In this document: positions 1-64,000 of the stretch, piece after piece
How the letters are laid out: each line of letters starts with the position of its first letter
How positions within the stretch are numbered: position 1 is the first letter of the stretch
Source of the DNA: Escherichia phage vB_EcoM_G50
Length of the DNA stretch: 64,000 nt
Sequence record: NC_054917.1
Direction: 5' to 3' (one strand)
Made by a program: the position numbers and the translations under genes
Notes under the pieces: generated by a model
Databases searched by the model: none
What the model was told of the DNA's origin: nothing
The model's input: the letters and a program-made list of their open reading frames with translations, nothing else

Positions 1-2178
1 TTAGGCCGCAAGGGCCTTCATAGTTTTAGCGATTTGGGAAACTTCATCATCACTTAAAGAGTTGCGATAACCGATGAAGTCGGAAACAATACGGAATTTC
101 TTGGTAAACTCAGCAACCATTTTATCACTGTTTTTTGAAGCATTACGTGATAATTCATCAAAAAGATTAGTTACTGTCCAGATGTCATGACCGATGGTAT
201 CTTTTCCACCGTTGAAATATACACCCTGTAATGAACTAACCATATTAGCGAGTCGTGTATATTCTTCAGAAACTTCATCTACACTGAAGTACTTCATCAT
301 AAAATCTAGTTCAGGATACTTAATAATTTTATCAATATATCGTTTAGCTGAACTTGAATAACCTACATACTTATCATAATCTACATCATCAAAAGCATCT
401 ACATATAAATCACGCAGTGTTTCAAAAATACATTGGCATTGACCAAGTTCTTTTACCTTTTTCTGCAAAAGCGGACGAATAACATAAAATTCATTAATGC
501 CAATAAGATTCGCCATACGAGTCAAAATACTCGTAGATGGATGACAAAGCGATGTAGTACCATCCATAGAGAAAATATCAGAACGATGCATGTATGCTAC
601 ATAACCAGTAATTTCATCTGCTTCTGACGTAAGTGTAAACAATTCCTCTTTTTCCCAGCGACCATCTTTAATTTCAAACTTAAACGCAGTAGCAGCTTTA
701 GGACGAGGAGCTTTACTTTTAACTGTCTTCGGAATATAACTTTTAACTAAATCTTCAATTTCTGACAAATAATGAATGTTAACTTCATCACTTTCAAACA
801 TTGCCATAATATCAGGGAGTAAATCAATCTGCGATTCTACTTCCGGATTAATAAACAGAAGACGCTCATTGTGATGAATATTCAAAGTGTTATTAAATTC
901 ACTATCATCTAATGCACGTGCTAATCCACGGACAATATTAACACGATTTTTAATATTATCAATAACAATATTAATTTTTGTCGTATTAATACCAAACAGA
1001 CGATAACTTGATGCAACGGCTGAAGTTTCATGACTTTGCTTAATGCGTTTCAGTCGAGGGTCAAGATTTACTTCATACACAACTCCTGCATTGCATAACT
1101 TACTATCAGGTTCAAACATGCTTTGCATCTTCTTATATGACAGATTTTTAGTCGTAAATTTGACTGAATTACTAATCATATAATCTCGAGCAGAATATCC
1201 CATCTTCATCAATTCACGGTATGTATGACGAGGAGATGTAGATTCTTTAAATCGTTTTACATCTTCATTGAATGCCTTCTCACTGAGCTCTTTAACACGC
1301 TCAATAATATTTTTACGAGTACGATCATCTAGTGAAAGAGCCTCACGCGATGGAGCAATATCAAGTGAACCCATTGGAAACTTAATATAATTCACTTCAT
1401 TGCGGATGCTTAACCAGTTACGGTCTCTAATAACACCATCAATAGGATAAACAATACCGCCATAGATAGCATACAATCCACCACGATCTGGCCAGTATCT
1501 TTCTGGATTTACGCCGTAATAGTCATCAAAATCCGGAAAATAATCAATTTCACGGTCAAGACCATTAATGATAGCCAAATCTTTGAATGGTCGCATGATA
1601 TAAGAAACTTCATAAGCAAAGTTTCTAAAGTCTTTTTCTTCAACTGGAACTACGATTTCAATACCAGTTTTATCGTTTGGACCCATTTCTTTTACGAATG
1701 TAGGTTTAATCTGTGGACCGTCACCATCCATGTAAGCTACATAACCGCGAATTTCACCTTTATGGTACGAAGTAATACTGAACGTATCAGTATAACTAAA
1801 CGGAGATTTAGAACCTAAACCAAATCCACCAATGAAATCGTTAGATTCAGCCTTAGATGAACTAAAGTATGAATTATACAACCCAGGAGAATTATCATCA
1901 CCCTGAATATCAAAATCGCTCATACCCGGACCAAAGTCTCGACAAACAAATCGTGGGTCTAATCGTCCTGGAACTTGAATGATAAATTTTTCAGGATTTC
2001 CATTGAGAGCATGGGCATCAATCATGTTGGTAATCAATTCACGGACTACTGCACGAATCTTGTTTGTATACAAATCAGATGATAGAATTTTAAATACTTT
2101 AGGATTTGCTGCGATGCTAAATGCTTTTGATTTAGAACCATTACCAAGAATTGTTTCTTTTTCGGTGGTGATAATCAT
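1..2178 (-). CDS. rIIA: rIIA protein (GHKL-type ATPase-like), 725 aa
   Basis: Full-length ORF; length and sequence match T4 rIIA as recalled. Confidence 0.93.
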
Positions 2179-2188
2179 AATTTCCTCA

Positions 2189-2392
2189 TTAATTCATATT
2201 GCGTTTAATAACTTCAGCAACTTCTAGTAGTTCATCTTTAGTTGCGGTGTCGGATTGAATTTTATCTCTAATATCCTTAAAGCGGTTTTTAAACTCTTCG
2301 GCTTCTCCCATATCGAAAAAGCGTTGAATGATTCTATATTCTCGATGAACTGCTTTATCAAAAAGTTCTAAATTTACTCTATATGATTTCAT
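2189..2392 (-). CDS. small hypothetical protein at the rIIA.1 position
   Basis: 67-aa ORF directly upstream of rIIA, same strand. Confidence 0.55.
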
Positions 2393-2417
2393 TTCAATAT
2401 CCTCATTTGCCCAATTA

Positions 2418-2447
2418 ATTATACCACATCCTTGTGGTAAAGTAAAC
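2418..2447 (-). promoter_or_regulatory. T4-type early promoter (GTTTAC -35, TATAAT -10)
   Basis: Minus strand reads GTTTAC-TTTACCACAAGGATGTGG-TATAAT; -35 overlaps the gene 60 stop codon. Confidence 0.6.
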
Positions 2448-2979
2448 TATTGGCTCATCCATTCTTTACGAAGGTCAGCATTATCTCCCATGAGCATTTC
2501 AAAAAGCTCTTTCCAATTCTCAGGAAGTTTAACAACATCATATACTGGGTTTTGAATCATCTCACGATATTCAGATTTTTCCAAAGAGCCAAGTCCCTTA
2601 ATATAACGGATGCTATGTTTAGGTAGAGCATCTTTGGCACTCTCATATTCAGCGACTGTATAAAACCATTCTTGTTTTTTACCGACCTGAGCGATGATTA
2701 CAGGAGTTTTGACAAAGCGAATTCTTCCTTGTTCAAACAGTTCTGGCCAATTACTAAAAAATCCGAGCAGAGAAGGATAAATAGAACCTAATCCAATAAT
2801 CTCTTAATTATGAGGTATTTCTATGGATAGCCCGAAGGCTATCCATCGTGATCTGCGTCTGTCATAATAGCGACATTCGCATAGTTCATTGAAGAGGATT
2901 TAATAGAACGACGAACATTGTTCTGCAATTTATATTTTTTCATATCAACGCTAGAAGAATCAATTTTTACAAATTTCAT
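2447..2979 (-). CDS. 60: DNA topoisomerase II subunit gp60, translated across a 50-nt coding gap (ribosomal bypass)
   Basis: N-terminal 46 codons MKFVKIDSS...DADHDG end in GGA-TAG; translation resumes after landing GGA with LGSIYPSLLGFF...KEWMSQ; matches T4 gp60. Confidence 0.9.
2792..2841 (-). other. gene 60 translational bypass element: stop codon, UUCG hairpin and 50-nt gap ending in landing GGA
   Basis: Minus strand GGA UAG CCUUCGGGCUAUCCAUAGAAAUACCUCAUAAUUAAGAGAUUAUU GGA UUA; take-off GGA at 2842-2844, landing GGA at 2792-2794. Confidence 0.88.
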
Positions 2980-3778
2980 TATACACCTCATAGAACTTTT
3001 CATCAGGAATCCAACCGCGTTTAAATTCATTAAATGCTCGGCCGAATAATTTTGAATTCACAGTTATATTATTAACTGATTTCCATTTAGCAACTCCCGT
3101 TCGTTTATAATGATCGGGGTCATATTTCGTGACGTACCATTCATATAAATTTGGTATTAATTTTACAGCCTCTGGATTTGTCGCTGATTTATTATACCAT
3201 GGTTTCGCTTTTTCAAGTTCAGCTGCTTTTGCAGTAGCAGCAACAGTATTTCCAATACCAACTAATTTTTCAGCTTTAATGCGTGGATCATTAACATGAA
3301 GACGAAAAACTTCGCCCTTTTCATTTTTAAAGCATGTCATGCCTTTAATTCCAGGAAGCTTAACACCTTTATTAACACCGCACCATTCCTTTGGGTTAAA
3401 TGATCCTTTAATTAATAAGGCGCATTTACCCGATTTAATACTTCTCATTAAAACTTTATCTTTCATAAAGTTTTTTGACCATTCAGATACTGCTCTTTGA
3501 TGGTAAATTCTAGCAATTTCATATAATTTACTAGAACGTAAATATTTTTCAGTGTTTAACATTCTATTCATCGCATATGCCATTTCACGATTACGATGAA
3601 TTTTATATAGTAGAAAATGTGCTAAAAAGTGTTCACGAAAAGTCAGTTTCACCAAATTTTCTTTATCATCAGAACCTCCCATTGATCTTGGAAGGATATG
3701 ATGAATTTCACCCTTAAATTTAGAAACGCGGGTTTTACCCCGCACTATTAAGTCATTATAGATTTTTTCGTAATTCAC
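2960..3778 (-). mobile_element. mobA: HNH homing endonuclease (mobA-like) inserted between topoisomerase genes 39 and 60
   Basis: 272-aa ORF with HNH motif (EIHHILPRSMGG...NLV...REHFLAH); GTG start; overlaps end of gene 39 and start of gene 60. Confidence 0.8.
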
Positions 3779-5306
3779 CTACTGTTATCCATTTACCATT
3801 AATCTGTACTTCATCATTTTCATTTACGATAATTGTATCGCCATTTAGTTCGAAAGTAAACCACTCGCCATCTTCTTTTTCTTCAAACGCCTTTTCACCA
3901 AGAACTAATCCAGTGATTGCGCAAATGTCAAACAGTTCTTTGTTTTTAAGCATATCGGCATATGACATACCCCAACTGTTGAGAACTTTACCACGCAATG
4001 GATAACCACCATGAAGTTCTTTATCACGAACATCAATAAGATATCCGATAGCAGAATCACCCTCAGTCAAGAAAAGAGTAGTGTCAGCGTCTTTACCACA
4101 AAGATTCGCTTTAATATGTTTATGAACCTTAGCTTTAGAAGCCTTTTTAGCTGCTTTAGTTTCTGCTGCTTTTTCTGCCGCCAATTTACGAGCCAAGGCA
4201 GCTTCAATAATTGGCATCAGAATTGCTTCATTATTTAGAATAGCGCGTGAAATCTTTTTAGCATCAAGTTGAATATGACTACGGATTTCACCAAATGGAG
4301 AAGTCAAACGCTCTTTAGTTTGAGAATCAAATCGCATGTTTTTCATATCACGAACAAACATAACGATAGTCAAACATTCTTTAACGCGTGCTTTAGTTAC
4401 ATCAATTTTGAACTTGCGTTTGATTTGTGGAATAAGGTCTTCACAAATATCATCCATAACACAGTCAATGTGATGGCCACCATTCTTAGTATGAATGTTA
4501 TTGACGTATGTTAATTGACGAAAACCGTCGGGTGAACGACCAACCGCAATAGAACAATTTTCTTGTTCTTGAACGATAGCATGTTCATCATATTGGCGTG
4601 CATATTTCTTGAAATTACCCTGAACCTTTTTACCATTAAAGGTAAATTGAATATCAGGATAAACTACTGCAAGTGTCTGGAGACGATCTAGTGTAATGTC
4701 AAGATAAACCTGGGACAGCTCATTAGTTTCAAATGACATAAAATCAGGAATGAAAGTAACGCGAGTTCCTTTCCATTTTCCAGGAATATCTTCCCACGAT
4801 TTATTTTCCATGCCATTCGAGCAGCGAACTACAATATTATTTTGACCGTCGCCAGTTTCACCGACAAACATCACAGAAAAAATGTTAGTTAAACTAGAAC
4901 CAACACCGTTCATACCGCCAGTGACGCGTTCTTTATCATCACCGAAGTTACCACCTGCTTTTGGAATAGTCCATGCAGCAACAGGACCAGGAATTTCTTC
5001 ACCAGTAGGTGTTTTAACCATCGCTTGTGGAATACCGCGACCATTATCTTCAACTGTTACTTGATTGTTTTTAATAGTAACATTAATTTTATTCGCGAAT
5101 TTAAACTTAGTACGAATACCTTCATCTACTGAGTTATCGATAATTTCATCAATAAGCTTAACAAGACCAGGTACATACTGAACACTTTCCCATTTACCAA
5201 ACAGAAAGCGCTCATGCATTTCATTAGCAGAAGAGCCAATATACATGCCGCTACGCTTTTTGATATGTTCAATATCGCTCAGAATTTTAATTTCATTCTT
5301 AATCAT
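3756..5306 (-). CDS. 39: DNA topoisomerase II large subunit gp39 (GyrB-like ATPase)
   Basis: 516 codons from ATG at 5306 (track start 5309 is an upstream GTG); GHKL ATPase and toprim-like motifs; matches T4 gp39. Confidence 0.93.
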   Translation of the reverse strand: MIKNEIKILSDIEHIKKRSGMYIGSSANEMHERFLFGKWESVQYVPGLVKLIDEIIDNSVDEGIRTKFKFANKINVTIKNNQVTVEDNGRGIPQAMVKTPTGEEIPGPVAAWTIPKAGGNFGDDKERVTGGMNGVGSSLTNIFSVMFVGETGDGQNNIVVRCSNGMENKSWEDIPGKWKGTRVTFIPDFMSFETNELSQVYLDITLDRLQTLAVVYPDIQFTFNGKKVQGNFKKYARQYDEHAIVQEQENCSIAVGRSPDGFRQLTYVNNIHTKNGGHHIDCVMDDICEDLIPQIKRKFKIDVTKARVKECLTIVMFVRDMKNMRFDSQTKERLTSPFGEIRSHIQLDAKKISRAILNNEAILMPIIEAALARKLAAEKAAETKAAKKASKAKVHKHIKANLCGKDADTTLFLTEGDSAIGYLIDVRDKELHGGYPLRGKVLNSWGMSYADMLKNKELFDICAITGLVLGEKAFEEKEDGEWFTFELNGDTIIVNENDEVQINGKWITVGELRKNL

Positions 5307-5355
5307 CACTTATCCTCGTTTGGTTTCGGGAATATTATACTCCGGTAATCATAAA

Positions 5356-5375
5356 GCTAAAGGCCCGAAGGCCTT
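5356..5375 (-). terminator. C(UUCG)G hairpin directly after the 39.1 stop
   Basis: Plus aaggcccgaaggcctt; minus-strand RNA GGCC-UUCG-GGCC. Confidence 0.5.
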
Positions 5376-5645
5376 TTATTTAAAACGGATAGTCGAATCC
5401 TTGAAGAATAGACCAGAACATACTGTTCCTTCTACTTTCTGCCCGGTAGGTCCAATAGCACGAAATCCAGTATGCTGGAAATCATTTTCAGAGCAACCGA
5501 ACCAATTATATCCAGTGATTTCAATATTAGTAAAACCACTTGAAGACAAAACTTTGGTTGCATTATCAGCATCAGTACATCCTACTAAAGATACTGCTAA
5601 TACTAATGCCGCGATAGAACGATTAACATATTTCATAATTTTCAC
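5376..5645 (-). CDS. small lipoprotein (39.1 position)
   Basis: 89 aa; signal peptide with lipobox LVGC. Confidence 0.55.
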   Translation of the reverse strand: MKIMKYVNRSIAALVLAVSLVGCTDADNATKVLSSSGFTNIEITGYNWFGCSENDFQHTGFRAIGPTGQKVEGTVCSGLFFKDSTIRFK

Positions 5646-6013
5646 TTAAATTTAATGGCTTGAAGGAGACTAATAATTCTCAAGCGACTTCTTTCATCTT
5701 TAACTGTAAAAGAAAGAGGGTCACCAGATTTCATAGTGATAGTGCATTCAAAATCAAAATCTTCAGGAACTTCTTCGAAGAAGTCAAATTCTTCATCATA
5801 AATTAGAACATTACTCTGAAAACTGTGAAGAATTTTTCCATCATTTCCAGATGCTGTACTAATCATTGTAACATTATTACCTTTCATATCTTCAACGATA
5901 AATTCGCTTGTAGATATTACGGCATTAATAGAACCATTCCTATAAATAGAAGAAAGTAGATATTTCTTTTCTTCACCTTCGCGAACACGATATTTCTTAC
6001 CAATTTTAAACAT
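5642..6013 (-). CDS. hypothetical protein (39.2 position)
   Basis: 123-aa ORF, ATGA overlap with downstream gene. Confidence 0.5.
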   Translation of the reverse strand: MFKIGKKYRVREGEEKKYLLSSIYRNGSINAVISTSEFIVEDMKGNNVTMISTASGNDGKILHSFQSNVLIYDEEFDFFEEVPEDFDFECTITMKSGDPLSFTVKDERSRLRIISLLQAIKFK

Positions 6014-6015
6014 AA

Positions 6016-6192
6016 TTACCCTTTAAGTAAGTCGTAAAATCCACCATTCACATGCTTAGGAGCAGAAGGCCGACGAGTAGACAAACGATGACATTTAGGG
6101 CAAACATCATTTTCTCGTTCAGAAATCTTTTTAATTTTTTCATATTCATGCCCACAATCTTCGGATTGGCATTTATAATCATACATTGGCAT
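6016..6192 (-). CDS. FmdB-type zinc-ribbon small protein, 58 aa
   Basis: Hand-translated (below the track size cut-off): MPMYDYKCQSEDCGHEYEK...CPKCHRL; CxxC-x(16)-CxxC; stop 3 nt before next gene start. Confidence 0.55.
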   Translation of the reverse strand: MPMYDYKCQSEDCGHEYEKIKKISERENDVCPKCHRLSTRRPSAPKHVNGGFYDLLKG

Positions 6193-6194
6193 AA

Positions 6195-6620
6195 TTATTC
6201 CTTAAAGTGTGCTTTCAACATCTGATACAAGGACCATGCCTGTTCATTATTTTCAATAGTAACTTTCATGACAGGAAATTCTGTGAAATCTTCTATTTGT
6301 TCTTGCTCTTTCTCTTCCTGCTCTTGCTCTTCAGCTGCCTGATATGGATTTTCCACTTCATCAAAGAACTCGGCTTCGTTAGTAGAGAGCCAGATAAAGT
6401 TTTCGTCAAGGATATCACCGCCGGCACAACGTTTGAGTACACCTATGGATGTCATAATTTTAGTAGGACGCCCAAGATAATCAGCATCTAAAATTTTAAA
6501 AGGCTCCATACCTAAACGCCGCGCATAGATTCCGTTATCAGTATGGTCTTTAATAAAATTTTCTTGAGCTTGTTTATTTTTAAATTGATACCATTTATTA
6601 ACTTCAAATTTAATAGCCAT
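6195..6620 (-). CDS. goF: goF (comC-alpha)-like protein, 141 aa, acidic [10 protein letters not shown] stretch
   Basis: Position after 39.x genes and size agree with T4 goF as recalled. Confidence 0.5.
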
Positions 6621-6835
6621 TAATAAATTTCCTTCCAGTAAGTTGTGCCGTCTTCAGTAATTTCACGAAATACACCGTAAATTGGCTGTTTATCACCGAC
6701 TTTCTCATACACATAAACAGAAGTCAAGTGAGTAAACTTGCTAGTATGTTCCTTTTGAACTACTACCAAATTTGGATCAAATAATACATCTTCAAATTCA
6801 TCATTAGTGCAGTTCTGAACAATTTTACGTTTCAT
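6620..6835 (-). CDS. cef: cef-like small protein, 71 aa
   Basis: Position between goF and motB; size as recalled for T4 cef. Confidence 0.45.
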
Positions 6836-7007
6836 TACAATTTCCTCATTAATTAAACATTGGAGCGATGCGTTTCAGAAGAGTATCAGCACCTTTGGCG
6901 AATTTTCCATTTTATTCTCCAAGTTGTTTTCTGTATCAGTAGTTGATATTGATATAGTACCATAATCAACTACTGATGTATATAGTTTTATGAAAAAAAT
7001 TTAAACT

Positions 7008-7496
7008 TTATGCATAGAGAGCATTGCTATAGTGTTTAATCCAACTTTCAGGAATGACTTTGTATGTTCCTAAAAATACCACATTGTACAGCTTAACACC
7101 ATCTTCTACCCATTGATCGGTAATGTATCCACACATAGCACGAGTATAAACAACCCTTCCATCGTCTTTGATAAAGTTAAATTCACAAGGAGCAACGAAC
7201 TTGATAGCTTGACCGAGTTTCCACTTAAAGTCTACACCTACATGCGAAGTATCAATCGTTTCAATTCCTTTAGCGGGAACAGCTTTCAAAAACGCAGATT
7301 CAAGAAATTTCGCGCGAACATAACCAAACTGAGGTTTAGACTTTCCATCTTTAGGAATGATACGCACTTTTACTTCAGAATCTTCATCTTTAACGCCGTG
7401 TTTAAGCTGAATGCTTACAATTTCGACCAATTTTCCTGCTGCTTTAGAACGGGATTTATCAGACACACGAGCAATTTCACCAATATTAATAATCAT
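7008..7496 (-). CDS. motB: MotB-like protein, 162 aa
   Basis: Size and position match T4 motB; C-terminal domain shared with next ORF. Confidence 0.6.
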   Translation of the reverse strand: MIINIGEIARVSDKSRSKAAGKLVEIVSIQLKHGVKDEDSEVKVRIIPKDGKSKPQFGYVRAKFLESAFLKAVPAKGIETIDTSHVGVDFKWKLGQAIKFVAPCEFNFIKDDGRVVYTRAMCGYITDQWVEDGVKLYNVVFLGTYKVIPESWIKHYSNALYA

Positions 7497-7572
7497 AGTT
7501 ATCTCTCACTTGTTAAAAAGATTTTATACTCCACAGGACCATTATACTCTGGTCCCAAGAGTTTGTAAACTA

Positions 7573-8115
7573 TTAATTCAAAATAGCTACCACTGCACTA
7601 CGAGGTACTACGCTAAAATCACCCGCATGAACAACGTTCAGAAGTTCAACACCATCTTCAATCCATTGGTCTGTTACCCAACCACAGACCGAAATAAATG
7701 GGGTCTTAATAGCTACCGCATGAGTCAAAAGGTCAGTAGGATCAACTTCTTTGAAGAGGATAAGCTCTGCTTCAAAGACTATAGTTTTAATTACTTCATC
7801 ATTATCTAAACGGTGTACTCGAATCACGTAAGCTTTATTCTTATCATACCAGTTACTTTTTGAAAAACTTTTAACCACAAACTCGCCTTCACCAAAAGCA
7901 TTAGTCAATGCTTTATAACCCAAATTTAGTTCAGTAGTTTTAATTTCAGTTTCAACCAGTTTGTAGGTTTTGCCAATTTCGATGGTCCGAGCAGTCATAA
8001 ATGTTTCCTTAATTTCTAATGGTTTAACAAGAGTGCCGTACATGCTTGCTATATCCATATCAAACGGTTTAGCTACCGGATTTGGTATGTATTCAGGATT
8101 ATAATTAAATTTCAT
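7573..8115 (-). CDS. hypothetical protein with MotB-like C-terminal domain (motB.1 position)
   Basis: 180 aa; C-terminus VTDQWIEDGVELLNVV parallels motB ITDQWVEDGVKLYNVV. Confidence 0.5.
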   Translation of the reverse strand: MKFNYNPEYIPNPVAKPFDMDIASMYGTLVKPLEIKETFMTARTIEIGKTYKLVETEIKTTELNLGYKALTNAFGEGEFVVKSFSKSNWYDKNKAYVIRVHRLDNDEVIKTIVFEAELILFKEVDPTDLLTHAVAIKTPFISVCGWVTDQWIEDGVELLNVVHAGDFSVVPRSAVVAILN

Positions 8116-8117
8116 AA

Positions 8118-8660
8118 TTATCTCATTTCAATAAAATCTACGAGTTCAGCATGCGATTTGCGGAACATTACTTGGTGCCCACCAATGATAACTTCATCTT
8201 CAGGAACTTCGTATACAGCGAGATAAAATCCTTTAGAAGATAATTCTTCCCGCTCTTCTCGTGTGAACCATCTCATCATATCATATTCGCTAGCGAAAGC
8301 AAAATGATAAAGAGCTATAAACCATCCAGGAATATAATGATCTACGCCTACATATTCTTCTTTCTCAAAGTTAGTATTAATTGCTATATTAGCATTTTTA
8401 ACTAATAATTTGTCTTCGCGCGGAAGAGGAATTCTTTTGTTATCATTACTATGATGCATAAAATTAGGTCTGTCATAACCTACGTGTAATAACCACTCTT
8501 CGCTCCATGAATCTATTATACTCCTGTACGGCGTTATTTGAACACAAAGATTTCGACGTATTGTTATAGCATCTTCATTATTAAGAATACTAAACGATGA
8601 TTCAACACGATAAATTTTCATTTTATTATCCTCAGTAGCTATGGTGTTATAATACCACAA
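8118..8660 (-). CDS. hypothetical protein (motB.2 position)
   Basis: 180-aa ORF. Confidence 0.45.
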   Translation of the reverse strand: MWYYNTIATEDNKMKIYRVESSFSILNNEDAITIRRNLCVQITPYRSIIDSWSEEWLLHVGYDRPNFMHHSNDNKRIPLPREDKLLVKNANIAINTNFEKEEYVGVDHYIPGWFIALYHFAFASEYDMMRWFTREEREELSSKGFYLAVYEVPEDEVIIGGHQVMFRKSHAELVDFIEMR

Positions 8661-8678
8661 CTAACCGAGGAAGTAAAC
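8649..8678 (-). promoter_or_regulatory. T4-type early promoter
   Basis: Minus strand GTTTAC-18 nt-TATTAT upstream of motB.2. Confidence 0.5.
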
Positions 8679-8684
8679 AACTTT

Positions 8685-9368
8685 TTATCGTTTTGTTGGA
8701 AGAGATAGAGGATCGCATTCTTCCTCTGACGGAGCGTCTTCTAGACCCATAGCGTATCGCAAAGCATACTTCATCATCAGGATGTCTTTCGCACAGTCAT
8801 GAATAGAATCATGCGCAACGAATCCATCTAAAGTTCCCTTTGGAAGAGGACACGTGGTCATATCACGAACAAGCAGAAGTGCTTCAATTCTGGTACGAAT
8901 ATCACGCTGATTCCAAAATTTACAAGGTTCTAACTTAAATGTATCAAGCTCATTCTCGGAAACACCATTAAGACGTTGAATATCGCGAATGAGATCGACT
9001 AAAATTGGAAAATCAAACGACATTCCACGGCACCAACCTTGAGATTTCCAAGGATCGATATTATGTGCATTGATGTAATCATTAAATTTTGCAATACCGT
9101 CAATAGTGCTTACATCTTCATCTGATGGTGCAATATTTTTTCTAGCTTCAGGTGATTGATTTTTCCACCATTCGATAGTGCTTTTAGTAAAAAGACGATG
9201 TCCTTTTTGGCTTTTTAAATCAAATTTGATTTTAATGCCACGTGAAACTAATTCATCAAATGTTTCAACTACTTCTGGGTTAGGGTCAAAAGCAATTACA
9301 GCCAAATCAATAACAGCTGCTTTTTCACCGCTTCCCATTGTTTCAAAATCTATAATAAAATCAAACAT
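8685..9368 (-). CDS. dexA: exonuclease A (DEDD 3'-5' exonuclease)
   Basis: 227 aa, FDFETMG exonuclease motif; matches T4 DexA. Confidence 0.85.
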   Translation of the reverse strand: MFDFIIDFETMGSGEKAAVIDLAVIAFDPNPEVVETFDELVSRGIKIKFDLKSQKGHRLFTKSTIEWWKNQSPEARKNIAPSDEDVSTIDGIAKFNDYINAHNIDPWKSQGWCRGMSFDFPILVDLIRDIQRLNGVSENELDTFKLEPCKFWNQRDIRTRIEALLLVRDMTTCPLPKGTLDGFVAHDSIHDCAKDILMMKYALRYAMGLEDAPSEEECDPLSLPTKR

Positions 9369-9610
9369 TAAATTTTCCTCGCTAAATCACGAATTTGACC
9401 TACAGTATAGTCTTGAATATAAACTTTATTAATAGGCTCATCAATAAATTTTGCCATAGATTCAATATCTTTTTGCATCTCTTCAAGACTGTATATTATC
9501 TTTAAAGCTTTTTCGCGAATAGTAATATTTTCAGGACCCGAATTTTTCTCAATGACAGCTTTAACATTTGTCATAAGAGATTTAAACTGCTGCAAACTTA
9601 ATTCAATCAT
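9368..9610 (-). CDS. hypothetical protein (dexA.1 position)
   Basis: Start moved to internal ATG after the upstream stop; paralog of the next ORF. Confidence 0.45.
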   Translation of the reverse strand: MIELSLQQFKSLMTNVKAVIEKNSGPENITIREKALKIIYSLEEMQKDIESMAKFIDEPINKVYIQDYTVGQIRDLARKI

Positions 9611-9863
9611 TAATAACCGCCTTATAAAGATGGCTAATTTCACCTAAAATGTAATCACTGATTGTAACAGTTTTTACTTCACCACAAAAGAATTCTAACG
9701 CAATCAAATCTCGTTCAATTTCTTCCAATTGAAGCATTAACTTGCCTGATTCAGTTTTCACATTTTTGCGATTTTTGCTATAAGCTATTTCATAAATTTC
9801 GCTTACTTTATCTTGAAGAAGATAAAACTGATCTTTAGTTATTTCCACGAATAGCTTCCTCAA
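9603..9863 (-). CDS. hypothetical protein (dexA.2 position), paralog of dexA.1
   Basis: 86 aa; shares LEE..D..........DY..G.I..L with dexA.1. Confidence 0.45.
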   Translation of the reverse strand: MRKLFVEITKDQFYLLQDKVSEIYEIAYSKNRKNVKTESGKLMLQLEEIERDLIALEFFCGEVKTVTISDYILGEISHLYKAVIND

Positions 9864-9869
9864 ATTTAA

Positions 9870-11189
9870 TCATACATAAAATACATCATAACGACCACGG
9901 GTAACACCAACATAAAGAAGTTGTTGGGCCAATTCAGCATCTGCATAATGAATACAAGGCGTATAAATGAAAGCACGGTCTACAGACATACCCTGAGCTT
10001 TATGGAATGTTGATGCAGGAAGTGCTTTCACTTTACTAAACTGTGATTTAGCATCCCAAAAATCACTCCACGGAGCCTTTCCGCCTTTATTCCAATTTTT
10101 ATAAGTTTCTGCCGTTTTACCTAAAAACAGGTTAAACTTATATAGCTCTTCATCAGATGAAATTATTTTAATCTTTTCACGATAATATTCATCATCGCCG
10201 TAAGTTTCTACTGTTAAATCCCAATGACGAATTAAGTATTCTCCAGGAACACCACGGGCTTTAACAAACGTTGATGTATACTCTGCTTCTATAATACGAA
10301 CTAATTGTCCGTTATTAAAAATAATTTCTGACACAGGCTTTCCATCAATTTTATATGTTTTAATTAATGGTTCCTGCATTACAATAATTTCACCGACAAT
10401 AAAATCTTTATCAGTTTCAAAAATCTTTTTACGAATAATGCTATTTAACTTGTCAACAGATTTATTCGTAAATGCCATTACACGATTTTCAAACAAATCA
10501 TCTAGAGATTTGACGATTGAAAAATAATTTACCATAAAATCGCGTAAAGCGGTATCACCAGTAAATCCACGTACTCCATGCCCGTCAACAACTTTATCAT
10601 AAACCCACTTACCGTTACGAACGTCAGTAGCTACATCAATAATAGGAGCATTACTGCGTTTAACTTCAGTGAGTTCACACTGATAAAAATCTTTATGTGT
10701 AAAGAATGGACTGATATAAGCAGTATTTTCTCCTGGATCAACAGGTCTAATTTGCTTATTATCACCTATTCCAATTATAGTACACCAAGGTGGAATAGTT
10801 GAAAGCAAAATTTTGAAGAGCTTTCTATCATACATTGACACTTCGTCGCAGATTAATACCCTGCATTTAGCTAAATCTGGTACTTCCTTCTGTTCAAAAA
10901 GAACGTTTTCTTCATACGTAACTGGGTTAATTTTAAGAATACTATGAATAGTACTCGCTTCTTTCCCTGATAGTTTTGAAAGAATCTTTTTAGCTGCATG
11001 AGTAGGAGCTGCTAAAATAATACCAGTTTCACCCGTAGATATTAAAGCTTCAATGATGAATTTTGTAAGAGTAGTCTTACCAGTACCAGCAGGTCCATTA
11101 ATAGTTACATGATGTTTCTTTTCTTTAATAGCCCTCATAACGATGTTAAAGGCATTTTTCTGGCCTTCGGTCAAATCATCAAATGTCAT
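9870..11189 (-). CDS. dda: Dda SF1B DNA helicase
   Basis: 439 aa, Walker A GPAGTGKT; matches T4 Dda. Confidence 0.9.
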   Translation of the reverse strand: MTFDDLTEGQKNAFNIVMRAIKEKKHHVTINGPAGTGKTTLTKFIIEALISTGETGIILAAPTHAAKKILSKLSGKEASTIHSILKINPVTYEENVLFEQKEVPDLAKCRVLICDEVSMYDRKLFKILLSTIPPWCTIIGIGDNKQIRPVDPGENTAYISPFFTHKDFYQCELTEVKRSNAPIIDVATDVRNGKWVYDKVVDGHGVRGFTGDTALRDFMVNYFSIVKSLDDLFENRVMAFTNKSVDKLNSIIRKKIFETDKDFIVGEIIVMQEPLIKTYKIDGKPVSEIIFNNGQLVRIIEAEYTSTFVKARGVPGEYLIRHWDLTVETYGDDEYYREKIKIISSDEELYKFNLFLGKTAETYKNWNKGGKAPWSDFWDAKSQFSKVKALPASTFHKAQGMSVDRAFIYTPCIHYADAELAQQLLYVGVTRGRYDVFYV

Positions 11190-11497
11190 CGTAAATTCCC
11201 TGCAATTGGAATACTAACAATACGCCCAGTATCTAGAATTCGCTGATATAATCTTTGTGTGTCTACATCAGGCTTAACATGTTTAACTTCTATTTTATTA
11301 AACCAAAATTTACGTGGAGTCTCAACTAATCTTGGAATTCCCTTGCCTAAAGCTAGTTGATACTGCTCTTTGAGAGTAGTAAAAACTCTATCAGCAATCT
11401 CTCTTTCAAAAAACACAGCAGGACGATGTTCATCAAGTGGAACTGGCGCCGTAAATCCGTCTTTGTCTCGGTAAACTATCGCATATACATAAACCAT
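11186..11497 (-). CDS. hypothetical protein (dda.1 position)
   Basis: 103-aa ORF with ATGA overlap to dda. Confidence 0.5.
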   Translation of the reverse strand: MVYVYAIVYRDKDGFTAPVPLDEHRPAVFFEREIADRVFTTLKEQYQLALGKGIPRLVETPRKFWFNKIEVKHVKPDVDTQRLYQRILDTGRIVSIPIAGNLR

Positions 11498-11498
11498 A

Positions 11499-12245
11499 TT
11501 ATCCTCGGATAAGTTTAAAAATTGAACAATTTAGCGGGTATCCTCTTTTTAATTTGAGTTTATCAATAAATGATAAGTTTTGAAACCGCTCTACACCTTG
11601 AATAATTTTATCACACATATCATATTGCATTTCTGCTTCTGACAACTTTTTCACAATTTTCCAATCCGAGCCTTTAAGAAGAACGTTCAATTTAACAACT
11701 TCAGCGCCTTCTGCTATGCGAGAACCATCAATACGAGCTTTAAGCGCTATAATTCTTAGCTTAATGTCAGAGGTCTGTTTTGATTTAGAAAGCTGAGAAA
11801 TGTGTTCAATTCGGTTTTCACGTTTTTTCTGTATAGCTTTAATTTGATTATAAGTCTTTTTGATTTTAGCCCATTTCTTTTCATCTAAATTTAGTTTATG
11901 AACTTTTTTCGCAGATGAACGACCAATTCGCAAAGCAAATAAATCCCGTTTTTCAATTAACTCTTCTAAAGTATAATCAGAACGAAATGTATTATACTTT
12001 TTCTTTACTGCAATAACATTCCCTTTAATGTATCCAACGTTATTATCAAAACGTTCTAATGATAATTTCTCTCCTTCAATACGATTATCAAAAGGTTCTC
12101 CCGAGTAAGCACAAACTTTTTGATCTAAAATGTTCTTAATGTAATTGAAGTCTAAGTTAAAATCTTTAGAACGTCTTTTTGCAGATGCCTGAGTATGCTC
12201 TAAACGACGTTTAATTTTACGAATTTGATTATTAGACAGTTTCAT
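11499..12245 (-). CDS. srd: Srd-like protein (sigma-70 mimic), 248 aa
   Basis: Position between dda.1 and modA; size as recalled for T4 Srd. Confidence 0.5.
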   Translation of the reverse strand: MKLSNNQIRKIKRRLEHTQASAKRRSKDFNLDFNYIKNILDQKVCAYSGEPFDNRIEGEKLSLERFDNNVGYIKGNVIAVKKKYNTFRSDYTLEELIEKRDLFALRIGRSSAKKVHKLNLDEKKWAKIKKTYNQIKAIQKKRENRIEHISQLSKSKQTSDIKLRIIALKARIDGSRIAEGAEVVKLNVLLKGSDWKIVKKLSEAEMQYDMCDKIIQGVERFQNLSFIDKLKLKRGYPLNCSIFKLIRG

Positions 12246-12282
12246 ATTTTTCTCACATCTTACGGACGGTTGACTACTTATA

Positions 12283-12311
12283 CTATAACATTTTTACTTT
12301 AACTTGTAAAC
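12283..12311 (-). promoter_or_regulatory. T4-type early promoter upstream of srd
   Basis: Minus strand GTTTAC-17/18-TATAGT. Confidence 0.5.
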
Positions 12312-12368
12312 AACTTTATGTAAAAATGCTTTAAAACTTTCGTGGTATAATGAATCTAAGTCCTTCCA

Positions 12369-12971
12369 TTATAGATTAAATCCTTCAAAATCAAGAGTAT
12401 AGATAGTGTATGTTGAATACTTTTTGTACTCATATCTATCTGCAATTCTAAATACACTTCCAGCTGGTATCATTACTTCTTGTTCATCTGAAACTAATTC
12501 CATATTACGATAGCGATGACTATCCGGAAACTTAAAGTTTGGATTGTATTCTTTACACCGTAGAGCTTTTATAGCATACTCCTGGAAATTGAATACCATA
12601 GGAGCTTTGAATTCAAAAATAACTTGTGTGTTATACTCTAAACCAGAAGCAAAATGCAGAGCTATATTTTTATCATATGAAGCTGATACGACTTTATCAA
12701 ATGTAATAATATCAATTCCTTGATTTAATACTTGTTTAGTCTCAGCTGGAACACCTCTCCAAAGAGGTTTATCGTTTGGAACCAAACGAGATTTGATTAT
12801 TTCATTTAACCAAGTATGGTCATCTGGTTTGTTGGTAATACAATGAATTAAAAGTTCAATTTCAGATAAATTAAACCCTTCAGAAAGTAATTCTTCACGA
12901 ATAGAAGCACGCACCGATGCATCCATTGATTTTATTTTAAAATCTTTTAGTTGCATTATTGAGTATTTCAT
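12369..12971 (-). CDS. modA: ADP-ribosyltransferase ModA
   Basis: 200 aa; paralog of adjacent modB; matches T4 arrangement. Confidence 0.75.
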   Translation of the reverse strand: MKYSIMQLKDFKIKSMDASVRASIREELLSEGFNLSEIELLIHCITNKPDDHTWLNEIIKSRLVPNDKPLWRGVPAETKQVLNQGIDIITFDKVVSASYDKNIALHFASGLEYNTQVIFEFKAPMVFNFQEYAIKALRCKEYNPNFKFPDSHRYRNMELVSDEQEVMIPAGSVFRIADRYEYKKYSTYTIYTLDFEGFNL

Positions 12972-13591
12972 TCAACTACCTCAATATCATAAACTTTAAA
13001 TGTTCCAAATGAATCGTGTAATTTTTCTTTTGAAATAGAAGTTATTCTATACTTTCCAATTGGAATCATCCATTCTTGTTCATGTACAATCATCATTAAG
13101 TTATCAGTACGCTCTGAATCTAATCCATCAGTGTCTTCATACGTGTACTTAAACTCAGTATTAGGAGAAGAAAGTATAATATCGCTGATATGGTCAGAGT
13201 AATTAAAAGCTTTATCAGTTTTTAAGCGAAGTATTATTTTAGTAAAATATTCAGCATAAGAAAAAGAACATGCTGTGAGTAAACTAGTAGTAAATGAATC
13301 TACCCTGTTCGTTGAAAACACTTCTCCAACTTGTAAATCTTTAATAAGTTCTTCTGTTGATTTTGATATACCACGATATAACTGATAAGGCGATTTAGTT
13401 AAATGCTTTTTAATGATTTTATTCAACTGCTGATGAAGAGCTTCATTCTTTTTAGCTTCCATACATTGCCAAAGAACAGACTGCTCAAAGTCAGTAAATT
13501 TTTCACAGACCTTTTTATACATATCATATTGAAAATCAACGCTTTCAGCTTTTATAGATAACTGTTCAACATCTGCAAGATTAATAATCAT
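12968..13591 (-). CDS. modB: ADP-ribosyltransferase ModB
   Basis: 207 aa; ATGA overlap with modA. Confidence 0.75.
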   Translation of the reverse strand: MIINLADVEQLSIKAESVDFQYDMYKKVCEKFTDFEQSVLWQCMEAKKNEALHQQLNKIIKKHLTKSPYQLYRGISKSTEELIKDLQVGEVFSTNRVDSFTTSLLTACSFSYAEYFTKIILRLKTDKAFNYSDHISDIILSSPNTEFKYTYEDTDGLDSERTDNLMMIVHEQEWMIPIGKYRITSISKEKLHDSFGTFKVYDIEVVE

Positions 13592-13617
13592 GATAGCCTC
13601 CGTATACTTCAGAAGCT

Positions 13618-13647
13618 ATCATATCATCGTTAGAAAGAAAAGTAAAC
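13618..13647 (-). promoter_or_regulatory. T4-type early promoter upstream of modB
   Basis: Minus strand GTTTAC-18-TATGAT. Confidence 0.5.
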
Positions 13648-13658
13648 AACTTTTTGAA

Positions 13659-13841
13659 TTATTTTGCCCAGGGAGCCCAGGGCGGAGGGTCAAGATGGTA
13701 TGAAGCTAGTTCTTCTAGAAGAGCATCTGGGGCTTCAATTCCATAATTCTGTAATACTATACGGTACTCTTTCTTATAATCACTAGAATCATTCTGGATA
13801 TTCGTAGAATGATTATCTTCTAACATCTCAAATAAATCCAT
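13659..13841 (-). CDS. hypothetical small protein
   Basis: 60-aa ORF. Confidence 0.4.
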   Translation of the reverse strand: MDLFEMLEDNHSTNIQNDSSDYKKEYRIVLQNYGIEAPDALLEELASYHLDPPPWAPWAK

Positions 13842-13849
13842 ATTAATTC

Positions 13850-14320
13850 CTAGCGATAAAAACCAAACCGACGATTAGTTTCAATAATCTTTCTTTCTTC
13901 TTCGGACATTCTCCAGCGTAGTCCAACATCAAAATGAGCCCAGACCATCTTAACAAATGCATTTATATCTTTAATATCTTCAATAATGAATGTTTTACTT
14001 TTAGAAGGTTGACTAGCTAATTTAACTTTATCGTCTTCAAACAGGTCAAAAAGACCATATTCATGAGCTCTTTTATAGCCTTTAATAGTTAAAGCTTCAG
14101 AAGAAGAAAACGGTGAATCAGTATTCTGCAAAATATCTTCAGTATGCTTTATAATTAGAATAACATTTTCTGGATATTTTCTTTCTTTTATATCTTTAAT
14201 TAAAAAATCCGGATTTTCTGCTAAAGGAATAATTAATGAGCATTTTTTATCAAGTGTATTTACTGATTTACCTTCTTTAGACATAAATTCTATTGAATAT
14301 AGTTTTGCTACTTCAATCAT
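13850..14320 (-). CDS. hypothetical protein
   Basis: 156-aa ORF. Confidence 0.45.
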
Positions 14321-14477
14321 GTGATTTCCTTTTGCCTACTAATGGACCGTCAGGAATTTTGTTTTCCTGAATGTATTTCTCATTTTCTTCCATCATTTTA
14401 CTACCAATTTTAAGAAGCAAATCCATTGCTTCATTTGCTTTTGCTTTGGCCTCTTCTAACGTCATATCTTTGCTCAT
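14313..14477 (-). CDS. hypothetical small protein, 54 aa
   Basis: Hand-translated [21 protein letters not shown]...; overlaps start of downstream ORF. Confidence 0.4.
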
Positions 14478-14677
14478 GATTTATCACCGTAAATATCTCT
14501 CATTAATTTAAGAGCTGAGCGCTCTAATTTCTTTTCTTGCTCAGCTTTAATCATAGATTTCATCCATTCTTCCGATTCGTTCTGCATTTCTTTATTTGCC
14601 TGTTCACCCCAACCATCGTCAATATACATTGAGTTTGGTCTATTGAACCATTCAAGCATTTTCTTCAGAACTTTCAT
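14474..14677 (-). CDS. hypothetical small protein
   Basis: 67-aa ORF. Confidence 0.4.
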
Positions 14678-15149
14678 TTGTTTTACCTAAAACAATAGTA
14701 GGAGCATCGTCAAATTCATGAATTTTTAGCAATTTTGGATTTAAATTATTCCATAAAGAGGTAATAAAATATGATAGCGCACTTTCGTCCGTAATTATAA
14801 ATTTATTTCCCTTATCAATTTTCCAGTCATATATTGAATCATATGAATAGAAGGATAACGGTTTATTATTATAGTATGCTTCAGCAACATCAATATAGTT
14901 AGATTTAGTAAATGCTTGAATTGCCATAAATGGAGAATTTTGTACAGTTTCAATAATTCCGATCTTTTTAAGTTTTATTTCAACATCTTCTGGAACTGGC
15001 ATTGAAATAAAATCTTCTACTAGATACATGTCATTGTCATATCTTTTATCAATCATTACTGCTACTGTAATTGGAACATCCTTGACAAACGTCATACTAA
15101 TACTATTGATAGACATTTCAAACAAAATCGCTTCCATAATTTTCCTCAA
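14652..15149 (-). CDS. hypothetical protein
   Basis: 165-aa ORF. Confidence 0.45.
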
Positions 15150-15487
15150 TCACAAGATGTAGATGAACAACTAGAATCACAAGAACTTCCACATGAATCG
15201 CCCGTCCATACATGAACAGGAACATTTGTATCATATGAATCAGAACTAGACTGTGTTTTCTGTGCATTAGATGATGTAGTAGGTGTTGACCAGCGCCAAG
15301 GATTTTTATAATATTCTTGGGCTTCTTCATAAGTCATAGTAACTGCTTCTACTGTTCCATCTCCCATATAAACATACTCAACTACAGTTAAAGGAAGGTA
15401 GTCATTTGAAATAGGAACTACACCTTCTCCGGGAGTTGTAGAGAAAAAATCTGTAAAGAAACTTTTAAACCAATTAAAGATAAACAT
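15146..15487 (-). CDS. hypothetical protein with Cys/Ser-rich C-terminal tail
   Basis: 113 aa ending ...[17 protein letters not shown]. Confidence 0.45.
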
Positions 15488-15693
15488 TACAAAAAGCCTC
15501 TCTTGAATTCGACTTGCTTTTCGCCATAATCATATCGAATTTCTGCATTAAATTCGACAGAACCATCTGCGTACATCATAAATGAATGAACAACAACTTC
15601 TGTAGACCATGGTTGCAGTTCATATTTCTTCATTACATGCCGTGAAATGATAATATCTAAATCTTCATTTGGTTTAATCCAACGATTTAACAT
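15487..15693 (-). CDS. hypothetical small protein
   Basis: 68-aa ORF. Confidence 0.4.
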   Translation of the reverse strand: MLNRWIKPNEDLDIIISRHVMKKYELQPWSTEVVVHSFMMYADGSVEFNAEIRYDYGEKQVEFKRGFL

Positions 15694-15720
15694 AGTGCTC
15701 TCCTCTATAAGATAATTCTA

Positions 15721-15750
15721 TTATACCATACTCATTTTGGAAAGTAAACC
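15721..15750 (-). promoter_or_regulatory. T4-type early promoter
   Basis: Minus strand GTTTAC-18-TATAAT. Confidence 0.55.
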
Positions 15751-15760
15751 GTTTAAATGA

Positions 15761-15784
15761 AAAAAGGACTCCCGAAGGAGTCCT
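15761..15784 (-). terminator. rho-independent terminator after soc
   Basis: GGACUCC-UUCG-GGAGUCC hairpin followed by U6 on the minus-strand transcript. Confidence 0.65.
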
Positions 15785-15789
15785 TGAAT

Positions 15790-16035
15790 TTATTCACCAG
15801 TTACTTTCCACAAATCTTCATTTGCAGCAATCCATTCAGTACGTTGATTTTCTTCATATACTGTAGAATATGCTGCTTTTTCTGAAGGGAATGTCTGGTA
15901 ATGAGCGCCAGAAATTTTGTGAACGTCAGAATAAAGAGGGAAAGCTACAGAAATTTCCTTTCCTTCAATTTTCTTATTTCCATCTAATTTCTGCTCAAAT
16001 GTTTTAATATTAACATAACCGCGAGTACTAGCCAT
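15790..16035 (-). CDS. soc: small outer capsid protein Soc
   Basis: MASTRGYVNIKTFEQKLDG...; matches T4 Soc. Confidence 0.9.
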   Translation of the reverse strand: MASTRGYVNIKTFEQKLDGNKKIEGKEISVAFPLYSDVHKISGAHYQTFPSEKAAYSTVYEENQRTEWIAANEDLWKVTGE

Positions 16036-16065
16036 GTAATTCTCCTTTTATTTAAATTACATGAC

Positions 16066-16073
16066 TATTTATA
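16066..16073 (-). promoter_or_regulatory. T4 late promoter TATAAATA upstream of soc
   Basis: Exact TATAAATA on minus strand, followed by AAGGAG Shine-Dalgarno. Confidence 0.6.
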
Positions 16074-16117
16074 ATAAATTCTCACATCTTTTAAGTCATC
16101 GTTTAATAAACGAACTA

Positions 16118-16636
16118 TTAATAACCTCGATCTTGACGCGCGAAATTTTCAGCATTTTTCAGGTAATACAGTTTAAAGATTTCTTCAGCAGTAAGACCAA
16201 GACCTTGGAACATATTCAGAACGAAATGGAGAATATCAATCATTTCAAATTTAATTTCCAACTGGTCTTGCGGAGACAAATCAGTAATCAGAGTTTCACG
16301 ACGTTCACCATGCTGCGACTTCCAAGGTTTCCATACAGCAGATGCATCTTTTTCACCATTACTCATACCACCGAGAGAAGTCAGAAGTTCACGGAATTCA
16401 TCGTCAATATAATCTTTCTGATTACGCAACCAATCAACAACTTCACCGGCAGTAGCCAAGTCATCAGGATGACGATTATATTCAGGTTTATCTTTAGCTA
16501 AACGAATCTGCAGAGATTTCTGCATGTCAAGCATAACCTGCAGCGGGTCTTTTTCATCACCGAGAATATCCCAATATTCATTTTGAGCTTTATCAGCGCC
16601 TTCGATCAGTTGACTACATTCGTTGAAATGTGGCAT
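16118..16636 (-). CDS. 56: dCTP pyrophosphatase gp56
   Basis: 172-aa ORF matching T4 gp56 as recalled. Confidence 0.88.
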   Translation of the reverse strand: MPHFNECSQLIEGADKAQNEYWDILGDEKDPLQVMLDMQKSLQIRLAKDKPEYNRHPDDLATAGEVVDWLRNQKDYIDDEFRELLTSLGGMSNGEKDASAVWKPWKSQHGERRETLITDLSPQDQLEIKFEMIDILHFVLNMFQGLGLTAEEIFKLYYLKNAENFARQDRGY

Positions 16637-16637
16637 G

Positions 16638-17288
16638 TTATTTTTCCTTTCTTATGAAGTTTTCTATCATATGTCTATAGCAGATATTAGGATAACCTGC
16701 CTTGACAGCTATTTTATTAAATTTTGTGCGCTTAGGTCTATTATTATAAACCCATAATTCATAAAGCGCATCATAACTATTCCATATTTCTCCTCGCCTA
16801 GGATTTGGTAAACCATATCGAGGCGAATTTTTACCGCTAAATCTTCCTTTTCGGGCTTTACTCATATTAGCCTTGGCTTCATCGGATATAATTTTACCTT
16901 TATGAGCTAGACGCATTTTGGCTTTAGTTTCTTCTGGAGTCTTTTTACCTTTAATCCATGACGGCTTGCCATATCTAGGATTATTTTCACCCGAGAAAAG
17001 AACAGAGTTTTGGATTTTAAGGGTTTCTATTAATCTACTTGTTAATTTAACACCTTTATTATATCGCATTAAATTTACAGCATAATGCAATCCTCTCACA
17101 TCTGGATATATTTTAGTTAATAATCTATGAGCTATAAAATGCTCACGCGCAGTTAACTCAACAAGATTGTTTTTGCCATCTGCTCCTCCCATACATCTAG
17201 GAATTATATGATGGCGTTCTTTATATCCGCCAAGATGCCGGCATTTAGCTTTTGTAATTAAAGCCGAGTAAATTTTTTGGTAATTCAC
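16638..17288 (-). mobile_element. HNH homing endonuclease (Mob family), 216 aa
   Basis: HNH motif ERHHIIPRCMGG...NLV...REHFIAH; repeated G.N.PRYG motifs; GTG start; N-terminus paralogous to mobA-like ORF at 2960-3778. Confidence 0.8.
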
Positions 17289-17321
17289 ATATATCCTTTC
17301 AATTCATGGGTTAGTAGATTA

Positions 17322-17346
17322 ATTATACAATAAATATATAAAGCAA
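17322..17346 (-). promoter_or_regulatory. MotA-box middle promoter upstream of the HNH gene
   Basis: Minus strand TTGCTTTA then 11 nt then TATAAT. Confidence 0.45.
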
Positions 17347-17358
17347 TAAGGAGGACAT

Positions 17359-17559
17359 ATGGTACAAAAATTAATGGCACTTGTTAATGCCATAAAAGGT
17401 AATAAAAAACGTATAGCTTTTACTATTTCTGCTATGGTAGGAATTTTACTCTGGAACTTTATTCTATCACCTGTTGCAATTGCGCATGGTATTAATATTC
17501 CAGTAGTTACTCTTGATACATTTGTAGATTTAGCATTTGCTTTAGTTGGGTTGATTTAA
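17359..17559 (+). CDS. small membrane protein, 66 aa, two predicted TM helices
   Basis: Only plus-strand ORF with a strong SD (TAAGGAGG, 4 nt before ATG); hydrophobic segments; convergent with gene 61, stop codons overlap. Confidence 0.5.
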   Translation: MVQKLMALVNAIKGNKKRIAFTISAMVGILLWNFILSPVAIAHGINIPVVTLDTFVDLAFALVGLI

Positions 17560-18584
17560 ATCTTAGCATATTTAGATAGCCGCATTTTAGCCATCAACCC
17601 CTGGGCAATATTATTTTTCATATATTCCATAATTTGTTCAGGGGTTGCACCTTCCTTTCTAATCATATCATTGACATCTTTTGATTTCCAGGGAGATTTA
17701 TCCCAAAACATAACCCTTTCTCCTGCATCAACTAATTTAGTCATTCGCTTAATAGTGTCAGGATGACGAGGTTCATTATCTAAAACCCACACACGTCTAT
17801 CTTTAAATGGAACAACTTCTAGGTCTAATTGACCACCCGTAATAGCTATACCATTTTCAATAAAAAGTGAATCTATAGGTCCTTCTAGAACATATACATC
17901 ACCATCTTTAACTCGTTCTACTCCATAGATTTTTGTTGCCTCAGGATAAGCTTTGATGGTGATATATTTTTGGGGAGCATCTTTCTTTAATGCACGTCCT
18001 TGAAAAGACTCAGCTTTTCCATTAGCATTATAAATTGGAATAACAAGACGAGGCTCAGAAATTTCCTTTTTGTATGTTCCCGGTGCTATGCTATTAACTA
18101 ATTTAGGCCATTCGGTTGTAAACCAAAGATATTTCCATTTATCCTTTGGAATACAACGAGCTTTTACATATTTTATAATTGGATGGTCTTCCGCCAGTTT
18201 ATCTAATCTAACACATGACGGAAGAGATTTAATTATTTTCTTCTCAGGTTGCTTAGGAAGTTCTTTAGGTTTTTCTACTGGACGACTTTTACCTTTTTCT
18301 TTTCTTATTTCAAAGATATACTCACGATATAAATCGGGTTCAAACTCCTTTAAATATATTCCGATTGGTGCATGATAGTTACAGTTATAACAATGAATAT
18401 TTCCTTCATTATTATCACCATAATACCATCCACGAGCTTTATTCTGGTCGGTTTTTGAATCTCCACAAACAGGACATCTAAACCGCAATTTAAAAGTTGA
18501 ACTATTATTTACTTGTGTGAATTTAGGTAAATGAGCTAATGCACGATACGCAAACTCATTATCAATCCAAGGTATTGATGACAT
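17556..18584 (-). CDS. 61: DNA primase gp61
   Basis: 342 aa; zinc ribbon CPVCGD...CYNCNYH; matches T4 gp61. Confidence 0.9.
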   Translation of the reverse strand: MSSIPWIDNEFAYRALAHLPKFTQVNNSSTFKLRFRCPVCGDSKTDQNKARGWYYGDNNEGNIHCYNCNYHAPIGIYLKEFEPDLYREYIFEIRKEKGKSRPVEKPKELPKQPEKKIIKSLPSCVRLDKLAEDHPIIKYVKARCIPKDKWKYLWFTTEWPKLVNSIAPGTYKKEISEPRLVIPIYNANGKAESFQGRALKKDAPQKYITIKAYPEATKIYGVERVKDGDVYVLEGPIDSLFIENGIAITGGQLDLEVVPFKDRRVWVLDNEPRHPDTIKRMTKLVDAGERVMFWDKSPWKSKDVNDMIRKEGATPEQIMEYMKNNIAQGLMAKMRLSKYAKI

Positions 18585-18586
18585 TT

Positions 18587-18751
18587 TTACTCTTCTTTTT
18601 CTTTAGATTCCTCTTTTTTCTTTTTAGGAATCTGTTCAGGACCTTTATTTACTACAGCGCCTGATGTTGTTCCAGTAGAGATATTTTCAGGATTACCACC
18701 TGAATCTCCAGCGACCATATCTTCTTTGATAAATTCTTTATATGTTTTCAT
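18587..18751 (-). CDS. small protein with capsid-targeting-like N-terminus (61.1 position)
   Basis: Hand-translated 54 aa MKTYKEFIKEDMVAGDSGG...; SD AGAGG upstream. Confidence 0.45.
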   Translation of the reverse strand: MKTYKEFIKEDMVAGDSGGNPENISTGTTSGAVVNKGPEQIPKKKKEESKEKEE

Positions 18752-18752
18752 A

Positions 18753-19379
18753 TTAACCTCTATTCATAAAAGAATTAAAAATTTGGTCATCAATAGAAAC
18801 ATTTACTTTAGACTGTTTTTCGGATGGTAATTCATATCCACATATTACAATTTTGTGATCAATATCAAAATACACAGAAGCAATATGATTAATGCTGTTT
18901 TCAGTAAAGTCTAAATCAACATCAATATCTTTTTGACCAAAGCCCAAAGGATAAATAATGCGAGTAATTCGATTATCTTTAACAAAGATTCCACCGACAT
19001 ACTCTGTACTGCGTTTAAAGTCTACACGCCGACGAAATGAAAAATATTCAGGCTCTTTATGAGCTCGGCTCATAGGGCACAACGAATAACTAGAATAAGA
19101 GATGTCAAATCCTACGCCTTCAATATGAACTAAATTGTCATGATTAAACCAATTATAATCATATGCCAAGTCCATTAGATTGTCATATGTGAAAGGCACC
19201 GGATTAACATCATTGGTCACAAGCATATAATTAGCAACTGCTATAATTTCATTATTTTTAACGAATACAAACCGTGATTGGTGCGAATGGCCTGGACCTG
19301 CGTTTTCACGATTAATGATATAACACTGGGCACCTTTATATTTGTACGTGTCTTTACACTTGTGCATTTGATAAAGCAT
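18753..19379 (-). CDS. hypothetical protein (61.2 position)
   Basis: 208-aa ORF. Confidence 0.5.
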   Translation of the reverse strand: MLYQMHKCKDTYKYKGAQCYIINRENAGPGHSHQSRFVFVKNNEIIAVANYMLVTNDVNPVPFTYDNLMDLAYDYNWFNHDNLVHIEGVGFDISYSSYSLCPMSRAHKEPEYFSFRRRVDFKRSTEYVGGIFVKDNRITRIIYPLGFGQKDIDVDLDFTENSINHIASVYFDIDHKIVICGYELPSEKQSKVNVSIDDQIFNSFMNRG

Positions 19380-19672
19380 TATTCACCTACCACTTCAGCG
19401 ATGATATTTTTATTATTAAAGTTTTTATCGCAATACAGAACATAATTATACTGCATTACACCACCAGACTTAAGCTGTTTTTGCACTTCAGCTTTCATTT
19501 CAGGACGATCGCGCTCAACGATATTCATAATATCTGCTTCAATTTGGGTTTCAACTTCAGTCTGATCAGCAGTCATAGACCATTCGCACAAATCTTTATC
19601 ATAACCTGCCATAGCAGGCTGAGCAGCACAAGAAGCTAAAGCAAAAATTGTAGCAAAGATAAATTTTTTCAT
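19379..19672 (-). CDS. sp: Spackle periplasmic protein
   Basis: 97 aa with signal peptide; size and position match T4 sp. Confidence 0.75.
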   Translation of the reverse strand: MKKFIFATIFALASCAAQPAMAGYDKDLCEWSMTADQTEVETQIEADIMNIVERDRPEMKAEVQKQLKSGGVMQYNYVLYCDKNFNNKNIIAEVVGE

Positions 19673-19700
19673 GATAATCTCCTCAGTAGTTTATGTTTAT

Positions 19701-19730
19701 ATAGTATCTCAATTTCCAACAAAAGTAAAC
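19701..19730 (-). promoter_or_regulatory. T4-type early promoter
   Basis: Minus strand GTTTAC-18-TACTAT. Confidence 0.5.
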
Positions 19731-19732
19731 AG

Positions 19733-19990
19733 CTATTTTAAAACTTTTGCATAATCACATGTTACAAACTGTTTCTCTAGCTTGACGATTTTACGAAAGT
19801 ATCTTTTGCATTGGCGAATCTGCCGCTTCGTAGGGCGAACAGCAAACTTAATAAATTCCACTCGACCAAATGGAGGGCTTTCTTCTGCTGGAATATCTAA
19901 CACCAATTCCCACGTATCTGCAATAAGTGCTTTGAATTGCGTATTTTTCCTGACGTTATACGGAGTAGGTTTAAATAAAACAATATGCAT
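19733..19990 (-). CDS. basic small protein (61.4 position)
   Basis: ORF from internal ATG just after dmd stop; Lys/Arg-rich. Confidence 0.45.
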   Translation of the reverse strand: MHIVLFKPTPYNVRKNTQFKALIADTWELVLDIPAEESPPFGRVEFIKFAVRPTKRQIRQCKRYFRKIVKLEKQFVTCDYAKVLK

Positions 19991-19991
19991 A

Positions 19992-20174
19992 TTATCCTCG
20001 GCAATCCACTTCACATACTTTCTTGTCATCAACGAAAGCTTTAACTAATGCTTTATTAACTTCAGCATACTGAGTAGTAGCCCATTGAACGTCATCTTTC
20101 ATCATTGTGGTTTCTTTAGTAAACATGCTTTCATTCTTAAACCACCCCATAAAAACTACCTTTACCAATTCCAT
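19992..20174 (-). CDS. dmd: Dmd (antitoxin against host RnlA/LsoA), 60 aa
   Basis: 60-aa ORF immediately downstream of gene 41, as in T4. Confidence 0.7.
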   Translation of the reverse strand: MELVKVVFMGWFKNESMFTKETTMMKDDVQWATTQYAEVNKALVKAFVDDKKVCEVDCRG

Positions 20175-20203
20175 AACAATCTCCTCATTTAACCAACAAG
20201 ACT

Positions 20204-20233
20204 ACTATACCATAGTCTTGTCAGCTTGTAAAC
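20204..20233 (-). promoter_or_regulatory. early promoter with -10 inside a perfect 8-bp inverted repeat
   Basis: GTTTAC-18-TATAGT; CAAGACTA-8 nt-TAGTCTTG spans the -10. Confidence 0.5.
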
Positions 20234-21660
20234 TAAAATTTTAATTCATTTGCCAAAGCATCTAACTGAGCTCGAGCTGATTCGTTTCTTTGATAGCGAT
20301 TCTGTTCAGCCTGAATCTGTTGTGAACCTGCTACTTCACTCACTTCAGTTGGAGTAGAATCTTGTTCAATTTCTACCCATTTCTGATTTCCTTTTTGAAC
20401 ACCCATCAAAAACTTATTCCATTTATTCTTATCACCATATCGTGATTTGATTTGCTTAATGAGTTGTTGTTCAGCAGCTGCTAACTCCTCGGTTTCAATG
20501 ACCGCAAGCATAAAATCAGCTGTCGCTGGAAGACCAGCAGATTCTGCGATATCACTCATGTTAACATCGGAAGAGTCCCAAGCTTGTTTACCAACCTGTG
20601 CTGCAGTCCAAAGAACAGTTTCGGTTTCAACAGCCAGAGCACGCAATTCCTCTGCAATAGCTTTAACAGTTGTGTAACTATTTTCTGAATAAACTCTGAT
20701 GCGGCAAGATTTACAAATACCTAGATAGTCGACAATAATGATTGTTGGAACAAAATTCTTCTTGAGCTTCAATTCATTCAAGAGAGACCTGAATGTGTTA
20801 GCGTCTGCTCCACCAGTAGGATACTGTTTAACGATTAAACGACCAAGGGTAGATTTCTCACGCCATTTTTCCATTTTTCCTTTATATTCAGCGTAAGAAA
20901 TATGCCCATCATCAATGTCATCAAGAGAAACATCAAGCATGTTAGCGTCAATACGCTTAGCACAGACTTCTTCTGCCATTTCCATGGAAATGTAAAGAAC
21001 ATTATGTCCGAGCTGCAAATAATCTGCTGCCAATGAACACAATCCTAATGACTTACCAACGTTAACGCCAGCCATTAAAACGTTCAGTGTTCCAGTCTCA
21101 GCTCCGCCTTTAGTAATTTTGTTCAGAATTCTGAGTTTAAATGGAACCTTACGAGCTTTATTCATATAAGATAGCCAACGTGCTTCGTAGTCATCCATCC
21201 AATCATGACCAACGTAGCTATCAAATGAAATTGATAATGCTTGACGCATGATGTCAGGAATAGCACCTACATCTGGCATTTTCTTATTTCGTTTTTCCGG
21301 AGGAAGCTCAGCATTAGTTTGAATTTCGATTATTTTAGACGTAGCATTAAACATCGCCCTTTGCTGAACATATTTTTCTGTTTCTTTTACTAACCAGCTG
21401 TGGTCTTCCGGAGAATCAGCCAGTTTTGAAATAAGTGTTTTTACACCAGAATATTCTGTTTCAGTAAATGAACTATTTTCTAATGCAACATTTAACGCAT
21501 TAATAGATGGAACGCTATGATACTCATTGACATGAGATTTAATTAATTTGAATGTATTTTTAGCTGGACCACTTTCAAAATATTCTGAATCCATATATGG
21601 CCAAACTTTTGAAAAATAAGCTTGATCAAATATGAGATGAGAAAGAATAATTTCTACCAC
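20233..21660 (-). CDS. 41: replicative DNA helicase gp41 (DnaB-like)
   Basis: 475 aa, Walker A GVNVGKS; matches T4 gp41. Confidence 0.92.
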   Translation of the reverse strand: MVEIILSHLIFDQAYFSKVWPYMDSEYFESGPAKNTFKLIKSHVNEYHSVPSINALNVALENSSFTETEYSGVKTLISKLADSPEDHSWLVKETEKYVQQRAMFNATSKIIEIQTNAELPPEKRNKKMPDVGAIPDIMRQALSISFDSYVGHDWMDDYEARWLSYMNKARKVPFKLRILNKITKGGAETGTLNVLMAGVNVGKSLGLCSLAADYLQLGHNVLYISMEMAEEVCAKRIDANMLDVSLDDIDDGHISYAEYKGKMEKWREKSTLGRLIVKQYPTGGADANTFRSLLNELKLKKNFVPTIIIVDYLGICKSCRIRVYSENSYTTVKAIAEELRALAVETETVLWTAAQVGKQAWDSSDVNMSDIAESAGLPATADFMLAVIETEELAAAEQQLIKQIKSRYGDKNKWNKFLMGVQKGNQKWVEIEQDSTPTEVSEVAGSQQIQAEQNRYQRNESARAQLDALANELKF

Positions 21661-21669
21661 ACTTACTCC

Positions 21670-22014
21670 TTAAAAGAATTTAAATTTTTTCTTTGACCTT
21701 TTATTAAATGCATCTTGTAGTTGCATTGTAATACATTTTTCTACATGAGGAGCTAACTCAGCTTTTCTTTCTTGGTCAAGAACAGCAAAGTCCATTACAA
21801 CCTTTCCATCAACCCAATCTAATTTTGTCACATACACAATGTGTGTAGAACCATCTTCTAGTTTAATGACAATCTCCTGGATAACATTTTCCATGGCAGA
21901 TTTAATTATCTTAAGAGATTCATTAAAAAGACGTTCTTTTCTTTCTTCTTCCCCCTCCGAAGAGGGGGATTCGTCGATAATTTCTAGATCTAAGTCTAAA
22001 TCATCTTTATTCAT
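21670..22014 (-). CDS. 40: gp40-like head assembly protein
   Basis: Position between uvsX and 41; start taken as ATG just after uvsX stop. Confidence 0.5.
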   Translation of the reverse strand: MNKDDLDLDLEIIDESPSSEGEEERKERLFNESLKIIKSAMENVIQEIVIKLEDGSTHIVYVTKLDWVDGKVVMDFAVLDQERKAELAPHVEKCITMQLQDAFNKRSKKKFKFF

Positions 22015-23188
22015 TAAATTCTTCCATATCACTTAACTGCTCGAGGTCAGTTTCTAAATCAGCAGCTGATTTACTTTTACTTTCTGGAGATTTAAATTTT
22101 TCAACCTTTGAGTTAATCAATTCATCAACTTCAGCTTCAACAATTTCATTACTATCAATAGCACCTAACTGATAAGCACGTTTAATAGCATCTCGGAATG
22201 GTTGATGCTTAAATAAAGGACCCCAGAATGTAGTGCAGTTGGTATCTTTTGCACGCCAAGATTTTTCTTCGCGAATCATCTCGCCGGTTTCTTCGTCAAG
22301 AAATTCACGAGCATACCAGCCATTTTTAGGTTTTACCACGAATCCTAATTCTAGAGCCATATCTAACAATCCAGAATAAGGATCGATACCACCGTCAAAT
22401 TTAACATCAATAAAGAATTTACTTTTTTCTTTAACGGTACGAGATTTTTCTACATTTAGAACAAATTGATACCCCTGAAGATCAGAACCATCTTTAATCT
22501 GACGCTTACCGATAATGAATACAGTATCAGCCGAATACATTACGCCTGTACCACCTGTCATCACGGTTTTACTAAACATTTCAATTGTTTCAATTGTATG
22601 GTTAACCGCAACACATGGAATATTTTTAATGCTAAAGTAAGGAGTAACAATACGGAATAATGACTTCAGTGATTTAGCACGAGTCATATCTGCCACAGAT
22701 TTTTCATTCAAGGCATCTTCCGTTTCTTTCTTAGAAGCCATATTACCGATTGAGTCGATGAATACAATAACCTTTTCACCACGCTCAATAGCTTCAAGCT
22801 GGTTCACCATATCAATTTTCAGTTGTTCAACTGACTGAATCGGCGTATGAATTACTCGTTCCGGGTCAACTCCCATGGATCGCAAATAAGCTGGAGTAAT
22901 ACCAAATTCGCTATCATAGAATAGACAAACCGCGTCAGGATATTTGTTCAAATACGCCGCAACCATAGTCAAAGACATATTTGATTTAAAGTGTTTAGAA
23001 GGCCCTGCGAAAATAGTTAAACCAGACTGCATACCACCATCAATCGCACCAGAAATAGCAATATTAAGCATTGGAATTTTTGTACGAATTACATCCTTTT
23101 CATTAAAGAATTTAGATGTAGTCAGTTCAGCAGTCATTTTAGAAGTGGAAGCTTTAATCAAACGGGATTTTAAATCTGCAATAGACAT
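22007..23188 (-). CDS. uvsX: UvsX recombinase (RecA-like)
   Basis: 393 aa; C-terminal half identical to T4 UvsX as recalled, N-terminal half slightly diverged. Confidence 0.92.
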   Translation of the reverse strand: MSIADLKSRLIKASTSKMTAELTTSKFFNEKDVIRTKIPMLNIAISGAIDGGMQSGLTIFAGPSKHFKSNMSLTMVAAYLNKYPDAVCLFYDSEFGITPAYLRSMGVDPERVIHTPIQSVEQLKIDMVNQLEAIERGEKVIVFIDSIGNMASKKETEDALNEKSVADMTRAKSLKSLFRIVTPYFSIKNIPCVAVNHTIETIEMFSKTVMTGGTGVMYSADTVFIIGKRQIKDGSDLQGYQFVLNVEKSRTVKEKSKFFIDVKFDGGIDPYSGLLDMALELGFVVKPKNGWYAREFLDEETGEMIREEKSWRAKDTNCTTFWGPLFKHQPFRDAIKRAYQLGAIDSNEIVEAEVDELINSKVEKFKSPESKSKSAADLETDLEQLSDMEEFNE

Positions 23189-23265
23189 TCATTTTTTCCA
23201 TAGGCATCATTATATTTTCCTCACTGGTTAAAGATAGAGTAATTATAACACAATAAATTTAGGCA

Positions 23266-24114
23266 TTAATCAACTGCTATTGGATGAATAGCATTAAACT
23301 TATGAAATGCTTCTGATTTTTCTTTACGAGAAACACACATGCGAAGAACCTTTAATGGCTCGTCTTCTTCACCCAACGATTTTCGTTTTTCAATATTAGA
23401 AGTTTTCCAACGAGCTTGCTCTGGAAACTCTCTATTGATTTGCTCAAGCGCTCTATTATGTTTAGAATTACTACGAATTGAACTGCACCCGCCGGGAGCG
23501 TGTGATTTTCCAGATACAACTAGATATTTGAACAAGGCCAAATGCGGATAACCTTGATTAATTAAATTGAGAAATGCATACATATCTTCACATAAATCAA
23601 TTTTTCCATACCCAATTTGTTCTGTCGTAAGTTTTCCGAGGTCATACCATGTATTCGTGAATCCATATGAGTTTTCACGATAATTACCCCAAGATGAAGT
23701 AATTTTAAAAATTGGTAGACGAGCATGACCGTGATAATACCCGCAATCCATAGCATCCTCAACGTATTGAATTAATTCATAGAACTGTTCACGAGTTAAT
23801 TGATTAATTTTATCTACGCGCCGTTTATCGTCTCTCTTTCGTATTGAACTCATACGAATAGTAGTATCATCATCAATCATCCAGATTCGTTGACCTGCAT
23901 ACATATCAGTAATTGCTTTACGAGTACCGGCAATTCCATTAACATCATCAGGAATAGTTACAATTTTAGCTCTAGACCCATAAGCATCATAATAAGCTTT
24001 TTCTTCGTGTTCACGCACTACAATATGTGGTTCATAATCAGTCGGAAACATATCAAGGGCAGAAACTGCCCCTACGCGTTGATAGCTTGGAATTACGAAT
24101 TGAATCATTTCCAC
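23266..24114 (-). CDS. GT-A-fold glycosyltransferase, candidate DNA hmC-glucose modifying enzyme
   Basis: 282 aa with DXD-type motif (WMIDDDTT); sits between uvsX and gene 42, where T4 carries beta-gt. Confidence 0.55.
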   Translation of the reverse strand: MEMIQFVIPSYQRVGAVSALDMFPTDYEPHIVVREHEEKAYYDAYGSRAKIVTIPDDVNGIAGTRKAITDMYAGQRIWMIDDDTTIRMSSIRKRDDKRRVDKINQLTREQFYELIQYVEDAMDCGYYHGHARLPIFKITSSWGNYRENSYGFTNTWYDLGKLTTEQIGYGKIDLCEDMYAFLNLINQGYPHLALFKYLVVSGKSHAPGGCSSIRSNSKHNRALEQINREFPEQARWKTSNIEKRKSLGEEDEPLKVLRMCVSRKEKSEAFHKFNAIHPIAVD

Positions 24115-24845
24115 TCACCGTTATAATCTTTTTTCACAATATGAGTTTCGCCAGTATTCCACCAATGATCAACCAAGTAAAAATGACGAGAATATACATG
24201 AAGACTTCCAACATTCCATATAATAGAACCTGCTTTATACTGACGAGTTGAATCGCCTGCATTCAAATCAGATACTAATTTATCTAATACGTATTTTTGC
24301 CATGCATAATCATTACGGAATCCGAAGACCACGTCATTTGAGCGCATGCTTACTACTGCATTGACTTTCTTATCACGAATCAGGTACTGTACTGTATTCG
24401 TACACATGAAATCTGACATACCATCTTTATTGTAGTCAAATTGCATGGATGGACGAGTATAAATCATGATACCACGTCGAGAATCAGGATTTTGACCAAG
24501 TTCAGCTAAACACATATCATACTGAGCATAGTTATCTTCTGACCAGATAGCCCAACCATAATTCGAGTTAATTTCGCCTTTAGAAGATGCTACCTGCTGC
24601 CAAATCTTCGGTGTTTCACCTGGAATATCTTTAACGAACAAGCTCTTAGATTTATACCATTCAAGTTCACGCTGAATGTATTCATCATTAAGAGCGCCAA
24701 AAATAAACGGTTCATCTGCTACAAATGATGCGCCAATAATTTCAATAGTTTTAACGCCAGTTTTATCAACTACGAAATCTTTTTCCTTTAATGCAAGCCC
24801 CAAATGAAGACGGATTTCTTCAACTGTCATAAAGTCACTAATCAT
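24105..24845 (-). CDS. 42: dCMP hydroxymethylase gp42
   Basis: 246 aa, thymidylate-synthase-like fold; matches T4 gp42. Confidence 0.9.
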   Translation of the reverse strand: MISDFMTVEEIRLHLGLALKEKDFVVDKTGVKTIEIIGASFVADEPFIFGALNDEYIQRELEWYKSKSLFVKDIPGETPKIWQQVASSKGEINSNYGWAIWSEDNYAQYDMCLAELGQNPDSRRGIMIYTRPSMQFDYNKDGMSDFMCTNTVQYLIRDKKVNAVVSMRSNDVVFGFRNDYAWQKYVLDKLVSDLNAGDSTRQYKAGSIIWNVGSLHVYSRHFYLVDHWWNTGETHIVKKDYNGEWK

Positions 24846-24998
24846 TTAAACCTCAATTGATACATTCATATTTAATTTGTAACAGTAATAAACTCCAACC
24901 TAAAATAATAGTTGGAATCATAAGAGGAACCGTTACACTATAGTATATACTTATTATAACCATCAAGATTAAAAGCAACACTGCTATAATTTTGCTTT

Positions 24999-25250
24999 TC
25001 ATTCCTTCTCTCTGATGATAATTACCTGATTTGGCTGCGCAGACTTTTTAGTTTCACCTACAATTGACCAAATAAATGTAATAAACCAACCAATAATTGA
25101 CCAGTTAAACAGTAAAGATGTGAAAAAGATTCCTACTGTCGATTTTGACCCACGCATCAAGGCGATGAACCACGGAAGCATGTATATAATAATAGCCAAC
25201 ACGCCTGAAACTAAAACCATAAAAATTGAACCTGCTACTAAAGTTTCCAT
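24999..25250 (-). CDS. imm: Imm superinfection immunity membrane protein
   Basis: 83 aa, two hydrophobic segments; size and position match T4 imm. Confidence 0.7.
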   Translation of the reverse strand: METLVAGSIFMVLVSGVLAIIIYMLPWFIALMRGSKSTVGIFFTSLLFNWSIIGWFITFIWSIVGETKKSAQPNQVIIIREKE

Positions 25251-25257
25251 GTTTTCC

Positions 25258-25638
25258 TCACTTAGTCAAATTTTTTACGCATGAATTATAAGAATTTACT
25301 ACATACTCCATCGGAGCATTTTTACCGGTACGCCATTGGTAATTATTAGCCCAATTTGCCCAAAGTTCTGCACAGTAATTTTCAATTTTTTCTTCGCGTG
25401 TAATTACATCCGAATTACGATATGCTTGAGCAGATTCATCTGGACGAATAGCTTCGTCAAAATTCGCCTGCATTTGTTCTACTGTCTCTTTTGGAGCTTC
25501 TTTATAACACTTGACATTAGGATTATAAAACTTGCTTGAACAGTTTACAATTTTTCCTACATCAGACTGATTTACTACCGGTCCTTGAGCTACACAACCA
25601 GTAAGACCTAATGCAATAACCAAAATAGCGATTTTCAT
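25258..25638 (-). CDS. lipoprotein (imm.1 position)
   Basis: Start at ATG with GGAG SD; lipobox MKIAILVIALGLTGC. Confidence 0.5.
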   Translation of the reverse strand: MKIAILVIALGLTGCVAQGPVVNQSDVGKIVNCSSKFYNPNVKCYKEAPKETVEQMQANFDEAIRPDESAQAYRNSDVITREEKIENYCAELWANWANNYQWRTGKNAPMEYVVNSYNSCVKNLTK

Positions 25639-25672
25639 TTCATTCTCCAAATCTGTATTGGTTGATAGTTGT

Positions 25673-25702
25673 ATAGTACCACAGAGGAACAGTCTTGTAA
25701 AC
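25673..25702 (-). promoter_or_regulatory. T4-type early promoter (repeat copy A)
   Basis: GTTTAC-18-TACTAT; about 41 nt nearly identical to 50859-50899. Confidence 0.55.
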
Positions 25703-25784
25703 CGTTTTGTGAAAAATTTTTAATGAATTCAAAGGACCCAGAATCATCTATTTTTCCTAAGTATAGATTTATATTACTTGTATG

Positions 25785-25806
25785 AAAAAGGGACCCGGAG
25801 GTCCCT
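25785..25806 (-). terminator. rho-independent terminator after gene 43
   Basis: GGGACC-UCCG-GGUCCC hairpin plus U5. Confidence 0.6.
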
Positions 25807-25818
25807 AGATTTATTCTA

Positions 25819-28515
25819 TCAGCCAAACAGGAAGTCTAACGAAGCTTTTTCCTCATAGTCCATACCTGCCGATTCACACATACCCGCAAGCGGTTTAACA
25901 AACGATTTTTGGAACAAAGTTGAGTAGTCAATCCAAGACAGTACGTCAGAACGAATTTCTTTTGGAAGTTCTGTACCCGACGGCCAAGCAATGCATTTGT
26001 CACCAAATGGATTTCCTTCACGTAATGGAAGAACCATTACTTTATTTCCATCCAAAATTGGAGCTACACCTAAACCGCTAACAGCTCGACGATAAGTTAG
26101 CACACCACGAATATGGAACGGACATTTAAATCCTGGCCAACCTTTATCATCATATTTCGCTATATCGTTCGCAGTTTTTACTTCAGCAATAACTTTATAG
26201 TCAAGTTGACGATATTCTTTCTCGAAGTTCTTGTAATATTCTTGGACAGACTCTTCGCCTTCTTGAAGAATACGACGAATACTTTCTTCGAGAGCTTCTT
26301 GGACCGCTTTAGGCGTTGAACTCTGCTGAGTTTCCATACCCATGATTTTTAGATGCGGTTCAGCAAATCGCTTATCTTCCATATCATAAACGTTCAGAGC
26401 ATAACGCTTTTTCGCTTTCCAAAATCCACCAACGCCCTTTGAACCAAGCGGAGGACAAGAAATAGCTTCACGATCCATATGCATCAGATGCTCGCGGTTA
26501 TTCATATAATCACATAACTCACGATATGCAACATCAATCATAGGTTCCATCTTTTTCTTACCAAACTGATTCATGAATTCAACTAAATCATTTTGTTCTT
26601 TAAAGCGGTCAAGACCTACTTTTTCAATAACTTTATCTACACAGACATATACCGAATCAGTATCACCTGCTGCGATGAAATCTTCACCATCAGTTCCACA
26701 TACTTTATTCAGATATTCATTAATTTTACGAGCAATCCACTGAATACCAACTTGACCAAAAATTGTGATAGCAGTAGCATTTCGCAAATCATAATAGCGG
26801 AAATGAATGTTACCAAGAGCACCATAAAGACTGTTAATAAGAATTTTACGGTTCAGCTGATTTGTGTTAGCAAGTGTAGCTGCTTTTTCACATTCTTCGA
26901 TCAGACTATTAAGAACAGATTCGGTGTAATTTGATAGTTCATTTAAGAAATCATCACTGAACTTAACATATCGTTCAACTTCCGGTTTAGTTGAACAAGA
27001 CCCTGCGCCTTTCATAATAATCTTTTTAATAGCTTCGGCATTCATTTCTTCAGCGAACATTTTCTTTTTCCAATCTTTACGCTGGAAAAATACTTTAGCG
27101 ATTTCCTTTGGAATGATACCTTCTTGGTGCTTATCATACATCCATCCATTCGGAGAACAAGAATATTCATCACTTGGCTTAGGAGCTGTTCCTGCGATGT
27201 ATTCATGAATTGGATGAACTTTAAACTGCCCACGAATAGTCTCAGGACTAATGTTAACCTGACGAATAATGCTAGGATACAGAGACGTCAAGTCAAAACT
27301 CATAATGTATCGACGAGCAATCGGTTTAGGTTCAAACACAAATGCACCTGGAAAACTCTGTTTAACGTGCGAACCTTGTTGAGGAATAACCTTATGTTCA
27401 CCTTTCAGTGAGTTAAAAATAATAGCATCCCAAGTTTTAATAGGACTCATTACACCAGAAAAAGGCATTTTAGCGTAATAAGACATACTTAAAACTAGAT
27501 CGATAAACCCGCGAATTTTATCAATTGCTTGAACTGATTCTACGTCAATGATGTTATAACTAATGTATCGTTGATGATTAGTCTCACGAAGTTTATTAAT
27601 AGGACCATCGTACGGCAATTTACCTTTTTTGGTTTCGTGTTGAGCAACTGATTCCAAAGAGAACGATGGCAAATTAGTAAATGCGAATTTCTTGTACAAA
27701 TCTAAATAATCAAGAATAGATACGCCATCAATAGAATAAATTTCTTTGCTACCGTACATATTTTGAATTAGTTTAGATTTTACTCGACCGATTGGAGAGA
27801 AGCGTTTCATACTACGTTCACCGAGAACCATTTTAACGCGATTCATGATATACGGAACGTCAAATCCCTCAATATTCCAACCGGTAAAAATAGCAGGTCG
27901 TTTCTGTTCCCAGAGATTAATATATTCCATGAGCATATCACGCTCATTATCAAATGGCATATAAATTACTCGGTCAAGAATTTCTTGAGGAACTTCATCA
28001 CCACCTTCACAGTCAAGCTTAGCAGCTAACTTTGCATCCCATTTTGATACTGAACCGTACATTGAATTCAAAAGGTCGAAAACATAAAAACGATCGTCAA
28101 TTGAATCGTAATGAGTGATAGCATCAATTTCATATTCAGCTTTCATTGGGTCAGGAAATTTATCACCAGTAACCTCAATGTCACAGTTAGCTACACGAAC
28201 AAATTTTCGGTCATAAACAATTTCTGAACCGTATGTATCACTGATATAAGCGAGTTTAAAATCGTTCATACCGAGAGCTTCGAGACCGATGTCTTCCATT
28301 CGTTTCATCCAATCTCGAGCATCTTTCATTGATGGAAATTTTTGAGGAGCGCAGTTTTTACCATAGATGTCTTTGTACTTTGACTCTTCCTTACAATGCC
28401 TAAACATAGTTGGAAGATATTCTACTTCACGAGTACGTTCCTTTCCATTTTCATCAATATAACGTTCAACAATATTATTTCCGACTGTTTCAATAGAGAT
28501 ATAAAATTCTTTCAT
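25819..28515 (-). CDS. 43: DNA polymerase gp43 (family B)
   Basis: 898 aa with exonuclease and polymerase motifs; matches T4 gp43. Confidence 0.95.
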   Translation of the reverse strand: MKEFYISIETVGNNIVERYIDENGKERTREVEYLPTMFRHCKEESKYKDIYGKNCAPQKFPSMKDARDWMKRMEDIGLEALGMNDFKLAYISDTYGSEIVYDRKFVRVANCDIEVTGDKFPDPMKAEYEIDAITHYDSIDDRFYVFDLLNSMYGSVSKWDAKLAAKLDCEGGDEVPQEILDRVIYMPFDNERDMLMEYINLWEQKRPAIFTGWNIEGFDVPYIMNRVKMVLGERSMKRFSPIGRVKSKLIQNMYGSKEIYSIDGVSILDYLDLYKKFAFTNLPSFSLESVAQHETKKGKLPYDGPINKLRETNHQRYISYNIIDVESVQAIDKIRGFIDLVLSMSYYAKMPFSGVMSPIKTWDAIIFNSLKGEHKVIPQQGSHVKQSFPGAFVFEPKPIARRYIMSFDLTSLYPSIIRQVNISPETIRGQFKVHPIHEYIAGTAPKPSDEYSCSPNGWMYDKHQEGIIPKEIAKVFFQRKDWKKKMFAEEMNAEAIKKIIMKGAGSCSTKPEVERYVKFSDDFLNELSNYTESVLNSLIEECEKAATLANTNQLNRKILINSLYGALGNIHFRYYDLRNATAITIFGQVGIQWIARKINEYLNKVCGTDGEDFIAAGDTDSVYVCVDKVIEKVGLDRFKEQNDLVEFMNQFGKKKMEPMIDVAYRELCDYMNNREHLMHMDREAISCPPLGSKGVGGFWKAKKRYALNVYDMEDKRFAEPHLKIMGMETQQSSTPKAVQEALEESIRRILQEGEESVQEYYKNFEKEYRQLDYKVIAEVKTANDIAKYDDKGWPGFKCPFHIRGVLTYRRAVSGLGVAPILDGNKVMVLPLREGNPFGDKCIAWPSGTELPKEIRSDVLSWIDYSTLFQKSFVKPLAGMCESAGMDYEEKASLDFLFG

Positions 28516-28552
28516 AGATATTCCTTAGTTTATAGCCCGAGTTATTAGGCTC
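28516..28552 (-). promoter_or_regulatory. gene 43 translational operator hairpin
   Basis: Minus strand GAGCCUAAUAACUCGGGCUAUAAACUAAGGAAUAUCUAUG directly upstream of the 43 start codon, as in T4. Confidence 0.65.
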
Positions 28553-28574
28553 TTGATATATTATACTCCAAATA

Positions 28575-28590
28575 AGGGGCCGAAGCCCCT
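28575..28590 (-). terminator. C(UUCG)G hairpin
   Basis: AGGGGC-UUCG-GCCCCU on minus transcript, followed by UAUUUGG. Confidence 0.5.
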
Positions 28591-28595
28591 TTGCT

Positions 28596-28832
28596 TTAAA
28601 TTTCTATTGTACGACGCGATATAACGGACTTGCCATCTGTATTTGTGGTTTTGATAATCGCATGAAATGCGCGTTGGCGTGGGTAAACTAATCGTTGGAA
28701 TTCTTTTTGGAATTCTATTTGTTTATCTTCCGGGAGGTCAAAAACCAGTTGGGTAGAAGACAGACCATATGTTTGTTTTAGATTTTCGAATATTAGAAAA
28801 GCTTCGGTAAACTGAATCTCTGATTGTGTCAT
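28596..28832 (-). CDS. hypothetical small protein between regA and the gene 43 operator
   Basis: 78 codons from ATG (MTQSEIQFTEAFL...); ends just before the UUCG hairpin. Confidence 0.4.
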   Translation of the reverse strand: MTQSEIQFTEAFLIFENLKQTYGLSSTQLVFDLPEDKQIEFQKEFQRLVYPRQRAFHAIIKTTNTDGKSVISRRTIEI

Positions 28833-28842
28833 ATAATTTACC

Positions 28843-29211
28843 TTAATTACCAATCGTATATTTAGGAACGAGTTTCCATTCATGTTTTTGTTTAAAAGAA
28901 ATAACTCGGAAGTTATTAGTTAAATCTTTCATAAAAGTTCTTTGACCAGGAACGATTTCAATCAGTCCCCAATCTTCTAATAGCCATGCAATCGAATCAC
29001 GACGAACTTCATCTTCTTCTGTCATTTCAACTTGACGGCCATCCATACGAAGCATTTCTTTAAAATGAACGATATAGTATAGTCCTTTTTTCTGAAGAAT
29101 ATGACAGGACTGATACAGAACTTTATCTTTATTATTAGCAATTCCCATACGAGTCAAAGTTTCTTTTACTTTCAGAAAATCTTCAGGTTTTTTAAGAGTA
29201 ATTTCAATCAT
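28843..29211 (-). CDS. regA: translational repressor RegA
   Basis: 122 aa; matches T4 RegA. Confidence 0.85.
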   Translation of the reverse strand: MIEITLKKPEDFLKVKETLTRMGIANNKDKVLYQSCHILQKKGLYYIVHFKEMLRMDGRQVEMTEEDEVRRDSIAWLLEDWGLIEIVPGQRTFMKDLTNNFRVISFKQKHEWKLVPKYTIGN

Positions 29212-29212
29212 T

Positions 29213-29776
29213 TTACCATTCCAATGCTAGTTTTTTGAGTTGTTTCTGTTCTTTTACGTTCTTAGTCACTTCTTTCAAAAAATCATCCGTGACTAATCCT
29301 TTAAGTTCTTTTAATACTAAAGGTAGTTTTCCATTTTTAGTAAGAATTGATTTATAGTTAATTGCATCATTTGTATTAACTTGATACCGCTTAGCAAGTA
29401 ACTTAATAATCAATACTTCGGTGGAATCTTCAACCAGTTTTGCCCATTTACCATATCTTTTACCACGAGGAACTGCAGCCATTAGATAATTAAAATGAGC
29501 TTCATCACTTAAGCCTGATCCAATTAAATTCATAGCATATACAGCTGGCATGCACTCTGGAAATTGTGATAATGCATTTTCGACCATGAATTTTGAATAA
29601 TCTTTTTGAGCAATTGAGCATTTAGTTTTATTATTGATAGCTCCAATTATTTCAAAAAATTCATTTTCAGCTTTTTCTTTAAAAGAATCAGCAGCGGATT
29701 GGACAGCTGTCCAATCTTTTGAATACCAAGCAATTTGATGCTCGTTTAATTGAATATCATCTTCAAATAAGCTCAT
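29213..29776 (-). CDS. 62: clamp loader small subunit gp62
   Basis: 187 aa; position between regA and 44. Confidence 0.88.
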
Positions 29777-29777
29777 A

Positions 29778-30737
29778 TCACTTCCACTGCATTTCGCATG
29801 CTAATTGAATGAAAAGATAAGCTAAATGCAATTCAGTATTAGCTGCAATACCATGATACTGATTATTTTCGCCGACAATTTCGTACATACGAATAATACT
29901 TTGTGGAGTTACACGTGAATAGATTTCTTCGGCAAGTTTACCCACGAACCACGAATAATCGGCTGCATATTTTGGTGCTAAAGCTCTGAGTTGTTTAACA
30001 TCTTTATTTTTGAGAGACTCAAGAACATCATCAATAGCACCACGATCGTTAGTAACCAGTGATAAAATACCAGCATCCAAAACACCTTTAGATGAATAAC
30101 TATCGAGCTCGCCAATAGTTTTACGAAAATCAGGAAAATTCTTTTTAACCAAAGCTGCTACAACTTTCATATCAGCTATAGCAATTCCTTCATGCTTGCA
30201 GATTTCAGTCAATCGACGAATCATCTGCTTCATCATTTCAATTTTATCTTCATCAGTTGGTTGACCGAATGTAATAACTCGGCAGCGTGACTGAAGCGGT
30301 TTAATAATACCATCAATATTGTTAGCAGTAATAATAATACTACAGTTTGAACTATAAGCTTCCATAAAGGAACGAAGATGACGCTGAGACTCTGCTAACC
30401 CTGAGCGGTCAAATTCATCAATAACGATTACTTTTTGACGACCATCAAATGAAGCTGCACTAGCAAAATTAGTCAAAGGACCACGAACGAAATCAATTTT
30501 ACAGTCTGATCCATTCACAAACATCATATCAGCATTTACATCATGACACAATGCTTTTGCTACAGTTGTTTTACCTGTTCCTGGAGAAGGAGAATGAAGA
30601 ATAATATGTGGAATCTTACCTTTACTTGTAATAGATTTAAAGGTTTCTTTATCAAAGGCGGGAAGAATACATTCATCGATAGTAGATGGACGATATTTCT
30701 GTTCAAGAATGTGTTCTTTTTCATTTACGGTAATCAT
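29778..30737 (-). CDS. 44: clamp loader ATPase gp44
   Basis: AAA+ motifs GTGKTT and DEFD; start taken at MITVNEK (319 aa). Confidence 0.9.
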
Positions 30738-30770
30738 AATTTCCTCATTCAAGTTTTAGTGTAAATTATA

Positions 30771-30786
30771 AAGGGCCGAAGCCCTC
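30771..30786 (-). terminator. C(UUCG)G hairpin between genes 45 and 44
   Basis: AGGGC-UUCG-GCCCU. Confidence 0.45.
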
Positions 30787-30788
30787 TA

Positions 30789-31475
30789 TTAAAAATCATG
30801 GGTAGAATCAGCTTCAAGAGCTACTACATAATTCGCATGTTCACCTTCAAATTTAGCAGCGCCTTGTTTACCTTTTGCCCAAAGCAGAAGTTTATAATTT
30901 CCTGGTTGCATTTTCATATTTGCCATATTGATAATGAAATTAAATGTGTTTTCACCATCATAATCACCAAGAGTCAAAGAATATTTAACACGAGTCAAAG
31001 CAGAATCTTCTACTTTATTAAAACCGTTAATTACGATTTTACCTTCTTTTACTGTGATAGCAATTGTATCAATCTGCAGACCGCGAGATACACGCAACAG
31101 CTGTTGAAGGTCTTCAGCTTTAATTTCGGTAACAACAGATGCTACCGGGAATGGAATTGGTTTATTAGGAGCAACTACTGTACTCGGATCGGCTGCTGGC
31201 CAAAAAATTGTTGAACGGGCATCAGCAATTTTAATATTTCCATCTTCTGACTGGGAAATTTCTGCATCATCATTAACTAGAGACAGAATACCGAGAAAAC
31301 CGTTCAAATCGTAAATTGCTACATCAAAATCAATAGTGTCAGAAATATTTGCTTCCGCGTAAGTTGTACCATTAACTGCGCGAGTCATAATAAATTGACC
31401 GGATTTAAGCATAATACCTGAGTTAATAGTAGCGAAATTTTTAAGCAGAGCAGTAGTATCTTTAGACAGTTTCAT
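30789..31475 (-). CDS. 45: sliding clamp gp45
   Basis: 228 aa; matches T4 gp45. Confidence 0.9.
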   Translation of the reverse strand: MKLSKDTTALLKNFATINSGIMLKSGQFIMTRAVNGTTYAEANISDTIDFDVAIYDLNGFLGILSLVNDDAEISQSEDGNIKIADARSTIFWPAADPSTVVAPNKPIPFPVASVVTEIKAEDLQQLLRVSRGLQIDTIAITVKEGKIVINGFNKVEDSALTRVKYSLTLGDYDGENTFNFIINMANMKMQPGNYKLLLWAKGKQGAAKFEGEHANYVVALEADSTHDF

Positions 31476-31530
31476 GTAATTTCCTTCAATTCAAATGAGA
31501 TTTAATTTTATAACTAATTTAATAAAGCAA

Positions 31531-31920
31531 TTAACGATTAAAATCAGCCGCAATTGTTTCCGCAACAATTTGAGCAGCAACAATTAGACGTTCATCTGCA
31601 TTACCACAATAATCATCTTCAAGGCGTTCACCGCATGAAGTCATAATAAATTTAGCACCGGCGTTTAGGGATTCTGTAGTATGTTTGCGCATTAGTTCAA
31701 TCCATTTATTACTTACTTCACGATCGATAGCTTCATAATACGCATGACGAGCAGGTGCAGATTTAATTTTGTTCTGAATAACTTCCATTGCGTTATCAGA
31801 AAGAGACAAAACCCATGCGCGACGAATTTTATTTTGGTTTTGCGGATTTGAGTCAGAACGCACGTGTTTTGGCTGAATATCTTTTACGTCAACAGTATAA
31901 TTCACAGTAATTTTAGTCAT
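31531..31920 (-). CDS. rpbA: RNA polymerase binding protein RpbA
   Basis: 129 aa, position after gene 45. Confidence 0.75.
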
Positions 31921-31929
31921 AATACACCT

Positions 31930-32118
31930 TTAGTCATAATAATCAGTAACAGTCCAAGCTTCATTTCTATTGGACATTATTTTTGTATATTCTGATTTAA
32001 ATGCATTCCTAAGCATAAATTCAGTAACTATATGCTCTTCATTAGAAAAATTATTTCTCAGAATATATCGTTTTATTTCAGGAATAGTTAATAGATGCTG
32101 TCCAGTTGAATATTCCAT
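31930..32118 (-). CDS. hypothetical small protein
   Basis: 62-aa ORF. Confidence 0.4.
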   Translation of the reverse strand: MEYSTGQHLLTIPEIKRYILRNNFSNEEHIVTEFMLRNAFKSEYTKIMSNRNEAWTVTDYYD

Positions 32119-32173
32119 GTTTTTCCTCCATAGAGATTATACTCTAATAAATTAAAGCATAATCTCTTATAAA

Positions 32174-33856
32174 TTAAACCATTACAGTAAATCGACCAAC
32201 TTTCTTCATTTGAAGATGCTGACCGTATGCTTGCGGGTCATGGTCTCTATGTGAAATAACAAAAACGTTAGTATTTTTTAAACTATCTAAAATAGTTGAA
32301 ATAGCTTTTACACCTTCAACGTCGGTCGCTGAATCAAAAACTTCATCAAGAATTAGTGTGTTTATTTTAACACCTGAAACTTTTTCAGCAATATCACGCC
32401 AAGTAAATAAAAGAGCAATATCAATTCGCGCTTTTTCACCTTGACTGAATGAAGCATAACTAAAATCTTCACGACCACGGGATTTAATTGTCTCATTAAA
32501 TTCTTCATCTAATGTAAACACATAATCCGCTTCCATTATTTTAAGATAATGGTTAATCTGCTTATTAAATAATGGAATGTACTTTTTAATAATAGCACCT
32601 TTAATACCAGAATCTTTGAGCATATCAGTCAAAATTCCTCGGTGGTATTTTTCCATTACTAAATTAGTTTTTGTCTTAACAATTTTATCAAGTTCTTCTT
32701 GAAGCAGTGCTATTTCATCAGCATGGTCAATAAACTCAGAAGATGCTTTTTCTATAGCTGCTTTAACTTTTTTAGCTTTATCTACTGTCGTGATTAGAGA
32801 TTGCTTTTTATTGCGAATATCATTTGCCAACGACTGCTGGGTTTTAATATTATCTCGGTATTCATCAACAAGAACTTTTAAATTATCACGATGTGTTGAA
32901 AGCTGTTCAAACGAATGCGTGCATTCAGAAACTTTATCTTTAATTTTAGAAACAACTTTATCACCGGAACTTAATTGTGACAAGCAGGTTGGACATAATC
33001 CACCTTCGTGATACATATTAATGACTTTATTATACGAGTCAATTTTTGATTTAATTAAAACTGCTTCTTGACCGATTTTATTAAATGCATCAGTCGGGTC
33101 TTCATCTAAAACAATATTAACTAATCTTTCATTAGCTTCTTCTATTTCCGATTTTAGCGTTCTAGCTTCTTTTGCCAAATCATCATACATATTTTGAAGA
33201 CGAGTAAGGTTGTCACCCGTTAATTTTTTCTGGCGTTCAACGTTATCATTATATATTTTAATTTGTTGGATAATACTATCTTTTTTAACATCAAGCACTT
33301 GGTTTTGTGAATTTAATTCACGTATTAGTGCTTTATTAAGCTTATCCATTTCAGCTAATGTTCCTACCTCAAGCAGGTCTTCCACAAGCTTTCTTCGTGC
33401 AGGGGTCGACAAACCCATGAAAGGGGTATACCCTGCTGTACCAAGGACAACAATCTGCTTGAAACTGGCATATGACATTCCGATAAGCTGTTCAAATTCT
33501 GCTTGGAAATCTTTACTGCTGGCAGATTCATTAAGACGTGTACCGTTAACGGTGATTTCAAAAACGTTCGGTTTTTGTCCTCTTTTGATATAGTACTTTT
33601 TCTCATCATATTCCATCCACAGTTCAACTAAAAGTTCTTTCTTATTTGTGCTGTTTATTAATTGACCTTTCTTTACATCACGGAATGGCTTGCCAAAAAG
33701 CCCAAATGTGATGGCTTCTAACATAGTAGACTTACCACCGCCATTTCGTCCAGTAATAAGAGTTTTTTGAACCTTATCTAATTGAATGTCAATAGGATTT
33801 CCACCTACTGACATTATATTTTGATACCTAACTCGGTTTAGTTTAAAATTCTTCAC
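32174..33856 (-). CDS. 46: recombination nuclease subunit gp46 (Rad50/SbcC-like)
   Basis: 560 aa, Walker A GRNGGGKST, central coiled coil, C-terminal D-loop. Confidence 0.9.
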   Translation of the reverse strand: MKNFKLNRVRYQNIMSVGGNPIDIQLDKVQKTLITGRNGGGKSTMLEAITFGLFGKPFRDVKKGQLINSTNKKELLVELWMEYDEKKYYIKRGQKPNVFEITVNGTRLNESASSKDFQAEFEQLIGMSYASFKQIVVLGTAGYTPFMGLSTPARRKLVEDLLEVGTLAEMDKLNKALIRELNSQNQVLDVKKDSIIQQIKIYNDNVERQKKLTGDNLTRLQNMYDDLAKEARTLKSEIEEANERLVNIVLDEDPTDAFNKIGQEAVLIKSKIDSYNKVINMYHEGGLCPTCLSQLSSGDKVVSKIKDKVSECTHSFEQLSTHRDNLKVLVDEYRDNIKTQQSLANDIRNKKQSLITTVDKAKKVKAAIEKASSEFIDHADEIALLQEELDKIVKTKTNLVMEKYHRGILTDMLKDSGIKGAIIKKYIPLFNKQINHYLKIMEADYVFTLDEEFNETIKSRGREDFSYASFSQGEKARIDIALLFTWRDIAEKVSGVKINTLILDEVFDSATDVEGVKAISTILDSLKNTNVFVISHRDHDPQAYGQHLQMKKVGRFTVMV

Positions 33857-34116
33857 AAAAGATTCCTTTTAATGTATCTTTTAGACCATTCTATCATATC
33901 ATCATAATCTAAAAAGTATTCATCAAATTCAGCCATGCAAACAACACCTTGTGCTGTTTTTGATGTGATATAAATTATTCCAACATATCTAGAATCTTCT
34001 TCGGTATAATCAATGTTTGCTATGAATTCATCATTAATGTCAAATGTCGAAAACTTCACAGTATGCATCCTTAATACAAGATACAGCCATATCTTGTAAT
34101 GATTTAGGTGTGTCAT
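33853..34116 (-). CDS. hypothetical small protein
   Basis: 87-aa ORF, ATGA overlap with gene 46. Confidence 0.4.
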   Translation of the reverse strand: MTHLNHYKIWLYLVLRMHTVKFSTFDINDEFIANIDYTEEDSRYVGIIYITSKTAQGVVCMAEFDEYFLDYDDMIEWSKRYIKRNLL

Positions 34117-34303
34117 TATCTAAAATGTTGAAGTTAAAAGATACAGCCCAGTCAGTGCAGACTGTAACCTTTTTAATACAATTATCTTCAACCTCTAACG
34201 GTTCAAACCAATATTCAATAATTTCTTTATGCCCAATATTATCTTTTACTTCGCATTCAAAATGCTGACTCATCATAACATTTTTAAATTCATCAAAAGT
34301 CAT
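34040..34303 (-). CDS. hypothetical small protein
   Basis: 87-aa ORF. Confidence 0.4.
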   Translation of the reverse strand: MTFDEFKNVMMSQHFECEVKDNIGHKEIIEYWFEPLEVEDNCIKKVTVCTDWAVSFNFNILDNDTPKSLQDMAVSCIKDAYCEVFDI

Positions 34304-35319
34304 TGTGTTGCCTCTACATATAACTGATTTGCATATTGAATAAGTGCTTCACGGTCAGAATCAGTGATGTCTGGAATTGCATTAATGTATTCTTCCATCA
34401 ACGTCTGAAGAGATTGAACTTCAACTTCTTCACTTTCATCTGACTCGACAGAGTTATCAATTTTTGACACAACTCGTAATGAATGCACAACTTTTTCTAG
34501 TTCAGATTCGAACTTCGTTAGATTTTTGTCTACTTCAGTTACTATAACACGTACTGATAGATTTGTAAAATCTTTATAGTCAATTTTTCCTTTAAATGGA
34601 TAATGAATTCTACGATGCCAGGTAGTATTGTTTGGAATAAATTCCATTCGTTCTGTTTCTGTATCAAACATCCAGAACCCACGAGGGTCATTCTCGTCAC
34701 CTGCAGTTAGTGTCCATGGTGTCCCAATATATCTGACGTTAGCAGCCTCAGAAATAGTATGGAAGTGACCAGACCACACTTCTTTATAAGTCTTAAGGAA
34801 ATCAGGTTCAAGACCGTGAGATTTCATTCCTTTATAAAAATAAAATCCATTCAGTTCCCAGTGACCAACACAAAAAGAAGCAGATGAAGTTTTGATGTGT
34901 TCAAGAATTTCACCAGTATTTTCTTCGCACATCCAAGGAATCAAATCAATCAAACACCCGTCAAAATCTACCGTAGTAGGCTTATCATATACTTTAACAT
35001 TAGGATATTTAGCCAAAAGCTCAGTAGAGGCATTTGGAGTTAAAGTATTTTTAAAGTGCATATCATGGTTTCCTACAACAGTATGTAGGGTAATACCAGC
35101 ATCATCAAGCATTTGAACTATTTCACGAGCGAACTCCATAGTTTTATGCGTGATTGCTTTTCGCACATCAAAAATATCACCGTATTGAATCCATGTAGTA
35201 ATTCCATTTTTCTTAGAATATTCTATTGCTTGTTTAATTCCATCCAACTGAATAGATTGAACCCACTCATCATCAGCTTTAACGCCTAAATGCCAATCAC
35301 CTAAATTTAAAATTTTCAT
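34300..35319 (-). CDS. 47: recombination nuclease subunit gp47 (Mre11/SbcD-like)
   Basis: 339 aa, phosphoesterase motifs DWH, GNHD; matches T4 gp47. Confidence 0.9.
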   Translation of the reverse strand: MKILNLGDWHLGVKADDEWVQSIQLDGIKQAIEYSKKNGITTWIQYGDIFDVRKAITHKTMEFAREIVQMLDDAGITLHTVVGNHDMHFKNTLTPNASTELLAKYPNVKVYDKPTTVDFDGCLIDLIPWMCEENTGEILEHIKTSSASFCVGHWELNGFYFYKGMKSHGLEPDFLKTYKEVWSGHFHTISEAANVRYIGTPWTLTAGDENDPRGFWMFDTETERMEFIPNNTTWHRRIHYPFKGKIDYKDFTNLSVRVIVTEVDKNLTKFESELEKVVHSLRVVSKIDNSVESDESEEVEVQSLQTLMEEYINAIPDITDSDREALIQYANQLYVEATQ

Positions 35320-35480
35320 ATATCAAGAACCGTCATTGAAATGCAAAATAAAATTATTGAAATAAATCCATCTGGAGTGCTAAAGAACCCAATCCAACAT
35401 GCTCTAGTGAATAGATAAAATGCAAGAAAAAGTATCACATATCCAAGAAATATCATTATATCAAACTCCGTATAAAGCTA

Positions 35481-35496
35481 AAGGGCCGAAGCCCTT
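35481..35496 (-). terminator. C(UUCG)G hairpin after alpha-gt
   Basis: AGGGC-UUCG-GCCCU adjacent to stop codon. Confidence 0.5.
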
Positions 35497-36698
35497 TATT
35501 TTGTAATAATGTCAAACTGTTCTTTAAAGCAGAAGCTTGAATCTTGATGCTGATACAAAAATTCATATGCTTTTTCTCGCTCACGGTCATAAAGAGCTCG
35601 GTCAGATGACAGTTCTTTAATACGTTCAAATGTTGATTCCATATCATTTTCATCAAACCAAATGATACCGCTATCATGCGAGGTCAAAGGAGTATTATCA
35701 ACACGGAATTTTAAATTTTCGCCAGTAGATTTCCAAAATACCGGAATTGTTCCACATGCACCAAGCTCGAGATGAGTATATTCTAAAGAACGTTGTAGAT
35801 ATTTTTTATCCAACTTACTCAACTGATAACCAAATCCGGATTTACTCATACGTTCAAGCATTTCGCTATTTACATAACGGTCAAGAATTTGCGTTGGCAA
35901 ATTAGGAGCAATTTTAATTTGGTCTACTTGATGAAGACGATAATATTCATATGGAATTCCCTTTTCTTTAATAGGAATGAACGCTGGAGAACGTTCCAGA
36001 CCTTCCATAATAGTACTTAGTCCTGCAGGTTTAAGATGTTTTTCGTGAAAATCAAACATCTGATAAAAACCTTTCCATGTAGTCGTACGACCAATCCAAC
36101 GGTTGATATTCATGTTAATTTCAGAAACATCTTTCCAGTAGGTTGATCGAACCTTCGCAATATCCATCGGAGGTTGAAAGTTATATACTGTCGGTGCTTC
36201 TTCAATATCATCAAACAGAGAAACAGTTTCTGGATACCATTCTTTCATCAGAACTTTATTAAAATCACCATTATCAGAATGGCTAAAAATAACATCAGCT
36301 CGACGAACAGTTTCTTCTAATCCCAAATTTCGACGCAAAGAAAGAGAAGAATGGTCATGCTGATAAACTATAACACGAACCGAAGGTTTAATGTTATCAA
36401 TAATTTTTTTATAGTTATTAATAGTGTCTTCTTCAACTGAAGTAGCAGGAACTGAATTGATAATTAGAATATCACAATCATTTACCAGCTTAAGTGTTTT
36501 ATCGTATTCTTTTGCCAATAAAACCGGAATTGAAAATGATTTATAATCATGTGCACAGTTACGAGTAAATGATTTATCTTTAGCATAAACCAAAGTTACT
36601 TCATGACCATTTTTAATAAACCAATCACGTTGCTCAAGAGAAAATTTAGTTACACCGCAACCTTCAAGACCTCGAGCCATAAAAATACATACTTTCAT
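35496..36698 (-). CDS. a-gt: DNA alpha-glucosyltransferase
   Basis: 400 aa; matches T4 alpha-gt in size and position. Confidence 0.85.
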   Translation of the reverse strand: MKVCIFMARGLEGCGVTKFSLEQRDWFIKNGHEVTLVYAKDKSFTRNCAHDYKSFSIPVLLAKEYDKTLKLVNDCDILIINSVPATSVEEDTINNYKKIIDNIKPSVRVIVYQHDHSSLSLRRNLGLEETVRRADVIFSHSDNGDFNKVLMKEWYPETVSLFDDIEEAPTVYNFQPPMDIAKVRSTYWKDVSEINMNINRWIGRTTTWKGFYQMFDFHEKHLKPAGLSTIMEGLERSPAFIPIKEKGIPYEYYRLHQVDQIKIAPNLPTQILDRYVNSEMLERMSKSGFGYQLSKLDKKYLQRSLEYTHLELGACGTIPVFWKSTGENLKFRVDNTPLTSHDSGIIWFDENDMESTFERIKELSSDRALYDREREKAYEFLYQHQDSSFCFKEQFDIITK

Positions 36699-36748
36699 TT
36701 AATATCCTCTTTGTTTTGGTTTATTTTACTAAAAATTTATAAAGCAAT

Positions 36749-36770
36749 ATAGGAGCCGAAGCTCCTATCC
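36749..36770 (-). other. GGA-UAG stop fused to an 8-bp C(UUCG)G hairpin (gene-60-like take-off motif)
   Basis: Minus strand GGA UAG GAGC UUCG GCUCCUAU at the end of the 57-aa ORF. Confidence 0.5.
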
Positions 36771-36938
36771 ACATAATACGCCATACAGAGGCTCATTAGA
36801 ACTTTTAAATTTTATGCGCTTATATGTTATAGTTCCTTCTGCTTTAGCTTTATCATGAGACTCTTTAAAGCGTCTCATCATTTCCTCTTTAGAGGAACGA
36901 ATTTTATTATAATCTATTTCAGAAGTCTGGGTGTTCAT
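36765..36938 (-). CDS. hypothetical small protein, 57 aa
   Basis: Hand-translated MNTQTSEIDYNKIRSSKEEMMRRFKESHDKAKAEGTITYKRIKFKSSNEPLYGVLCG. Confidence 0.4.
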   Translation of the reverse strand: MNTQTSEIDYNKIRSSKEEMMRRFKESHDKAKAEGTITYKRIKFKSSNEPLYGVLCG

Positions 36939-36941
36939 CTT

Positions 36942-37148
36942 TCATAACTGCCACCATTTTTTGACTTGATAAGAATCAACCCACACTTTCATATTAGGGT
37001 CTGCTCTTACAATAGGAGGATTAACTTCTTTAATTGAACTATCATGGTATTCTTTTTCAGAAATTTTCACACAAAGATGACCATTCAAAGATTCAGTAAA
37101 TCCTGCATTAATTTTAAGACGCTTGAATTTTACGTGTGTAAGCATCAA
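36942..37148 (-). CDS. hypothetical small protein
   Basis: 68-aa ORF. Confidence 0.4.
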   Translation of the reverse strand: MMLTHVKFKRLKINAGFTESLNGHLCVKISEKEYHDSSIKEVNPPIVRADPNMKVWVDSYQVKKWWQL

Positions 37149-37431
37149 TCATATCCTCAATCTGCGATCTAGTAGTCTTCCAAAGAATACTAATGAGTTC
37201 ATCGTTATATGGCTGTTTTAGAATATCCCGACTTTTCTTGATAGCATATTCGTATTGAGCAAAATTATTGTTTTCAGCTGCAATCTGAGCGTGTTTATAA
37301 AGACGGTTCAGTTCGCGTTTATTTTTAGACAATAACTTATTTGCTTTTCTTTCTGCTTCAAGACGGTTCTTTTCTTCAATAGAAGAAATAAGCTTTTCCA
37401 CTTCATCATTAATTTCGGGTTTATCAGTCAT
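37114..37431 (-). CDS. hypothetical coiled-coil protein
   Basis: 105-aa ORF. Confidence 0.4.
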   Translation of the reverse strand: MTDKPEINDEVEKLISSIEEKNRLEAERKANKLLSKNKRELNRLYKHAQIAAENNNFAQYEYAIKKSRDILKQPYNDELISILWKTTRSQIEDMIDAYTRKIQAS

Positions 37432-37432
37432 A

Positions 37433-37651
37433 TTATTTCTCTAATATAAAATAAAAATCATCATCTGTTAAATGATACCGATAGTTTAATTCTACACCAT
37501 TAGATTTAAAAGCGGTATCATACGGATTTTCTGGATCAATATCAATGTCAAGAGCTAAAACTTCCCTGAGATACATTTTAAGTAAATAGGGAATAGCTTC
37601 AACTTCAGGTATTTCTTCCAAGAATCCGGAGAGGTTAATCGTTAGCCTCAT
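37433..37651 (-). CDS. hypothetical small protein
   Basis: 72-aa ORF. Confidence 0.4.
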
Positions 37652-38192
37652 ATAAAAAATCCAAACTAGGAGAATCGTCTACAACACTTTTCTTTTCAGC
37701 CCCCGGTGTTCTATAGGTTGATTCTTCGTAATGCGTCATTTTATCGTAGATGTCTTGAATAAAAGTTTCATCTACTAACGCAACCATATCGTCGTCACGA
37801 CTGTCATAGACATTGTGAACGAAGTAACTGTATTTCTTTGCAACTTCCTTACGTTCTTTTTTAATACGCTGGACGAATGCATTAAAACAAGCTTGAGTTA
37901 TATACGCATGTGGGTTTTTATATTTCGTTTCATCAAAATTATGAAGCCCCTTAATAGAAGCTTCTATACCATCTGCAATCATTTCTTGTTTCCAAGACTG
38001 GGTGTATCCTGAAAAGTTGAAACGTTTAGATAAGCCTTCTGCAATAAGCATAATGGCTAATCCAATAGTATCATTTTGACGAACTACTTTATTTGGGTCT
38101 TTATTATTTGCTAATTCTGTTTTCCAATCAATAATAGCTTGTAAAAGCTCTTTATTGTTTACGTAATTATATTTAGGCTTAGTTTCTGACAT
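37635..38192 (-). CDS. 55: late sigma factor gp55
   Basis: Start at [21 protein letters not shown] (185 aa); matches T4 gp55. Confidence 0.9.
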
Positions 38193-38270
38193 TTTCACCT
38201 CTTAGCTCAATTCATAGATCTATTATATCATAATATTTGAAGATCTATCTTAAAGCATAGAGGATATCAG

Positions 38271-38540
38271 TTATCTAAGTAAACAGTATGCTTGGAATAC
38301 TTTTTCCATCATCTTTTTAAATTCATGAATATCTATATAATGACTAGTTAAATCAGCATGATATAAAAAGTCTAAAAACTTTTCATGTGTACTAACATAT
38401 TCACTTTCATTTAATTCAGAAACATGACTTTCCCAATATCCAACACCAGTTTTATTTGGGAAAAATGAAATTTTCATGTATTGGTCAACATAGAAAATGC
38501 CATAATTTTCAATAGTAATAGAAATATTAATAAATTTCAT
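38271..38540 (-). CDS. hypothetical small protein
   Basis: 89-aa ORF. Confidence 0.4.
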   Translation of the reverse strand: MKFINISITIENYGIFYVDQYMKISFFPNKTGVGYWESHVSELNESEYVSTHEKFLDFLYHADLTSHYIDIHEFKKMMEKVFQAYCLLR

Positions 38541-38752
38541 ACATTCATCAACTTAGCCGCTTCAAGAGCTGCATCTAGTGAATCAAATTGGTCAACATAT
38601 TCAATCAATTCGCCATAATTGGCATATAACCACCATTGGCTAAATTCATACTCAAGGATGAATCCATTTCCTTCAATTTGAGTTAAACCATTGCCGTTTG
38701 TATTTACTTCATATCCGGCAAGACGCAAATCGTTAATAAGAGCTTCGTTCAT
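38537..38752 (-). CDS. hypothetical small protein
   Basis: 71-aa ORF, ATGA overlap. Confidence 0.4.
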   Translation of the reverse strand: MNEALINDLRLAGYEVNTNGNGLTQIEGNGFILEYEFSQWWLYANYGELIEYVDQFDSLDAALEAAKLMNV

Positions 38753-38754
38753 AA

Positions 38755-39081
38755 TTATACCTTAGTAATTTTCAGGTCTGCAAATTTTTTCTTGCGTTGA
38801 TTTTTCATGCGACGAATAGTTTTATCGGAAATTTCATGCTTTTGATAAGCTTTAGATTCTACACCAAAAGCTTTAACATCAAATTCTGACAAGATATATT
38901 GAACCAACAATTCACGGACAGTATTGCGTCCAATCTTCTGATCATTCTGTTTCATCGTCTGATGAAGCTCTTTTTCCCATTTATCCAAAATTTGAGGAGT
39001 TACAATATCGCCTTTTTCTAGCAAAGAAACTACTTTATCATATGCGTAAGAATTAATGACGTTTTTAATTTGAATAGTCAT
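38755..39081 (-). CDS. hypothetical protein
   Basis: 108-aa ORF. Confidence 0.4.
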   Translation of the reverse strand: MTIQIKNVINSYAYDKVVSLLEKGDIVTPQILDKWEKELHQTMKQNDQKIGRNTVRELLVQYILSEFDVKAFGVESKAYQKHEISDKTIRRMKNQRKKKFADLKITKV

Positions 39082-39119
39082 ACATTATCCTCAATTACGT
39101 TAAAATTTTATTATCCAAA

Positions 39120-39135
39120 AAGGGCCGAAGCCCTT
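39120..39135 (-). terminator. C(UUCG)G hairpin
   Basis: AGGGC-UUCG-GCCCU followed by U4. Confidence 0.5.
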
Positions 39136-39334
39136 AGCTAAACTGTTTGGCACCCTTCCAGCCTTCGTACATCATTGCGACTGATATTAATATTGCTCCT
39201 GCGCATTTTGAATATTTGTGATTCCAAAACCAGTTCAGAAAAACTTCGTCATCAATACCCTGGGCTATCATATTTTCAAAGAACTGGCGACGAGCTTCAG
39301 CAATTCGTTGCGATAATTTAGATTCAGGATTCAT
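39134..39334 (-). CDS. hypothetical small protein
   Basis: 66-aa ORF. Confidence 0.4.
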   Translation of the reverse strand: MNPESKLSQRIAEARRQFFENMIAQGIDDEVFLNWFWNHKYSKCAGAILISVAMMYEGWKGAKQFS

Positions 39335-39466
39335 TTAAATTTTCCAATTACCATTTTCATCAATAAATTTAATCCAGTCATTTACTGACCACTTGGTCGT
39401 ATCGCCTTTTGGAGCAACATTTAAAGTATATAATCCCTGTTTAAAAAGCATGCGTTTGATATTCAT
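39335..39466 (-). CDS. hypothetical small protein
   Basis: ORF from internal ATG after upstream stop. Confidence 0.35.
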   Translation of the reverse strand: MNIKRMLFKQGLYTLNVAPKGDTTKWSVNDWIKFIDENGNWKI

Positions 39467-39473
39467 ATTTTCC

Positions 39474-39767
39474 TCAGCTGTAACGATAGCACTCGTTTGA
39501 TTTACGCTTAGCAACTCGTTGAGAAGTATTGTAATCAAAATCATCGTCAATGTAAACTGATTTTTTCAACTTTCTTACTTCACCACGTAATTGACGATTT
39601 AACTCATCTTTAACTTCTGAATCAATGCCTTTCATTCTACGCCATTTATCTGAGCGAAAAATGTTTTCAACCATATCTTTATGACTTACACCATCAGGAG
39701 CTTTACGCTTTCCGAAATAGTCATAATCACGTACTTTTAAATCTTTACGACGATACGTTTTACCCAT
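39474..39767 (-). CDS. basic hypothetical protein
   Basis: Start at MGKTYRRKDL overlapping stop of upstream small ORF. Confidence 0.4.
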   Translation of the reverse strand: MGKTYRRKDLKVRDYDYFGKRKAPDGVSHKDMVENIFRSDKWRRMKGIDSEVKDELNRQLRGEVRKLKKSVYIDDDFDYNTSQRVAKRKSNECYRYS

Positions 39768-39936
39768 GGAGTTTAATTTCCTTAGCAACTGAACTAAATA
39801 CAGCACGATCGCAAATCATCTGTTTATTCCATTTAAGTACAGTATAATGAACATCTAGATCATCTACTGCTGTAACAATAACAATATGTCCGTTAACACG
39901 ATAATACTGATCCTTTTTAATCTCTTTATCAACCAT
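39760..39936 (-). CDS. hypothetical small protein, 58 aa
   Basis: Hand-translated MVDKEIKKDQYYRVNGHIVIV...; SD GAGGA. Confidence 0.4.
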   Translation of the reverse strand: MVDKEIKKDQYYRVNGHIVIVTAVDDLDVHYTVLKWNKQMICDRAVFSSVAKEIKLHG

Positions 39937-40077
39937 ATCAAATCCTCAAAGGTAATTCATATGTTAATAATACCACGGTTTGAACTTGTTGTAAACAACT
40001 TTGTGAAAATTATTTTAGGGAATGATAAGAAGGGAACGATAGCTTAGAATGGTAATATACAGAATGTAAGAAAGAAA

Positions 40078-40090
40078 GGCCCAGAGGGCC
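40078..40090 (-). terminator. short GC hairpin after nrdH
   Basis: GGCCC-AGA-GGGCC directly after stop codon. Confidence 0.4.
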
Positions 40091-40094
40091 CGTC

Positions 40095-40403
40095 TTAATC
40101 TTCTATGATATCTCTATCATATCCAAGTGAAATGAGAGTTTCTTTGAAGTGTTTAATGTTCTTTTGTCTAGAATCATTAATGAAAATGACTGGATAACGA
40201 ATGTTAAGAGATGTGAATCCAGCGCGTTTGGCAAGAGATACAATCAGTGGACGATCATACTCAATCTTACCATTATTTGTAAGAACTTTATAGAAAGTAA
40301 AAGGAGCATTGAGCTCCTTTAGAAGTTTTGTAACTGATTGACATCCAGGACAACGACCTACTTCATCTGGAATTCCATAGACTTCAATCTTATTTTGTTT
40401 CAC
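40095..40403 (-). CDS. nrdH: glutaredoxin-like NrdH
   Basis: 102 aa with CPGC redox motif, upstream of nrdG/nrdD. Confidence 0.7.
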   Translation of the reverse strand: MKQNKIEVYGIPDEVGRCPGCQSVTKLLKELNAPFTFYKVLTNNGKIEYDRPLIVSLAKRAGFTSLNIRYPVIFINDSRQKNIKHFKETLISLGYDRDIIED

Positions 40404-40405
40404 AA

Positions 40406-40642
40406 CTATTCCTTACTAAGAGCAGCATTCAGCTTGTTAGTAATTTTATCCAGACGCTCATTGAACTCACTAGAAGATAAGCCCTTTTCTGGAGAAATTA
40501 AACTAATCACGAAAAATACAACAATAAAAGGAATAAGGAAAATAGCTCCAACTGCCATAAACAGAAAGAATGTTACAGTTGTAAGAAAATCAGCTAAACC
40601 TTTACGAAATTTATACATATTTACCCTTAATTGATTAACCAA
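40406..40642 (-). CDS. small membrane protein
   Basis: 78 aa with one long hydrophobic segment. Confidence 0.45.
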   Translation of the reverse strand: MVNQLRVNMYKFRKGLADFLTTVTFFLFMAVGAIFLIPFIVVFFVISLISPEKGLSSSEFNERLDKITNKLNAALSKE

Positions 40643-40732
40643 GCATTGATAAGCACTAAACTATACTGCGAATAAAATTCTGGACCAAAATGAAAAATCA
40701 TATCATTTATAGTATCCATAATATAATTCAAT

Positions 40733-41203
40733 TTAATCATGTTTCCACACCCCATCGGTATTTGACCAAAGTCGCTGATTATCTGATCCTCGCCACAGCT
40801 TTTTGGTCGGAAGATTTTTCTCATACTTCCCATCAATAATAACATCAACATATTTAAGCATTTCTAGTTGTTTAATATCTTCAAATTTATATCCTGTCCA
40901 CAACCAAATGCTTTTATTGGGATAAAGATTTTTTACTGTTTGAACAATGCAATGAACAACATCTCGGTTATCAGGATAGAGAGGGTCTCCTCCAGTTATA
41001 GTTAATCCTTCTATATAATCATTATTCAAACATTCAATTAATTGTTCTAGTGTTTCACCAGTGAATGGAACGCCATTTCTAGCGTTCCATGTTGATTTAT
41101 TATAACACCCTTCACATTTATGCAAACAACCTGTAACGAAAAGAACGACCCTGCATCCAGGGCCATTCACAAAATCGCAAGGATAAAATCTATCATAATT
41201 CAT
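40733..41203 (-). CDS. nrdG: anaerobic ribonucleotide reductase activase NrdG (radical SAM)
   Basis: 156 aa with CxxxCxxC (CLHKCEGC); ATGA overlap with nrdD. Confidence 0.9.
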   Translation of the reverse strand: MNYDRFYPCDFVNGPGCRVVLFVTGCLHKCEGCYNKSTWNARNGVPFTGETLEQLIECLNNDYIEGLTITGGDPLYPDNRDVVHCIVQTVKNLYPNKSIWLWTGYKFEDIKQLEMLKYVDVIIDGKYEKNLPTKKLWRGSDNQRLWSNTDGVWKHD

Positions 41204-43017
41204 TGGTGTTTAACCCTATGCATGATTTCTTTATTTTTGCCGAGATTAAATCCACGTTCGTTCGGATTTCCCAAATAACCACAAGTTCTTCTTATTGTGT
41301 TCATCTTTTTAGGATCAGTTTCTCCACAAATAGAACAAACAAACCCGTTTTCAGTAGGAGTCATTTCATGGGTACTTCCACACGTAAAACATTTATCTAC
41401 TGGCATGTTAACACCAAAATAATCTAAATGTTGTGCAGCATAATCCCATACAGCCTCAAGACCTTTTAGGTTATTTTTCATATCAGGAAGTTCAACATAA
41501 GAAATGTGACCGCCTGTCGCAATGAAATGATATGGGGCTTCGCGAGAAATCTTTTCAAACGGAGTAATATTTTCTTCTACTGAAACGTGGAAACTGTTAG
41601 TGTACCAGCCTTTATCAGTAACATCCTTTACACTTCCATATTTCTCAGTATCAAGTTTACAGAAGCGATAACAAAGGTTTTCAGCAGGTGTAGAATACAA
41701 GCTAAAAGCAAAACCAGTTCTTTCAGTCCACTGCTTAAGACGAGCATTCATTTTAGTTAAAATTTCCTGTCCAATATCACGACCGACAAGAATATTCAAT
41801 TCGTGAATACCAATATATCCTAAGGACACTGAACTTCTACCGTTTTTAAATAACTCAATTATATCATCATCGGGTTTAAGACGAACCCCGAATGCACCTT
41901 CTTGGTAAAGAATAGGAGCAACAGTAGCTTTAACTCCTTTTAATGAACTAATTCTACACATCAATGCTTCAAAACACAAATCCATTCGTTCATTGAACAA
42001 TTCGGCAAATTTCTGTTCATTGAACTGTGTTCCAATATAAGAATCTAATGCAATACGAGGAAGATTCAGTGTTACAACGCCAAGATTATTACGTCCATCA
42101 AGAATTTCATTACCAGTCGAATCTTTCCATACGCTCAAGAAACTACGACAACCCATTGGAGAAACAGGAATAGATGAACCTGTGATAGCTTTATTATTCT
42201 TAGCTGAAATAATATCAGGATACATTCTTTTACTTGCACACTCTAGAGCAAGCTGCTTAATATCATAGTTCGGATCGTCTTTATAAAGATTGACACCCTC
42301 TTCAACGAACATAACAAGCTTAGGAAAAATAGGAGTTATCCCATCACGACCAAGGCCTTTAATACGATTTTTCAGAATTGCTTTCTGAATCATTCGTTCA
42401 GTCCAGTCAGTTCCCGTGCCAAATGTAATTGTTACAAAAGGCGTTTGTCCGTTTGAACTAAAGAGAGTATTTACTTCATATTCATAAGCTTGGAATGCAT
42501 CGTATACGTCTTTTTCTGTTTTAGATTGGGCATAATTCAATGCATCTGCGATTTGCCATTTTTCCGCGTCCTCAATATGTTTTGCATAGGTGCGTTTAAC
42601 ATAAGGAGAAAGTACTTTATCTACATTCGCAAAAGTTGTTCCGCCATATTGATGAGAAGCAACCTGCGCAGTAATTTGTGCCATAATTGCAGTAGCAACG
42701 CCAATTGATTTAGGAGTTTCAATCTGTGCATTACCGAGCTTAAATCCGTTCTCAAGCATTCCTTTTAAATCTACTAAACAACAATTAGTAAATGGAAGAG
42801 CAGGGGAATAATCAATATCGTGGAAATGGATAATTCCGCTTTCATGCGCTTTCATAATAAAAGACGGGACCATATTTTTGGCAATGTGTTTAGACACAAT
42901 ACCAGCCATAAGGTCCCGTTGAGTTGGAAAAACACGAGAATCTTTATTAGCATTCTCGTTCAAAAGGTCTTTATTAGTTTTATGAATTAATCCTTCAATT
43001 TCTTTTTCAATTGTCAT
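41200..43017 (-). CDS. nrdD: anaerobic ribonucleotide reductase NrdD, uninterrupted
   Basis: 605-aa continuous ORF with C-terminal zinc-ribbon and glycyl-radical region; no intron. Confidence 0.92.
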   Translation of the reverse strand: MTIEKEIEGLIHKTNKDLLNENANKDSRVFPTQRDLMAGIVSKHIAKNMVPSFIMKAHESGIIHFHDIDYSPALPFTNCCLVDLKGMLENGFKLGNAQIETPKSIGVATAIMAQITAQVASHQYGGTTFANVDKVLSPYVKRTYAKHIEDAEKWQIADALNYAQSKTEKDVYDAFQAYEYEVNTLFSSNGQTPFVTITFGTGTDWTERMIQKAILKNRIKGLGRDGITPIFPKLVMFVEEGVNLYKDDPNYDIKQLALECASKRMYPDIISAKNNKAITGSSIPVSPMGCRSFLSVWKDSTGNEILDGRNNLGVVTLNLPRIALDSYIGTQFNEQKFAELFNERMDLCFEALMCRISSLKGVKATVAPILYQEGAFGVRLKPDDDIIELFKNGRSSVSLGYIGIHELNILVGRDIGQEILTKMNARLKQWTERTGFAFSLYSTPAENLCYRFCKLDTEKYGSVKDVTDKGWYTNSFHVSVEENITPFEKISREAPYHFIATGGHISYVELPDMKNNLKGLEAVWDYAAQHLDYFGVNMPVDKCFTCGSTHEMTPTENGFVCSICGETDPKKMNTIRRTCGYLGNPNERGFNLGKNKEIMHRVKHQ

Positions 43018-43487
43018 TTTAAACTCTTTCTAAGCTGCTTCTTAAATGAAGCTATTAATTGTGTTTTAGTGTCAGATTCATTATATTCAAATCCTCTTTG
43101 AAGCATCTCAGCCATCATTTCCTCTTTTCCTAAACGAGAAAATTCCTTTGATTTATCTCCAACGAAGTTAGGGTGAATATTATTTTGGGTGTAATCGGAT
43201 TTTAAATAAGTAAGTAAATTTTCTAACCATTCAAGATAATCAACGCCTTGTCCCTTTAAGCCGGAACGATTAAATTTGTGCTTCATTTGACCTTCCGCTG
43301 CATTGCAGAGATTACAGAGCAATCCACGTACCTTTCCTGCTTTTGGTCCATTTAATTCATGATCATGGTCAAGGTGATTAGCTTGAACATCATGATTTAG
43401 TTCTCGTTGGCAAATTAAGCATTTACCGTTTTGTGCATTATAAAATTTCTGTTTTTCTTCTTTATATAATTTGCCAGTCAATAACAT
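43014..43487 (-). CDS. 49: endonuclease VII (Holliday junction resolvase) gp49
   Basis: 157 aa; matches T4 EndoVII. Confidence 0.9.
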   Translation of the reverse strand: MLLTGKLYKEEKQKFYNAQNGKCLICQRELNHDVQANHLDHDHELNGPKAGKVRGLLCNLCNAAEGQMKHKFNRSGLKGQGVDYLEWLENLLTYLKSDYTQNNIHPNFVGDKSKEFSRLGKEEMMAEMLQRGFEYNESDTKTQLIASFKKQLRKSLK

Positions 43488-43529
43488 AATAAAACCCTTA
43501 CCTTAAATAGATAAGGGTATTTATTATTT

Positions 43530-43706
43530 TCAAGTATTGTAAAACATTCGATGCAATCGCTTATATTGTCGAATCATCTTTTTAGTAGGACGAGAATAAG
43601 TTCCTATACAAGTGGTCATATTAGGGTCAGTAGGACTTCCTTTAATAAAAAGTTTCCAAACCTTACCACCATTTAACTTTTCAGTATAAATTAATTCGGT
43701 TTTCAT
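43530..43706 (-). CDS. hypothetical small protein, 58 aa
   Basis: Hand-translated MKTELIYTEKLNGGKVWKLF... Confidence 0.4.
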   Translation of the reverse strand: MKTELIYTEKLNGGKVWKLFIKGSPTDPNMTTCIGTYSRPTKKMIRQYKRLHRMFYNT

Positions 43707-44170
43707 TAAAACGCTCGGTCAGAAAAAGAAATTTGAGTTTCAAGCCATTCAATATATTCTGCCGCGGCTTGCATTAAATTTCCTTCGTAATCATCAATAT
43801 CTTTTTTCAACGCCGATTTAGATAATGCATATGAAATGCGTTCACCCTGAAATCCAGCTTTAGGTTTATGAATAACTTGATCAATTCGTTCTACGACTTC
43901 TTCAATTTCGCCATTTTCTGCGGATTCAGTATTCCACAAGCACCAATATGTAATTGGCTTATCATAGATGTTAATAATCTTTCCATCAGAAAGTTCAATT
44001 TCAATAATTCCAGTATCAGGTTCTATATCATCTTCGCATTCTTTTGCAAGTTCACGAACTTTAAAGACAGTACCTGCACTAAGTTCCGGCCAGTAATTAC
44101 ACAGCCCTTTATCAGCACGATTAATTCTAAACCACTTATCTACTGCAATCATACCCCATCTCCATATCAA
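43706..44170 (-). CDS. hypothetical protein
   Basis: 154-aa ORF. Confidence 0.45.
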   Translation of the reverse strand: MIWRWGMIAVDKWFRINRADKGLCNYWPELSAGTVFKVRELAKECEDDIEPDTGIIEIELSDGKIINIYDKPITYWCLWNTESAENGEIEEVVERIDQVIHKPKAGFQGERISYALSKSALKKDIDDYEGNLMQAAAEYIEWLETQISFSDRAF

Positions 44171-44275
44171 TTAAGTCATTTATCGTCGGTTCATTATATA
44201 CTGTTTCTTCATCAGTGTAAACCGGTTCTTCCGGCTCTGGCTCTACTGTTTCCCATCTAGCCGCCCACCAAGGTT

Positions 44276-44596
44276 TTATAGCGTAATCCATTCTCGTACT
44301 GTCTGAGTTACTACACGTTCACGGGGCTCGACTAGTTCAACAGTCGGAACTGCATAATACCAGTCAGAATGGTAAGAACCTGAGCGAGATTCATTTACAG
44401 ACACATGAACGTTATGTTTTGGACTAAAATAAACACACTGACGATATTGGCATTTACCATCTTGCACCCAGTCTTCTATTTCGATAGGTTTAAGATAATC
44501 CGAAAAATCGAAATCATAATTTTCTGAAAATGCATCATGGTCTTCGATGATTTCGCTCAGAACTGCATCAACATCTAATTTATTTTCAATATTCAT
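44276..44596 (-). CDS. hypothetical protein
   Basis: 106-aa ORF. Confidence 0.4.
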   Translation of the reverse strand: MNIENKLDVDAVLSEIIEDHDAFSENYDFDFSDYLKPIEIEDWVQDGKCQYRQCVYFSPKHNVHVSVNESRSGSYHSDWYYAVPTVELVEPRERVVTQTVREWITL

Positions 44597-44606
44597 TTTT
44601 CACCAA

Positions 44607-44816
44607 TTAATTTCGCAATTTATTAAGTTCTTCATAATCAATCCAGGATTCTAGTCCTGATGGCAAATCAGATTCAATTTCCCAAAGAAGCTCTTCAATT
44701 TTCTGAAGACGATCTAATTCTTCGGCTGGAATAGTAACCATTGACGGAGTTCTTGATACACTAATATCGTAAATCATATTTACCCCAGTTTGACCATGCA
44801 ATCGCCATATTTCCAT
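44607..44816 (-). CDS. hypothetical small protein
   Basis: 69-aa ORF. Confidence 0.4.
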   Translation of the reverse strand: MEIWRLHGQTGVNMIYDISVSRTPSMVTIPAEELDRLQKIEELLWEIESDLPSGLESWIDYEELNKLRN

Positions 44817-44995
44817 TTAGAAATAGACTTTTCACCGTTAGAATAATAAACTTCGAGTTTAGCACGATTATTTTTAATTTGAATAACCTTTGCTGTCATC
44901 AAAGTTCCATACCCGTAATAAACTGCAACCTCATCACCTACATATACCGCGCTTCCGCGGTAGTCATGGATATAATCAGTTCCTTCGAGCATCAT
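44780..44995 (-). CDS. hypothetical small protein
   Basis: 71-aa ORF. Confidence 0.4.
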   Translation of the reverse strand: MMLEGTDYIHDYRGSAVYVGDEVAVYYGYGTLMTAKVIQIKNNRAKLEVYYSNGEKSISKWKYGDCMVKLG

Positions 44996-45255
44996 TTAAA
45001 GTATTCCCGCAATTGGTCAAATCCACCAATATGACTTCCATCAGGAGCAAATACTTGTGGCATTGTCAAACCAATTTGAGTATCACGACCTAGTTTCGTC
45101 AGAAGCTCAGCGATTTTCTCATCATCAAAAACACCTTTTTCCGGCATAATGTTGATAAATTCAAATGGCTGTTTCTTCACAGTCAAGAGACGTTTTGCAT
45201 TATCGCAATACACACATTTATGGATGTTGCTATCATAACCATATACTTTAAACAT
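44992..45255 (-). CDS. nrdC: thioredoxin/glutaredoxin NrdC
   Basis: 87 aa with CVYC active site; matches T4 thioredoxin. Confidence 0.85.
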   Translation of the reverse strand: MFKVYGYDSNIHKCVYCDNAKRLLTVKKQPFEFINIMPEKGVFDDEKIAELLTKLGRDTQIGLTMPQVFAPDGSHIGGFDQLREYFK

Positions 45256-45256
45256 A

Positions 45257-45499
45257 TTATTCCTTAATTCCTAGTACTTGTTTAAAAGTCTCGTCGTAAT
45301 CAAGACTTTGACCTGTTTGTTCTTTATGTTTGTATATAATATCACTTACTTCTGATAGCATATTTTTATATGAACGAGTTAAAGCAGATTTAAGCACGCT
45401 ATATCTATCAGGAAATTTACCATGTTCATTATAATACGCTATTGCTAATTCACGGACTGCCTTTTCAGCAGTCTCCATATATTCTTTACGCTTTGTCAT
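45257..45499 (-). CDS. hypothetical small protein
   Basis: Start at internal ATG after upstream stop. Confidence 0.4.
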
Positions 45500-45500
45500 T

Positions 45501-45890
45501 TTAATCCAAAATATTATTAGGCATTGGTTGAACACTCGCAAGTTCTTTAAAGAACTCAGTAGAGTCAGGTAATTTAACCATTTCCGGAGCATGCTTACTA
45601 AATTTATGTTTGCAATGACGGCATTTATATTCAAGTTCCGGTTTACGCCAGTTAATCAATTGAACTTGTTCAGTACCGCATTCAGGACAATTAGGAACGT
45701 TTTTAGAAGCCCTTTCGCGACGTTCAACCATAACCATAATAGCATCCCAGGCTGGAGGTTTAAAATCTAAATCATCACAACCATGAATCTTTCCGCGCAT
45801 TTCCAGATCGTCTTCTTCACCAGCCATAATAATTTTAATTAGACTGGAATTACTTGAAGCTGCAATATCTTCTAATAGACGCTTTTTCAT
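45501..45890 (-). CDS. zinc-ribbon protein
   Basis: 129 aa with CPECG...CRHCKH. Confidence 0.45.
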
Positions 45891-46816
45891 TTCAATACCT
45901 CAATAGCATTACGTAAACCATTTGCTTTTGCATTAAGAGCTTTTAACAATTTAGTGTGTTCGGCAATCTGAGCTTCAACTTCAACTAGTCGAGATTTGAG
46001 GTATTCACGTTCTTCGCTCAAGTTATCAATCTTTTCTACTTTAGGCTCTTTTACAACTGTCTTATATGTATTAGGGTTCTTCAGTTTAATTAAAATGCGT
46101 GAACTGTATAACATTGAACCATTATCTTCGGTTTCGTCATACATTTCTACTACGTCCATGATTTTTAACATCATGCGGAGTTTATAAGATAACGAACGAA
46201 TAGTTTTGTTGTGCTTATTAATTTCTCTAGAGTTCATGGTGCCGAGATTACGTGAGTAATAATAAGGAACCTGGATATTAATTAATACTGATGAACCACC
46301 TGGCTTGTGTGTTACTTCATCAGCAATAACCCAATCCTTAACATGAACTGTATTTGTACGGTCATCGCCCGCGGTAAATAGTTTGCGAGCATGCTTAAAA
46401 AGCATATTCACTTGGTCATTGAATTGACAAGCAAATTTATCAGCAAATTTAGTTTCAGGAATGGTAGATAACCAATCAGCCAAATGGGTCTTTTTAACAT
46501 CGTTAACAATAGTAAATTCAACCAAATCAGTTATAGATGTCTCAGATTTAATAAAGCTCGGCTTCATAAAGTTTTTAATGTTATCGCGAGCTACAGTAGA
46601 AGATAACATACGAGAACGTTTAAACCATTGAAGCAAATTGCCCAACGAATGAGAATAAGCGTTTTGAGTATCTTTACAGATATGATTTTCCTGGCCAACA
46701 TATTGAAGGAAATCACGAAGAATATTATTGATTACTGCTCTGTGTCCGATCTGATAATTACGGTGTTTAGTAATAAGACTGTCAAAATAATCAATATAAT
46801 GTTTACGAGTTTTCAT
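45887..46816 (-). CDS. paralog family member 1 with C-terminal coiled coil
   Basis: 309 aa; conserved mid-region and C-terminal heptad tail shared with the next three ORFs. Confidence 0.5.
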   Translation of the reverse strand: MKTRKHYIDYFDSLITKHRNYQIGHRAVINNILRDFLQYVGQENHICKDTQNAYSHSLGNLLQWFKRSRMLSSTVARDNIKNFMKPSFIKSETSITDLVEFTIVNDVKKTHLADWLSTIPETKFADKFACQFNDQVNMLFKHARKLFTAGDDRTNTVHVKDWVIADEVTHKPGGSSVLINIQVPYYYSRNLGTMNSREINKHNKTIRSLSYKLRMMLKIMDVVEMYDETEDNGSMLYSSRILIKLKNPNTYKTVVKEPKVEKIDNLSEEREYLKSRLVEVEAQIAEHTKLLKALNAKANGLRNAIEVLK

Positions 46817-46868
46817 GTTCTTCTCACTTGGTTAATGATTTATACTCCGAGCCATCCTTGGCTTTAAA

Positions 46869-47870
46869 TTACTTAATTAACTGTAAAGCTTGTTCCAAAC
46901 GATCAAGGCGATTAACAGATTCTTCCCAAATCCTTTTAGCCTTCTCATATTCTTTCTGCGCTTTATTAGAAATTTCTAGAACTTCTTTATAAGCTTTTTC
47001 TAGTGCAATAACTTCTGGACGAATTTCTATCGGTTCAGGCGAATCGTCAAGACATTCCATTAGTTCTTCAAGGGTAGTTTCTTCTTTAGGAGTATTCACA
47101 ATTTCATCACATTTTTGTTGGTAAATTTCTTTATCAGTCGGTGAGTACGTACGTTTCACTTCACGAAGGCTAATTATAATTTTATATCCTTCCCAACCAC
47201 ACATATTTTTGAAAGGATATGTATGAATACTTTTTACAGTTTCCATACAGCCCAAAACCGCCTCTAATTGATAAGTTATAGTGCTAGCAATTGAGAAAAA
47301 TTTATTAATATTCTTTTGGTTAGCGTTTGGTGTAAAAAATCCATAATTCACAAAAATAGCTACTTTATTTTCATCAAGCTCATATTCTTTTACGATAATC
47401 ATATCAGAAGCCAAAGGATGAATTTGACGATAATCGCCATAACATAATTTAGAAGCTGATTTTAGAATTTGTCCTTTGAAAAGTCTGAAATTACTAATCC
47501 AACGACGAGTAAAAATATTCTCAGGATCTTCTTTATTATTAAGATGATAAGAATTAACATCACCGAACCAATTATATCCTACTACATCTTTAGTTCGTTT
47601 AATTTCTTTCCCAAATTTACTAAGAATATCTCTGTTGACTAAGTATGAAAGAAGACGAGACCCTTTAAAGGTTTTCTTAATGTCATCTTTATCTGTACGA
47701 CTAGAAATTTCACGAACTTCATGAATAAATTTGCCGGAAGAAACAATACTTGCATCAGTATTATTGAGCCATTGATTGATAATAGAAATCACACTATTCT
47801 GACTAGACATAGGTTTAACTTTATCATCAATAACGCTGTTGAACGATTTAATATATTCGTTGCGAGTCAT
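46869..47870 (-). CDS. paralog family member 2 with C-terminal coiled coil
   Basis: Start at MTRNEY with GAGGAG SD; family tail ...LEQALQLIK. Confidence 0.5.
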   Translation of the reverse strand: MTRNEYIKSFNSVIDDKVKPMSSQNSVISIINQWLNNTDASIVSSGKFIHEVREISSRTDKDDIKKTFKGSRLLSYLVNRDILSKFGKEIKRTKDVVGYNWFGDVNSYHLNNKEDPENIFTRRWISNFRLFKGQILKSASKLCYGDYRQIHPLASDMIIVKEYELDENKVAIFVNYGFFTPNANQKNINKFFSIASTITYQLEAVLGCMETVKSIHTYPFKNMCGWEGYKIIISLREVKRTYSPTDKEIYQQKCDEIVNTPKEETTLEELMECLDDSPEPIEIRPEVIALEKAYKEVLEISNKAQKEYEKAKRIWEESVNRLDRLEQALQLIK

Positions 47871-47898
47871 ATTAATCTCCTCAGTAGAAAGTAAGAAC

Positions 47899-47928
47899 AT
47901 TATACCACATCCTTGTGGCGAAGTAAAC
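47899..47928 (-). promoter_or_regulatory. T4-type early promoter
   Basis: GTTTAC-TTCGCCACAAGGATGTGG-TATAAT; -10-proximal sequence shared with 2418-2447. Confidence 0.55.
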
Positions 47929-48947
47929 TAGTTTAGTGCATTTAGTGCGTTGTTCAATTTAGAACGTTGCTTCGTGAGATTTTTTACTTTTTCTTGAGCT
48001 TTTTCTAGCATCTTTTCAGCTTCTAACACTTCATTAGTTGCTTTAACGAGTTCATCATCTACTGCCTTGATAGACTTTTCAATCGCATCCGCGTGCCATT
48101 TTTCAACAGGTTTAAGACTCGGATTTTCAACAGGAAGAAAATTCACTTTATTGAATTTCCATGCATCATTATTACCTGAACTATACATCCAAAATTTAGG
48201 ATCGTTTGATGAGTAATTAGATAAATTTAAGTTATCTTGCACTTCCTGCTTTTTCTCTTGCGGGACTTCATCTTTTCTCAAAAATTCATATTTAAATGAA
48301 ACGATCATATCAAGTTCATATGATGTTGTATCTAACTTAAATCGTTCAAAACGAGGTAAAATCTTAGATTGAACAGCAGCAACAACATCCATATACTTAA
48401 ATGCTTCTGTCAACTGCGATTTAAGGCATTCGCAAATTGAAAGAGAATTTTTTGTATTAGGTTTAAAGCTAATTCGTGCAGTTCTATTATTTTCTTTTAA
48501 TGGTCTTACTTCCATCTGAAGAGTATAACCATCAAATTTCAGGTTCTTTAAGTTAATATCAGAACCTTTTAATCGACTCGCAGTTGATAAAATTTGCTTT
48601 AATTGTCTACGGAATAGAGCAATAAATCTCCATTCAATACGATAATGATTTGGATTGAAAAATCCAGATGATAAATCGACCTTACTTTGACCAACGCCTT
48701 GAACAAATAGAGGATTTTTATAATCAATAGTTTTACAGAAATCGGTGAGCTGCTCACGAGCAGTCATTTGTGTAATATACCCCGCTTTACTAAAATGACG
48801 TAACCATTCACTGCTATTCATATATTTAAAGTGAATATCACGATTAACTTTATCAGGGTCTAAATTATTTTGGCACAAAAATGTCATAACATCACGAGTA
48901 TAGCTGGCATTACGAATCATATCTTCAATTTGAGAACGAGTTTTCAT
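47928..48947 (-). CDS. paralog family member 3 with C-terminal coiled coil
   Basis: 339-aa ORF. Confidence 0.5.
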   Translation of the reverse strand: MKTRSQIEDMIRNASYTRDVMTFLCQNNLDPDKVNRDIHFKYMNSSEWLRHFSKAGYITQMTAREQLTDFCKTIDYKNPLFVQGVGQSKVDLSSGFFNPNHYRIEWRFIALFRRQLKQILSTASRLKGSDINLKNLKFDGYTLQMEVRPLKENNRTARISFKPNTKNSLSICECLKSQLTEAFKYMDVVAAVQSKILPRFERFKLDTTSYELDMIVSFKYEFLRKDEVPQEKKQEVQDNLNLSNYSSNDPKFWMYSSGNNDAWKFNKVNFLPVENPSLKPVEKWHADAIEKSIKAVDDELVKATNEVLEAEKMLEKAQEKVKNLTKQRSKLNNALNALN

Positions 48948-48955
48948 GGTGTTCC

Positions 48956-49858
48956 TTAAGATTTAAGTAAATCAACAATTTTAATTAACTTTTCACGCTC
49001 AGATTTAGCTTTACTACTCAATCCAGATAGTCTAAAAATTTCATCATCATATTGTTGAATAGAAATATTCAGCTCTTCAATCTGTTTATTAAAATAATCA
49101 ATTTGTTCAGAATGTTTTTCGTTACTACGAACTGGTACAGGTTTTGTAGGCAATTTAGTTGAACTGGATTCATCCGGGCGATAAATTAAAATACAACTTG
49201 AACCAATAGGGCATTTTGCACCAGATGAATATTCTAATGTTCCAGCTTCTTTTAAAACTTCAAAAGCTAAACAGAGATGATGCCCCATATTAACATAATC
49301 TGTAGAGTGAGCTCTGATGTAATAATCATCGCCGCGAATACTAAATTTAAAGCATTTAAGGTCTTCTGTATTATTGGTCTTAAAAATCATTTGTTTATCT
49401 AGACCTTTAGCTAATCGAGCGCCTAATGCTAATAATCGTCGTTGATTTTCCCACAAATCCGCAATCATTTGATCGAATGATAATTTTGGCATTAGTCGAC
49501 CATAAAGGTCATATCCTTTATTATAATTACGAAGGATTTCACTCGCATTAATACGAGACAACGCTCCAATTTTATTAAGGGCTTTCATGATGCGATTAGA
49601 TAAACCCATTCCAGACCCGTTTGTTCGTTGTAAATGTTTATCTAATCCAAACCCAATATCAACTTTAAATTTATCTAAAATTTCAGCATGAACATCTCTG
49701 TCAATAACATTCAAATCCAAAGTTGGGTTAAATCTATGAAAAAATTTATCTGGCTCTCCACGACGAAGTACAGTCCATTCATTCAATTTTTTATTAACTA
49801 AAGATTTAATTACTGCATTGACATTATTAATTACTACTGACATATTTTCCTCACTCAA
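48956..49858 (-). CDS. paralog family member 4 with C-terminal coiled coil
   Basis: 300-aa ORF. Confidence 0.5.
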   Translation of the reverse strand: MSEENMSVVINNVNAVIKSLVNKKLNEWTVLRRGEPDKFFHRFNPTLDLNVIDRDVHAEILDKFKVDIGFGLDKHLQRTNGSGMGLSNRIMKALNKIGALSRINASEILRNYNKGYDLYGRLMPKLSFDQMIADLWENQRRLLALGARLAKGLDKQMIFKTNNTEDLKCFKFSIRGDDYYIRAHSTDYVNMGHHLCLAFEVLKEAGTLEYSSGAKCPIGSSCILIYRPDESSSTKLPTKPVPVRSNEKHSEQIDYFNKQIEELNISIQQYDDEIFRLSGLSSKAKSEREKLIKIVDLLKS

Positions 49859-50258
49859 TTTTCAATTTTACTAATACGCAGAATATGATGGAAAAGACTA
49901 TATAAGCACCACACACAGATTGAACTAATACCATTCCAAAGAACCAAACAATATTATCAAACAGTGTCTGTTTTACGTCGAAAGGACGTAAACTTACAGT
50001 AATATTATCACCTTTTTCTATTGAAGAATACATCTCTGGGGAAATATATTCACTAAATCTATAACCGTCTTTGAGTTCATATACAGCAATAAACGATAAA
50101 CTAGACCCCTTTCCTTGAGTTCCTGTAAGGGTATTAACTACAGTAACATCATAATCTTTATAGTGCATATAATCATTAATTGCGTAATAACCATATGCAA
50201 CTACTACACATAAACAACATATCAATAAATTCAATCTTTTAATTATCAACTGTTTCAT
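49851..50258 (-). CDS. membrane protein, N- and C-terminal TM segments
   Basis: 135-aa ORF. Confidence 0.45.
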   Translation of the reverse strand: MKQLIIKRLNLLICCLCVVVAYGYYAINDYMHYKDYDVTVVNTLTGTQGKGSSLSFIAVYELKDGYRFSEYISPEMYSSIEKGDNITVSLRPFDVKQTLFDNIVWFFGMVLVQSVCGAYIVFSIIFCVLVKLKIE

Positions 50259-50313
50259 AATAATCTCAATTAAAAGGGCTTAGAACCATTATACCATCCT
50301 TGGTATAAAGCGG

Positions 50314-50841
50314 TTATGCGAGTACCGTCTTTAACCGTTCTTCAAACTTCCGAAGAGTATTTTGGCGTTCAGCTCTTTGCTTTTTGTAAGTTTCAATACG
50401 CTCTGAAATGAGAGTGTATCGTTCATTTACTGATTCTTTCATAAAATCAGGAATTTCACGAGAAGCTTTAATCTCGTCAAATTTATCAATAACAGCTTGC
50501 TCTTCAGCAATTAAGTTATCATACATCAAAATATCTTTCTTGATGAACTCAATATCTTCTTGAGTTACACGAGATAATTTAGATGCTTTATCCTTTTTGT
50601 ACTGTTCGTTAGTATCACGAGACCAGTGTAATGTACGATTTTTATTCGTATTTTTGTAAATTTCTACAATACCAATCTCATCGATAATAACGATCCAATT
50701 CCAACGAGATTTGTAAATTTGTCCTCCATCAACCGTGATTTCACCTCCAATTGAGATGTCATTAAAGAACTTGCTTTGAGCTTCAGATTTAAATTTACCA
50801 TCATTGTAGTTTACCAAGTTGAAAATATCTTTAGCATTCAT
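50314..50841 (-). CDS. hypothetical coiled-coil protein
   Basis: Start at MNAKDIF with GGAGGAA SD; upstream part of track ORF is promoter read-through. Confidence 0.45.
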   Translation of the reverse strand: MNAKDIFNLVNYNDGKFKSEAQSKFFNDISIGGEITVDGGQIYKSRWNWIVIIDEIGIVEIYKNTNKNRTLHWSRDTNEQYKKDKASKLSRVTQEDIEFIKKDILMYDNLIAEEQAVIDKFDEIKASREIPDFMKESVNERYTLISERIETYKKQRAERQNTLRKFEERLKTVLA

Positions 50842-50869
50842 TTTCTGTTCCTCCGTAGTTGATAGTTGT

Positions 50870-50899
50870 ATAGTACCACAGAGGAACGGTCTTGTAAAC
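50870..50899 (-). promoter_or_regulatory. T4-type early promoter (repeat copy B)
   Basis: GTTTAC-18-TACTAT. Confidence 0.55.
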
Positions 50900-50901
50900 A
50901 A

Positions 50902-51216
50902 CTAAAAGAAACTTCTTTCACAATTTTTTCCACTGAACCACGCGCTCACTGCTTTCTTAGTCTCAGGAGCAGTGTTATCCATAAACCATTCAAAGGCAGC
51001 CTTTTTATGATTCTGGAGGGCTTCTCGGGCTTTAATCTGCTCACGGTCTATTAACACTAACATATGAGCCTTTCTTGTCACCATGGGCTTCTTATGATTT
51101 TTTGAATACTCCCAGTCATTTGTCCATCGCATTGTCGTTGCGAATTGAAATACAGCTTCTTTAATTTTAGTTTCGTAAATTTCACGAGCCTTTGAGTATA
51201 ACATCATTACCTCCAT
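50902..51216 (-). CDS. hypothetical protein
   Basis: 104-aa ORF. Confidence 0.4.
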   Translation of the reverse strand: MEVMMLYSKAREIYETKIKEAVFQFATTMRWTNDWEYSKNHKKPMVTRKAHMLVLIDREQIKAREALQNHKKAAFEWFMDNTAPETKKAVSAWFSGKNCERSFF

Positions 51217-51305
51217 TTACCAGTTTAATTCTAGTCATCTTTTTGATGGCAGTCCATATAATCTATTTCTGAACTGCCTTTTTATCTTAGAAGTCCTCTT
51301 ATGAA

Positions 51306-52274
51306 TTATTTCAGAAGAGTAACCTCAGCAATTTCTTCCCAACCGTTTTTGTCTGTCATAATAAAGTCAGCAAGATAAAGAGCAGTACGCAGTGAAACAT
51401 TACGTAAACGATTAACATTGACTTTCATCCATGATAATGCTTTATAAGTTTCTTCATCAGAAAGACCGCGCTTTTGCATCATGTCAGTTGAAAGAATAAC
51501 ATCTTCAACCCTGACCATAATTTCTTCATTAGTGTGAACACCCAAATCCAAATAAACTGAGCGGGACACTAATGCTTGTAAATGTGGAGCAAGTTTAGTA
51601 CCACGGTCTAATTCGCGGTCAATGTCAACGTTTGTGATAAAAACAATCGTTCCTTTAAATTCAAACTCACGCTCAATGCCTTTTTCTTCTAAGTAAGAAG
51701 ATGCGGTGCTCCAGCAGACTTTACGGGTCTCTCCAGTGTCCAGAGCAGCTTTCAGAAGATTAAGAATGTCCATATCAGAGAAAACATCCACATCATCAAT
51801 CAAAAGGACAGAATTCTCTTCACGATTATTCCAAAGCTGCTCATAAAGACCAATACCAGAGATTTTACCATTAATGCTTTTATATTCAATGTATCCAATA
51901 TCATTTGCTTTATTTAAAGCTTTATCTAAAGAATACGTTTTACCAATACCTGCTGCTCCCGAGATAATTAATGAACGAATGTTTCCGTTAATAATACCAT
52001 TCGTCATCATTCCCATAACATTAAATCTTTTATTAATGCGGGTTTTCATATCTTCATACGATTCTTTAACTTCTTCAACTTTTACACCATCATATGAAAT
52101 GTCTGATTTGTAAACCCAAACACCGCGACGTTTACCGTCAATTTCAACAAAAACTTTACCATCTCCTTGTGCATCTACCGGAGCATTATCTGGGAACCAT
52201 TCGCCTAAGAGCTCAAAAGTTCCAGAAATTTCTTTACCGAAGTAGATACCCTTATTGATAGTTACAGTTTTCAT
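51306..52274 (-). CDS. P-loop ATPase (AAA-like)
   Basis: 322 aa; Walker A GAAGIGKT, Walker B VLLIDDVD. Confidence 0.6.
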   Translation of the reverse strand: MKTVTINKGIYFGKEISGTFELLGEWFPDNAPVDAQGDGKVFVEIDGKRRGVWVYKSDISYDGVKVEEVKESYEDMKTRINKRFNVMGMMTNGIINGNIRSLIISGAAGIGKTYSLDKALNKANDIGYIEYKSINGKISGIGLYEQLWNNREENSVLLIDDVDVFSDMDILNLLKAALDTGETRKVCWSTASSYLEEKGIEREFEFKGTIVFITNVDIDRELDRGTKLAPHLQALVSRSVYLDLGVHTNEEIMVRVEDVILSTDMMQKRGLSDEETYKALSWMKVNVNRLRNVSLRTALYLADFIMTDKNGWEEIAEVTLLK

Positions 52275-52331
52275 TTTATTCTCCTTTGATTTGATAGGAC
52301 TACTATAACATAGTCCTATCAGTTTGTATAC

Positions 52332-52532
52332 TTATTTTGACATTTCTTCGATGTCACGACGATACCCGTCACGAACTTCACGAAGAGCTTCAAGGCCACA
52401 CATAGGCTCGATACCTGTAATGTGAACTTGATTAATCTGATACTCTACATCTTCTAACTGAGCGAAAACATAACGACGTTCAGCTGCACAACCAGATTTA
52501 GCTTTACCGAAACGTTTATTCAAAGTAGTCAT
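52332..52532 (-). CDS. hypothetical small protein
   Basis: 66-aa ORF. Confidence 0.4.
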   Translation of the reverse strand: MTTLNKRFGKAKSGCAAERRYVFAQLEDVEYQINQVHITGIEPMCGLEALREVRDGYRRDIEEMSK

Positions 52533-52570
52533 TTTGTATCTCCAATTTACTCATTTGTTTTGATAAATCT

Positions 52571-52600
52571 ATAGTATCAACAACTACAGACCATGTAAAC
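52571..52600 (-). promoter_or_regulatory. T4-type early promoter
   Basis: GTTTAC-18-TACTAT. Confidence 0.5.
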
Positions 52601-52630
52601 CGTTTTATGAAAAATTTTTGAAATAAAAAA

Positions 52631-52648
52631 GGGAGCCCGAAGGCTCCC
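52631..52648 (-). terminator. rho-independent terminator after the nucleotidyltransferase gene
   Basis: GGGAGCC-UUCG-GGCUCCC hairpin then U6AUUU. Confidence 0.65.
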
Positions 52649-52650
52649 TA

Positions 52651-53664
52651 TCATTTATAATAACTTCGGTGGTTTTCAAGATAGACCTTCTCAAGGAAGT
52701 CATCCCAGAAACTCATGTCTACTGTTTTAGGCATACCGTTCTTAGAAGCTTCAGTAGATGCTGCTTCTACTTGATCGACCACATCTTCCAAAAACTCTTG
52801 AACTGTTTTAAATGGATGTTTACCCAACTTCACGTCGAGAATAAATGGAGCATCTTGAAGTGGATAGACTAAGTCACCAGTTTTGTAAATTTCCAATAGT
52901 TGGAGTCCACCACGACAAGCATGACTCAAAGCTTTCCAGTCAATACCTTCATTGGCTTCAGCCTTACGAGCACGTTCACCGTATTCAGCATCTAATTTGT
53001 TCAGTGACTGCTTAAGCTCAATAAGAGAAAGCGTTGTCTGATATTTACGACCCAACACTGTGTAAAACGTCTGTGGGCCTGTTTTCTCATGATTATGGAA
53101 CACCCATTCACAGAATTCGTTTTCTGGAAGACGATGCTTAATATCTTCAACTTTAGTACGACGCTGCTTAATGGAACCGTCTTCTTGGTAATCAACCCAT
53201 TGCTCAGGGATTTGATTAACTACTTTCAATACATCGCGTAATGCAGCCAAACGAGAACCCTTGACACCGTATTTAGAAGCTTGCTTGCGGACATATCCTA
53301 AATAGGATTTCATGTTAGTCGTATAAAAACGAGAACGGTTGTCTTGAATAAACTTCCACACATCAGGCAAATCAGATTTAACCACTAGTTCAGGTGGAGT
53401 ATGAAGCATATCCAATGCTACAGTTTCACCATCTGCTGCTAATTTAAAGAAATATTTAAGACTGTATAGTTCATGGTCAATATCATCTTTAGTGTTTTTA
53501 GATGATGTATTGTTAGTGTTTTTACTCATGTGCTCTTTGACATTTCCGATAAGAATATCGCGAGCAGGAGGAACAAAGATTTCTTTAAAATCTACATCAG
53601 ATTCTGGGGTAGAAGTTCCATAAAGATGACTACCAAAATAGCTTTTCATTACTGTTTTCATCAT
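52651..53664 (-). CDS. Pol-beta-superfamily nucleotidyltransferase-fold protein, 337 aa
   Basis: N-terminal GS-x(10)-DVD motif (YFGSHLYGTSTPESDVDF) and downstream VALDML; large C-terminal helical region. Confidence 0.55.
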   Translation of the reverse strand: MMKTVMKSYFGSHLYGTSTPESDVDFKEIFVPPARDILIGNVKEHMSKNTNNTSSKNTKDDIDHELYSLKYFFKLAADGETVALDMLHTPPELVVKSDLPDVWKFIQDNRSRFYTTNMKSYLGYVRKQASKYGVKGSRLAALRDVLKVVNQIPEQWVDYQEDGSIKQRRTKVEDIKHRLPENEFCEWVFHNHEKTGPQTFYTVLGRKYQTTLSLIELKQSLNKLDAEYGERARKAEANEGIDWKALSHACRGGLQLLEIYKTGDLVYPLQDAPFILDVKLGKHPFKTVQEFLEDVVDQVEAASTEASKNGMPKTVDMSFWDDFLEKVYLENHRSYYK

Positions 53665-54122
53665 TCAGCCTTATATTCAATAACAGGACATACTTTAGCT
53701 TTACGAGCTTTTAAAAATTCGACGATAATCGATTTCTTGGGTTGAATAGGAGGTAAACCTTTATACGCTCTATCAATATTTTCTACGTGTAAAGCATAAT
53801 CCTTTTTCCATTTATAATCTTTATATTTTTCACGCAAATGTGCAGGAATAACAAATGAACCGATAATAAGTAAAACAACCAAAAGTGCAAGTATAAATGC
53901 TGATGGAATAAGAGTCCATAAACTACCAAAAATAAGCCATTTCTGCATGATTTCTGCGCAGATAATAGTTAGACCTGCGAGTATAGTACATCCGAAAAAA
54001 GAAACGAAAAATGTAGGAATAACAATAGACCAAAAATACGCGCACAGTGTCTTAGGTCGTTGCCATTCATCGTTAAACAATTTGAATAATTTATAGTGCC
54101 AAGAGTTTTCATTAATAATCAT
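53661..54122 (-). CDS. membrane protein (2-3 TM helices) translationally coupled to the nucleotidyltransferase
   Basis: 153 aa; ATGA overlap with downstream gene. Confidence 0.5.
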   Translation of the reverse strand: MIINENSWHYKLFKLFNDEWQRPKTLCAYFWSIVIPTFFVSFFGCTILAGLTIICAEIMQKWLIFGSLWTLIPSAFILALLVVLLIIGSFVIPAHLREKYKDYKWKKDYALHVENIDRAYKGLPPIQPKKSIIVEFLKARKAKVCPVIEYKAE

Positions 54123-54124
54123 AA

Positions 54125-54646
54125 TTATCCTTTCATTGAAGGTGTAACAGTTGTTAAATACTTAATCATAGCTTCAGCTTCTGATTTTGATAATGAAATT
54201 TCTCCATTGTTTTGACGAATAGAAATAAAATCCGGATGACGGTCACCACCAGCTTTTAAAACACACATATAAGTATCAACTTCATCTTCAATATTTGAAA
54301 TGATTGAAGCAGTTCCACATGAATGCGGTTTTTGATAAATCAATACAGCTTTTCTTCCACCGTTTGACTGTTCATAAACTTTTAACACATCAAACAAATC
54401 ACTTCTTTTATCAATAGCTAAAATGTTGTTTTCATCTTCAATGTTAAATCCTTCGGATACTTCATAAAGTGTCACCCATAAATCACCTATATCGATAGTA
54501 GCATTTTCCTTTCCATGACTTTCAAGAGCATGACAAATTTTCTTGATTTCGTCATAACTCATTTTAATAATATCATCTCCTTGACTAAGGAAGATGTCAT
54601 TTTTAAATTCAACACGAATTAAACCACTTTCACTTGAAATAAACAT
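54125..54646 (-). CDS. hypothetical protein, paralog of next ORF
   Basis: 173 aa; shares GFNIE and C-terminal motif with 54653-55186. Confidence 0.45.
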   Translation of the reverse strand: MFISSESGLIRVEFKNDIFLSQGDDIIKMSYDEIKKICHALESHGKENATIDIGDLWVTLYEVSEGFNIEDENNILAIDKRSDLFDVLKVYEQSNGGRKAVLIYQKPHSCGTASIISNIEDEVDTYMCVLKAGGDRHPDFISIRQNNGEISLSKSEAEAMIKYLTTVTPSMKG

Positions 54647-54652
54647 ATTTCC

Positions 54653-55186
54653 TCACTTTGAAATCATAGTTGGAATAACAGAATCAAGATAAGTCTTTAG
54701 TGCAATAGCTTCGTCTTTGGTAAATGTGACAATATGTGCTCGAAAATCGTCAATTTGACGAATAGTTAAGACGTCTCCATCTTCATAGCATTTTGAAACA
54801 TTTAAAATAGTTTCATCATTATGATTACAGGAGTTAGTAATAATAGCATTGCAATTTTTAAGCCATTTTAAACTATGTTTTCTTTCATTAGAATAATAAA
54901 AATATTTAATCTTAGTTATAAAATTATCCCAATTGTTAATTGATAAGCATATTGACTCGCTTTCAATATTAAATCCTGGGCATAAAGAATAGAAATGAAT
55001 TTTATGCTCATCATTAATGCTTACAATTTTATCAGTATAAGGTTTTTCAATTTGGGTTAAATGAATAATTTCGCTAGGCGTAAAATATAGCATATCGTCT
55101 TCTTGCGTCAAACGATACATATTATTTACTTTTTCTATAGCCAATTCACCAAAAAGTGAACTAACTTCTAATACTAATCGTTTCAT
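54653..55186 (-). CDS. hypothetical protein, paralog of previous ORF
   Basis: Start at MKRLVLEV after upstream stop. Confidence 0.45.
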   Translation of the reverse strand: MKRLVLEVSSLFGELAIEKVNNMYRLTQEDDMLYFTPSEIIHLTQIEKPYTDKIVSINDEHKIHFYSLCPGFNIESESICLSINNWDNFITKIKYFYYSNERKHSLKWLKNCNAIITNSCNHNDETILNVSKCYEDGDVLTIRQIDDFRAHIVTFTKDEAIALKTYLDSVIPTMISK

Positions 55187-55187
55187 A

Positions 55188-55466
55188 TTAATCCTTTTTA
55201 TTGGCACGAATTTGTTCTAAAATTTTAGAATATTCCTTTGTATCAGATTTACGTACAATTGATACACTATAAGGCATACTATCGGTGTCTTTTATAAAGC
55301 GTTCCAAATGACACTCTAACAAAATTTCTGGATTATAAATCGTGTACATCAAATTACCTGTTGCTCCACGATATTGGCAGATTTCTACTGATTGAACACC
55401 ATTCCATAATTTTGTTAAAACTAAATCACCTACTTCTAATTTAGGAAAGCCCATGTTATTCACCAA
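55188..55466 (-). CDS. hypothetical small protein
   Basis: 92-aa ORF. Confidence 0.4.
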   Translation of the reverse strand: MVNNMGFPKLEVGDLVLTKLWNGVQSVEICQYRGATGNLMYTIYNPEILLECHLERFIKDTDSMPYSVSIVRKSDTKEYSKILEQIRANKKD

Positions 55467-55641
55467 TTAAAGTTTCAATATAAGAATCAAGATTTACTTT
55501 AGCTTCTTCCATAAGAGTTTTGTATTTAATCTTGTTAGCATGTCCGGAGAAAGCTGATTCATCAATAATTGTTGATGTATGAACAGCTTTACTATACGTC
55601 TCAATTAATTCTCTTAATTTAAAAGCCTGCTCACTTGTCAT
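55456..55641 (-). CDS. hypothetical small protein
   Basis: 61-aa ORF. Confidence 0.4.
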   Translation of the reverse strand: MTSEQAFKLRELIETYSKAVHTSTIIDESAFSGHANKIKYKTLMEEAKVNLDSYIETLIGE

Positions 55642-55772
55642 TACATACTCCTTTGAATAATATCAATAATGTTGTTCACCAGATTATAAGTAAACATTGG
55701 GTAATTATATTGAATCATCACATACACAACAAACAAAACTTTCATTCTCTTCTCCTTGGCAGTTGACAAGAT

Positions 55773-55802
55773 TACTATACCATAACCTTGTCAACTTGTA
55801 AA
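55773..55802 (-). promoter_or_regulatory. early promoter with -10 inside a perfect 9-bp inverted repeat
   Basis: GTTTAC-18-TATAGT; GTTGACAAG-16 nt-CTTGTCAAC. Confidence 0.5.
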
Positions 55803-55968
55803 CCATTAAATGGCGTTTTCAATAAAATTCTGAAGCTTTGTGTGAGCATCAACCATGATTTTCATTTCTTCTTTTGCGAAAGCTGTACCTCTTTCCCGAG
55901 CAGAATACTCATAGTCAGAAACTGCATTAGCATATTCTTCAATTAGCTTCATTAAAAACATCTGCTTT

Positions 55969-56163
55969 TCAGTTTTCATTATTCCACCTAATCATTTCAA
56001 GATATTGAACTAACTTAGCTTTAGATTTATCCAAATCTCTTTTAGCTGCTTCTATACCGTCGTATGAATATCCTTCACAATGCTCAACTGCTAATTGATA
56101 TGAATCTATTTCAATATCACGTGCTAATTTAATGATTTTTTCAAACTGTTCGCGTGTTAGCAT
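55969..56163 (-). CDS. hypothetical small protein
   Basis: 64-aa ORF. Confidence 0.4.
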   Translation of the reverse strand: MLTREQFEKIIKLARDIEIDSYQLAVEHCEGYSYDGIEAAKRDLDKSKAKLVQYLEMIRWNNEN

Positions 56164-56165
56164 AC

Positions 56166-56405
56166 TTAAACTCTCGTATTATGATCGATAATTTCATCAA
56201 GAAACATATCTAACGCTTCTAAAGCATTATCCACTTTAGTTTCAAAGTCTTTAATGCCTTTATTCGAAATACCCGATGAATACCAAGCAAAGTTAATGCG
56301 CTCCTCGTCTGCTTTACGAATTAAAGCTACCAATTCCTTAATTTTATCAGCTTGTTCGATACTAATCATTATTCCACCACATATGAAAGAGAGAATATAG
56401 CACAC
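56166..56405 (-). CDS. hypothetical small protein
   Basis: 79-aa ORF. Confidence 0.4.
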
Positions 56406-56557
56406 GCCATGTGAGTTGCAGCTTCATCACACATATTATAACGTTTCTTAAGAAATTCTACAAGTTCTTCACTAGTAACTTCATCCATGTCGACGAAAAA
56501 ATCACCATTAATGATGACGTAGATATTTCCTTCTTGATTGAGTGCTTCAATTTTCAT
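56369..56557 (-). CDS. hypothetical small protein
   Basis: Start at MKIEAL with AAAGAGGAG SD. Confidence 0.4.
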
Positions 56558-56585
56558 GATGTTCTCCTCTTTATCCGATAGTTGT

Positions 56586-56615
56586 ATAGTACCACAGCTC
56601 AAACGGAAAGTAAAC
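56586..56615 (-). promoter_or_regulatory. T4-type early promoter (repeat copy C)
   Basis: GTTTAC-18-TACTAT with shared leader ACAACUAUC. Confidence 0.55.
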
Positions 56616-56630
56616 CGGTAAAATGAAAAA

Positions 56631-56648
56631 AGTCTCCCGAAGGAGACT
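56631..56648 (-). terminator. rho-independent terminator
   Basis: GUCUCC-UUCG-GGAGAC hairpin then U6. Confidence 0.65.
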
Positions 56649-56652
56649 AATG

Positions 56653-57039
56653 TTATTCGAGGGAAAGAAGATATTTACTCTGGTAAAACATTCCAGTAAT
56701 ATCATCTATCGTGCTTTGAATGGCTGGAGGCATTTCTTTATAAATGCTGTTAGATTGGTCTAGTATGCGATCAATCATTTTAATTGTGTCGGTAGGAAGT
56801 TTACTAGCATCTGGAATTGAAGGTGTGTATTTTCTACCAGAATACCCCAAATATTGCTCACCAAATTTATCAATCAAATCTGGCAACTCGGAGAAAATAA
56901 AATCGTATGCTTTGTGTCTAGCATAACTTTTAGTTTCAAAATGTGCAGAATGAAAATAAGCTTGTGCAGCCATTAATAAACCTAAGTATTCATCTGCCTT
57001 TGAAGGTTTTCCACTTTGTGAAAAGTCGCTGAATTTCAT
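56653..57039 (-). CDS. hypothetical protein (rI.-1 position)
   Basis: 128-aa ORF, ATGA overlap with rI. Confidence 0.5.
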
Positions 57040-57329
57040 TCAGTCTCCAATTTAATGTTCATAATTCTAGCGTATGATTGTGCCATCTCCGCGCCTCGTT
57101 CTATACATTCAAAATCAGAAGAGCACGGGTCATTTTTATAGGTCGTTCTCATAAAACTATAGAATTGTTCAGACGATTCTACGCTTTTATTTTCAAAAAG
57201 CATATAAACGTGCCTAATACCAGATTCCATAAATTTATCAAAATGAGGATCGACATTCGCTTCAATCGATGGAGATAAAACAAATGACAATCCTAGCATG
57301 GCAAAAAGTGCCGTTGCTTTTAAGGCCAT
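57036..57329 (-). CDS. rI: lysis inhibition regulator RI
   Basis: 97 aa with N-terminal signal/anchor; matches T4 RI. Confidence 0.8.
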   Translation of the reverse strand: MALKATALFAMLGLSFVLSPSIEANVDPHFDKFMESGIRHVYMLFENKSVESSEQFYSFMRTTYKNDPCSSDFECIERGAEMAQSYARIMNIKLETE

Positions 57330-57341
57330 AAAGGCCTCCTA

Positions 57342-57554
57342 TCATTTTTGTCCTGTATTTACTTTATGCCGATGCACGGCCTTAACTTTATCAAGGTATT
57401 TTTCAAAATTTCGCAATCTAGTATAGTCTGCCGGAGATTGGTTGAGTGATACTTCTCGACGCAAAGCTGAAATGATATTTCCAACTTCCCTACGAATTTC
57501 ATCTAATTGAAGAACAGTAAGATTGCGAAGTTGCTTTTCAGTTAATTGTAGCAT
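57342..57554 (-). CDS. hypothetical small protein (rI.1 position)
   Basis: 70-aa ORF. Confidence 0.45.
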
Positions 57555-57596
57555 ATATACCCCTTTAGTTAGATAAACCTATTTATAACTTTTGCA

Positions 57597-58178
57597 CTAA
57601 CCGAGCTTTTTGGTTAATTCATTCCAATGTTTTCTACACAAAGAAACATAAATTTCATCACCAATACAGATTTGATTACCTTCTTTAACTGGTGTTCCAT
57701 CTTCCATTAATCGAGCTGTCATAATCGCTTTTTTACCGCAATGACAAACTGCTTTTAGTTCAATAAGTTTATCTGCAATCGCTAAAAGTTCTTTAGAACC
57801 TTCAAACAATTTTCCAGCGAAATCAGTCCTTAATCCATAAGCCATAACAGGAACATTATATGTATCAACAATTCGGCTCAATTGATGCACTTGTTCAGTT
57901 TTTAAAAACTGAGCTTCATCTACAAATACGCAATGAATATCTTTTTGTGCTTCAGCCCATTTATAGAACTCAAAAATATCCATATCATCCGTAATAATAT
58001 TCGCTTCCTGCTTAATTCCAATGCGAGAAACGACTTCACAGACAGAATCACGAGTATCAATAGCAGGCTTAAGAACTAATACACCCATTCCGCGTTCTTT
58101 ATAATTATGCGCAGCAGTCAAAAGAGAAGCAGATTTTCCAGCATTCATTGCTGCATAAGTAAAAATTAAACTCGCCAT
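57597..58178 (-). CDS. tk: thymidine kinase
   Basis: 193 aa, P-loop GKS and C-terminal zinc-binding CHCG motif; matches T4 Tk. Confidence 0.9.
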   Translation of the reverse strand: MASLIFTYAAMNAGKSASLLTAAHNYKERGMGVLVLKPAIDTRDSVCEVVSRIGIKQEANIITDDMDIFEFYKWAEAQKDIHCVFVDEAQFLKTEQVHQLSRIVDTYNVPVMAYGLRTDFAGKLFEGSKELLAIADKLIELKAVCHCGKKAIMTARLMEDGTPVKEGNQICIGDEIYVSLCRKHWNELTKKLG

Positions 58179-58187
58179 ATCACCTTC

Positions 58188-58394
58188 TTAAAGCGTATTC
58201 ACATAAGCTATTAATTCGTTTTCTTTCTTATCAAACCGGTCAGCAAATTCTTCCTGTTGTTCGGGAGATAGCGGGCCGTATTCATCATAAAAGGTGTTTG
58301 CTTCTATATGCTCATCTAGAAGTTCATGGATAAGCTCAAATAATTTATCTTTTTGTTCTTTACTCAGACTCATAGCCATGTAACCTTTAAGCAA
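58188..58394 (-). CDS. hypothetical small protein
   Basis: 68-aa ORF. Confidence 0.4.
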   Translation of the reverse strand: MLKGYMAMSLSKEQKDKLFELIHELLDEHIEANTFYDEYGPLSPEQQEEFADRFDKKENELIAYVNTL

Positions 58395-58582
58395 TATTCT
58401 TCTACATGTTGTTTACGACCTTTCCTATCAATAAAGGTATATTCAACGAATGTTCCAATATAGTCTTTATCTACATCATGAGGACTATTAATTGGGCATT
58501 TAGTACGGCAAATGCGTTCCCATTGACGAATAATTTCTGCTTTGTTTTTAGGATCAAACGGATGCGGGTAATGTACTTTCAT
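58370..58582 (-). CDS. hypothetical small protein
   Basis: 70-aa ORF. Confidence 0.4.
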   Translation of the reverse strand: MKVHYPHPFDPKNKAEIIRQWERICRTKCPINSPHDVDKDYIGTFVEYTFIDRKGRKQHVEEYCLKVTWL

Positions 58583-59033
58583 AATCCACCACTATTAAAT
58601 CAATATCAGGAGTAAACATGTCGATTAATTTAGAAACCTTATCCCAATCACCGCCAGCAATACCACAACCTATTCGTGGAATGTAAATTACTGGTTTAAA
58701 CAAAAGGGTCTCTGCCTGTAGATTTAATTCTATCATGCAGTTTACTAAAGCACCATAATCAAGATTAGGACCCGGTTCGTATTGCGTATACAGGTTATAG
58801 CATATACCAAATCCCGTAGGACTATGTTTAAAAACAATAGACATATCGCCTAATTTATCACGAGAACCGTACTCGGTAGTGGTTTTATCTATTTCTAAAA
58901 TTTTGGGATAGGCCCTCGCTAATTGACCCGCTACACCTGAACTCATAGTATGAAAGCAGTTGCACCCGTGCGCAATAATATTGCCTTGAAGAAATAGGGC
59001 GACAATATCGCCCTTGATATATTTTACAATCAT
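58554..59033 (-). CDS. TARG1/DarG-type macrodomain protein (putative ADP-ribose hydrolase)
   Basis: 159 aa; KGDIVALF...IIAHGCNC...SSGVAGQLA and PRIGCGIAGGDWDKV parallel the TARG1 motifs GDLFAC...LAHCIS...MGAGIA and PRIGCGLDRLQWENV. Confidence 0.6.
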   Translation of the reverse strand: MIVKYIKGDIVALFLQGNIIAHGCNCFHTMSSGVAGQLARAYPKILEIDKTTTEYGSRDKLGDMSIVFKHSPTGFGICYNLYTQYEPGPNLDYGALVNCMIELNLQAETLLFKPVIYIPRIGCGIAGGDWDKVSKLIDMFTPDIDLIVVDYESTLPASV

Positions 59034-59371
59034 CTAGTACTCAATCCTCGATTATAAGAATCTACCAAACGGTCAACCATTGAATGACAAGCGGCTTTAT
59101 CTTTCTCCTCCGCAACTGAACATTCTAAGGTATTCCACTTTTTAGCATATCGTTTTAATAAAGTATCATTTTTGTATCTGCTTGATTTATCTCTTTCTCC
59201 GTCTTTATATGCATATATTAATTTCTGCGCAAATTCAGCTTGGCATGCTTTATTTTTCCCGCAATAATCCGCGGCAGTACGGTTTACATACTCTCTAATT
59301 TCAGTATATGATGTATTTGCTAACGCAGAAAATGAAATTAATCCTATACATAAAACCAAAATTTTAGTCAT
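59030..59371 (-). CDS. secreted protein with signal peptide and four Cys
   Basis: 113 aa; MTKILVLCIGLISFSALA signal. Confidence 0.45.
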   Translation of the reverse strand: MTKILVLCIGLISFSALANTSYTEIREYVNRTAADYCGKNKACQAEFAQKLIYAYKDGERDKSSRYKNDTLLKRYAKKWNTLECSVAEEKDKAACHSMVDRLVDSYNRGLSTR

Positions 59372-59909
59372 TTACTATTTCCAAAAGTTTATTATTTTTA
59401 AGGTAGTTAGCCTTTTCTAGGACTTCAGAAGCATATTTAGAACCTGCTTTAACATTCCATCCCGAATTATAAGAGGATATTGCCTTTCTTATATCACCCT
59501 TATGTATATTTAACCAATAAGAAAGTTCAATGTACGCCCAGGAAGCTGAATTGGACCGTTTATTCAACATTCTTTTTATTTCGGCATCGGTCATATTATA
59601 ACCAAGTTCCTTAATTCTTGCTCGCATAGTCGGCAAATAATTTTGGAACATTCCGTAGGCATGATGCTTTGGTTTAGATTTTAAATTAACTCCGGCAGAG
59701 CTTTCTTGCCATAAAATAGCAGCCATTATATGACCCAATCCGCTCTTGTGGATATTTTTGTGTGTTTTATATTTTCCATCCTTAGAAAATTGTTCCCCGA
59801 ATTGATACGCGTAACGCATGTTATCGAGTTGGACATTACTGAAAGTATGCTCGGAGCTATGTGCCATCATTGAAATTGCCAATAGACCAGCGAGTAGTGC
59901 TTTTCTCAT
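59364..59909 (-). CDS. secreted lytic transglycosylase (SLT domain)
   Basis: 181 aa; signal peptide; ES (ILWQESS), GMFQ and YNSG motifs. Confidence 0.6.
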   Translation of the reverse strand: MRKALLAGLLAISMMAHSSEHTFSNVQLDNMRYAYQFGEQFSKDGKYKTHKNIHKSGLGHIMAAILWQESSAGVNLKSKPKHHAYGMFQNYLPTMRARIKELGYNMTDAEIKRMLNKRSNSASWAYIELSYWLNIHKGDIRKAISSYNSGWNVKAGSKYASEVLEKANYLKNNKLLEIVND

Positions 59910-59916
59910 GCTTACC

Positions 59917-60378
59917 TCATTGAGTTTTAATTACTGCTTTAGAAGCCTTTCCTGGTAAACGACGACTGTTGATAATTGCCATCCTACATTGAAGCGACGG
60001 GTCTTTGAACTTCGCATTAGGTTTACAAACTGTAAATCCAAGCCAAAGATTTCCATCTGTGATTTCTAAACGTCCAGGGCGATATTCAACCCCATCAATA
60101 AAATCCTCGTCAATGTCAGGACGCGGAGGCATACTCAGGAATTCATTAACTTCTAAAACATGGTCTTTTATTTTGTGGAATAATTCAAAAACATATGTCT
60201 CATCAATCTCCCGTTGAATTGCACGATCAAGAAGATGCTGAGAATATTTTAGATGAAACGATGAGACCCCTGCTGCTTTTGATGCCTCACGAATCTCATT
60301 GTTAATTTGACGAAACTCCGACTCAAAGTGACGACGGAGCTTATTTCGACGGATAAAAACTTCTGTGTTGATAGTCAT
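59917..60378 (-). CDS. regB: endoribonuclease RegB
   Basis: 153 aa; matches T4 RegB. Confidence 0.85.
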   Translation of the reverse strand: MTINTEVFIRRNKLRRHFESEFRQINNEIREASKAAGVSSFHLKYSQHLLDRAIQREIDETYVFELFHKIKDHVLEVNEFLSMPPRPDIDEDFIDGVEYRPGRLEITDGNLWLGFTVCKPNAKFKDPSLQCRMAIINSRRLPGKASKAVIKTQ

Positions 60379-60405
60379 GTTATTCTCCTCTTAACTGATA
60401 GAAAA

Positions 60406-60435
60406 ATTATACCACAGTCAAGAGGAAAAGTAAAC
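60406..60435 (-). promoter_or_regulatory. early promoter upstream of regB with -10 inside a 9/10 inverted repeat
   Basis: GTTTAC-18-TATAAT; CTCTTGACTG...CAGTTAAGAG. Confidence 0.55.
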
Positions 60436-60437
60436 AG

Positions 60438-60716
60438 TTATTCTTTAAATCTAATCAATTTATTCATAGACTTTGAAACTTCTGCACGAACCTCATGTAG
60501 GTTTTTGAGTTGCTCAAGACGCTGCTCATAGTAAGCAATTTCATCTTCTTCGAGACAGTCCTGTGAATCTTCTTTAAGATAGCGTGCATAATCCTGGAAA
60601 GCGTTACGGACTACTTCCTGGAAGTCATCAAGACTTTGAATTTTCTTAGGAGCAACAGATACACGACGAGGGGCAGTATAATACTCATAACCAAACCCTG
60701 CGCTTAATTGAGCCAT
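60438..60716 (-). CDS. hypothetical protein (vs.3 position)
   Basis: Start at internal ATG overlapping upstream stop. Confidence 0.4.
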
Positions 60717-60982
60717 TAATATTTTTCCTCTGGTTGGAACACAGCACGACAAGCCCACATACTGGCTTCTTTGAGTTTCGTTTTAGCAATAGTTAACTGA
60801 TCGAGGCTTTCAGCATAATTCTTCGCGAATTCACAGTCTTCACAATTATCTAGTGCTTCCCAAAATTCATCGTATAAAGCATCAAAGATAAGTCCTAAAC
60901 GAACTTCAGCATCTTTAATAGCATTCACTTTACCGATTTTCTCTTCAGTATGTGGCTTATAACCCTTAATATCTTCAATCAT
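60716..60982 (-). CDS. small acidic helical protein (vs.4 position; possible Acb2-like nucleotide sponge)
   Basis: 88-aa ORF, fourth gene downstream of regB; functional label from position only. Confidence 0.35.
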
Positions 60983-61196
60983 ATTTTACTTCCTCACCAG
61001 TACCTAAATCATATTCAACTAAACGAATAGGCTCATGAATTCCATATCCCTGAACAGAAATTTCTGTCGTAGGATAAATTCCATCAATATCACCCATATT
61101 CCATGCTTCATTAAATTGCTGTTCGCCTGAATTACTAAACCACTCGGCGAAAGCATTTAGCACATCTTTAGAACCTTCAATAATTATCTTTGCCAT
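60975..61196 (-). CDS. hypothetical small protein
   Basis: 73-aa ORF. Confidence 0.4.
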   Translation of the reverse strand: MAKIIIEGSKDVLNAFAEWFSNSGEQQFNEAWNMGDIDGIYPTTEISVQGYGIHEPIRLVEYDLGTGEEVKYD

Positions 61197-61558
61197 TACA
61201 GACTCTCGGTAAAGGTACGAGCGATAACGTCGCGCTGCTGTTCCGGAGTCAGAGAGTTAAAGCGAACTGCATAACCGGATACACGGATGGTCAGCTGCGG
61301 ATATTTTTCCGGATGCTTAACTGCATCTTCCAGAGTTTCACGACGCAGAACGTTAACGTTCAGGTGTTGACCACCTTCAATTTTAACTGTAGGCTGTTGC
61401 TCAATTTCAATTTCACGGGCATGCAAACCGTAGAAAATTTCTGGGTCTACAAAAGAGTCCTCTTTAAAGGTTTTAGAAACAATAATTCGTGCTTGAATAC
61501 CATCTTCAAAATAAATAGTACCTTTGTGTGTGCCTTCAAGAATTTGATATGCTTTCAT
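61196..61558 (-). CDS. autonomous glycyl-radical cofactor (GrcA/YfiD-like)
   Basis: 120 aa; C-terminal about 60 aa ([59 protein letters not shown]) identical to E. coli GrcA as recalled; GC-rich host-like codons in that half. Confidence 0.8.
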
Positions 61559-61565
61559 ATAAACC

Positions 61566-61892
61566 TCAATTAGAAAATAAATTTATCCAAGATTGTTCTT
61601 TAATTAAAAATGGCTCAGAATCATATGCCATTAAACTCTGTGTGATTAGTCCTTTAAAAGGCCCATCAATAAATTCCATAGTAAAATATGGAATTTTATT
61701 CATTAGCCGTGCATTAGGAGCCGTGCACAAAACTCTGCATCCTTTGAATACGCCTTTTTGTAATTTGTATTGCTTAGGATAAAATTCGCTCAAAATGTTA
61801 TTTTTTGCTAAAATTTCAAAATGATTCACCAATTTATTTTTAATAGTTTTTGGCGAAAAATAGAGATATTCGAAAAGCTGAGTGTCTGTCAT
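61566..61892 (-). CDS. hypothetical protein
   Basis: ORF from ATG overlapping upstream stop (ATGA). Confidence 0.4.
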
Positions 61893-62431
61893 CATTGCAT
61901 TCCGATTACGAAAAACTGTGGACGAGTAATACCACCAATGCAACATTTAATATTACAGCAGCAGTGTACAGTGTCAATATGGACACTATAAATCTTATCC
62001 ATATCAGGAGATTTGACAGGCTCATCAATTATATATAAAATTCGCGAAAGCTTTAAACCTCTGAACTTGCTTCCTTTATTACCGATAAAACTGCGCACAG
62101 AATCAGTAAATAAACGAAAACGTATATCATCATTAGAATAACGCGAAAATTCCTTTTTAATGTTATTTGCAGAAATTTTAGCGTAAGCTGAAGTATTAGA
62201 AAGAACAATAACTGTTCCGCCATCATACAACCAATTAGCAGCAAAGTTAGTCACAGCAATTGATTTACCGGATTGACGTCCACCGTCTAGTCGAAGTGTG
62301 CAATACTGTTTAAGTAATTCTTCAAATGGCGGGATATATTCGTTTTTACAAATTTCTTCTACTCTAGCATCAGAATGGTGTGTAAAAGCATTCATCAGGG
62401 ATAGATAAGGACCAGTTAAAAATGTTCTCAT
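61892..62431 (-). CDS. small P-loop NTPase
   Basis: 179 aa; Walker A GGRQSGKS, Walker B ILYIIDE; C-terminal Cys cluster. Confidence 0.5.
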   Translation of the reverse strand: MRTFLTGPYLSLMNAFTHHSDARVEEICKNEYIPPFEELLKQYCTLRLDGGRQSGKSIAVTNFAANWLYDGGTVIVLSNTSAYAKISANNIKKEFSRYSNDDIRFRLFTDSVRSFIGNKGSKFRGLKLSRILYIIDEPVKSPDMDKIYSVHIDTVHCCCNIKCCIGGITRPQFFVIGMQ

Positions 62432-62571
62432 TTCTTCTCTCTAAATTTGGGCCATTCCGTGGCGCATGAATTGTCCATTTCTGTATTTACCCATTACCGC
62501 ACTTGGGCTCGACCTTATTACAGGTTGGCGGGAATCCCTCACAGAATCATGAGGTCCAGGTTGTTCCCATA

Positions 62572-63045
62572 TTATTTGAACGATTTAACGTACTGAATAG
62601 AACCTTTACTATTCACGAAAGCGATTTTACCATTTTTATTATACATGGTAGCAGTACGCTGATAGCCATAAGTTTGCTTACCAGATTGATAACCAACTAA
62701 TGCAAAATTATCTTCACCCATTTTATTCTGTTTAGCGCGAATGCGTTCATGACCATGTGCCATAAGAACCTTAGCATCACCAGTTGCAATGGATCGACGA
62801 GTTTTTTCATCTTCAACTGTATTAACAAAGTCGTCAAATGAATCAAATTTAGCATGAGATTTATTATACAGTTTTCCATCTACTGCATAATTATATCCCT
62901 GTACATCCATCTCAACTTCTGTACCATCATCCAATACAGCAGTGATTTTCTGTCCTTTTTTAAATTTCAAAAGATCAGTAAAAGATTCAGCAATAATTTG
63001 AGAATTAATAGCTGCTTCAGTAATAAATTCTTGATATGTTTTCAT
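62572..63045 (-). CDS. internal head protein with capsid targeting sequence
   Basis: 157 aa starting MKTYQEFITE (CTS consensus). Confidence 0.65.
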   Translation of the reverse strand: MKTYQEFITEAAINSQIIAESFTDLLKFKKGQKITAVLDDGTEVEMDVQGYNYAVDGKLYNKSHAKFDSFDDFVNTVEDEKTRRSIATGDAKVLMAHGHERIRAKQNKMGEDNFALVGYQSGKQTYGYQRTATMYNKNGKIAFVNSKGSIQYVKSFK

Positions 63046-63061
63046 GTGTATCCTTTAATTT

Positions 63062-63379
63062 TTATTCTTTAGGGAAGTTTTTAGAATATGCATCATAAAG
63101 CTTATTTCCAATACGGCGGAAAACTCTAGCCGCAAAACGATTTTCTGGGTTTTTAATCATGATTTGCATCATATAAGTACCCGCGTCAGAAAGAGCTTCT
63201 TCATAGTACCCGTTAATTTCTTTAAGAGTCCTACGTTTACCACCAGGACCATCAACAGTGATTTTCCATTTACCTGTAGAAGTGCGACTTGGCGGCTCAA
63301 CTTGTTCAATCCAGATATAACCGCCTTCTACACGTTGTCCTTGGGCAGATTCTGCAATAAATTCTTTAAACGTTTTCAT
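63062..63379 (-). CDS. internal head protein with capsid targeting sequence
   Basis: 105 aa starting MKTFKEFIAE. Confidence 0.65.
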   Translation of the reverse strand: MKTFKEFIAESAQGQRVEGGYIWIEQVEPPSRTSTGKWKITVDGPGGKRRTLKEINGYYEEALSDAGTYMMQIMIKNPENRFAARVFRRIGNKLYDAYSKNFPKE

Positions 63380-63416
63380 ATGGTTCCTTTAAATATTTTA
63401 ATTAGTAACTATGAAT

Positions 63417-63446
63417 ATACTATCACAGTTCTAGGAGAAAGTAAAC
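63417..63446 (-). promoter_or_regulatory. T4-type early promoter upstream of internal protein genes
   Basis: GTTTAC-18-TAGTAT. Confidence 0.55.
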
Positions 63447-63450
63447 AACT

Positions 63451-63996
<546 letters not shown>

Positions 63997-64000
63997 TCAT

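Follow-up and report, generated by a model that had tools for sequence, protein, structure and literature searches.

The 3′ end of the small gene a-gt.2 in Escherichia phage vB_EcoM_G50 (NC_054917.1) raises the question of whether ribosomes terminate there in the ordinary way or may leave the message at a second take-off site resembling that of gene 60. At both loci, a UUCG-capped stem carries GGA and then UAG in its 5′ arm, and a matched GGA is found downstream. On the grounds of this shared geometry, the initial annotation of the 64,000-nucleotide stretch analyzed here (hereafter, the window) had proposed a gene-60-like take-off motif, which might be a decayed or abortive bypass cassette or, as a fallback, nothing more than a terminator hairpin sitting on the stop codon.

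The a-gt.2 gene end and UUCG hairpins in the window

The 1.1 kb around the hairpin matched 507 phage records, nearly all of them at 95–99% identity, and the window is a segment of a Tequatrovirus (T4-like) genome in which the genes 55, a-gt.5, a-gt.4, a-gt.3, a-gt.2, a-gt, 47.1, and 47 follow one another on the minus strand. The 57-aa ORF ending in GGA UAG was present as annotated (table 1), and its product matched Pfam DUF5486 with an E-value of 2.6e-41. The protein is 100% identical in Shigella phage Shfl2, and homologs of a-gt.2 were found in 831 phage records. On the minus strand, the last codons read UGU GGA UAG (TGT GGA TAG in the DNA), with GGA at 36770..36768 and UAG at 36767..36765; this GGA would be just the C-terminal glycine codon of the LCG tail.

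Near the a-gt.2 start (36905-36947, minus strand), we also observed a 1-nt indel polymorphism, represented by CACCCAGAC in the window, CATCCGAC in T4, and CACCAGAC in phages F1/JEP6. The indels in this region shift the start codon, giving rise to MNTQT... or M/VKDEH... forms. In F1 and JEP6, both belonging to Tequatrovirus, an extra A in an A-run ends the a-gt.2 ORF 40 nt upstream and the hairpin is unchanged; the shortened products are cut at ...RIKI, which is the natural end point of the Moon-like homologs. Given this coincidence of end points, the C-terminal 13–15 residues of the a-gt.2 product, including the glycine encoded by GGA, look dispensable, and homopolymer sequencing errors are a possible source of the indels.

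An 8-bp UUCG stem whose 5′ arm takes in the stop codon was confirmed. Written as DNA, the stem is perfect (ATAGGAGC-TTCG-GCTCCTAT); its 5′ arm begins with the A of GGA and continues through all three bases of the stop, and four of the eight base pairs are G-C. The isolated hairpin folded with −12.6 kcal/mol (z = −4.1), a stability reached by none of 200 shuffled sequences. A pattern scan labeled it terminator-like. The tail following the stem in the window (ATTGCTTT, with 5 T in 8) passes this terminator scan, yet it is interrupted, and the Tequatrovirus tail AUAUUGCUUUAU constitutes a weak U-tract, broken by two A residues in comparison with the Mosigvirus version. The label "terminator" was also found in five independent annotations (SP1, fPS-65, G4507, OE5505, and the equivalent Moon site), all of them software predictions. 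The 45 nt around the hairpin were recovered from 506 phage records, 484 of which exhibit at least 95% identity. A Rfam scan of positions 36500-37000 (E ≤ 1) returned no family, and the folding of a 141-nt context revealed no significant extra structure and no convincing 5′ stem-loop (z = −1.35). The terminator activity of the hairpin is something that we infer, since our search of the literature on T4 ribosome profiling or RNA 3′-end mapping gave nothing specific to this site, neither 3′-end nor termination mapping.

The T4 endoribonuclease RegB cuts at a GGAG core, and this motif occurs within the 5′ arm of the hairpin (36762-36765, minus strand). RegB cleavage at this motif was set aside and seems unlikely because GGAG is buried in a very stable stem.

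Table 1. Features at the a-gt.2/a-gt boundary and UUCG hairpins of the window; (-) denotes the minus strand.
Feature	Position (strand)	Sequence	Basis or remarks
a-gt.2 homolog, 57 aa	36938..36765 (-)		ORF list; Pfam DUF5486; synteny with T4 a-gt.2
8-bp C(UUCG)G hairpin at the a-gt.2 end	36768..36749 (-)	AUAGGAGC-UUCG-GCUCCUAU	Sequence, folding, terminator-pattern scan
MotA box	36740..36748 (-)	ATTGCTTTA	Fits the consensus (a/t)(a/t)TGCTT(t/c)A
-10 element	36723..36728 (-)	TAAAAT	11 nt past the MotA box; same -10 in T4
a-gt ribosome-binding region	36696..36711 (-)	AAGAGGAUAUUAAAUG	Holds GGA 36707..36705 and a-gt AUG 36698..36696
Hairpin at the a-gt stop (UAA)	35498..35479 (-)	UAAAGGGC-UUCG-GCCCUUUA	8 bp, −11.8 kcal/mol
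Gene 60 take-off stem-loop (comparator)	2846..2823 (-)	AUGGAUAGCC-UUCG-GGCUAUCCAU	T4 annotation and sequence
C(UUCG)G gene-end hairpin	5359-5376 (-)		0–7 nt from stop; overlaps stop
C(UUCG)G gene-end hairpin	15764-15785 (-)		0–7 nt from stop; clean U-run
C(UUCG)G gene-end hairpin	28574-28591 (-)		0–7 nt from stop
C(UUCG)G gene-end hairpin	30768-30789 (-)		0–7 nt from stop; overlaps stop
C(UUCG)G gene-end hairpin	39120-39135 (-)		0–7 nt from stop; overlaps stop; clean U-run
C(UUCG)G gene-end hairpin	52630-52649 (-)		0–7 nt from stop; clean U-run
C(UUCG)G gene-end hairpin	56631-56648 (-)		0–7 nt from stop; clean U-run
UUCG hairpin away from an ORF end	21950-21969 (-)		Sole exception; nearest stop 40 nt off

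In this genome, gene ends are built as a rule with the stop inside the 5′ arm of a UUCG hairpin. CTTCGG occurs 31 times in the window against 13.1 expected, a count that no shuffle reached, and the coding strand harbors 11 UUCG hairpins whose stems measure 6 bp or more; 10 of them are located 0–7 nt from an ORF stop. The stop overlaps the 5′ arm at five sites besides a-gt.2 (39135, 35498, 30789, 5376, and gene 60). One of these is the end of a-gt itself, where UAA opens the 5′ arm and a MotA-box-like AGCTTTA (35470-35478) follows directly 3′ of the hairpin, in the region to which the T4 middle promoter P47 (start 36576) maps. The a-gt end comprises the same terminator–promoter module as the a-gt.2 end, and the layout of a hairpin followed by GCTTTA was observed also at 5376..5359.

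Hairpins of the C(UUCG)G type were reportedly described between T4 cistrons by Tuerk et al. in 1988. The a-gt.2 hairpin shares with them the G+C-rich stem, the C-UUCG-G closure, the gene-end position, and the transcribed strand, and nothing essential differs; the only departure is the above-mentioned interruption of the Tequatrovirus U-tract relative to Mosigvirus. Further background on these T4 hairpins is available (PMC4371310), and the UUCG motif has been called "recurrent in T4 hairpins", as a transcriptional terminator or RNA stabilizer (Manning & Atkins, bioRxiv 10.1101/2022.08.31.505936).

On the coding strand, GGA makes up 1.56% of the codons and TAG accounts for 8 of 117 stops. From these frequencies, 117 genes should include about 0.12 that end in GGA-TAG, or about 0.01 when a neighboring hairpin is also demanded. 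The occurrence of GGA-UAG in a UUCG 5′ arm is a modest coincidence, spotted after the fact. As a last codon, GGA is somewhat favored (4 of 117 genes); two of the other three instances are contained in GAGGA, just upstream of an AUG that comes directly after the stop, and are read as the ribosome-binding site of the next gene.

Promoter sequence behind the hairpin and its conservation in Tevenvirinae

The 26 nt directly past the stem (36748..36723) read AT-TGCTTTA-N11-TAAAAT. MotA boxes conform to the consensus (a/t)(a/t)TGCTT(t/c)A and are located 12 ± 1 bp from the -10 element (PMC2988021). The combined pattern of MotA box plus -10 was detected 11 times in the window, with 2.6 expected, and the a-gt.2 site is among the 11. 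Among the T4 middle promoters, PmobB, previously named P-alpha-gt.1, starts transcription at 38682 (Table 1 of PMC2988021), which is 3 nt before the mobB ATG at 38679, and mobB is transcribed from a promoter in the upstream noncoding region (Edgell et al., PMC2988022). The window conserves the same MotA box and the same TAAAAT, placed as in T4 with respect to the stop of a-gt.2 and its hairpin, and alignment with T4 predicts the transcription start near 36717. Two differences were observed: the spacer between the MotA box and the -10 element is 12 nt long in T4 and 11 nt in the window, and the window promoter faces a-gt directly, mobB being absent, whereas the T4 transcript begins before the mobB AUG. 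Judged by sequence, the hairpin abuts the homolog of a MotA-dependent middle promoter, PmobB, which was mapped in T4.

Next to this arrangement in the window, we compared the gene ends in representatives of eight lineages carrying a-gt.2. As the MAFFT alignment of the gene ends put the hairpins out of register, independently folded hairpins were compared instead. In all eight lineages, a-gt.2 closes with a stable hairpin, folding at −10 to −15 kcal/mol, with differing stems and, sometimes, differing loops. Tequatrovirus combines the 5′ arm AUAGGAGC and a UUCG loop with the interrupted tail AUAUUGCUUU. The UUCG loop was likewise found in Mosigvirus (5′ arm AGGAACUC, tail of seven U), in Moonvirus (AAAGGGCC, UUUCU), and in Roskildevirus together with a Klebsiella phage (AAAGGGC, UUUUCU). 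The remaining loops are CUAGU or CUAGC in Gaprivervirus (GGAAAGGAAGC, six U), UUAG in Dhakavirus (AAAGGAGC, six U), and CGAG in Gelderlandvirus (AAGGGAGC, UUUG). Both arms have changed in sequence without loss of pairing, and in the lineages other than Tequatrovirus the stem runs directly into a stretch of U; this combination corresponds to the anatomy of a classic intrinsic terminator.

The codons on the stem behave differently from the stem itself. In Gaprivervirus and Dhakavirus, the gene ends read GGA AAG GAA GCC UAG and GGU AAA GGA GCU UAG, respectively, both with the stop in the loop, and in the Moon-like phages a-gt.2 is 15 codons shorter, its last codon and stop, AUU UAA, being part of the 5′ arm. 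Thus, the comparison of T-even genomes that the initial annotation had proposed yielded a hairpin kept in eight lineages and a GGA-UAG pair that is not maintained along with it. Since the hairpin is kept while GGA-UAG varies, the target of selection is the hairpin, as RNA or as DNA, and not the pair of take-off codon and stop.

The promoter sequence is also widespread. Beyond Tequatrovirus, the TGCT core was present in all compared genera but Gelderlandvirus (TGTT), with the full TGCTTT in five, and in most other genera the TGCT core and a -10 element come after the hairpin, be it followed by a-gt, by gene 47, or by a small ORF. Taken at the level of sequence, the a-gt.2 hairpin appears as one half of a conserved module composed of a terminator hairpin and a middle promoter.

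The gene mobB, located in T4 between a-gt.2 and a-gt, is missing from the window (36699-36748), and its distribution bears on the proposal of a decayed cassette. According to this proposal, the hairpin and GGA-UAG would derive from a mob-type homing cassette, having either come with the HNH endonuclease MobB or served as protection against it, in parallel to the 50-nt gene 60 insert with respect to MobA. Such an origin would agree with the insertion of mobB 51 nt downstream of the hairpin in T4 and a minority of relatives, and the MobB target is listed as unknown (PMC2988022). On the other side, the hairpin and promoter occur in 506 records and full-length mobB in only 26, both elements are also present in genera that possess neither a-gt nor mobB, T4, which has mobB, and the window, which lacks it, share exactly the same hairpin sequence, and the 50-nt spacer of the window contains no mobB-derived sequence. 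We consider it highly improbable that the hairpin is a mob remnant, and a mobB-cassette origin was rejected on this phylogenetic distribution, from which it follows that mobB was inserted behind a promoter already in place. The hairpin thereby predates the mobB insertion and does not depend on it, contrary to the initial idea of a decayed bypass cassette, and the window represents the common, uninterrupted state of the a-gt.2/a-gt locus.

In the mobB-plus phages, the spacer preceding a-gt and the first a-gt codons differ (MRICIF vs. MKVCIF), a difference that would fit co-conversion of flanking DNA.

Comparison with the gene 60 bypass

The features defining a bypass were taken from Manning & Atkins (bioRxiv 10.1101/2022.08.31.505936). 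The gene 60 take-off itself was found in the window as the initial annotation had indicated, with GGA UAG inside ATGGATAGCC-TTCG-GGCTATCCAT; a 50-nt gap and a landing GGA lie downstream. At position 2825 (minus strand) of this take-off stem, the window has C where T4 has T. The initial G of the take-off GGA, whose partner in T4 is this U, is thus in a G-C pair in the window, and the 10-bp stem is perfect (−17.0 kcal/mol).

For the a-gt.2 end to work as a programmed bypass of this type, peptidyl-tRNA-Gly would take off from GGA, with the hairpin folding in the A site, and would land on the GGA located 60 nt downstream in the a-gt Shine–Dalgarno region, whereupon UAU would be read and translation would stop at UAA; this may couple the translation of a-gt to that of a-gt.2. 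Besides a stable UUCG stem-loop with GGA and UAG in its 5′ arm, this scenario can draw on the matched GGA 60 nt downstream, which is in frame with the UAA adjoining the a-gt AUG, and on the rarity of GGATAG-N(1-6)-TTCG, found only twice in the window (0.42 expected), the other occurrence being gene 60. Matched take-off and landing codons are, however, trivially easy to come by, and the stop after the take-off codon, though present, is not conserved across lineages. In the a-gt.2 stem-loop only the A of GGA is paired, and the loop is situated 7 nt from the first base of the stop, against 5 in gene 60; the same geometry was observed at five ordinary gene ends and so is of no discriminating value.

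The nascent peptide offers a further comparison. The signal of gene 60 relies on key residues including Y16, Q19, V22, R24, Y33, M39, and T40 (Manning & Atkins, bioRxiv 10.1101/2022.08.31.505936), and the initial annotation had seen a loose likeness to it in the Lys-rich end of the a-gt.2 product. This likeness did not hold: BLASTP produced no alignment between the a-gt.2 product and the gene 60 N-terminal peptide even at E ≤ 100, and only one of nine key residues matched when counted back from the take-off glycine. At the landing side, no Shine–Dalgarno-like triplet was detected 5–7 nt upstream of the GGA at 60 nt, where all bypass cassettes carry it; here, GAG overlaps the GGA (AGAGGA, 36710..36705). 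The landing frame adds one residue only, and in T4, where mobB follows the same take-off, no GGA occurs until 93 nt downstream; the sequence past the hairpin is different again in the other genera. Both a MobA-type cassette and a topoisomerase context are absent from the a-gt.2/a-gt locus, and in a survey devoted to bypassing, the gene-60 type turned up in topoisomerase genes carrying the MobA element and nowhere else (Manning & Atkins, bioRxiv 10.1101/2022.08.31.505936).

The lineages that keep the hairpin argue in the same direction, as the take-off codon and stop are not conserved among them: the Gly codon of Gaprivervirus (GGA) and Dhakavirus (GGU) precedes Lys (AAG and AAA) and not a stop, the hairpin persists over the AUU UAA end of the Moon-like phages, and it is kept in F1/JEP6 downstream of an ORF that ends 40 nt earlier. 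In sum, the peptide signal, the spaced GAG, the coding continuation, the MobA-type cassette, and the topoisomerase context of gene 60 are all lacking at a-gt.2, so that most of the features that define a bypass speak against the analogy. With no peptide signal, no productive landing frame, and an unconserved GGA-UAG, a second gene-60-like take-off site is unsupported, and a functional programmed bypass at this gene end is improbable in the extreme.

The GGA codons downstream of the stop were also inspected for frames into which ribosomes could hop. The initial annotation had placed the nearest one about 60 nt away, which proved wrong, as a second GGA (36765..36763) overlaps the stop codon itself (GGA UA GGA G). 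The GGA at 60 nt is followed at once by a stop, as annotated (UAU UAA and then the a-gt AUG, translated G Y * M K V), and is part of the a-gt Shine–Dalgarno sequence. Neither landing GGA, at +5 or at 60 nt, opens a useful reading frame. The +5 re-pairing frame runs through the hairpin and the promoter for 13 codons (ASAPILLYKFLVK) before reaching UAA.

This overlap suggests another scenario, in which a low-level, unprogrammed +5 hop over the stop (GGA-UA-GGA), as a by-product of slow termination at the structured UAG-G, would yield a minor a-gt.2 isoform with a 13-residue tail (...LYGVLCGASAPILLYK). The matched GGA, the 13 open codons, and the short hops over slow-to-decode codons, stops included, that were reported in synthetic constructs (Manning & Atkins, bioRxiv 10.1101/2022.08.31.505936) are compatible with such a product; its tail differs, though, in T4 and Mosigvirus, leaving no conserved product, and the typical efficiency without stimulators is very low, making the isoform quite unlikely. 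It is likewise very unlikely that a small fraction of the ribosomes reaching the structured GGA-UAG-G site re-pairs at the +5 GGA or slides 60 nt, terminates at UAA, and re-initiates on a-gt. Were this true, the site would be a naturally occurring relative of the gene 60 take-off that works at low efficiency and needs no peptide signal; the comparative data argue against selection for such re-pairing or sliding, and none of the observations lends it positive support.

Proposed events at the a-gt.2/a-gt boundary

The observed hairpin, its position, recurrence, and covariation, together with the sequence identity of the promoter with the mapped T4 promoter, point to an ordinary T4-type gene-end C(UUCG)G hairpin (terminator and/or 3′-end protector) followed by a MotA/AsiA middle promoter, with normal termination at UAG. 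We regard this reading as very probable, and the comparative evidence favors what the initial annotation had kept as a fallback, that is, simply a terminator hairpin on the stop codon. That the hairpin terminates or stabilizes RNA in vivo, and with what efficiency, is what we infer.

In the arrangement proposed here, the hairpin would mark the 3′ end of the a-gt.5 to a-gt.2 small-gene cluster. For early transcripts coming from upstream, the hairpin would act as a partial terminator, or as a barrier that halts 3′ trimming and shields the RNA end, and RNA polymerase modified by MotA/AsiA would restart about 30 nt downstream, near the predicted start at 36717, for a-gt in the window, for mobB in T4, and for gene 47 or a small ORF in the genera lacking a-gt. 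The stop codon would be found in the 5′ arm because T4 packs its hairpins tightly against gene ends, and ribosomes are expected to terminate normally at UAG.

Interference between ribosomes and terminators is an established idea. Since the stop is inside the stem, a terminating ribosome would cover the 5′ arm, and leaky termination of transcription would be likely under tight coupling to translation. Transcription termination at this hairpin is probably partial, as the ribosome would be expected to hinder its folding, with which the weak U-tract AUAUUGCUUUAU agrees; given the interrupted Tequatrovirus U-tract, the hairpin may act mainly on RNA stability.

The a-gt.2 hairpin, therefore, belongs to a class of elements that is already known, in a region of the phage that has been well studied, and its stop codon within a UUCG 5′ arm calls for caution, as this is the standard layout of T4-type gene ends and no signature of bypassing. 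Because the layout is standard in T4-type genomes, gene-60-like take-off sites are not callable from geometry alone. At the a-gt.2 end, the module of terminator hairpin and MotA promoter is conserved over at least eight lineages of Tevenvirinae, irrespective of the downstream gene, and the insertion of mobB just behind the MotA promoter is confined to a small minority of phages.

Follow-up and report, generated by a model that had tools for sequence, protein, structure and literature searches.

Four consecutive open reading frames on the minus strand at positions 45887–49858 of Escherichia phage vB_EcoM_G50 (NC_054917.1) raise two questions: whether they are copies of one gene, and what their products do for the phage. 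The window, which is the whole 64,000-nucleotide stretch that was analyzed, belongs to a Tequatrovirus (T4-like phage). A preliminary description of this DNA had proposed four tandem paralogs with a common basic mid-region, a C-terminal heptad-repeat tail, and diverged N-terminal halves. The ORF listing confirmed the four consecutive frames of 309, 343, 339, and 300 aa, which are named nrdC.3, nrdC.4, nrdC.5, and nrdC.6 in the annotations of RB6 and KMB39. The coordinates of all features are collected in Table 1.

Table 1. Genes and sequence features of the nrdC.3–nrdC.6 array (window coordinates)
Feature	Position	Strand	Remarks
nrdC.3 CDS	45887..46816	-	309 aa; phrog_1435 E=2.7e-116; dimorphic allele
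nrdC.3 coiled-coil tail	45890-46033	-	equivalent of nrdC.5 tail
nrdC.3 basic helix	46367-46453	-	equivalent of nrdC.5 basic helix
nrdC.4 CDS, probable true form 333 aa	46869..47870	-	phrog_1435 E=8e-165; maximal ORF to 47900, 343 aa
nrdC.4 coiled-coil tail	46872-47024	-	equivalent of nrdC.5 tail
nrdC.4 basic helix	47433-47513	-	equivalent of nrdC.5 basic helix
T4-early-type sigma-70 promoter-like site, TTTACT-17-TGgTATAAT	47899..47927	-	just upstream of nrdC.4; consensus scan 10/12 + extended TG
nrdC.5 CDS	47928..48947	-	339 aa; phrog_2351; Pfam DUF7235 412.7 bits, E=1.4e-123
nrdC.5 coiled-coil tail, aa 283-338	47934..48101	-	heptad occupancy, AF2 helix
nrdC.5 conserved basic helix, aa 103-130, ...WRFIALFRRQLKQILSTASRLKGSD	48558..48641	-	hhalign + MAFFT alignment
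nrdC.6 CDS, probable true form 295 aa	48956..49843	-	phrog_2257; maximal TTG ORF to 49858, 300 aa
nrdC.6 coiled-coil tail	48962-49120	-	equivalent of nrdC.5 tail
nrdC.6 basic helix	49391-49477	-	equivalent of nrdC.5 basic helix

The true lengths of nrdC.4 and nrdC.6 are likely 333 and 295 aa, not 343 and 300 aa, because of the starts of the homologues and the position of GAGGA. Most homologues of nrdC.4 are 329–337 aa long with the N-terminus MTRNEY, which corresponds to the ATG at 47870; GAGGA lies upstream of this codon, and the ATG at 47900 falls within the –10 box of the promoter-like site. Homologues of nrdC.6 begin with MSVVIN or MSQAIN. The MSVVIN start corresponds to the ATG at 49843, which is likewise preceded by GAGGA, with GAGGAAAA located upstream. 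The promoter-like site itself is a consensus match only. In the region as a whole, 27 such sites were found versus 30.8 expected, with no excess. A repeat search of the region returned short DNA echoes only, namely, the start “ATGAAAACTCGT”, which nrdC.3 and nrdC.5 have in common, and a 23-nt match between the tails of nrdC.4 and nrdC.5.

Many GenBank records label these genes as thioredoxin or glutaredoxin, a label that derives from the gene name nrdC.x. This identity was rejected: a CxxC motif is present in none of the four proteins, and no thioredoxin family in Pfam or NCBIfam was matched.

BLASTP among the four proteins gave a single significant pair, nrdC.3/nrdC.4 (E=2e-8), with the alignment covering the N-terminal two-thirds. 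At least four of the six pairs are nonsignificant, and PHROGs and Pfam place the genes in three separate families. Both results favor the reading that there is no real paralogy and that the similarity consists of low-complexity coiled coil and chance motifs. Weak links were obtained by hhalign with shallow single-genus profiles, and it was necessary to deepen the profiles with orthologues from other genera for the links to be seen. The deepened profiles gave scores of 98 for family 3 against family 4 (column-shuffle null 15.7 ± 2.8), 59.9 for family 5 against families 3 and 4 (null 14.6 ± 2.1), and 46.4 for family 6 against families 3, 4, and 5 (null 13.6 ± 2.6). The probabilities are 98%, 94%, and 82%. 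The scores exceed the shuffle null 3- to 6-fold and lie more than 10 sd above the shuffled and reversed nulls. The matches span roughly residues 5–260, for the most part excluding the coiled coil, and run collinearly from the N-terminal M(K)TR... to the C-terminal L..A(L/I)..LK. The basic mid-region motifs were also recovered, with RRWISNFRLFKGQILKSASKL of nrdC.4 paired with RIEWRFIALFRRQLKQILSTASRL of nrdC.5.

Leave-one-family-out HMMs were applied to 224 ORFs and recovered nrdC.3 (E=4.9e-15), nrdC.4 (E=2.6e-18), nrdC.5 (E=4.8e-18), and nrdC.6 (E=3.4e-10, first domain aa 9–164), while the best background match was E=0.0037. All of the families are joined through BLASTP bridges, P0232 and P0237, which are homologues from other T4-like genera, and the AF2 models are in agreement. 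The no-paralogy reading, to which a negligible probability is assigned, is thus refuted by the null comparison, the bridging sequences, and the leave-out HMMs. nrdC.3, nrdC.4, nrdC.5, and nrdC.6 are full-length, very diverged paralogs of one small superfamily. The individual genes were already known; that they form one superfamily appears to be a new finding.

The pairwise identity among the four paralogs is 14–22%, and the homology extends over the whole length, well outside the tail. Conservation across the paralogs is lowest in roughly the N-terminal 50 aa and in the linker that precedes the tail. Inside the individual families, the N-terminus is not always the variable part; nrdC.3, for instance, has 93–96% conservation over its first 60 aa and 63–69% in the middle. 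The architecture proposed in the preliminary description is thus only partly correct: the shared tail was upheld, but the stress on strongly diverged N-terminal halves is misleading, given the full-length homology and the N-terminal BLASTP match of nrdC.3 with nrdC.4. The related suggestion that one domain had diversified is not supported, since the divergence is spread over the full length.

Conservation was calculated over 32 diverse members. No column is invariant, polar residues included, and just two Leu reach 90% conservation or more. No enzyme family in Pfam, NCBIfam, or PADLOC was matched, and PADLOC and NCBIfam returned nothing meaningful. These findings suggest that the proteins may act nonenzymatically. 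Just 29 cluster representatives among 1.84 billion belong to the superfamily. It has no match among solved structures or known folds and appears to be confined to T4-like phages as far as these searches reach. In a search of BFVD, the models of nrdC.5 and nrdC.6 match the same uncharacterized proteins of phages Merlin and Cronus. Foldseek matches of the nrdC.5 model to tail-completion or terminator proteins (TM about 0.2–0.5) were not repeated with the better nrdC.6 model and were discarded as noise. For Pfam DUF7235 (PF23882), nrdC.5 passes the gathering threshold of 30 bits, whereas nrdC.3, nrdC.4, and nrdC.6 give no match at E≤1 and are not members. The single-copy Marfavirus protein (48.3 bits) and P0232 (30.2 bits) pass this threshold through the tail region. 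No fifth member was found: nrdC.8, the Marfa and CIP9 genes of ~257 aa, and every remaining ORF of the window fail the superfamily HMM. nrdC.8 likewise ends in a helix.

The order of secondary-structure elements was compared for the AF2 models of nrdC.5 (pLDDT 53; a poor model from a shallow alignment) and nrdC.6 (pLDDT 80). These two models were made independently and have an identical order, at low confidence for nrdC.5: helices, a basic helix, beta-beta-alpha-beta-beta, a linker, and a long C-terminal helix. The helical N-terminal region carries a conserved “(F)K.S..LS...A...L..F” helix. The basic helix, which is helical in both models, terminates in “A(S/R)(R/K)L..G(D)” and is followed by the beta-beta-alpha-beta-beta unit, a variable linker, and a “P.PVE”-type motif. 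The proteins end in a coiled coil of ~50 residues that terminates with L..A(L/I)..LK.

The basic helix bears on the question of whether these proteins bind nucleic acid or otherwise aid host takeover, for example as modulators of the nucleoid, transcripts, or replication, with any effect of NrdC.5 on host defense being indirect. The conserved Arg/Lys-rich helix and a pI of 9.2–9.4 in three of the four proteins are in keeping with such a role; high pI values are, however, common among proteins of AT-rich phages. In nrdC.3, the N-terminus shows a weak resemblance to the SAM-like DNA-binding domain of tyrosine recombinases (Pfam E=0.079, NCBIfam E=0.0013), but this match (13.7 and 18 bits) is below threshold, is found in 1 of the 32 members, and was rejected. 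No DNA- or RNA-binding family was matched by any other member, and the Rfam scan of the region gave no RNA family. Strong purifying selection on nrdC.6 (below) would suit this reading, whereas phage growth on laboratory E. coli does not require the genes, which were deleted in evolved T4 (PMC9391042). On balance, a nucleic-acid or takeover role is considered unlikely.

The heptad-repeat tail was substantiated for all four proteins, each of which ends in a helix of ~50 aa. The hydrophobic occupancy of the a/d positions is 0.63–0.94, versus 0.13–0.28 at the other positions. The corresponding AF2 helices are 283–338 in nrdC.5 and 242–271 plus 277–294 in nrdC.6. Heptad periodicity in a long predicted helix is thus a property of all four proteins, and weak matches of the tail to the GCN4 and BST2 coiled coils were obtained. 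Across the superfamily, conservation is highest in the final 9 residues.

The conservation of the extreme C-terminus, while the rest of the paralogs is ~15% identical, could indicate that the paralogs form a single hetero-oligomeric complex, assembled through their related C-terminal helices and performing one job, against the defense protein Dsr1 or otherwise. The genes are also adjacent and co-oriented, with gaps of 8–57 nt. This arrangement seems improbable given the distribution of the genes. Genera differ in copy number (1, 3, or 4), single-copy phages exist, and some isolated phages are without one or more members or have chimeras. Moreover, nrdC.5 alone on a plasmid restored plating of a deletion mutant (see below), though other paralogs may have persisted in that phage.

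The survey of copy number and variability across T4-like genomes gave one to four copies, together with deletions and chimeras. One copy is present in Marfavirus and Kanagawavirus (Marfa, CIP9), three in Mosigvirus, Gaprivervirus, and Dhakavirus (MN01, SP18, Bp7, APCEc01, NHEP29), and four in Tequatrovirus. Within the array, natural deletions and in-frame chimeras were found, for example, the nrdC.6::nrdC.4 fusion of phage Manna. The membership in one superfamily and the occurrence of 1, 3, and 4 copies at the same syntenic site bear out the proposed tandem duplication. The family would have grown from one to three to four copies at one constant position upstream of nrdC.2, and the array would continue to be reshuffled via deletions and chimeras.

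The dN/dS values for nrdC.3, nrdC.4, and nrdC.5 are 0.19–0.30. Values of 0–0.07 were obtained for nrdC, gp49, and nrdC.8–nrdC.11, and 0.11 for nrdD; the flanking genes nrdC.2 and nrdC.7 have values of 0.18 and 0.26, respectively. nrdC.3 exists as two divergent alleles, and the copy in the window shares 60% identity with T4 nrdC.3 and 78% with the Mosigvirus gene. The dN/dS values of nrdC.3–nrdC.5, the nrdC.3 alleles, and the chimeras and deletions may be counted as the signature of an arms race. For nrdC.6, the dN/dS is 0.07 and the identity across Tequatrovirus is 97–99%; a housekeeping function would account for this conservation better than an arms race would.

The literature search turned up a single paper with functional data for any of these genes, the other mentions found being incidental. 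When supplied on a plasmid, T4 nrdC.5, termed an early gene, allows a T4 deletion mutant to plate again on E. coli with dsr1 (Srikant 2022, eLife; PMC9391042). T4 NrdC.5 thereby overcomes Dsr1, a SIR2 defense protein with SIR2 NADase activity (PMC9391042). In a 2026 preprint, the TPR sensor of Dsr1, which is shared with Avs7, is reported to detect the phage major capsid protein (PMC12803255). The window nrdC.5 is the orthologue of the T4 protein; it is 95.0% identical and matches DUF7235 over its full length. nrdC.3, nrdC.4, and nrdC.6 are remote homologues with the same architecture but fall in other PHROG and Pfam families. Because they are paralogs of a protein that disarms Dsr1, they are candidate anti-immunity factors. 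The anti-defense role guessed from the DNA alone is thus supported for nrdC.5 by published experiment and would extend to the other three genes through their kinship.

The reading favored here, at a probability of roughly 0.6, is that this superfamily of T4-like phages supplies proteins that act early and nonenzymatically, oligomerize through a coiled coil, and inhibit host immune sensors, with experimental support for NrdC.5 and a role predicted from homology for the other three. The proteins would be produced early in infection, as suggested by the promoter-like site before nrdC.4 and the designation of nrdC.5 as early. They would oligomerize via the C-terminal tail and, as binders, may block host immune sensors ahead of the appearance of late phage proteins. 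nrdC.3, nrdC.4, and nrdC.6 may cover other sensors or other variants of the Dsr1/Avs7 type. A more speculative extension of the inhibitor reading, put forward tentatively, is a modular “inhibitor cassette” in which the conserved coiled coil serves for oligomerization or common docking and each diverged globular body blocks a different immune receptor, such as individual members of the large Dsr1/Avs7 family of TPR sensors of the major capsid protein. T4-like phages would then retune their host range through tandem duplication, the exchange of alleles between genera, and in-frame chimeras.

A functional analogue is DSAD1 of phage SPbeta, a protein inhibitor of the SIR2 defense DSR2, which likewise switches off a defense-associated sirtuin. 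In published structures, DSAD1 binds the sensor region (PMC10981675, PMC11087589). The anti-defense clusters of T4-like phages (the dmd-tifA-adfA “anti-TA island” and the internal proteins IPI-III) are likewise accessory early genes that are dispensable on laboratory hosts. These clusters set host range by neutralizing specific defenses and are readily amplified or deleted (PMC9391042). They consist of unrelated genes, whereas the nrdC.3–nrdC.6 array is one family multiplied in tandem.

Although no phage has been studied better than T4, the four genes continue to be labeled “hypothetical” or, wrongly, “thioredoxin”. Kinship with the only known anti-Dsr1 factor makes nrdC.3, nrdC.4, and nrdC.6 three concrete candidates. 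Single-copy relatives in Klebsiella and Enterobacter phages join the family, and the fold-search matches in Acinetobacter and Erwinia phages may be additional relatives. The tail and the basic helix, both conserved, provide starting points for the dissection of NrdC.5. The locus is an example of a counter-defense gene multiplying and recombining, and the copy content and allele type at this site may help to anticipate the host range of T4-like phages used in therapy.

The 3,972-bp array interval shares 96-97% identity with many Tequatrovirus (T4-like) genomes and contains four successive ORFs on the minus strand (309, 343, 339, and 300 aa). The names nrdC.3, nrdC.4, nrdC.5, and nrdC.6 were taken from annotated relatives. 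The array is flanked by nrdC.2, encoding a zinc-ribbon protein, on one side and by nrdC.7, encoding a small predicted membrane protein, on the other. The four genes are filed in the databases under separate families: nrdC.3 and nrdC.4 in PHROG phrog_1435 (with Pfam PF26897 as the precomputed label on nrdC.4 homologues), nrdC.5 in phrog_2351 (Pfam DUF7235), and nrdC.6 in phrog_2257 (Pfam PF26899). Many GenBank records matching this region give the label "thioredoxin" or "Mur ligase domain-containing protein" to nrdC.2 through nrdC.10. The name thioredoxin was rejected for the four array genes, since CxxC motifs and matches to thioredoxin families are absent from all four proteins; it has seemingly spread from the gene name nrdC.x.

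Positions of the features discussed (in the window unless a locus of another phage, L, is named)
Feature	Position	Description
nrdD	41200-43017	unbroken 605-aa ORF
Region matched by GenBank records	45501-52274	nrdC.2 to nrdC.10 labels
nrdC.2-nrdC.3 block	45501-46816	putative recombination block
Array	45887-49858	nrdC.3 to nrdC.6, minus strand
Spacer upstream of nrdC.3	46839-46868	TTTAAA-18-TATAAA
nrdC.4 promoter	47899-47927	T4-early-like, TTTACT-17-TGgTATAAT
nrdC.4, 343-aa start	47900	ATG
nrdC.4, 333-aa start	47870	ATG, GAGGA ahead
nrdC.6, 295-aa start	49843	ATG, GAGGAAAA ahead
nrdC.7	49851-50258	135 aa, predicted membrane protein
nrdC.10, nrdC.11	51306-53664	just upstream of the array
Manna nrdC.6::nrdC.4 chimera	L015:3715-4752	window equivalents 46869-49843
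ACG-C40 collapsed array	L014:4305-4716	nrdC.5 stub, nrdC.3 tail
Small ORF, Gaprivervirus and Dhakavirus	L001:4733-4948; L003:5723-5911	62-71 aa, predicted membrane protein

Using BLASTP, nrdC.3 and nrdC.4 were the sole linked pair (E = 2e-8, 25% identity, aa 3-224 versus 12-223). Family profiles were made from orthologues gathered in other genera and compared by hhalign. Family 3 matched family 4 with a probability of 98% (E 1e-13), family 5 matched families 3+4 with 94% (E 1.6e-7), and family 6 matched families 3+4+5 with 82% (E 1e-5). Each of these matches is collinear and falls in the N-terminal and middle parts of the proteins, outside the coiled coil. The hhalign scores of 98, 60, and 46 compare with 14-16 ± 2-3 for column-shuffled controls and 12.5-21 for reversed profiles. 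At E ≤ 1e-3, a mixed-profile HMM search of the whole library returned only 29 of 1.84 billion cluster representatives. Some of them are intermediates: P0232-like proteins, which resemble nrdC.6 in the middle and nrdC.5 in the tail, and P0237 from a Klebsiella Marfavirus, which matches nrdC.5 (3e-6), nrdC.4 (1e-3), and P0232 (1e-12). Taken together, these intermediates join all families by ordinary BLASTP. When leave-one-family-out HMMs were run against 224 ORFs, the omitted window gene was found every time, with E-values of 3.4e-10 (nrdC.6), 4.8e-18 (nrdC.5), 2.6e-18 (nrdC.4), and 4.9e-15 (nrdC.3) versus 0.0037 for the best unrelated ORF. A fifth superfamily member was sought in the window and not found. 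The four tandem relatives of the preliminary description are thus real, but their architecture was inaccurately described: the N-terminal halves were said to have diverged strongly, and the variability within families is not concentrated there.

Pairwise identity among the four proteins is 14-22%. From the N-terminus, the common anatomy comprises M(K)TR..., a helix with the pattern (F)K.S..LS...A...L..F, a basic helix with A(S/R)(R/K)L..G(D) at its end, a beta-alpha-beta unit containing the helix QL..A(L/F)..M..V, a variable linker followed by P.PVE, and a heptad tail, roughly 50 aa long, that closes with L..A(L/I)..LK. The nrdC.6 model, built from its own family alone (pLDDT 80, pTM 0.66), has helices, beta strands 165-170 and 173-178, helix 186-199, beta strands 204-209 and 217-221, a linker, and helices 242-271 and 277-294. 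The same order appears in the low-confidence nrdC.5 model (pLDDT 53) as helix 99-125, two strands, helix 168-184, two strands, a linker, and helix 283-338. The matches of the nrdC.6 model in a Foldseek search of BFVD are uncharacterised 300-370-aa proteins of Kanagawavirus, Pectobacterium PM2, Acinetobacter Acj9 and Acj61, Erwinia Cronus, Citrobacter Merlin, and Klebsiella Mineola, and the Merlin and Cronus proteins are also the top matches of the nrdC.5 model. Among 32 diverse superfamily members no column is invariant and only two Leu are at least 90% conserved, which argues that these proteins would be binders or scaffolds rather than enzymes.

The maximal ORFs of nrdC.4 and nrdC.6 are probably over-long. 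The 343-aa start of nrdC.4 lies inside the -10 hexamer of the early-type promoter, so the 343-aa database entries are probably over-extended; most homologues start at MTRNEY. Homologues of nrdC.6 start at MSVVIN or MSQAIN. The sequence GCCA(C)AAGGATG is common to the spacer upstream of nrdC.3 and the nrdC.4 promoter, and the upstream regions of these two genes may therefore be related.

The syntenic site carries one copy in Marfavirus (Marfa) and Kanagawavirus (CIP9), nrdC.6, an nrdC.5-like gene, and nrdC.4 in Gaprivervirus and Dhakavirus, an nrdC.6-like gene, an nrdC.5-like gene, and nrdC.3 in Mosigvirus, and all four genes in Tequatrovirus. Salmonella phage Manna, an isolated and viable phage, has a natural in-frame chimera in which the nrdC.6 body (aa 1-267) runs at a common DEI stretch into the linker and tail of nrdC.4; the phage lacks nrdC.5 and most of nrdC.4 through deletion. 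An in-frame nrdC.5::nrdC.3 fusion without nrdC.4 is found in P0119 (167-kb contig). In phage ACG-C40 the nrdC.5 stub is out of frame with the nrdC.3 tail, leaving nrdC.6 as the sole intact member. In the nrdC.6 protein of Shigella phage Sf25 (P0121; 378 aa), an internal segment of about 83 aa is duplicated in tandem.

The dN/dS values across six Tequatroviruses are 0.30 for nrdC.3, 0.22 for nrdC.4, 0.19 for nrdC.5, and only 0.07 for nrdC.6, compared with 0-0.07 for nrdC, gp49, and nrdC.8-nrdC.11 and 0.11 for nrdD. The nrdC.3 gene is dimorphic, the window allele being 60% identical to that of T4 and 78% to the Mosigvirus gene, as is nrdC.2 (129 aa in the window versus 104 aa in T4). The dS is 0.59 for nrdC.3 and about 0.6 for nrdC.2, versus 0.11-0.19 for most neighbours and 0.24 for nrdD. 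The dimorphism and high dS of nrdC.3 point to exchange of alleles between lineages, and we take nrdC.2-nrdC.3 to be a recombination block.

Among the neighbours, nrdC.7 precedes nrdC.6 in Tequatrovirus and is also fast-evolving (dN/dS 0.26); the small ORF of Gaprivervirus and Dhakavirus separates nrdC.6 from the nrdC.5-like gene. The products of nrdC.10 and nrdC.11, a 322-aa protein resembling AAA-type ATPases and a 337-aa nucleotidyltransferase, are kept across genera (dN/dS 0.04-0.07). In a T4 clone (L005) nrdD is split with a homing endonuclease gene close by, and in MLP2 and Shinka a homing endonuclease sits between gp49 and nrdD.

Functional data on the four genes come from one paper in the searchable literature. 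Neither ECOR17 nor dsr1-carrying MG1655 allowed a T4 clone with deletions to plate, and plating was restored by the plasmid-borne "early gene nrdC.5" (PMC9391042). T4 NrdC.5 and the window NrdC.5 share 95% identity. According to a 2026 preprint (PMC12803255), the E. coli Dsr1 protein has a TPR sensor homologous to that of Avs7, and a toxicity screen by co-expression identified the phage major capsid protein as its trigger. NrdC.5 would be a stoichiometric inhibitor made ahead of the capsid protein, and the nrdC.3, nrdC.4, and nrdC.6 products may address other sensors. The role of NrdC.5 would be analogous to that of DSAD1 against DSR2; similarity between DSAD1 and NrdC.5 is not detectable. The anti-defence function proposed from the tandem arrangement is supported for NrdC.5 by plating rescue and is plausible for the other three members. 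Alternative roles may exist, given that nrdC.6 is strongly conserved and that three of the four proteins have a basic pI. The genes themselves are already known; no report uniting them with the anti-Dsr1 factor in a single expanding superfamily turned up in the searchable literature. The finding is a useful lead that can be tested, and not a new type of system.

Follow-up and report, generated by a model that had tools for sequence, protein, structure and literature searches.

The DNA analysed here is a stretch of 64,000 nucleotides, hereafter called the window, from Escherichia phage vB_EcoM_G50 (NC_054917.1). Many Tequatrovirus genomes match the region at about 98% identity, and the source phage is itself a Tequatrovirus. 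On the minus strand at 58554-59033, the window carries a 159-amino-acid ORF, exactly where the initial annotation had placed it. The ORF begins with ATG, and its start overlaps the stop codon of the upstream gene vs in the sequence ATGA. At its other end, the start of tk.3 lies inside the gene, and the overlap comprises the last 29 nt. The gene and its neighbours are as follows.

58554..59033, minus strand: macrodomain gene (159 aa), positional orthologue and diverged allele of T4 tk.4/adfM
59030..59371, minus strand: vs (valyl-tRNA synthetase modifier), upstream neighbour; PHROG 1256, E = 6.5e-40; annotated in HY01 and RB32
58370..58582, minus strand: tk.3 (70 aa), downstream neighbouring ORF; PHROG 2008, E = 1e-41; named tk.3 in RB32

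Annotated relatives carry tk, tk.1-tk.3, the macrodomain gene, vs, vs.1, and regB in that order, and in RB32 the macrodomain gene is annotated as tk.4. Of the neighbours, vs was used to mark the genomic context by which orthology with T4 tk.4 is judged. The window gene has tk.3 on one side and vs on the other, just as tk.4 does in RB32 and T4, and is thus a positional orthologue of the T4 gene. The description of the gene as next to tk is accurate for the neighbourhood but not for direct adjacency, as two small ORFs intervene and the gene directly borders on tk.3 and vs.

Variation also affects the small ORFs that separate tk from tk.3 (58188-58394 and 58221-58340). This region is diverged from RB32 and shorter by 373 bp than its counterpart in HY01 and other relatives, where two additional small ORFs are present. 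On the other side of vs, the vs.1 gene (59364-59909, minus strand) encodes 181 residues with an N-terminus resembling a signal peptide (MRKALLAGLLAISMMAHS), and the protein matches lytic tail proteins weakly in the PHROG comparison (E = 9e-5). These features suggest that Vs.1 is an exported protein resembling a cell-wall hydrolase, and the HY01 label of vs.1, “RegB domain-containing”, is probably wrong. A promoter and terminator scan of 57400-62000 found 16 promoters, as compared to 17.5 in the shuffled sequence; the counts of both elements were no higher than in shuffled sequence, and the scan is therefore uninformative on expression.

Macrodomain fold and active site

The initial annotation had identified the protein as a macrodomain from sequence motifs, and the profile and structure comparisons bear this identity out, with similarity well above the chance level. 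The Pfam Macro profile (PF01661) matches with 29.1 bits, above its gathering threshold of 22, over profile positions 2-117 of 118, and PHROG 335 is matched with E = 4.7e-70. The motifs named there are all present: GDI (8-10), AHGCNC (21-26), GVAG (33-36), and PRIGCGIAGG (118-127). The protein has the three-layer α/β/α fold, with a mixed β-sheet and an ADP-ribose cleft. It shares with TARG1/OARD1 (4J5S) the fold (TM up to 0.84), the GD-AH-GAG motifs of the N-terminal part, and the PRIGCG loop.

In a single-sequence search of the PDB chains, the protein matched BT1257 (2.5e-9), Poa1p (1e-8), and SCO6735 (6e-7); the same search gave 3.5e-4 for Mycobacterium tuberculosis DarG (5M3I) and matched TARG1 at the C-terminal loop. 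With a profile of 56 homologues, the values against the PDB were 4e-18 for BT1257, 5e-17 for TARG1, 6e-15 for SCO6735, 9e-15 for Poa1p, and 8e-12 for DarG. In fold and sequence, the protein is nearer to the members of the ALC1-like class than to MacroD, PARG, and the viral macrodomains. It is a stand-alone ALC1-like macrodomain, consisting of the domain only, of the class that comprises TARG1, DarG, Poa1p, SCO6735, and BT1257.

Among the 56 family members, H22, G23, N25, C26, G33, A35, D49, G62, N80, Y82, and Q84 are invariant, as are P119, G122, G124, and W130 in the C-terminal part. Most of these residues fall in four segments.

58956..58973, minus strand: A21-C26 (AHGCNC); H22, G23, N25, and C26 invariant in the family
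58926..58937, minus strand: G33-G36 (GVAG), first glycine-rich ADP-ribose/phosphate-binding loop; G33 invariant in alignments A1 and A2
58782..58796, minus strand: N80-Q84 (NLYTQ); N80, Y82, and Q84 invariant in the 56 homologues
58644..58679, minus strand: P119-W130 (PRIGCGIAGGDW), second glycine-rich diphosphate-binding loop; P119, G122, G124, and W130 invariant

A35 is invariant in alignment A1 and at least 90% conserved in the MAFFT alignment A2, which includes TARG1, two DarGs, BT1257, and PhiKZ gp104. N25 aligns with N23 of the PhiKZ protein, also named AdfM, both in alignment A2 and by hhalign, which pairs CN with VN; the alanine substitution of that N23 lowers the de-ADP-ribosylation activity (PMC13309987). 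H22 aligns with a conserved His of Poa1p and T29 with a Ser, and these Poa1p residues correspond to His23 and Ser30, expected in an ADP-ribose-1''-phosphate phosphatase of this type, only if a 3-residue offset in the chain numbering is assumed.

How does the catalytic center compare with those of TARG1 and DarG? The invariant Q84 occupies the position of the catalytic lysine (K84 in TARG1, K80 in Thermus aquaticus DarG). The profile-to-TARG1 alignment pairs t-q with T-K, and alignment A2 places NLYTQ over YLITK of TARG1, NFPTK of DarG, MFPTK of the PhiKZ protein, and NMIGQ of BT1257. An hhalign comparison of the family with PhiKZ gp104 instead put Q84 one residue off the lysine, in a low-confidence stretch, and was set aside in favour of the two alignments that agree. 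In addition, A126 occupies the position of the catalytic Asp125 of TARG1. With an invariant Gln84 in place of the lysine and Ala126 in place of Asp125, the active site is not of the DarG/TARG1 type.

The Lys84/Asp125 dyad of TARG1 proper (the “TK-G-G-D” signature; PMC8120803) is thus absent. For DarG proper, the NCBIfam profile NF048014 scored 22.8 bits against a cut-off of 250, and the catalytic “TK” lysine is missing, as seen where NLYTQ lies over NFPTK. Furthermore, the 159 residues match only positions 2-142 of the 338 in the DarG profile and contain no C-terminal DarT-binding domain, and the neighbours are vs and tk.3 rather than darT. By contrast, the DarGs of T. aquaticus (5M31) and M. 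tuberculosis (5M3I) have all three: the lysine in “FPTK”, the DarT-binding domain, and an adjacent darT. The protein would act like TARG1 and DarG but is therefore a member of neither group, and of the “TARG1/DarG-type” designation in the initial annotation the fold and motifs stand, while the catalytic residues do not.

The closer counterparts are the cellular proteins SCO6735 of Streptomyces coelicolor (5E3B) and BT1257 of Bacteroides (2AFC/2FG1), which are about 25-28% identical to the window protein. In direct phmmer alignments to 5e3b and 2afc, the second loop, PRIGCGIAGGDW, follows the PRIGCG(L/I)AGGxW pattern and is nearly identical to PRIGCGLAGGTW of SCO6735 and PRIGCGLAGGKW of BT1257, while the loop of TARG1 is PRIGCGLDRLQW. 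Q84 likewise agrees with the glutamine found at the catalytic lysine position in the SCO6735/BT1257-like subclass. The equivalence to Gln85 of SCO6735 rests on the published description (PMC9411070), since the PDB sequence search aligned the C-terminal loop only. The loop following Q84, YEPGPNLDY, is devoid of Lys and Arg and, in alignment A2, falls 6 residues short of the BT1257 loop; SCO6735 differs in that its loop is longer, basic, and mobile, with Lys89 and Lys94 serving DNA binding. Judged by these residues, the Tk.4 family is of the Gln type, SCO6735-like, and not a Lys-type DarG.

A diverged allele cassette

The sliding identity profile against the T4-type phage RB32 delimits a segment between 58995 and approximately 58536, and a short repeat lies next to it.

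58536..58995, unstranded: diverged allele cassette, about 460 nt
58996..59014, minus strand: 19-nt GC-rich inverted repeat AGGGCGATATTGTCGCCCT, codons 7-13, from the terminator-like scan

Within the cassette, the nucleotide identity to RB32 is 53-78%, while it is 97-100% in both flanks, across regB, vs.1, vs, most of tk.3, and tk. Nearly all of the macrodomain gene falls within the cassette, as do the first ~45 nt of tk.3. From the start codon of the macrodomain gene, the two alleles agree for 38 nt and begin to differ at 58995. Both alleles keep the inverted repeat, which lies directly at the left breakpoint; a role in recombination or regulation is possible, as is a coincidence of position.

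The window protein is 57% identical to RB32 Tk.4 over 155 aa, the full length (E = 1e-68), and RB32 Tk.4 is in turn 98.7% identical to T4 Tk.4. The T4 protein shares with the window protein the locus between tk.3 and vs, the stand-alone architecture (155 versus 159 aa), the first 14 residues, and H22, N25, G33, Q84, P119, G122, G124, and W130. It differs in overall sequence (57% identity) and in the second loop, which is GCGIAGGD in the window protein and GAGIGKGN in T4. The differences between the alleles are concentrated in residues 46-79 and 121-155, and all of the family-invariant residues are present in both. The two alleles are probably equivalent in function.

The window-type allele occurs at an identity of at least 95% in 269 records, and the T4-type allele at the same threshold in 218, with 80-90% identity in another 159. 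Both alleles are thus common, about equally, in the sequenced Tequatroviruses. The two alleles, about 57% identical, and a third class at 80-90% identity to the T4 type may circulate at similar frequency and be swapped under arms-race selection, and they might differ in the DarT2 variants, or other ADP-ribosylating defences, that they neutralise.

Proposed anti-DarT role and alternative explanations

The role of the T4 orthologue has been described in a HIDEN-SEQ preprint (bioRxiv, Nov 2025; 10.1101/2025.11.20.689424), in which a T4 transposon library was screened on a DarTG2-expressing host. There, tk.4 was the single significant T4 gene, its insertion counts were reduced only when DarTG2 was present, and a clean tk.4 knockout was sensitised to DarTG2 (10.1101/2025.11.20.689424). 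The authors renamed the gene adfM (anti-DarT factor Macrodomain), remarked on the structural similarity to M. tuberculosis DarG, and wrote of the enzymatic removal of ADP-ribose from DNA by AdfM that it “seems likely” (10.1101/2025.11.20.689424). Consistently, T4 without adfA and adfN still resists DarTG2, which had predicted a further factor (PMC11825919). The proposal in the initial annotation that the protein could reverse DarT-type DNA ADP-ribosylation is therefore supported by the need for T4 tk.4 on DarTG2 hosts (10.1101/2025.11.20.689424); with this published role, the idea is correct in substance but already known. The new elements are modest: the assignment to the Gln type, the sharp boundaries of the allele cassette, and an allele other than that of T4.

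We propose, with a probability of roughly 0.7, that the window gene is the Tequatrovirus tk.4/adfM and that its product removes DarT2-made ADP-ribose from phage DNA. Upon infection, the host DarT2 would ADP-ribosylate thymidines in single-stranded phage DNA and thereby block replication. The phage enzyme would hold the ADP-ribose by its glycine-rich loops (G33-x-A-G and G122-C-G-I-A-G-G) and Asn25, and the invariant Gln84, where DarG and TARG1 have a lysine, would position the distal ribose. The thymine-ribose bond could then be hydrolysed through a water-mediated mechanism of the kind put forward for SCO6735, which would free the ADP-ribose and restore the base.

Two characterised macrodomains inform this proposal. 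SCO6735 has Gln85 at the lysine position, and its Q85A and Q85E variants are inactive; the enzyme itself is efficient in hydrolysing the thymidine-ADP-ribose produced by DarT and relieves DarT toxicity, and a water-mediated mechanism has been proposed for it (PMC9411070). PhiKZ gp104, also a stand-alone phage macrodomain countering DarTG2 (Cell Rep 2026, PMC13309987), strips DarT2-made ADP-ribose from DNA in vitro (PMC13309987). The evidence for gp104 is thus biochemical, while that for the Tk.4 type is genetic and concerns the T4 allele only. The two proteins share the Asn (N23 = N25), but gp104 is a Lys-type DarG relative with “FPTK”, matching 5M3I with E = 9e-25, as compared to 3.5e-4 for the Gln-bearing window protein. 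Therefore, the two phage “AdfM” proteins represent separate recruitments from different subclasses. The name AdfM was given independently to these two non-orthologous macrodomains.

Several features weigh against a role on DNA. The window protein is acidic (pI 5.0) and has no basic residues in the YEPGPNLDY loop, while SCO6735 holds DNA with Lys89 and Lys34, and Poa1p is as close by sequence as any DNA-acting enzyme. In addition, family members in Vibrio phages lie within a gene cluster resembling NAD+ salvage, a hint of small-molecule substrates. As for sharing the activity of T4 AdfM, the window allele differs from the tested allele at 43% of the residues, including the second loop. We nevertheless infer that the 57%-identical window allele has the same activity and target as T4 AdfM.

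Alternatively, the main substrates could be soluble ADP-ribose derivatives (such as ADP-ribose-1''-phosphate or O-acetyl-ADP-ribose), as for a Poa1p-like “phosphatase” acting in RNA repair or NAD+ recycling; the DarT2 protection would then be a secondary activity or a property of the T4 allele alone. We consider this unlikely. T4 RNA repair (Pnk, Rnl) is not known to yield ADP-ribose-1''-phosphate. Yeast Poa1p (6LFQ) is an ADP-ribose-1''-phosphate phosphatase acting on a soluble by-product of tRNA splicing, a substrate not known from T-even infection, and the “phosphatase” label of the family comes from annotation transfer, not from an assay. Moreover, the sole known genetic phenotype of the locus is DarTG2 sensitivity (10.1101/2025.11.20.689424). 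The two alleles could also have different targets, with the window allele directed against another DarT2 variant or another nucleic-acid- or protein-ADP-ribosylating defence. The confinement of the divergence to the gene between flanks of 97-100% identity, the abundance of both alleles among sequenced phages, and a comparable variant-specific pattern in AdfA (PMC11825919) speak for such a division. However, both alleles keep every family-invariant active-site residue, and an enzyme that works on the modified product should be indifferent to the DarT that generated it, an argument drawn from PMC11825919. Moreover, CmdTAC still defends strongly against T-even phages carrying tk.4 (PMC11618068), and macrodomain reversal is not discussed in the CmdTAC report. 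Such a division of targets is quite improbable on balance.

In vitro, DarT is inhibited by SCO6735, DarG, and TARG1 even in their catalytically dead forms (PMC9411070), and the protection could in principle come mainly from stoichiometric DarT2 binding rather than hydrolysis. The invariant residues, however, all line the ADP-ribose pocket, and the C-terminal DarT-binding domain of DarG has no counterpart in the window protein, which makes this explanation very improbable. The least probable explanation is the other function suggested in the initial annotation, the editing of ADP-ribosylation by the phage’s own enzymes, here taken to include reversal of ADP-ribosylation or RNAylation by Alt, ModA, and ModB. 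ModA and ModB are indeed encoded in the same window (12369..13591), 45 kb from the macrodomain gene. But Alt and ModA target arginine (RNAP alpha R265, MazF R84), and Arg-linked ADP-ribose is cleaved by DraG/ARH-type hydrolases, while the substrates of MacroD/TARG1-like macrodomains are Asp/Glu esters, OAADPr, and nucleic-acid adducts (PMC8120803). As the ModA/ModB marks are Arg-linked, their editing by the window macrodomain is highly unlikely, and no phenotype has been reported in the absence of DarTG2 (10.1101/2025.11.20.689424). The removal of DarT2-made ADP-ribose from phage DNA thus remains our preferred reading.

The wider family and phage defence

In most GenBank records, members of the Tk.4 family bear the transferred annotation “phosphatase” or “RNase III inhibitor”. 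The former label, used in PHROGs and GenBank, derives from the likeness of the family to Poa1p and probably misleads for PHROG 335, a group of about 2,800 phage records.

In Vibrio phage Dax (MT459144, 2632-5638), the macrodomain gp176 belongs to PHROG 335 and is of the Gln type, with NVYGQY and LIGCGLAGGDW motifs. It is flanked by the PRPP-synthetase-like gp175 and the Nampt-like gp177, an arrangement that resembles the NARP1 NAD+-reconstitution cassette with an extra macrodomain. Given this NAD+-salvage-like context, some family members may process soluble ADP-ribose derivatives, and the relatives in NARP1-like cassettes might link de-ADP-ribosylation to NAD+ rebuilding. Our literature search found no paper joining NARP1 and macrodomains. 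Around a bacterial homologue (Pelagimonas P0095), no DarT neighbour was found; the gene is stand-alone in a housekeeping context, which lends no support to a recent origin from a DarTG operon.

By analogy with SCO6735, the Tk.4 family would be a first among phage counter-defences in using the Gln-type, water-mediated mechanism rather than the lysine of DarG. The combined idea, in which tk.4/adfM is an arms-race swap-in cassette, Tk.4 is the first Gln-type phage counter-defence, and the NARP1-like relatives tie the family to NAD+, is a tentative one that we regard as doubtful in its entirety.

Elsewhere in the window, at 18753-19379 on the minus strand, there is a 208-aa ORF of PHROG 3781, which in relatives lies beside spackle. 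On the T4 gene map, this position corresponds to that of 61.2, also named adfA (anti-DarT factor A), so that a second anti-DarT gene may be present in the window. T-even phages possess layered anti-DarT tools, with AdfA and AdfN acting against DarTG1 and Tk.4/AdfM against DarTG2, as the literature already describes. The findings are relevant to the sequence-based prediction of DarTG sensitivity in therapeutic T4-like phages.

Follow-up and report, generated by a model that had tools for sequence, protein, structure and literature searches.

Escherichia phage vB_EcoM_G50 carries a short gene that changes sharply in composition partway along its length and reads, from that point almost to its end, as host DNA. 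The locus raises the question of where this host sequence came from, how it entered the gene, and whether it did so once or repeatedly. We analysed a 64,000-nt stretch of the phage genome (NC_054917.1; hereafter the window), for which an original prediction had described the gene as a chimera of a phage-type N-terminus and a host-identical glycyl-radical domain. Our analysis indicates that it encodes the stand-alone glycyl-radical protein Vs.6 (Y06I), the radical-domain part of which was very probably replaced from Escherichia coli grcA by recombination. The mosaic pattern is directly visible in the sequences; the recombination mechanism and a benefit to the phage are inferred.

Identity and composition of vs.6

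By sequence, the gene of this T4-like phage (Tequatrovirus) is the ortholog of T4 vs.6/Y06I and was already known, as the original prediction had recognised. It is identical to T4 vs.6 (NP_049730.1, annotated as GrcA) at 354 of 363 nt, and the two proteins share 118/120 residues, with P54 and H73 in T4 and Q54 and R73 in the phage here. Both the gene and the biochemical role of its product are textbook T4 material. The gene lies between vs.7 and vs.5, the same order as in RB14 and T4. These flanking genes are 96–97% identical to RB14 vs.7 and vs.5, and the retained order vs.8-vs.7-vs.6-vs.5-vs.4 places the gene in the T4 vs.6 ortholog group. Its ribosome-binding site overlaps the TGA stop codon of vs.7, and its 3′ end overlaps the start codon of vs.5 (TAATG). 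A promoter and terminator scan found 6 promoter-like sites against 6.8 expected, no more than chance would give. The promoter scan also returned a TTGACA-N16-TAATAT site upstream of vs.7 at 61977–61950.

Table 1 Features of vs.6 in the window (gene nucleotides are counted from the ATG).
Feature	Position	Strand	Description
vs.6 (Y06I) CDS	61196..61558	minus	120 aa + stop; GrcA/YfiD homolog, autonomous glycyl radical cofactor
5′ part of vs.6 (gene nt 1–178)	61381..61558	minus	phage composition; diverged GrcA N-terminal region
Putative host-derived tract (gene nt 179–350)	61209..61380	minus	172 nt identical to E. coli grcA; glycyl radical domain
Phage-type 3′ end of vs.6 (gene nt 351–363)	61196..61208	minus	ACC GAG AGT CTG TAA, from the third base of ACC
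Gly95 codon, RVSGYAV motif	61274..61276	minus	predicted radical site; equivalent to GrcA Gly102 and PflB Gly734 (alignment to 6owr, 1cm5)
GAGG ribosome-binding site	61564..61567	minus	5 nt upstream of the vs.6 ATG; read from sequence
Candidate left crossover zone (gene nt 178–188)	61371..61381	minus	TTGAAGGTGGT; short block that phage homologs already shared with host grcA
Candidate right crossover zone (gene nt 343–350)	61209..61216	minus	pre-existing identity block

Vs.6 has the size and layout of GrcA/YfiD, being a small stand-alone ORF of 120 aa with its own ribosome-binding site. It matched the Pfam Gly_radical family (PF01228) with 67 bits (cut-off 22.2, E = 2.5e-18), and it matched the structure of GrcA (PDB 6owr, E = 9e-42). 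Residues 61–120 are identical to residues 68–127 of E. coli GrcA (60/60), and residues 58–120 align to PflB 697–759 (1cm5, E = 5e-26). Vs.6 has the same fold and RVSGYAV motif as the C-terminal glycyl radical domain of PflB (1CM5, 1H16), which is the portion of PflB that the spare part substitutes for. The GrcA/YfiD model TIGR04365 (IPR011140) aligns to residues 20–120, and the whole-protein score of 154.9 bits falls short of the curated equivalog cut-off of 170, which E. coli GrcA exceeds at 233.9, because the N-half of the phage protein has diverged. When the N-halves of the phage protein and GrcA were compared alone, 14 of 40 residues (35%) were identical with E = 5e-6. On these alignments, the N-half of Vs.6 is a diverged GrcA N-half and not an unrelated module. 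Apart from this divergence, Vs.6 differs from E. coli GrcA (YfiD) in being 7 residues shorter and in being expressed from a phage genome with phage codon usage in its 5′ half; the two are alike in being small stand-alone proteins with homologous N-terminal regions and in the identity of their C-terminal 60 residues and the underlying 172 nt.

The composition of the gene follows the same division. The 5′ part has a G + C content of 0.34, matching the mean over the window (0.345), and the 3′ part one of 0.49; GC3 rises from 0.22 to 0.44. Of all 170-nt segments in the 64 kb, the one richest in G + C lies in the tract (0.506, z = 4.0). Gene nt 179–350 match E. coli grcA exactly in a 172-nt run, which has a probability of about 6e-13 at 85% background identity. 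Over nt 179–363, 182 of 185 nt are identical to grcA, and this match was found in 5,426/5,426 complete E. coli genomes at 95–99% identity. It was the sole megablast match to these genomes within window positions 20001–64000 (44 kb), and blastn found no match for the 5′ part in any of them. The mosaic, the AT-rich 5′ half and the GC-rich 3′ half held as originally described, the 3′ half has the higher nucleotide identity to the host gene, and alignment to E. coli grcA placed the start of the exact run at the anticipated left junction (61380).

The right-hand side departed from expectation, since only one junction had been implied. Three synonymous mismatches to E. coli grcA, at nt 351, 354 and 357, fall within the last 13 nt of vs.6 (61208–61196). 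The 3′ end therefore returns to phage type after nt 350, and there are two junctions rather than one, so that a tract of host composition and host identity is bounded on both sides inside the gene. T4 vs.6 has the same mosaic, although its 3′ end is E. coli-like through nt 356. Residue 73 is Arg here, as in E. coli GrcA and unlike in T4, and the tract of the present phage is therefore even closer to E. coli.

Donor of the tract and direction of transfer

The tract was compared with bacterial grcA genes sampled haphazardly from at least 80 species, to which those of K. pneumoniae and K. aerogenes were added from chromosomes misfiled as plasmids in PLSDB. The 172-nt core matched at 171–172/172 positions in E. 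coli, 170 in another Escherichia species, and 142–158 in Salmonella, Klebsiella and Citrobacter; no compared copy from Citrobacter, Salmonella, Klebsiella, Raoultella or Pseudocitrobacter exceeded 158/172. In DNA, the tract agrees with pflB at only about 80% of positions, whereas it is 100% identical to grcA, indicating that the donor was grcA and not pflB. These values point to E. coli grcA as an identifiable donor lineage and to transfer from host to phage.

The opposite direction, or an artefact in which host reads entered a phage assembly, would have to explain why E. coli grcA adjoins ung, has a uniform host-like G + C content (0.47 in one half, 0.49 in the other), and shows, among the matches listed, an identity to other Enterobacterales that declines gradually from the nearest relatives outward. 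Over 600 phage genomes that were sequenced independently, T4, T2, RB14 and RB69 among them, moreover show the same mosaic. Nothing beyond the identity itself speaks for either explanation, both are already refuted by the population data, and their probability is negligible.

A different account is that a whole grcA was captured once from E. coli, after which the 5′ half drifted while selection froze the 3′ half. The radical domain is indeed under very strong purifying selection, with a protein sequence identical across many genera and dN near zero in phages. Selection on the protein, however, leaves synonymous sites free. Among the matches listed, the identical 61-aa C-terminal domain occurs in genera such as Citrobacter, Trabulsiella, Edwardsiella and Serratia, the grcA genes of which agree with the 3′ end of the phage gene at only 162–169 of 186 nt, so protein conservation is not the explanation; same-protein bacterial orthologs among these matches differ at 9–13%. 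No Rfam family matched in 60900–61900, so no known RNA element accounts for the nucleotide conservation of the tract, and the bacterial orthologs do vary at the nucleotide level. Within the one gene, the tract and the 5′ half contrast in GC3 (0.44 vs 0.22) and in dS (0.06 vs 0.43), and the tract of Klebsiella phages, described below, has Klebsiella-specific synonymous states. Together with the synonymous divergence of phage homologs that have no host tract (see below), this makes a frozen capture very unlikely.

Tract boundaries, phage homologs without a host tract, and function

Full-length homologs without a host tract were found in Karamvirus-like phages, Slopekvirus (KP15), T4-like phages of 176–180 kb and T5-like phages. 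Their identity to any sampled bacterial grcA was 121–147/172. In the T4-like homologs with an identical or near-identical domain, 16–19% of the tract positions differ, nearly all of them synonymously. The existence of such homologs in the 176–180-kb phages means that the conversion is neither universal nor needed for a match to the host at the protein level. The sequence GAGAGTCT(A/G)TAATG at the 3′ end of vs.6 is common to phage homologs without the host tract.

Several of these homologs share short identity blocks with the host at the places where the tract ends. On the left, four of them (L009, L016, L018, L020) have blocks that match E. coli grcA exactly at nt 178/181–188. The host-identical run begins at nt 179 in the window and at nt 181 in three of the five Jiaodavirus copies, and the Tequatrovirus phages P922, TB004 and LF73P3 are still unlike E. 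coli at nt 180 and/or 183. On the right, an exact-match block at nt 343–350 was present in three of the six tract-less homologs examined, and the same three have a 14–17-nt block ending at nt 338. The tract correspondingly ends at nt 350 in the E. coli type and at nt 338 in the Klebsiella type of Jiaodavirus. The end points of the E. coli tract vary among close relatives, as in TB004, where the vs.6 3′ end is E. coli-like at nt 351, 357, 358 and 360.

These boundaries are best explained by the following course of events. Ancestral T4-like phages would have carried a full-length, AT-rich and diverged grcA homolog, in which, on the line leading to the present phage, nt 179–350 were replaced by E. 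coli chromosomal grcA through a double crossover or gene conversion. The ends of the replacement would fall in the short blocks that were already identical (nt 178–188 and 343–350). No Chi site is present in grcA. We regard vs.6 as a resident phage grcA homolog with an internal gene-conversion patch and not as a fusion of unrelated parts, because its N-half is homologous to that of GrcA, its 3′ end is phage-type, and full-length relatives without the tract exist. Of the chimera originally proposed, the mosaic thus stands, while the fusion to a phage module does not: the N-half is homologous to GrcA over 40 aa and TIGR04365 spans both halves.

The original prediction had further suggested that the protein could supply the NrdD of the phage with a spare radical domain. 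An illegitimate fusion of an unrelated phage N-terminal module to a host domain serving NrdD would agree with the sharp composition change at 61380 and with the presence in the window of both NrdD (41200–43017) and NrdG (40733–41203), which we confirmed; involvement of vs.6 in nucleotide metabolism was also conjectured in an early comparative study (PMC1524935). Besides the homologous N-half, the second junction and the full-length tract-less homologs, the protein comparisons oppose this explanation. BLASTP of Vs.6 against the NrdD of the window gave a best E of 2.6, away from the radical site, and no NrdD model was among the NCBIfam matches of Vs.6. The domain is of the PFL type and aligns to the C-terminus of PflB. 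According to PMC8683613, which cites Wagner et al. (2001), T4 Y06I rescues oxygen-cleaved PFL once activated by PFL-AE. The fusion is most improbable, and the sequence comparisons lend no support to Vs.6 serving NrdD as a spare part.

In PFL, the radical and cleavage site is G734 (PMC8683613). Given 98% identity to its T4 ortholog, Vs.6 here would likewise be a spare part for oxygen-damaged host PflB. The host activase PflA would place the radical on Gly95 of Vs.6, which would dock on a host PflB whose radical loop had been cut off by oxygen and restore its activity. [quoted passage not shown]

Possible recurrence of the replacement in other phages and hosts

A parallel patch was found in the Klebsiella phages of the genus Jiaodavirus, whose vs.6 rises from a G + C content of 0.37 in its 5′ part to 0.55 in its 3′ part. 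Of the five Jiaodavirus copies examined, four contain exact runs of 62–140 nt to K. pneumoniae grcA, and these four are identical to it at 161–166/172 positions, as against 149–152/172 for E. coli. The Jiaodavirus tract is 96–97%, not 100%, identical to the single K. pneumoniae allele compared. Between the E. coli and Klebsiella types, the tract identity from phage to phage (149–151/171) equals that from host to host (150/171). The Jiaodavirus patch therefore appears to be an independent event with K. pneumoniae grcA as its probable donor; the same replacement would have occurred with its right end at nt 338. Across the phage records, 77 were 95–99% and 61 were 90–95% identical to K. pneumoniae grcA. 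Salmonella grcA served as a negative control: none of the phage records reached 95% identity to it, and no Salmonella-derived tract was found.

The fifth Jiaodavirus copy, from the K. oxytoca phage PKO111, has a 30-nt run and 153/172 identity to K. pneumoniae grcA. Its 19 differences in the 172-nt core are mostly GC-to-AT and are read as probable decay of an older tract, in preference to a third donor. Tracking of the host at the level of Klebsiella species was also rejected: the tract of the K. aerogenes phage Nispero is closer to K. pneumoniae (166/172) than to K. aerogenes (158/172).

For the E. coli tract, the base-by-base comparison covered about 13 Tequatrovirus and 6 Mosigvirus sequences. 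Between the two genera, vs.7 and vs.5 are 71% and 70% identical, the 5′ half of vs.6 88–91%, and the tract 98–99%. The 5′ half has 12 fixed differences, a dS of 0.43 and a dN of 0.051 (a ratio near 0.12), which indicates vertical evolution under purifying selection. In the tract, dS is 0.062 with 0 fixed differences, values equal to those within a genus, and the tract is bracketed by fixed differences at positions 170 and 360. E. coli itself carries either T or C at site 219, and Tequatrovirus and Mosigvirus each have both alleles; one phage has a third state (G), so recurrent mutation is possible at this site, which is the only one to show allele sharing because E. coli grcA varies little. 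Among the variants tested, site 219 alone is an E. coli allele, and phage-private variants of the tract (192G and 345A in L005, and those of AlbertHofmann) occur in none of the 5,426 E. coli genomes. Over the whole phage collection, 639 records reach 95% identity or more in the 3′ half, compared with 432 in the 5′ half, and the identity distribution of the 3′ half is bimodal. Because the tract has no genus-specific differences and is centred on the E. coli allele, the data suggest that Tequatrovirus and Mosigvirus acquired it anew from the host on more than one occasion.

The alternative is a single host-to-phage conversion that then spread from phage to phage between Tequatrovirus and Mosigvirus during co-infection, with Jiaodavirus as a separate case. 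T-even phages recombine readily, the tract ends are nearly the same in the two genera, and conflicting shared variants within Mosigvirus (195T, 249A) point to phage–phage exchange. With flanks only 70% and a 5′ half 89% identical, however, such exchange would need to be restricted to the host-identical 172 nt, and it would have to account for both E. coli alleles of site 219 in both genera. RB69 reportedly cannot recombine with T4 or the other RB phages (PMC6024577), and Jiaodavirus shows that an independent host-to-phage conversion is possible. We consider a single conversion with later spread rather unlikely, though it is the most credible of the alternatives.

Repeated copying from the host would give vs.6 the character of a ‘homology trap’, in which the radical half is overwritten again and again by the grcA of the main host, E. 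coli for Tequatrovirus and Mosigvirus and Klebsiella for Jiaodavirus, via degraded chromosome fragments; we give this reading an even chance. Once installed, 172 nt of perfect identity would ease further recombination with such fragments. If true, the trap would keep the spare part encoded by the phage in step with the PflB and PflA of its host, and vs.6 would serve as a natural archive, readable from sequence, of how a strictly virulent phage recombines with its host and of the hosts that the lineage has recently used. We found no report of a host-matched conversion pattern of vs.6/Y06I/grcA in the searchable literature. The nearest likeness is to the psbA mosaics of cyanophages (Sullivan et al. 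2006, PMC1484495), in which a host-origin metabolic gene of T4-like phages has patchy G + C content along its length and segments exchanged between host and phage copies. There the signal is statistical and exchange was inferred both ways, whereas the vs.6 patch is single and sharply bounded, is a 172-nt exact copy from a nameable donor species, and has a parallel from another host genus in a sister phage genus.

The gene call itself adds nothing new, and the junction analysis is of modest value; the locus would nevertheless offer a clean natural case of a strictly lytic, host-DNA-degrading phage copying host sequence by homologous recombination. If confirmed at population scale, it could provide a simple assay of host-to-phage recombination via synonymous watermarks in host grcA, a case for asking whether exact matching to PflB and PflA is selected, and possibly a marker of the natural host of a T4-like phage. 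Two records carry tracts that do not match their isolation hosts: the E. coli tract occurs in Citrobacter phage PhiZZ23, and the Klebsiella tract in ‘Salmonella phage PSE-D1’.

Gene vs.6 and its host-identical tract

The matching gene in phage records is annotated as vs.6, "autonomous glycyl radical cofactor GrcA", and its stop codon overlaps the start codon of the next ORF (TAATG). The copy in the window was identical to T4 vs.6 (NP_049730.1) at 354/363 nt and the adjoining genes were 96–97% identical to RB14 vs.7 and vs.5, which identifies the window as Tequatrovirus DNA and vs.6 as orthologous to T4 Y06I. As the original prediction recognized, this gene is already known; its biochemistry is known too. 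Only two amino acids differ from T4 (Q54/P54 and R73/H73, window residue first), and at position 73 the window protein is nearer to E. coli GrcA than Y06I is. Domain, size and homology all place it in the GrcA family; its score with the NCBIfam GrcA model (154.9 bits, alignment spanning residues 20–120) falls short of the 170-bit equivalog cut-off because the N-half has diverged. A sigma-70-like site lies directly upstream of vs.7 and may be the promoter of the vs.7-vs.6-vs.5 run; the number of such sites in this region does not exceed chance.

Features of the vs.6 region, with identity between Tequatrovirus and Mosigvirus
Feature	Window position	Strand	Basis	Identity between genera
TTGACA-16-TAATAT, candidate promoter	61950-61977	minus	Sequence	
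vs.7				71%
GAGG ribosome-binding site	5 nt upstream of vs.6 start codon	minus	Sequence	
vs.6 ORF, 120 aa	61196..61558	minus	Only ORF at these coordinates	
vs.6 5' half (gene nt 1-178)				88-91%
vs.6 tract (gene nt 179-350)	61380..61209	minus	Longest exact run to E. coli grcA, 172 nt	98-99%
vs.5				70%

Residues 61–120 of the vs.6 protein are identical to residues 68–127 of E. coli GrcA. In a nucleotide alignment against all 5,426 complete E. coli genomes, gene nt 179–363 matched grcA at 182/185 positions, with the left junction at window position 61380. GC content was 0.49 downstream of this junction and 0.34, the window mean, upstream, and GC3 was 0.44 versus 0.22. The predicted GC-rich 3' half with host-like codons, set against an AT-rich 5' half, was thereby confirmed as an observation; its interpretation was partly supported. 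The tract was also the 170-nt segment of highest GC in the whole 64 kb (z = 4.0), and a megablast search of window positions 20001–64000 against the E. coli genomes returned a single matching stretch, 61192–61380. The GC peaks ranked second and third, 44221–44390 (0.494) and 20475–20644 (0.488), had z values of about 3.6–3.7; neither had a megablast match in the 5,426 E. coli genomes, and they are thus not recent E. coli-derived patches. Most E. coli genomes matched vs.6 in 2–3 places (grcA, pflB, and tdcE), and at least one in 21–22.

Replacement within a diverged grcA homolog

The original prediction described a phage-type N-terminus fused to a host-identical domain at one visible junction. 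The host-identical domain and the left junction stood, but the foreign N-terminus and the single junction did not. The N-half aligned by itself to the GrcA N-half with 35% identity over 40 residues (E = 5e-6). Host identity stopped at nt 350, before the gene end, with three synonymous mismatches within the last 13 nt, and the final nucleotides read ...GAGAGTCTGTAATG, an ending also seen in distant phage homologs. Full-length homologs without the tract occur in related phages, on IMG/VR contigs resembling Karamvirus, Slopekvirus (KP15), 176–180 kb T4-like and T5-like phages, among others, and their radical-domain DNA matched any sampled bacterial grcA at 121–147/172 positions. Together, the homologous N-half, the phage-type 3' end and the tract-free homologs indicate that the ancestor had a complete, diverged grcA homolog of which an internal segment was later swapped for host sequence.

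Tract-free homologs retain short blocks identical to E. coli grcA, at nt 178–188 in 6/6 examined and at nt 322/325–338 and nt 343–350 in 3/6 each. Tract starts and ends coincide with these blocks, which fits putative crossovers in short pre-existing identity patches, on either edge of the one stretch of the gene that is well conserved.

Protein constraint was rejected as the cause of the tract identity: among the bacterial grcA genes listed (80 from a genome collection at species level, with those of K. pneumoniae and K. aerogenes added), several genera encode the identical 61-residue domain and yet share just 162–169/186 nt with the phage. Over the 172-nt core, E. coli matched the window at 171–172 positions, another Escherichia species at 170, and Citrobacter, Salmonella and Klebsiella at 142–158. 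This makes E. coli, or a source indistinguishable from it, the donor, and transfer from host to phage is indicated because GC along E. coli grcA is uniform and host-like and the gene adjoins ung.

The K. pneumoniae and K. aerogenes copies came from chromosomes or large chromosome fragments filed as plasmids in PLSDB (CP125156.1 [5.37 Mb], NZ_CP093490.1, and LR134122.1; loci L169 and L170). An extra A in a homopolymer, probably an assembly error, splits the annotated grcA CDS of K. aerogenes NCTC10006. An Enterobacteriaceae-type grcA in a genome labelled "Vagococcus sp. WN89Y" (L112, NZ_JBQPOM010000029.1) suggests mislabelling or contamination, and a 19-kb IMG/VR "viral" contig (L031) with a full-length bacterial-type grcA, nearest to Yersinia (157/172), is probably bacterial or prophage-flanking DNA.

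In T4-like IMG/VR contigs of 144–180.5 kb (L014–L018, gene at 1501–1863), the radical-domain protein was identical to E. coli GrcA in L014–L016 and nearly so in L017 and L018. About 16–19% of tract positions differed from E. coli grcA, nearly all synonymously, and GC was 0.49 in the domain versus 0.38–0.41 upstream. Very strong purifying selection would account for this, as would an old conversion that has since decayed. Another GrcA-like protein, of 121 aa and with an N-half of a different kind, is encoded on T5-like contigs of about 104–122 kb and one 14.5-kb fragment (L045–L070) from phages of E. coli and Salmonella; its annotation varies between acetyltransferase, pyruvate formate-lyase and GrcA. 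Its radical-domain DNA was only about 75% identical to any sampled bacterial grcA, with no sign of host conversion in that comparison.

Tracts in Mosigvirus and Jiaodavirus

Mosigvirus copies (RB69, AlbertHofmann, NicPhage, moha, and two IMG/VR contigs) carry the E. coli tract too, and its ends nearly coincide with those in Tequatrovirus. Between Tequatrovirus and Mosigvirus, Nei–Gojobori estimates for the 5' half were dS 0.43 and dN 0.051, with 12 fixed differences; tract dS was 0.062, the within-genus level, with zero fixed differences inside it and the nearest ones at nt 170 and nt 360. The E. coli allele is unchanged in several phages of both genera, and in most others the departures from it are private changes. 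These features indicate a tract much younger than the genus split.

One conversion followed by spread of the tract segment among phages is possible. Allele sharing between the genera depends on a single site, 219, a T/C polymorphism in E. coli grcA of which both genera show both alleles; the other phage tract variants tested against the 5,426 E. coli genomes were private. RB69 is reported to be unable to recombine with T4 and other RB phages (PMC6024577), which favours separate copying from the host, and RB69 nt 209–351 are 100% identical to grcA of some E. coli strains. Among close relatives the E. coli-like right end varies, reaching nt 356 in T4 and nt 350 in the window, and TB004 is E. coli-like at nt 351, 357, 358 and 360; at the left end, nt 180 and/or nt 183 are not the E. 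coli bases in P922, LF73P3 and TB004. Across the whole phage collection, the 3' half of vs.6 in the window had 639 records at 95% identity or more, compared with only 432 for the 5' half. Identities to the 3' half were bimodal, with 6 records at 90–95%. The case that the E. coli tract was converted repeatedly is good but not conclusive.

Klebsiella phages of the genus Jiaodavirus have the same architecture, GC rising from 0.37 in the 5' half to 0.55 in the 3' half. In 4/5 copies examined, the tract matched K. pneumoniae grcA at 161–166/172 positions versus 149–152/172 for E. coli, with exact runs of 62–140 nt starting from nt 181, 199 or 226. Its right end, at nt 338, comes before that of the T4 tract, and the protein has the Klebsiella-type LLDAVEH where the T4 type has LEDAVKH. 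T4-type and these four tracts matched at 149–151/171, equalling E. coli versus K. pneumoniae grcA (150/171). In the phage collection, 77 records matched K. pneumoniae grcA at 95–99% and 61 at 90–95%; none was at least 95% identical to Salmonella grcA, the negative control. We infer a second, independent conversion, from K. pneumoniae grcA. The tract of PKO111, isolated on K. oxytoca (153/172 to K. pneumoniae, 30-nt exact run), is more decayed than the other four and is read as an older copy drifting to phage composition because its changes are mostly GC to AT. In a 167,034-bp IMG/VR Jiaodavirus (L028), a 1-nt deletion in the vs.6 5' half at about 1620–1630 breaks the frame, reflecting either a pseudogene or a sequencing error.

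Predicted target and precedent

According to PMC8683613 and PMC13450708, which cite Wagner et al. 2001, PFL-AE installs a glycyl radical on T4 Y06I, and the small protein binds PFL oxygen-cleaved at Gly734, restoring activity. NrdD and NrdG are both encoded in the window, as noted originally, but the proposed role of vs.6 as a spare radical domain for NrdD was not borne out. The vs.6 protein is predicted to act on host PflB and not on phage NrdD, because we found no similarity of the vs.6 protein to the NrdD of the window and residues 58–120 align to PflB 697–759; NrdD/NrdG form a glycyl-radical system apart from vs.6.

Host-phage intragenic recombination with patchy GC is known in host-origin metabolic genes, the cyanophage psbA and psbD (PMC1484495). 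The vs.6 pattern is of this kind, but sharper than psbA: it has an exact 172-nt copy and a species-level donor, and a sister genus shows a parallel event. We found no report of the mosaic in the searchable literature, the T4 genome review being outside that search, and prior notice is possible. vs.6 was known before and carries a well-defined gene-conversion patch of host origin; the gene itself is of moderate to low interest, and the host-matched, apparently recurrent conversion of moderate interest if confirmed at population scale.

Host transcription stops after infection, and the phage would therefore bring its own GrcA. The conversions would arise when the recombination system of the phage exchanges sequence between its copy and fragments of the degraded host chromosome, and with 172 nt of perfect identity in place, re-conversion would be far likelier than the first, less homologous event. 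An exact match to the host may be beneficial. It is not required, since the 176–180 kb T4-like contigs keep a protein domain identical or nearly so to that of GrcA despite their DNA difference and the tracts of two phages mismatch the isolation host: PhiZZ23 (MT176425.1), a Tequatrovirus from Citrobacter rodentium, has the E. coli tract (98.9% to the window 3' half), and PSE-D1 (ON550260.1), a Jiaodavirus named "Salmonella phage", has the Klebsiella tract (97.1%). The tract may record the usual host of a lineage rather than its isolation host.
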